Shown piece after piece: positions 1 through 21,414 of a stretch of DNA of 21,414 nt. Where the stretch lies: the NCBI GenBank assembly GCA_024626585.2, contig JANKJI020000002.1, positions 63,153,506-63,174,919 on the forward strand, in the 5' to 3' direction. This DNA comes from Ginkgo biloba (lineage: Eukaryota; Plantae; Ginkgophyta). A program made the translations under genes and the position numbers. Under the pieces are notes generated by a model, which did no database searches, was not told the DNA's origin, and worked only from the letters and a program-made list of their open reading frames with translations. Numbering within the stretch: the stretch's first letter is position 1; the number at the start of each line of letters is the position of its first letter.

Positions 1-19
1 CTTTCTTGTCTTGTTGGGA

Positions 20-650
20 TTCCGTTCAGGGATCACTGAGCAAGAAGACAACATGAGTCTAAGCCAACCAACCTCCGCTTTTGATGAGAGTTGATCACAT
101 CTCACAAGTCCTCCTTGCTCTCAGGCTATGTTGGACTCCTACATTTGGCGAGAGGTGACGATCGCCCCACATGTCTTCACAAAAAAGTAAGACATGCAGA
201 CTTGTAAAAACCTAGAGGCAGGAGCGACCGAATCAATACACAAGAAGGAGAATGAAGATACACCCACCTCAATACTATCATCCTTTGCATCTCTTTCCAC
301 TTTCGCCTATTCCATCCCCTCATAAGAAAATCCCTTAAAGTGAGGGGCACGCGGTCCATAACATGGATACTNNNNNNNNNNCATCACCTAACTTCATCAT
401 CATCCGTTTAAGCTCAACCTTTGTCATCATTGTATTCCTTCATCTGCTAAGTTGGTTCCTTTATAACAATTTTACTAGCATTCAAATGTTTATCAATAAC
501 TTCTCAGACGTCTTATGGCTCGTCATTCAAAGATCGCACGAATTGTAATATGGCTCATCTGTACTTGTTGGCAATGCGAGTTGATCGAGGCCTATTTTTC
601 TGATAGGTGAAGTGATAAAATCGGTTCACCGAGGGCAATTTCCCTAAAGA
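20..650 (-). mobile_element. Decayed LTR-retrotransposon 3' remnant (integrase C-terminal region, then a purine tract and LTR-like sequence)
   Basis: The minus strand of about 380-600 gives broken peptides (QLALPT...KEPT*QMKEYNDDK...MKLGD) resembling the Ty3/Gypsy post-integrase 'Q.KMK.YYD.K....F..GD' segment. A purine run (gagggga) then tg follows near 320-313 on the minus strand. Heavily degenerate, and boundaries are approximate. Confidence 0.4.
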
Positions 651-3600
651 AGTAAGTTGCCTCGTCCTGGGTCTCATTGCATGTGCTAGTCCATCCAAGA
701 GACAGTTTGGTAGCCAAGACTCACTCAACTTTTATCTTGCCTAAGAGTCTCATTCTCTCCTAGTATCAACCCATTTAATGGCCAATTGATCTTGGTGGAT
801 TTTTATAATCATGGTATGATTGGGGAGGTTATTAATGGTATAGGAGAGTACATAGTCTTTGAGGGTTCCATAACATCACTAAATAAAATTTAAATCATGT
901 TCATCAAAGATAAACGAAAAGAGTTTCTCTTGGAGGATTTGTGTGATCTTGGTGCTACCGAGAGAGTTTAAAAGGTATAGGATGATGGTGAACCTATTAT
1001 CTTTTCTACTCTCTACCTTGCATGTCATTAGGATGATCCCTCATATTAACCACTAGATTAACAAATGAACCTACCCTCACCCATAATGAGGGTATATGAT
1101 ATGGGTAGGACTACTTTATTTTCTACCCTTCTGGTTCACAGGCTATCGTGAGGAAAGTCATAATACTTTTCCAATTTTATCAATGGATCCTATTGTTTAT
1201 TTTTTGAAGAAATAAAACATTATTTGCATTAAATATTTTATAAGATTCTCCTGTTTTATAAATTACTCCCATATATATGGTCATTCCATAAATTTTCATC
1301 GATATCTTATATGTACCATGTTTATTCTAGTCTAGAAAAGGAAACAAGTAATTATATACCTCCTCAAATATAGTGTTCAATTTTTAGTCATTTTTTAAAT
1401 GATCGTTTAGACCCAAAAGATTTTAAAATAGTCTAATATTCCTATTAAAACATGTGTATAACATCATTCAAACTTTATTTCATGTATTATAAAACTTATT
1501 CTTTACTTATTATCCTTTACAATTTAAAATCACTCATCCAAGAATTGTAAACATTCTATGTATCATTGTCATACTTCTCTTGGTTTCCAACGAAAAAAAA
1601 ATTATAAAATTCCAAACTCTAGATTCCTCTATTTAATTCCTCAAGTTAAGTTACTTGATACATATATATTATGCATAATTATTATTTATGTAACATTTGA
1701 GTAAAATAAAATTTGTAATCTTCTTTTACTTTTTTATGTCACCCTAACAATGGCCTCTACAAATAAAACAAAAAAAAGCAAAAATAAATTGCTTCTTATT
1801 ATTTAAGACATTGTACCAAATGCATATATAATAATTCTGTAGTTCACTCAGATGCTTGACTCCCATTACTCTTACTAATGTCAAAGCCATAAATTATAGA
1901 GTTCATTCTACAATCTAAGACAATGGCACCCTAAATCTAGAAATACACTCTCTTGATAGGCCCATGGTTTCCATAAAAAAAAAAATTCCCTACCCCTTAT
2001 TTGTGTAACTCGTACCACCTTTCCTCAATTTCCAAATTAATAACTTCACCATCATCCTATAGATTATAAAAATAAAAATCATTTAAATAGTAATATTTAT
2101 TAAATCTCTAAAGAATTCAATTATAGAAACCATTTCCTTTGTGAAAGTTAGGTGTTGTGCCATCATTAGAATTTGCATTGAAATATCAAACTGCATATCC
2201 TTCAACCAATTTATAATCTCATATTATTATCATATTAATTCAAATTATTGCTTATAGTTTATCATTAAAATATGATATGTATCTCAAGAATTCACTAGAG
2301 AATTTATTACTACAATATCTAGGCAAATATTTATTTGCATATTCCTAAAATGTCTTCTTCTAGATTTCCCACTTTAGTGTTTAAGTACATTGTTCATTGT
2401 AGAATTATAACTTTCAAATATTTAATCAATGTTAATATTTACCAAACACATATAAATTATCATATTGTAACTTTTTTAAGTTTAAATTGCAACTCAAAGT
2501 TCAAATTCTTCACTCACATCAATATTACTCAAGTATTTAAATCTTTANNNNNNNNNNNNNNNNNNNNNNNNNNNNNNNNNNNNNNNNNNNNNNNNNNNNN
2601 NNNNNNNNNNNNNNNNNNNNNNNNNNNNNNNNNNNNNNNNNNNNNNNTCATAGGAGGCATGCTTATTATTATTATTATACTTTTATACTTTGGAGGTTTC
2701 TACCCTCGAAGTAGGCATAATCAATTCGAGTTCTTATTTTACAATCTGAGTTCTTGAGCGGAGTTGAATTGCGTTCAATGTTGAAGATTTACATCAAGGT
2801 CATCAAGGTTCCTAACATTGTAAATGATACAACTTCTTCAACACATACACACATTCATAACAATGTCTTAGTTATTATAAGTGCAACTTAATGAAGAATT
2901 TATAATATCAAAGCATAATCATAATTCATACGCATAAATCTGCACAAACAATTTGAGAAAATGCTCATTCTCATTAATATAAAAACATATACAAAGAATA
3001 TAGATAATGCCACTATTTATGAGATTATGCTTACGCTTAACAAACTACACTACAATTTAACAACATCAACCTATACTTAGCTCTTACACGTGCTCTTCTA
3101 AAAGCACCTGTAAGAGCTATTATATATTATTTATTTTGTGTCTATATTTAATATAAACTCTTATTTAGAAGCTTACATATAAAATATTCTTTAAGATTCT
3201 AATGAGTATTCCTTCTCCTTCTAAAGTCATTTATCATTTCTTTACAAAGCTTTTTTAAAATATACATTATGCTCCACTCATCATCAAATGATTTTTCCTA
3301 CATAACTCTACAATTTAAATTTTTTTAACCTTATCTCACTCCCTCACCACATTCTTTCCTTCACTTTGTGTGACTTGAAGGCTATGATTTTATATAATAA
3401 GATCCACCTCCATTGGATGATGCAAATGCTTAAGAAACACATGCCATTGTTACTTATATTTATAAAATCAACATTACAACATTGTTTTTGGATCCTTCTT
3501 TTACTTTTAAAGAGATTATGCTTATGTTTCTTAGCTTTAATGAATTTTCAACCATAGGGGCCAAGGCCAGGAATGAATTAAAGCCCCTCTCAAATGTAAT

Positions 3601-3794
3601 TTTTTTTAGGAGCTTGGTCACGTTTAAGGGCTTTTAAGAACTAGAAACAAGAGGTCTCCCCTTCTCTTTAAATTAGTTGAAAATTTTGTGAATATGGTTA
3701 AAATCCAATAACTGTTCTAATTATGCAAGATTACATTCTACCTAGTAAAAATGGATTGACTATTTACATAGGTACCCAATTTGAATCATATTCC

Positions 3795-4295
3795 CATCGC
3801 ATCTTAAGAGGAGGATCTATAATTTTGATTCTCTTTGGTTGCTTTCTCCTACTTTTTATATGATTTCTTCTCAAAATATCTTTATCTCATGCTTAGTTAA
3901 AGTCATTTCATATTTTTTCCTTAGCTTGCATAAAATTTGAAAACCATATATTTTGATATACTTTGAGGAAACTCTTCCAAAAATGAACAATGTCCTTTTT
4001 TAATATGACATTGTTTTGTTTAAGATAAGACCCCATCTTAAGAGGATGATTTACAATTTTAATTATGTATTTAGTTGACGACTTTCTTCTTAAATTTCTC
4101 TTTACCTCATGTTTAGTCAAAGCCATTTCATATTGCTTATTTATCTTGCAAAAGCTTTGATGAGCTTATGTTTTGATGATACTTCGAAGAAGCTCCTAAG
4201 CAATGTGAGGTCGAAAAAGGAATAAAGTCCTCTTTTAATGTGACATTATTTTGAGTTTAAGCTTTATCTTAACAAGACAATTTAAAATGTTAGTT
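3795..4295. repeat. Diverged tandem duplication, ~220-230 bp period, about 2.2 copies (runs into a gap)
   Basis: tcatgcttagttaaagtcatttcatatt (3887) vs tcatgtttagtcaaagccatttcatatt (4107); catcttaagagga at 3800 and 4034; ttttaatatgacattgtttt vs ttttaatgtgacattatttt. Confidence 0.75.
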
Positions 4296-5283
4296 NNNNN
4301 NNNNNNNNNNNNNNNNNNNNNNNNNNNNNNNNNNNNNNNNNNNNNNNNNNNNNNNNNNNNNNNNNNNNNNNNNNNNNNNNNNNNNNNNNNNNNNNNNNNN
4401 NNNNNNNNNNNNNNNNNNNNNNNNNNNNNNNNNNNNNNNNNNNNNNNNNNNNNNNNNNNNNNNNNNNNNNNNNNNNNNNNNNNNNNNNNNNNNNNNNNNN
4501 NNNNNNNNNNNNNNNNNNNNNNNNNNNNNNNNNNNNNNNNNNNNNNNNNNNNNNNNNNNNNNNNNNNNNNNNNNNNNNNNNNNNNNNNNNNNNNNNNNNN
4601 NNNNNNNNNNNNNNNNNNNNNNNNNNNNNNNNNNNNNNNNNNNNNNNNNNNNNNNNNNNNNNNNNNNNNNNNNNNNNNNNNNNNNNNNNNNNNNNNNNNN
4701 NNNNNNNNNNNNNNNNNNNNNNNNNNNNNNNNNNNNNNNNNNNNNNNNNNNNNNNNNNNNNNNNNNNNNNNNNNNNNNNNNNNNNNNNNNNNNNNNNNNN
4801 NNNNNNNNNNNNNNNNNNNNNNNNNNNNNTAATTTCTTAGTCACATCACATTACTTAAGGGGCTAGTGATGGGAGAAAGTTCCCAATCCCTCATGCTAAA
4901 TTTTTTTCAAGAGACTATGGATGATGTGACTTCATCATAATTAAAGAAATATGTTAAAGAAATCGCTAAGTTCCTCTAAAATTATCGAAGCGAAGAACTA
5001 ACACACTATTCAAATAAATAAAAGGAAGAACATGCATGGCGACCACAAATTAAAAACCCTCTTTCCTAATTGGTAATGGCTTCTTATTAGATGACGAGAA
5101 AACATTTTTTTAGAGAGGATTCTAATTTTATGCCCAAATAATAAAAAAAATTGTCTTGATGTGACACCTCTCTTCTCATTTTTAGGGAGCTCGGAGCTCC
5201 ATCTCCCATGTGACCAATCTGTTACACTAAATATCCGAATTGAGGCCAGCAAGCCAGTCAAGTGCCAAAAAGTCTTTTCACTA

Positions 5284-5301
5284 CTCTCTCTCTCTCTCTC
5301 T
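5284..5301 (+). repeat. (CT)9 microsatellite / Y-patch in the putative promoter-5'UTR
   Basis: Read directly. CT/GA tracts are common near plant transcription starts. It lies about 260 bp upstream of the ATG at 5559. Confidence 0.85.
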
Positions 5302-5440
5302 TCTCCCAACAAACAAACAACCCCATTCTATTCCTTCACACAGGAAATACCACAAACATGCAGCTGAAGGAGTGCATCGACTGCTTCCTCCCTTAACATA
5401 TTTCCATCTATTTTTCTTCCTTTTTTTCTCAAGAATTTCC

Positions 5441-5520
5441 TCGCCAAAATCACCGCCAATCCCTGGAAACGCATTTTAGCAGGACCGCGGAGTTTCTCCC
5501 CGCCAAATTTGGAGGCGGAA
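5441..5520 (-). promoter_or_regulatory. Cluster of E2F-type cis-elements (WTTSSCSS) in a CpG-rich patch upstream of the ATG
   Basis: ccgccaat at 5453-5460 (= ATTGGCGG on the minus strand) and ccgccaaa at 5500-5507 (= TTTGGCGG) fit the plant E2F consensus. There is a near-match tcgccaaa at 5441-5448. CpG is locally retained, unlike the flanking repeats. Confidence 0.55.
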
Positions 5521-5558
5521 CGATCCCATTTTCGCTATAATTCATCAACTTTTGCAGC

Positions 5559-5570
5559 ATGGAAGAAGAT
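5559..5570 (+). CDS. Putative first coding exon (MEED), phase-0 donor
   Basis: gcagcATGG start context, then ATG GAA GAA GAT|gtaag. A 92-nt intron ending tgcag at 5662 joins in frame to the next exon. Confidence 0.6.
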
Positions 5571-5662
5571 GTAAGATAACTTGAGCCAGGTTATTGGATT
5601 GCTCTTCCGGTTAGGATACAGATTTAATGTTTATATATTTCATGGGTTTCTGTTAAATGCAG

Positions 5663-5851
5663 GGTAAAGAATGCCGGGAAGACGATACAATACCTGCTTT
5701 TGAGAGCTTTGTAACGGAAAATGACGAAGGGAATCAAGCCGAGGAGCAGCAGTGTGGCACGATTGCATCAAGATTGACGGATTCCGTGCCGTCTCCTGTG
5801 AATAAAGAGCCTCATTTCTGTGGCAACGAAACGGGATTGGATTGGAACCAA
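5663..5851 (+). CDS. Putative exon 2, 63 aa acidic segment of unknown family (GKECREDDT...GLDWNQ)
   Basis: Acceptor aaatgcag|GGT and donor CAA|gtaag. 189 nt, open, phase 0 at both ends, and GC-richer than its flanks. Confidence 0.6.
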
Positions 5852-5919
5852 GTAAGCTCTTTGGTTGGATGCAATTTTAATGCTTTTGAATGTTGATTGA
5901 AATCCGAGCTTTGGGTGCC

Positions 5920-6001
5920 TTGCTTGGGTTTAGGGCCAATTCCCACAGCTGGTTATGTTAAGGTTATTTTCAGTGGTAATAATGGGCCAAATGAACCGTC
6001 T
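5920..6001. repeat. Outlying copy of the intronic fold-back repeat (truncated by the gap)
   Basis: acagctggttatgttaaggttattttcagtgg...ggccaaatga matches the units at 8258 and 8613. Confidence 0.75.
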
Positions 6002-6426
6002 NNNNNNNNNNNNNNNNNNNNNNNNNNNNNNNNNNNNNNNNNNNNNNNNNNNNNNNNNNNNNNNNNNNNNNNNNNNNNNNNNNNNNNNNNNNNNNNNNNN
6101 NTAATATAATAGAGTATTAAATAACAGAGTATATATTATGCATAGAAGTTATATAATATATTATATAATGGTGTATCTATTCTATATAACTAAAATAATT
6201 GGCATTTTCAGCCCCCCCCCCCAACCAAACTGGAAAGAAAAACAAAATAAATTCAATTTTTGGGCCCACAACCAAAAATGATTTTGCGTCCAAAAATGAT
6301 TTTAAAAACAAATGTATTCAAAAGATTTTATGTCTAGAAATGATTAAACAAGATTAAATGTGATGTTATGATCTCGCATGGCTCTAATGAGGTCATGTGA
6401 GTGAAGGAGCAAACCTGAAATAGCAG

Positions 6427-6636
6427 ATGAACAAACCAATAGATGAATTGTGATGTTCATCACATTTTAGGGAGGATAGTTGAATTCTGTAACCTGTATT
6501 GTAGTTTGGAAATATGAACAAACCAACAAATGAATTGTGATGTTCATGGAGGATAGATGAATTATGAATTTAAAAATTCAAAAAAAAAGAAGTTAAAAGT
6601 TCCAATTCTGTAACCTGTACTGCAATTTGGAAATAT
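6427..6636. repeat. Local tandem duplication, first unit 87 bp, second copy with indels
   Basis: atgaacaaaccaa.a.atgaattgtgatgttcat at 6427 and 6514. aattctgtaacctgta.tg.a.tttggaaatat occurs twice. Confidence 0.8.
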
Positions 6637-6768
6637 ATAAGCCAGAAAGTATAGCATAATCAATTTCAATTTGTTAGGCAAATTTTTAAAATTTCTGTTT
6701 ATTTTTGCAGATGAATTTAGAAATTATTTTTCAGTACTTGTATTTTTATAATAATTGCTTTCTTGCAG

Positions 6769-6825
6769 TATGAATATGAATGGATGGGAAGTCATGATAG
6801 CCATTAGATTCAACACTGCCATTAG
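6769..6825 (+). other. Possible 57-nt cassette/cryptic exon (stop-containing in the frame of the flanking exons)
   Basis: Acceptor tgctttcttgcag| and donor AG|gtatg. Phase-0 reading is YEYEWMGSHDSH*IQHCH*. Only the +1 frame is open. Confidence 0.3.
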
Positions 6826-7754
6826 GTATGTGGCAAACTTATTACAAATTATATTATTTTGATAATTAGAAAGGGTGGTTTGTGTGCAATTTTAAAGAAC
6901 AAAACATTTGATTTTTTTTTCTATTTCAACATTTACACTTTTATGAAAGCAAGACTTCCTTTGGTGTTTTCTGCCTTTATCAAGTTTTAATTGGATAGTT
7001 TCAATTGGTATGCCCCTTAAGGCCATTTCCCACTAAGGAATAATGCAAATTAGTTTAAATTACTATTGTAGTTGAATTATTTGTAGCTTTGCACTATATA
7101 CGAGTGAATGAATATTATGTAATGTAACAATAATTATAATGTAAGTTACATTGATTTCCACTAGATTCATTTTTTTATCGTCGGCTTGGCTTTAATTAAG
7201 TTTGCAAGATATTTATTTGAAGTACCATCAAACTTACCTGTATCAATGACTAAGTTGTTTGGCACACACCCATATCTCCTTATAGATCAGTTAGCCTTGT
7301 AACTTCCCAAAAGTACCTTCTTTAACAAGCCACTGAGTCTCTTACCATAATATGTTGTTAAACTAAAAATAAGTCAAACTGATTAATTTAATATTATGCT
7401 CAGTAGGAATTGAATTAAAATACTAACTAATAATTTTCTAAAATGCCCGACAACAAGGAACCAAAAACATGAGAACATAGTTTAAAGATGCCTTAATTTG
7501 TAGAGAAGATATGTGTTGTCTATTTGGTCCACTTTTCACCATTCTGTAAATATAATTAAATTTGATAGTGCTTATTTGCCATTTCGCACTGAATTTTATT
7601 AAGTGATTCTGTTAAGCACAATTCATAATAATTCTGATTAAGTTGTAGAAATTCTGATTCTTTTTTAAAGTACTTGTGGAGGTACTTTAAGGAATTTGTT
7701 GCTTTCTATTTTAATTGACTCTGACTGAGAATACTTATTGTAATTTATTGGAGA

Positions 7755-7840
7755 AGCAGGTGAGCATGAAGCAGCGTTAAGAATAATGTGCCAAATGAGT
7801 CATTTGTTCCACTATTGCTGAAATTTAGTCGAACACGTGG
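7755..7840. repeat. Outlying copy of the fold-back repeat
   Basis: ataatgtgccaaatgagtcatttgttccactattgctgaaatttagtcgaaca aligns with the unit core and 3' arm. Confidence 0.7.
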
Positions 7841-8129
7841 TTCTGTTATAATTTTTTTAGTAATAATAATAACGTGCTATTGATATTCAGTCTAATAGTA
7901 TTACATACCCTCGGCACAATAAGATCTATCCACTTCTTACCTTTTGCTGGGTTCTTTCCCTGATTCATTGGTTGAAGCCAAAACACCACCGCTTTGAGCT
8001 AGTATCCTGGCAAGGACCCAAAAAAAAGGAACTTGGTTAGATAGAACAGATGTAAATATGTTCTTAACTCAAAGAGCTGGCTTGGATTTACTTATTTTAG
8101 TGGCACATTTCAAAGTTTTATGGACAACC

Positions 8130-8885
8130 TTTGTTACAGTTATATATTGTAATCAACTTCAGCAATACTAATGTGCTAAATTACTCATCGGTCATTGTAT
8201 AGATATCTGATGTTATATAACCAGAAATGCAAATTGCTTTCCTTTAGAGTGACTTAGACAGCTGGTCATGTGAAAGTGAATTTCAGTGACACTGATATGC
8301 CAAATGACTCATCTGTCCCACCGTCATTGAAATTCAGGAACAGAACCTGAGAAACCATCATTGCAAATTACCTTGTTTTAGAGTGGATTCTCACAACTAC
8401 TTATGTTGTAAATTGCAATATGTATAAAGTGTAACATGATCCATTTTTCCTACTATTAAGGAAATTCTGTCTAGCATAGCCATCCCAGTTGGTTATGTTA
8501 AAACGAATTTCAGGATCAATTATGTGCTGAAGGATGTGTCTGTCCCGCAATTAGTGAAATTCTGTCTGATACAAGTACCAACTGGAATTAACTTGCTTTA
8601 GAGCAAATTTTAACAGCTGGTTATGTTCAACTAAGTTTCGTTAATTATAAATTACCACATGATCCATCTTTCTCGCAATTAGGGGATTTTAGTCTAACAG
8701 AATGAATGAGCACCAAGAATTACCTTGCTCTGGGGTGTTTTCTCAAAGTTCATAATGCTAAAGCAAAGTTTCAGGAACAGCAGTGTGCCAAATGAGTCTT
8801 CTGCTTCACCATCATTGAAATCTAGTCTGACATAACCTGCAGTGCAAGTCGTTTGCTCTAGCGTGATTTTTTGTAACTGGTTCAA
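8130..8885. repeat. Diverged tandem array of about 6-7 units (~90-135 bp), each carrying imperfect ~28-bp inverted arms
   Basis: Unit starts near 8135, 8258, 8393, 8485, 8613, 8745 and 8873 (partial). Approximate consensus: aattaccttgctttagag...acagctggttatgttaaactgaatttcagtga...tgccaaatgactcatctgtccc...tcattgaaattcagtctaacataacc. The 3' arm is the reverse complement of the 5' arm. Confidence 0.8.
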
Positions 8886-9679
8886 TATAAAAATGTATTT
8901 AGTAGAAATGTAGATAAAGTATTTGACCAATTTCCCTATATGAGATATTATACTATAGTTAATATTATTCAATACATATTCTTTTGATAGTTTATATATT
9001 ATTCACTAATTAATTTTGAATCATATTCATCATTATTATTGAATTGGTCACACTTAATTTATTAATGTAATTTATGAGGGTGTGGTGAGATGGACATGTT
9101 CTTTTTCTTAATCATATAATATCAATATAGATTAGCCAATATATTATGTGGCTATAATAAAAGTTGCTTTTGCACTTATATATAGGACACAATTGTTTAG
9201 ATTTTTATAAATATTAACTTTATAGTTTTATTTTTATGAGATGTTCATGAATGTTTCTTTTTATATATTCTTAGTCCATGTCAAAGGCATGAAACTATAA
9301 TATTTTGTTTTATATTTATGTATTTATTTATTCTTAAAAAGTCTTCTCTTAATTATATTTTATATTGCCTCATTAGGATACATTAGTCATTGATATGTTT
9401 TGCATAAGATTTGAATATTTTCCAATGTCATAAAAGTTATTTTTCTTCACCACTTTCCTAATGGCTAATATGTCCTCCAATTTATCCTAATTTGTTTCAA
9501 CCAACCAAATTATTTATTGTCTTGTGTAACTTTAGGTTTATAATGTTTTATCAAATCTTTGTATTTTTATAGGTATCATAAGTTTTATATTACCATTTAT
9601 TTTTAATCTAATTAGTGTCTTGTCAATGATTACACAATTTATGGTTTAGCTTAGACCCTCAAGGGTTCATGTATGACAG

Positions 9680-9793
9680 CATGTGGAGCATAGAGTTGAT
9701 TTCACAATTGGGTCTGATAGTGGGATTAGCATAGATGCTGACAAACTTCAACAGCACCAAATCAATGCACGTGATTTTTTCGTTCCTACACAA
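9680..9793 (+). CDS. TEB: DNA polymerase theta (TEBICHI/POLQ-like) polymerase-domain exon, HVEHRVDF...QINARDFFVPTQ
   Basis: gacag|CAT ... CAA|gtaag, 114 nt, phase 0/0. The peptide matches the plant TEBICHI segment 'xVEHxVEF...INARDFFVPTQ' that precedes motif A. Too short for the ORF track. Confidence 0.88.
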
Positions 9794-9895
9794 GTAAGTT
9801 CCAGTATGCCTCCTTTCTTGCAGTCTTTGCATTTTTTAAATATTCACTGATTTAATGTCCCTAATTCGTTCCTCTGTATTGAAATGTGACTGCAG

Positions 9896-10248
9896 GAAAG
9901 TTGGTTGTTGATGTCTGCAGACTATTCCCAAATAGAACTACGCTTGATGGCTCATTTTTCTGAAGATGCTTCATTACTTGGTCTTCTCAGGAAGCCAGAT
10001 GGTGATCTTTTCCGGATGATTGCAGCAAGATGGACAGAACAAAATGAATCTGCAATAACTGAGAAGCAAAGAGATCAAACCAAAAAGTTAATATATGGAA
10101 TTCTGTATGGCATGGGTGTTAACACCTTGGCTGAGCACCTAGAATGCAGTGTAGCTGAAGCTGCTGAGAGATATAATCGTTTCAAGAGCGCCTTTCCTGG
10201 TGTTTCATCGTGGCTTCATCAGGCAGTTGAGAGATGCCGCCAAAAAGG
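9896..10248 (+). CDS. TEB: DNA polymerase theta (TEBICHI/POLQ-like) exon with family-A motifs A and B
   Basis: tgcag|GAA AGT TGG ... CAA AAA GG|gtatg, 353 nt, no stops. It encodes ESWLLMSADYSQIELRLMAHFS (motif A with the catalytic Asp) and RDQTKKLIYGILYGMG (motif B, with Tyr as in Pol theta, unlike the KMLNFSIAYG type of plant organellar PolI). The ORF-track extension past 10248 is intron read-through. Confidence 0.93.
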
Positions 10249-10352
10249 GTATGCTTTCAGCTTGTTATATCAACAGGGTTCATGTTTTTGGTATGCAATG
10301 AACTTTCTACAGATATCGCATCATGGGCACTTGCTAATTGTCTATTTAAAAG

Positions 10353-10458
10353 TATGCTGAATCTTCTTTGTGTTGTTAAAGTATTTCTACAAAGGATATT
10401 GACTATGCTGAATCTTGTTTGTGTCGTTAAAGTATATCTACAAAGGATATTGACTATG
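10353..10458. repeat. 51-bp direct tandem duplication (2 copies, 3 mismatches)
   Basis: tatgctgaatctt(c/g)tttgtgt(t/c)gttaaagtat(t/a)tctacaaaggatattgac at 10353 and 10404. Confidence 0.95.
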
Positions 10459-10799
10459 TCTAGGATACTAAATGATGTAAAAAGTGTTTTAATAGCTGCA
10501 AAGCAGGGGATGATGTGAATTATNNNNNNNNNNNNNNNNNNNNNNNNNNNNNNNNNNNNNNNNNNNNNNNNNNNNNNNNNNNNNNNNNNNNNNNNNNNNN
10601 NNNNNNNNNNNNNNNNNNNNNNNAAGAAAGCCTATCACCGAATTAAAGGTTGGGGTGGTGGAAAATCTACAAGAAAAGATGCAAATCATACAACTTGATC
10701 ACATTCAACCCGCACAGGTTCTCTCTGTTCCTTCTTCCCCTTCCTCTAAAAAAATCTCTCCCATTCCTCTCATATAAAAATATTGAAGAATAGTTAAAC

Positions 10800-13100
10800 A
10801 TGATGTGCAAATTGTGACAAAAGGAAAGTGTAAATGAGTACAATCAAAATGTTCTTGCGACTCTCCTTCATGCTAGGAGATCTATTAGTTAATGTGTAGG
10901 TTTGATTTACATGAATGGACTACATGAAGAATACAAAGAGGATGTTAGAGCTCAAATAGAGCAATGAAGCTAGCATTCTCCTTGGAAAAAGGACCATGGC
11001 AACGAGAAGAAGGAAGACAATTTAAGATGACAGATTGCAAAAATGTAGTTGGATCTTTCCACTCAAAAGCGAAGGCAATGAGTCCTCTAGAATTGAGTCA
11101 CGAGGACATTGATTGACATCGTGAGATATGGAAGATTGCCACAAAATGAATAATGTTATTGGTGTTGAGAACCCTGGGGCAAAAAGTGCAAAAGTCAAGC
11201 TATAAAGCACACATATTCCTTTCTTATGTTGGAAGACACACAAGACAACGAGGGTTGAAGAGGAATTCAAACTGATGTTGAAATTGATAATGAAGACCCC
11301 AATAGAAGAGAAGTTGACCTTTGTTTTAAGATGTCACTATTGGTTGCCATGGGATTGGTTTAATATGGTACATTAAAGTTTCAAGGATTCATTAAGACAG
11401 AAAAGACAATAATACAAGTAGACTTTGGAAGTTCTCATGACTTCATTGACAAGAGAGTAGCGAAAAGACTTGCCTTATTTTTGGAACAAAAAAATGTCAT
11501 GTACTGAAGGAGACTTTTTTTTGCAAAGTAATTTCCATATAGTCCCAATAGGAGGTGTTGATATCATTTGGGTATCCAATGGTTGATGCACTAGGAGAAA
11601 TCAAATTTGATTCTAACAATTTGACATGTTGTTTTGGCATAATGATGGAGGAGTATACATTAAGTTTTGGCATAATGATGAAGAAGTTTCATTGCAAGGC
11701 TTTGTACCACTTCGTGTAAATGGGAAAAGCTAGCCAAAAAAATCCCAAAGCATGGTGTAGCAACTATTTCATTTGGAGGCTCAAGAAGCAAATTTAGACA
11801 AGCAAGAAATTAATTTAGAAGGTGAAATTAAGCAAGTTTTTCAAGAGTATATAAATGTTTTTTTAAAAGCCTAGTGGATTGCCACTAGATAGGGGCATGG
11901 AGCACATCCTTGAGCTATAGATGGGTACAAAATCTATTATGAAGAAGTCATGTCGACACACTTATCATCATAAGAAGGGATTGAGATGATTGTGTGAGAA
12001 CTTCTTGAGCAAGGCATTATCACACATAGTAAGTTACCCTTTGTAGCACCAATTATCTTAGTACGAAAGAAGGATAGATCCTCTCAAATGCATGTGGATT
12101 ATTGGGCTATAAACAAGCTTGTTGTAAAGAATCAATATTCCATCCCAAGAATCAACAAGTTATTGGATGAGCTACATAGTGCTAAGTATATTTTGAAGAT
12201 CAATATTTGCTTGGGCTTTTATCAAATTTGCATAAGGAAGGAAGGTATTCATAAGATTGCCTTCAATACACATGAGGGTCATTATGAATTCAGAGTAATG
12301 TCGTTTGGCCTTGCAAACACGAGCTATTTTCCAAGCAACAATGAACATGTAATGTCTCTTTCCTTATGAAAGTTAGTCTTGGCATTCCTTGATGACATTC
12401 TTATCTATAGCAAAATTTGGGAAGAACATATTAAACACTTGAGAATGGCTCTACACGTGCTACAAGACAATCAACTATATACCGNNNNNNNNNNATGAAT
12501 TGAAACGCAGTTTTAGGAAGAAGGAAATGGGATCTTTGGCCCACTGTTAATTAGGAGCAAAAGTTGACCCTATGATCCAAGCAAATATTGGTTGGCCTAC
12601 ACCAACAAATATATCTCAATTTAAGAGTTTTTTTAGACTAACATGTTACTATTGCACATTTGCCTAACACTATTCATAGATTACCTCCATCATCACAAAT
12701 ATACTAAAATGGGAAGCTCTTTACTAGAATCAGGGGCAGAAATTTATTTTTAACAACTTAAGTATGTCATGACAATGCTTCCAATCTTAGCAACACTAGA
12801 TTTGAAATAGAATTTTATTGCAGAGTGTGATGCATCTGGTATAGGTTTAGGAATTGTCCTAATGGATGTCCAATTACTTTTGAGAGCCACAAATTTGAAG
12901 GACAAGGAAAGAAGCATGTTGACTTGCGGTAAGGAAATAATGACAATTGTGCATGCTTGGGGAAAATGGAGGCAAAATCTATTGGGAAGCAATTTTCTAA
13001 TTTAAACAGATTACAACCACCTTCAATATTTCTTACATCAACAAAGCTCGTCACCTTCTTAGCAAAAATAGGTCAATAAGGTCCAAGATTTTGACTTCGA
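10800..13100 (+). mobile_element. Degenerate Ty3/Gypsy retrotransposon internal region (gag end, protease, RT, RNase H)
   Basis: Protease-like VDFGSSHDFID (11418-11450). RT: PFVAPIILVRKKD..HVDYWAINK..IAFNTHEGHYEFRVMSFGLAN..AFLDDILIYS (FLDD at 12385-12396). RNase H: ECDASGIGLG (from 12823) ..KWRQNLLG..TDY. The PR-RT-RH order is Gypsy. There are many stops and frameshifts. Confidence 0.92.
11631..11693. repeat. 33-bp tandem duplication inside the Gypsy remnant
   Basis: gttttggcataatgatgga/aag at 11631 and 11664. Confidence 0.8.
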
Positions 13101-14949
13101 NNNNNNNNNNNNNNNNNNNNNNNNNNNNNNNNNNNNNNNNNNNNNNNNNNNNNNNNNNNNNNNNNNNNNNNNNNNNNNNNNNNNNNNNNNNNNNNNNNNN
13201 GATAACATACATAAATGTCCTCACATCCTCATTATATGCTCAAAGAGTAGAAATAGACATCATGCATCAATAGAACTCATAACATACAGTGAGAATTACC
13301 CTATATAACACTCATCTTGATATTGTTTATGCCCTACACACAATGAATACAATGTCTAGTAGTTACAATAATAATAATCATTGGTTGATTCACGTTGATA
13401 TTGCCAAGATGGAGGCATACTTATACAATTAGAGGGATGAGGTTATAACACAATGCAACCTTTCATCCTTATAGTTTCTACTTTTTATCCTTTTGATTGT
13501 GACATTTCAATTTAATTAGTGGAATAATAAGTTCTAATTATAGTCAGGTTTATTAATTTCTTCTCGACTTGTGAAAGATTAGTTATTGGTTGTGATCGAC
13601 ACACTTGGACCTACGACTGACTATCAATACCTTTCTGCATGCAATGGGCTCTTATTGTTGATGACTAGTTGTTATTTAGTAGCAACTAAATGTAGATACT
13701 TTGCAACAGCCTATTGATTACTATACCTGCAACTAATTGGATATAATTTGCAATAGATGATATATATTGAGACAACCAACTGTGCACAAAAATTCATTAT
13801 TATTCTACCTTATTATACTGATTATTTCTATACCATTTACTAGGCATGCATCTTGTTGGAAATAGTTGATCAAAATTGATACCTGTTATAAGGAAAATTT
13901 TCAAAATTTGGTCATCTATTTGCTTGCCCCCTTGATAAATTTTCTGTCACCAAAACTACAAAATTTGCTCCTCAACTTGTTTAACGATGATACTTTGTAT
14001 CAAAATTGACTTCCCTAGGAATTTGAGCTCCTACTTGCCTTATAGCTCTAACAATTGTGTTGATCTTGTTTTCCAATTATTGTATTTCAACTTGGTGGCC
14101 TGTGTGCATCTGTGTGAGTTCCCTAGTTTACTAGCCTTGGATGTTCTCGAGTAGATGTTCCTTTTTTCATAACTACTTGTTCAATTGATGAATTAGACCT
14201 CAATGTCTCCTAAAGTTTTCTTAGTCCTAGCCATAGTTTCTTTTATGTTTTCCAATTAGAGATCGGATTTGTATTGTCATTGATCCACCTAAAGCATTGA
14301 TGCCATCAATTTTGGATTAATCTTCTCTAAGCCTTGTAGGATTTTCTTATCATTGTGGAGGATGAATTGCTTGTACGTGTTAGTGGTAGGTTTCACGTCC
14401 TTTATACAAACATCCAAAAACTTTACAACATATTTGGTTCTTTCTTTGGCTATCGTTGCCTTAGCTCTAGCTTGCCGATTTTCCAATGTTACTTCTTGTT
14501 GTCATACACTTAGGGATGACATTGATAAGCGCTAACTAGGTTTGCAAAGTCAATAGTTGTTAGACAGAGGCAATAGTAGTTAGATGGAGTTGATGCAGTT
14601 ATGGCCAACCTCTAACATAAATATGTTATAACTGTCTTATGTATATATATGTTTTGGAATACTAATGAGGGGGAAGTTTCATGGACTGATATTGCTTAAA
14701 CATCTCGTTCACCTTGTACATATATGTGTTAACTATGTATTCCTTCTACATACATCTCGCTTGAGCACATTGAACTTTCAGGTTGGATGTGATAGAGCCA
14801 ATGTATTCCTTAGGCCCATGCTCTAGATTGCACATGTATTGGCATATAACTTAGGAGTTAGGCCAAGTGTGCAATTGTAATAATTGTCGACCAGACTGAG
14901 TTAGACCACACCAATATTTGGTTCCATTGCTATTCAATGAGAAATAATT

Positions 14950-16730
14950 GAACTTGTAATTGGAAGAATGAAGCATGAATGACACAAGGCATACTCAGTA
15001 TAAGAAATCAAAGGATGGTGGATAAAATAAATCAATGACTATTGTAGAACTACACTCGATGGAGTGGATTGACAATTGCCCAAGCTAGAAATTGATTGTT
15101 TTAAGAAACTCATGAAATATTCATTGAAAAGGTCTGAGTGGAACTAGCATGAAAGTTGACACAATGATAATAATTTCAAAATTTTTGTTGACAAGAACAA
15201 AAAAATCAAAATTACCTAGGATTCTTTAGAGATTGATTGAGACTTTATCAAGAACTTGTCAATGAAGGCAAGACAAGTATGAACGATTAGTTCGAAGCAC
15301 TACTTGACGACTTTTGCATTAACACACCAATTGAACAAGGTAGGTCAGTTGACGAGGTCGAGAAAGAATTCTTTTTATAACCTACATTTTCTTTTTCACC
15401 ATACCAATTTTCATTTAGATGTTGCTAATGGAGAAACAATACGATCCAGTGACCATAAAGATGGAGTGTAACACTCAACGTAAGGGAGATGATTTGAGGA
15501 AGTGGAAGATGAGTCAACATCAAAAAAGGAGGAAGGCTGAACAATGACTGATATAGTTGTATTTGATAGGATCTATTTACTTTTGACCAATTTGCAATCG
15601 ATAAGACCAGAGAAAGGATAAAAAGATAGATAGAGGGGAGCTCTGGGAAGGATGACAAAAATGGAAGAAGGCCACACCCAAATCCTCAAGGAGAATAGGA
15701 CGATAAATAGAAAGAGGTTTGACAAAAGAAGATAGAGGTTGACGAAGGAAGATTGAAGGATGAAATTGATAAGAGTTAGGAAAGAAAGGAATCCCAAAAG
15801 AAAAGTTGTTGAAGATTAGAAAGATTGAACGAAAGAAAAGAGAAGTCAAGTGAACATGAAAAGAAAGAAGGTCAATAAGAGCAAGACGAAGCAAAAAAGA
15901 TGATACGATGGTCAATAAGGGAGCAATTGAGACAAGGTCCACATCAATGTTAGAGGGTGATCAATATGATCGAACAAAAGAATTGGCAAATGCAGGAGCA
16001 AAGCAAAGAGAAAGAAGAGGGATCGGGAGGTAAATGATTCAATATTGGTTGTTCAATGCCAATTGCATGACAACAGAGAGATAGTAGGGGAGAAGCGAAT
16101 GGAAGATAGAAGAGTAGTAAGGATTTAAATAGATAAGATAAGAAGACAATATGAAGAAAAAAGTACAAATGATAACAGTGAGGAAGCACAATGGAATAGA
16201 GAATCTAAGAGATGATAGAACCACCAATTATGGAATCCAAGGTGTAAAATTACAAAATTCCTCCAAGAAGGGGGTTTCAAATGATGTATTAAAATGATAA
16301 TCCCATGGGGGAGTGAATGTATTTTAATTCATAAATTCCTATAATATGTGAATCCATTTAGGGTGTTATTAATAAAATTAATCTATTCTATTTGTTTAAT
16401 TTTATGTGAGGATCTCTTTCATCTATATATTGGGTATGTTGTCTACTGAATGAAGTGAGTTGATGCCATTAAGGATCCAAGTTATGATGTAAGGGACTGA
16501 TACTCATGTCCCACTATATCTTAGGAGCAGTTGTGAATCGATGGCATTAGAGCATCACCCCTAATGATTGAATCATCTACACTACACAATCTTTATTCAT
16601 CATTATTTTATATCTCTTCATCACTCCATTACCTTAATTCATCATTTTACTACTCCAGTTCATTATTTTCTTGGTCAATCCACCTTATCTCTTTTTTAGC
16701 CCATGGCCTCTAAATCAAACAAGGCCACTA
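14950..16730 (+). mobile_element. Probable decayed LTR-element 3' part: purine-rich former charged/coiled-coil ORF, PPT and LTR-like segment
   Basis: Strong A/G skew at 15500-16250 with broken K/E/R-rich frames, then gggggagtgaa immediately followed by tgta at about 16307-16321 (PPT plus TG-start pattern). No diagnostic protein motif was recognised. Confidence 0.4.
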
Positions 16731-17784
16731 ATATCTTCCTCTTTGGATGATCATATGATAACTTTGAATTTGTATGGATCAATACAAGCTTTGGAATGAA
16801 TTGTATGTGGTAAACCAAGCTACTTATTTTGACTAGTTGTACACTTTGACGTCTTGGTTGGTGAGGAGGTGGAAGAACCTTATTATTTATTGCTACTCTA
16901 TTTCTATTATGTTTGAAAAGTTAATCAATGATAGTAAGCCTCCTTTTTCACTTGTTGGCATGCTGCCGATACATATGATTTTATTTCTTCATCTATTTAA
17001 ATACACACAAGCTTCTCAACTAATTATTTTAACACAAGCTCTTCATCCTTTATCTCGATTGGGGATAATTAAAGATTTAGACATTGTTAATAATGGCCAA
17101 ATTTAAAATAAAGTTTTCTTTGTTACATAAGAAATAGTTGGATGCAATTAATATCAATTCAAATAATAATTTAGTTTGAGAATAAAAAAATGACACTGAT
17201 TGATTACCACACAGTTATATATTGTGCTGATGAGTTATGTGAATCAACCAATGCATTAAGTTCCATTATATATCATGATTTTACACTTAAGAATAAGCCT
17301 ATTTGAACAATTGGTGTCATGATGTTGCTCCTCCTTTAAGTGGAGCAATGCAAAATATCTCTAACAAAACTTGGGTCTATGCCTAAACTTGCTACTTCCA
17401 TATTCCATGGAATTATAAATATCTTCCTCATCATTATCGTTTATATTTGGAGACATGATTTTCAAAGATAAGATATGAGAGGAGTATTAGATGTACAACA
17501 AAAAAACATTGCTTTTACTTTTGGTTTTGGTTTTTGTTAGTCCAATTATCTCCATGTGTTTTTATACGGTAGTGGTACCCTTCCTAACCACCATTGTCCC
17601 TTCATAGAAGATGTGTCTTCCTTAAAATAAGATCCATATATTAGAAAAGTACATATCGTATAGTTTTAATATTTTTATGGTTAANNNNNNNNNNNNNNNN
17701 NNNNNNNNNNNNNNNNNNNNNNNNNNNNNNNNNNNNNNNNNNNNNNNNNNNNNNNNNNNNNNNNNNNNNNNNNNNNNNNNNNNN

Positions 17785-19349
17785 CAAGAGAGTCAACAAG
17801 ACAGTGGTAAGAGCATGTTGATAAAAGATGATGCAGTTCTAATATTACAAGAGGTTTTGAATAAGTTTTAGATGGTCTAGAGTGGAGAAAAACACTTTGA
17901 CAAGAAACAAGCTTGAATCAAATCCAAGCTGATAAAAATGACACAAATTAGTAGTTTTATGATCCATCAGTAGTCTTACTAAACTACAAGGGAATGGGTG
18001 ATGNNNNNNNNNNTTGTTTATAATTCATATGGTATGGGACGCGATAGGCTTAATTGAAGGCAAAAAGAAGATTGTTGAGTTTGTGTCGACATTGAAAGGA
18101 TGAGCTTTGGATTAGTACATGACATTGCAGGCTGCATTTTGAGAGATTGATACACTAGCAAAGGTAGAGGATAAGTTTTGAACCACATTTTCTTCTCGAG
18201 GCTGAGAATCTAGTTGATAATATATTTTAAAGGNNNNNNNNNNNNNNNNNNNNNNNNNNNNNNNNNNNNNNNNNNNNNNNNNNNNTGTTAAGTTAGATTT
18301 CTTTCACATTTGGAAACAATCAACATAGAGAATGGTTCATTATAGGATTGGTTCCAAGGATAAGATCAACATTTTGACAACAAGAAATAAAAAATTATGA
18401 AGAAGCATTAAGTTGAGCAACCAATGTGGAGAGTGAGGTTGATTTGGCTCAACCATCGATAATAAGTTGTCGACAAGAATCACAAATTAAACAAATACAA
18501 ATCTATCTTAGAGAATTATCAATGAAGAGAATTGGTCAAGAGGAGGTATGGTGCATTGATTTCAAAGTCGAAGGTCGTACCAAGAATGAATGTCCAAGGA
18601 AGCCATCGACATTAACATTGGCCAAGAGTAGTGGTGACATGAGACTAAAGGCAAATTTTTGTGAGATCCATCCAGTTCAAGGACAATTGACTAGAAAGTG
18701 TTTGGAGAATCCAAAGAATCAAATGGGACATCAAATTTGGTTAGCCGTATGGTGTGGCATCTATGAGAATAATACCCATAGCACTAATGAATGCCTGTTG
18801 AATCCACGTCGAAGCATAGGTTAAGCCACAATCGAATCTTTTTACATTGGCACCCATGGTCGAGGTGGATATGGAGACTACTAGCAAGGAGGATTGAGGA
18901 TGACTTAGGTGCTATGAGTGCAACCAAACTTGTGATAAAGGGTTTGAAGTTCAACCAACCAATCAAAAATAAAGGCATGCACTGTTTGTGGACTCGGTAA
19001 ATCATGTAACCAAAGACTGCCCCATTGTGCTAAAAAAAGTGAAAGAACATGAGAATGTCAATTGCATGAAAGCCATTCCTAGGGAGACAAAACAAGTCAA
19101 TATAATTAAAGGTCAACATGCAACATAAATTATCATCACTCGAATTGGAACAAGAACTGGTAGAGATAGACAAGATCATGTTGACAACATAGGTATTTGA
19201 ACCTTGAAAGTAAAGTCAAAAATCAAAGACACATATGTAGACCCAGTAGAGCAAAAGAAGAAGTTGCAGCAAGTGATGCAAGCTATTTAGGACCTTCAAG
19301 GATCTTAGACAACAAGTCAATTGATGATGTTAACTAGCTAGGAACATGA
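17785..19349 (+). mobile_element. Degenerate LTR-retrotransposon gag with multiple CCHC zinc-knuckle remnants
   Basis: EWFIIGLVPRIRS..QQEIKNYEEAL (from 18330, same frame as ORF 18426) is typical of the end of the gag capsid region. It is followed by knuckle-spaced motifs WCIDFKVEGRTKNEC, FCEIHPVQGQLTRKC, WCGIYENNTHSTNEC and a frameshifted CTVC...HVTKDCP near 18977-19023. Confidence 0.8.
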
Positions 19350-20009
19350 NNNNNNNNNNNNNNNNNNNNNNNNNNNNNNNNNNNNNNNNNNNNNNNNNNN
19401 NNNNNNNNNNNNNNNNNNNNNNNNNNNNNNNNNNNNNNNNNNNNNNNNNAAATTTTTATAATCATTTGAGAATTTTCTCGATCATGGTGGAAGCATCCTC
19501 AATTTCTCAATCTTCCTCATTTGTTCTTAACCATATGCTATATTATCTATTCTCCATGCAAATTTTGACTTCCATGGATATAGAAGTATACCATTAAAAA
19601 GTTTTTTTTCCCTTGAATTTACAAAGATATTTATGACCTTTTGTTTCTATACTTTCTCGAAGGTATGTATGTGCCACTTATGGGAATTGAATAATGTTAA
19701 TATGTGATGATGTCCACAACCTAAAATAACCTTAACCGCAAGTAACTAAGTTTTTAAGGCTTGCACATGTTGCCCAATGGAATTAAGTTATTGCCATGTT
19801 TATGAGATTGATTATGTCCCTCTATACGGGCAACCTTGGGGATGATTAACTTTTAAGTTTTAAGAGGATCTCAAAGATTTTTCGTAGGTTTATATTGTTC
19901 TTCTCTTCAAGACAAAATGTTAGCCTTATTTTTTCTTTGAACAATAATCTTAACCCTTTTGTGACTACTCAATGTGCCCTTTATTATGGGTTATTAAAGT
20001 CTCACGAAT

Positions 20010-20560
20010 TAGATCTCTCCTTGGGCGACCATGGTTGATCTAATGGTTAGCGGATTTGACCTTCAAGATGCGGTTGTTGATCTTGAAAATGAAGTGAACA
20101 ATTTACCTAAGTATTCTTGGATCCCAATGAATCGAACCCCACTCGAACCAAGTGATAACTTGCTTAAATTAGTTGATCATCATTTGGTCAATCTTATAGC
20201 AGTCCCTCAATGTGATTCAGTAACGTTCAAAGGAATCACTATTAGAGCCGATTTTGAATAAAATATGACAAGGATGCCTAGATAATCCATGATAGGTCGA
20301 GTTTGGAGAAAGAAAGAATGAAATTTAAAGCGAATGGGAAGAAGCTAATTGTTCCATTGAAACCAGAAATGTGAGAACCATATGAAGAATTAGTCAATGA
20401 TGATTAATACGATTGACAAGGCATTGAAAACATTTAGCAGGTGACAACCATTGATGAAGAAAACATTAATCCCTCAGCTAATGGAGAATTATGTTTTTAG
20501 AGTCCCTCTGCAGTTGATGGTATTTTGAGATCTGGCTATCTATGATTGGGAGATGGAGAT
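20010..20560 (+). mobile_element. Degenerate retrotransposon aspartic protease region
   Basis: VVDLENEVNNLPK..W..M...LEPS...LKLVD...V......V...GITIRADFE resembles the Gypsy protease 'IDLGSxVNxLP...LKLAD...DFxV'. LLGRPWL is at 20017-20037, and downstream is ERMKFKANGKKLIVPL. Confidence 0.7.
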
Positions 20561-21414
20561 ACAAGGTACATTCTTGGGAGTGTTATATTGTCACAGTTAT
20601 GAAGAATCCTAGATTTGTTTAACAAGAACATGCATCGTTAGAGCTAAAGATGACATAACCCAATCAAGATCCATTAGAATGTGAGGTGTATTTGAACAAT
20701 ACCCCAAGTTGTACAAGTGGAGCTAAGGTACTATCGAGCTTCTAATCATCAAAAACACCTCAACAACTTGTTGAAGTTGTCGACGAAAGAGACACGAATG
20801 CAACTTTTTTTAGATTTCTCATGGACAATTGCAATTCAGTTTAATTTTGAGTTGCAAACTCTTAATTCAGTGTGAAGACACTTTGGATTAATTCGCAATT
20901 CAAAGGAATGTTTTACTTCTAAATGTTGCTCAAATTAAACAAATAAATTGAAAATTTGGAAAGTTTTACATATTGTGCACTCATTTTCTTAGGAGCAAAA
21001 TTTTATTGTTGTTGTTAGTATGGAGGGCAGATGTTTGAAGCCCTTCAACAAGGATAGAATGGTTCAAGTGCGAAAGAAACTTGATGACTTGTTCGATGAA
21101 ATCTGTCCAAAATGAAATATGTCCCAAGGATGAGAATTCAAGAGATCCGGTGTATGTTTTACTCATTGCATCCAAAAGCGAGGAGTCCAAAATCAAATTT
21201 ACCAATGACAATATCAAATCCATAGGCACTATGTGTATATTTGCAGTTTCATTGGATTTTCATTTCTATGTGAGAAGATTATTTTAGCCTGTATATATTT
21301 GATAAATGTCATGTACTACAGGATATGTTTAATGGGGGAGTGGACACCATAATAGTTACATCCGAATGGGCGATGGCAAAAATCCTAAAATTTTAAAGAA
21401 GATGCAACAAGAGA

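Follow-up and report, generated by a model that had tools for sequence, protein, structure and literature searches.

The tandem array at 8107-8849 of the Ginkgo biloba window (the whole 21,414-nt stretch of DNA analysed here) is probably a neutrally decaying tandem repeat of an ancestral palindromic unit. Its six head-to-tail units of ~125 nt, with a period of 105-134 nt, descend from a near-perfect palindrome of ~97 nt and a spacer of ~30 nt; the hairpins of the individual units are not maintained, and they have eroded at the rate expected without selection. The first-pass annotation, made from the sequence alone, had preferred a polycistronic miRNA or siRNA precursor or a structured RNA element, and had named as its alternative an old array built in tandem from a small inverted-repeat element. 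The alternative fits the data better, and the preferred reading is not borne out by the arm comparison, the covariation analysis, the RNAalifold consensus, the folding energies or the Rfam scan presented below.

That the window carries tandem fold-back units is supported by blastn, by gapless repeat families, and by a search with a profile of the unit. Because the profile was made from the units themselves its nhmmer scores are circular, but single-unit blastn independently recovers the same copies, with E values from 1e-8 to 5e-2. The profile identifies the six array units and two outlying copies, and beyond these there are no significant plus-strand matches to it in the window; the significant minus-strand matches are the palindromic units read in reverse. 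Within the 21.4-kb window, unit copies are confined to 5920-8885 and all have the plus orientation. The copies are as follows.

5920-6001, plus strand: outlying unit copy with spacer, 5' arm and centre, ending at the 100-N scaffold gap 6002-6101
7741-7848, plus strand: solo unit copy ~260 nt upstream of the array, found by blastn and scoring 66 bits with nhmmer
8107-8234, plus strand: unit U0, which has decayed furthest (divergence from the consensus core ~33%)
8232-8355, plus strand: unit U1, with a 14-nt inner stem (8277-8290 / 8323-8336) and the centre ATGACTCAT at 8304-8312
8366-8484, plus strand: unit U2, whose nearest unit is U4 (identity 68-69%)
8480-8589, plus strand: unit U3, without most of the spacer, with an outer stem (8482-8493 / 8577-8588) and an inner stem (8505-8512 / 8555-8562)
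8587-8709, plus strand: unit U4, carrying the taatt/aatta inner-stem variant
8718-8849, plus strand: unit U5, whose 3' arm at 8817-8843 reads TAGYVRLDF on the minus strand
8853-8884, plus strand: possible remnant of a further spacer and 5' arm start at the array end (8853-8869 is 82% identical to 8725-8741; the profile match is non-significant, nhmmer E 0.34)

Each unit is laid out as a ~30-nt spacer with TTGCTTTAGAG, a 5' arm reading CAGCTGGTTATGT...GAATTTCAG, the centre GTGCCAAATGA(C/G)TCATCTGTCCC, and a 3' arm reverse-complementary to the 5' arm. The gapless repeat families formed by the units are 39-77 nt long, share 60-79% identity and recur at intervals of 124-134 and 220-261 nt, and the 14-mer CAGCTGGTTATGTT has nine matches at three or fewer mismatches (2.07 expected; 0 of 100 shuffles have as many). 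The array thus has the homologous head-to-tail units and regular period of a minisatellite. Of the "6-7 units" first proposed, the tandem arrangement stands, and the count becomes six array units of 105-134 nt plus the two outlying copies. Tandem Repeats Finder returns no row for the array because the units are too diverged: pairwise identity of the aligned units is 44-70% and the mean Jukes-Cantor distance is 0.67, and the array is therefore old. Spacer, arms and centre have decayed to a similar extent (48-63% pairwise identity), with the centre slightly better kept than the arms (63% vs 51-57%), a difference that counts against neutral decay. U1 resembles U3 and U5, and this likeness, with that of U2 to U4, suggests that a two-unit block may have been duplicated during amplification. 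We note also that the spacers at 8232-8250, 8366-8385, 8586-8604 and 8718-8735 all resemble splice sites, with the acceptor-like motif TTGCTTTAG|AG when read on the plus strand and the donor-like motif AAG|GTAATT when read on the minus strand.

The two outlying copies differ in what they preserve. The solo copy at 7741-7848 has a well-kept centre (90% identity to the consensus) and a badly decayed 5' arm (56%). The copy at 5920-6001 lies 67 nt 3' of the exon 2 donor of the upstream gene; it matches unit 1 at 75% over 57 nt (blastn, E 1e-7) and 8234-8314 at 70.7% over 82 nt, and it scores 62.5 bits with nhmmer. Exons of the two neighbouring genes may lie within the gap at 6002-6101, which opens inside this unit. 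A contig from RNA run X5 goes past 6001, and the 30 letters beyond it read as the unit 3' arm.

The majority consensus of the unit alignment (A1) forms a single long hairpin, at -34.1 kcal/mol on the plus strand and -41.7 kcal/mol on the minus strand (MFEI 0.90 and 1.10). Its arms share 36 paired positions, 28 of them in the outer helix, around the centre ATGA(C/G)TCAT. Across the units, 68.8% of the cells of this 36-pair hairpin form a standard pair, compared with 31-45% when the 3' partner is slid by one to three columns, so the fold-back register is real. The stems from which the array had been recognized are all present: 8277-8290 pairs with 8323-8336 over 14 nt (13 Watson-Crick pairs and one G-T), the stem quoted as 8485-8493 / 8577-8585 extends to 12 nt at 92% (8482-8493 / 8577-8588), and gaatttca at 8505-8512 pairs with tgaaattc at 8555-8562. 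The 28-position outer helix amounts to terminal inverted repeats, as in a MITE or other small TIR element. The palindromic centre, which resembles a bZIP site, is perfect in only two of the eight copies. The symmetry remarked upon in the open reading frames is likewise present: TAGYVKVIFS on the plus strand, in the copy at 5946, is the 5' arm, and TAGYVRLDFN on the minus strand (8817-8843) is the reverse complement of the 3' arm. These mirror peptides are a by-product of the palindrome and no sign of coding.

It had also been argued that the nearly fixed distance from unit start to 3' arm may point to conserved length and pairing. Selection is not needed to account for it: most of the differences between units are substitutions, as is evident from the gapless 77-nt family.

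Whether the hairpins have been maintained was addressed in several ways. The units fold far more weakly than their consensus, with energies of -12 to -32 kcal/mol and MFEI values of 0.36-0.69. Each unit fold was compared with 200 dinucleotide shuffles. In 11 of the 14, |z| is < 1.7, and only one, that of 8478-8592 (U3) on the minus strand, is clearly better than the shuffles. The z scores on the plus and minus strands are +0.19 and +0.73 for U0, -0.57 and +0.37 for U2, -0.01 and +0.55 for U4, and +1.35 and -1.68 for U5. U1 folds at -24.5 kcal/mol (plus, z -0.83) and -32.2 kcal/mol (minus, z -1.65), and U3 at -26.9 kcal/mol (plus, z -1.70, MFEI 0.60) and -30.9 kcal/mol (minus, z -3.41, equalled by 0 of 200 shuffles, MFEI 0.69). 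Most unit folds thus do not exceed their shuffles, and that of U3 minus, which does, is a point against neutral decay. When the consensus core is mutated in simulation at the observed divergence of 27.5%, the decayed copies have MFEs of -14.0 +/- 4.6 (plus) and -15.4 +/- 4.5 (minus), and the observed unit means are -15.9 and -17.0, respectively. Only U1 falls in the top 1-2% of the simulated copies, which again leans away from neutral decay, although it is unremarkable among 14 tests. The array folded as a whole departs from its shuffles (z -2.0 for plus and -5.1 for minus, with only 20 shuffles each), but such an excess is expected of any set of related inverted arms.

A palindrome that is only inherited can be told apart cleanly from a hairpin that is maintained by setting the pairing of arms of one unit against that of arms from different units, and the array is useful as a worked negative for this comparison. 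Under selection for pairing, compensatory changes would lift the within-unit value above the between-unit value; the two are equal. Over the 36 consensus pairs, a 5' arm pairs with its own 3' arm at 0.681 and with the 3' arms of other units at 0.680 (0.578 and 0.569 when only Watson-Crick pairs are counted), and own-arm pairing is matched or exceeded by 2373 of 5040 permutations. Covariation is similarly unexceptional. The proportion of paired cells (68.8%) is close to that in shuffles (68.1 +/- 1.4; 171 of 500 are as high), nine pairs are changed on both sides compared with 7.0 +/- 2.0 in shuffles (115 of 500 as high), and the covariation score is 0.149 compared with 0.136 (125 of 500 as high). 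RNAalifold on the unit alignment returns an empty consensus structure. The taatt/aatta variant of the unit at 8613 is present, but its reading as compensatory lacks statistical support, as it adds one or two double changes to the nine, within expectation. Covariation, arm comparison and RNAalifold alike therefore give no compensatory base-pair changes above controls, the mark of a structured RNA.

These results bear directly on the proposal of a polycistronic hairpin locus for miRNA-like or hairpin-derived small interfering RNAs, young or decaying, produced from the intron or from its own transcript, with U3, U1 and perhaps U5 minus still competent for Dicer-like processing. The ancestral unit was a hairpin of pre-miRNA size and stability, U3 minus retains its z of -3.41, and in the MFE folds of U5 minus, U1 minus, U3 minus and U4 plus the best 21-nt window leaves only three or four positions unpaired (five to nine in the other folds). 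The 2018 plant miRNA annotation guidelines reportedly ask for a stable single hairpin and a miRNA/miRNA* duplex with no more than about five mismatched positions. Unspliced RNA contigs lie on the array in three runs, and two reports describe MITE palindromes giving rise to plant MIRNA genes (PMC9641971, PMC10004981). Nonetheless, there is neither covariation nor an excess of within-unit pairing, the RNAalifold structure is empty, the MFEI is 0.36-0.69 in all units with 11 of 14 folds at |z| < 1.7, no Rfam miRNA family lies in the array, polyA reads are absent from it, and the energies fit neutral decay. We consider this proposal improbable. Its specific form, in which array RNA would be non-polyadenylated or cut from the Pol-theta-like pre-mRNA and U1, U3 and U5 minus would yield small RNAs as a decaying proto-miRNA or siRNA cluster, we regard as quite improbable.

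Searches for known RNA families agree with neutral decay of the units. No Rfam family is found at E < 0.4, and the Rfam 15 scan of 5000-10000 has no miRNA match inside 5900-8900, in keeping with the earlier remark that no known miRNA family could be recognized; ARAGORN finds no tRNA-like gene. The best snoRNA match in the array is to SNORD36 (8296-8366, minus strand, 21.3 bits, E 7.3), and falls below the gathering score of 30. Box C/D snoRNAs carry a C box (RUGAUGA), a D box (CUGA) and a short terminal stem, and an intronic cluster of such genes could be entertained from this weak match and from the AUGAUGG and AUGACGG motifs of U5 and U1 minus near the 5' stem, with CUGA near the 3' stem. 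These box-like motifs of U1 and U5 are not common to the other units, they follow from the palindrome, and a stem of ~45 bp is foreign to snoRNA architecture; with the boxes unconserved and so explained, the snoRNA reading is effectively refuted, and we give it almost no credence.

The array is directly seen to lack coding capacity, with stops in all six frames across it, and the only ORF scanned, of 92 amino acids, has non-significant Pfam matches below the cut-off (E 0.12-0.14). A different origin in coding DNA, in which the units would be pseudo-exons, decayed copies of an exon and its flanking splice sites taken from the upstream gene with exons at 5400-5853, would account for the acceptor-like tttag that precedes the 5920 copy, for its one open frame (GPIPTAGYVKVIFSGNNGPNEPS), and for the acceptor-like motif in every spacer. 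However, transcripts go from 5853 to other sequence and not to the 5920 copy, which the sampled transcripts do not use as an exon; a coding exon leaves a 97-nt palindrome unexplained; and the best Pfam match (E 0.12) is below the cut-off. A resemblance by eye between exon 2 and the unit was considered as homology and rejected (best blastn E 0.36; no nhmmer match at E up to 10). The pseudo-exon origin is accordingly very unlikely.

The array lies between two expressed genes on the plus strand.

Exons to 5570 and 5663-5853, plus strand: upstream expressed gene, with a GT..AG intron at 5571-5662
9676-9793 and 9896-10249, plus strand: exons of a Pol-theta-like family-A DNA polymerase, with a GT..AG intron (joint 9793>9896 in runs X1, X2, X5 and X24)

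The exons at 9676-10249 encode the family-A polymerase domain (Pfam DNA_pol_A, PF00476, E 1.4e-36), and the array is ~800 nt upstream of the 9676 exon in the gap-free sequence 6102-10523. The donor at 5853 splices to an exon beginning TGAGGCCATTC, and the 9676 exon is preceded by one ending CCTAATCT; both are absent from the window. Three loose-end sequences of RNA contigs have no matches in the window, which places the neighbouring exons in scaffold gaps or beyond its ends. The gaps are of 100 N at 2548, 6002, 10524, 13101, 17685 and 19350, and of 534 N at 4296. No joint from 5853 to 9676 is seen in the RNA runs, and in run X1 the contig depth of the upstream gene exons is about ten-fold that of the Pol-theta-like exons; a model of one chimeric Pol theta gene without a helicase part thus finds no support in these runs. 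The intronic placement first given to the array is reasonable, because the array is upstream of the spliced Pol-theta-like exons, and neither spliced contigs nor polyA reads fall on it. The window is AT-rich; GC is ~34% in the array and 25-29% in its flanks. The flanks of the array hold no large repeats, direct or inverted, that would point to an LTR or TIR element around it. Elsewhere in the window, a young 51-bp tandem repeat (2.1 copies, 94% identity) lies at 10353-10458, just 3' of the polymerase exon, and farther downstream, at 12088-12366 on the plus strand, a reverse-transcriptase fragment marks the remnant of a retrotransposon (Pfam RVT_1, E 1.8e-5, which does not reach the curated cut-off). 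This fragment, the AT-richness and the 100-N gaps suggest the draft assembly of a large genome of plant type.

RNA over the array is sparse. The polyA raw-read run X24 has no reads on 5901-9574, compared with a depth of ~4.7 on the polymerase exons; at equal abundance ~25 reads would be expected over the array, which is therefore present at no more than roughly a tenth of the exon level in polyA RNA. No spliced contigs use the array and there are no joints inside it. Exact unspliced contigs, at depths of 2.5-4.7, nevertheless lie on 5919-6001, 7680-7914 and most of 8057-8901, in three runs (X1, X2 and X5) from three studies, which are of uncertain library type and contain spliced cDNA. The same three runs have no contigs on 6235-6735, 7237-7403 and 8907-9574. 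A contig of run X1 is exact to 8798-8901, but its following 345 letters have no counterpart in 5400-10400, and GT stands at 8902-8903 on the plus strand; this break may be a splice donor, or a haplotype difference or presence-absence variant of an AT-rich stretch. The RNA contigs that align to 6903-7236 and 7565-7695 differ from the window at many positions and have a loose end at either side; they thus come from paralogous dispersed repeats expressed elsewhere in the genome.

That unspliced contigs sit on precisely the repeat-bearing stretches and not on the rest of the intron counts against neutral decay, and it is the only observation that keeps a small-RNA or non-coding-RNA reading alive. 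The pattern could reflect a mild GC bias at depths close to the assembly threshold, a structural variant beyond 8901, or real RNA from the array that is non-polyadenylated or stable. The last of these would be expected if 7680-8901 and the 5920 copy formed a separate non-polyadenylated non-coding RNA or an alternative non-coding exon; a related suggestion is that they form a cis-regulatory module of CAGCTG (E-box-like) and TGA(C/G)TCA (bZIP-site-like) motifs. The coincidence of X1, X2 and X5 coverage with the repeats, the departure of the X1 contig from the window at 8901 with GT next on the plus strand, the centre as the best-kept part of the unit, and the perfect ATGACTCAT and ATGAGTCAT in U1 and the 7741 copy are all consistent with these suggestions. 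Yet the heptamer is kept in only two of eight copies, the contig depth is near the assembly floor where the GC difference between array and flanks could mimic the pattern, a haplotype differing after 8901 could do so too, and there are neither joints inside the array nor polyA reads. We think such an RNA or module unlikely.

A neutrally decaying palindromic array thus remains the explanation that we favor, and we infer for it the following course. A ~125-nt unit, comprising the ~97-nt palindrome and the ~30-nt spacer, would have been amplified head to tail, probably by way of a two-unit block and through unequal exchange or replication slippage, at or near its present locus. The copies would then have diverged freely to 44-70% pairwise identity, each arm mutating independently, so that the hairpins eroded at the neutral rate. 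The array would now be non-coding and presumably functionless DNA in an intron of, or immediately upstream of, the Pol-theta-like gene, transcribed at most within unspliced precursor RNA. The source of the unit is most likely either a small inverted-repeat (MITE-like) element or a palindrome-bearing minisatellite. No target-site duplication is seen by eye at the flanks of 7741-7848 or in the array spacers, although a short one could be erased at such divergence; the unit possibly belongs to the MITE class, with neither target-site duplications nor dispersed copies seen in this window.

As it stands, the array is an unclassified, locally amplified and decayed intronic palindromic repeat that matters little in itself, and decayed intronic repeats of this kind are common in large plant genomes. 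The acceptor- and donor-like motifs of its units could mislead gene prediction. Were small RNAs to be found, it would be a modest example of the birth and death of a hairpin cluster from an amplified inverted-repeat element; and if the proto-miRNA or siRNA reading were true, the cluster would have arisen within a DNA-repair gene, from a single palindromic element amplified in tandem.

The array resembles several known systems in part. Like an ordinary intronic minisatellite, it is a local array of 100-130-nt units in non-coding genic DNA that evolves neutrally; unlike one, its unit is a near-complete palindrome and its copies are far more diverged than in arrays still turning over. It also differs from a homogenised satellite in being short (six units) and very diverged (44-70% identity). 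The two reports that document MITE-type palindromes as a source of plant MIRNA genes (PMC9641971, PMC10004981) invite a second comparison: as in the genes described there, the ancestral unit was a ~100-nt hairpin as large and as stable as a pre-miRNA, and its position was genic or intronic. Relative to those genes, however, the present copies fold poorly (MFEI 0.36-0.69) and have neither a family match nor compensatory maintenance, and the locus is a tandem cluster of seven decayed copies rather than the usual single MITE. Finally, tandem arrays and satellites are known to arise from MITEs and small inverted-repeat elements, including Xstir and miDNA4 in Xenopus and tandem-repeat-containing MITEs in bivalves (PMC12628747). 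Although neither target-site duplications nor a recognisable terminal-repeat family are seen in the Ginkgo array, it shares with those arrays (PMC12628747) a short monomer with a long inverted repeat, head-to-tail amplification, solo copies beside the array, and terminal repeats decayed to the point where the array takes on a plain tandem look.
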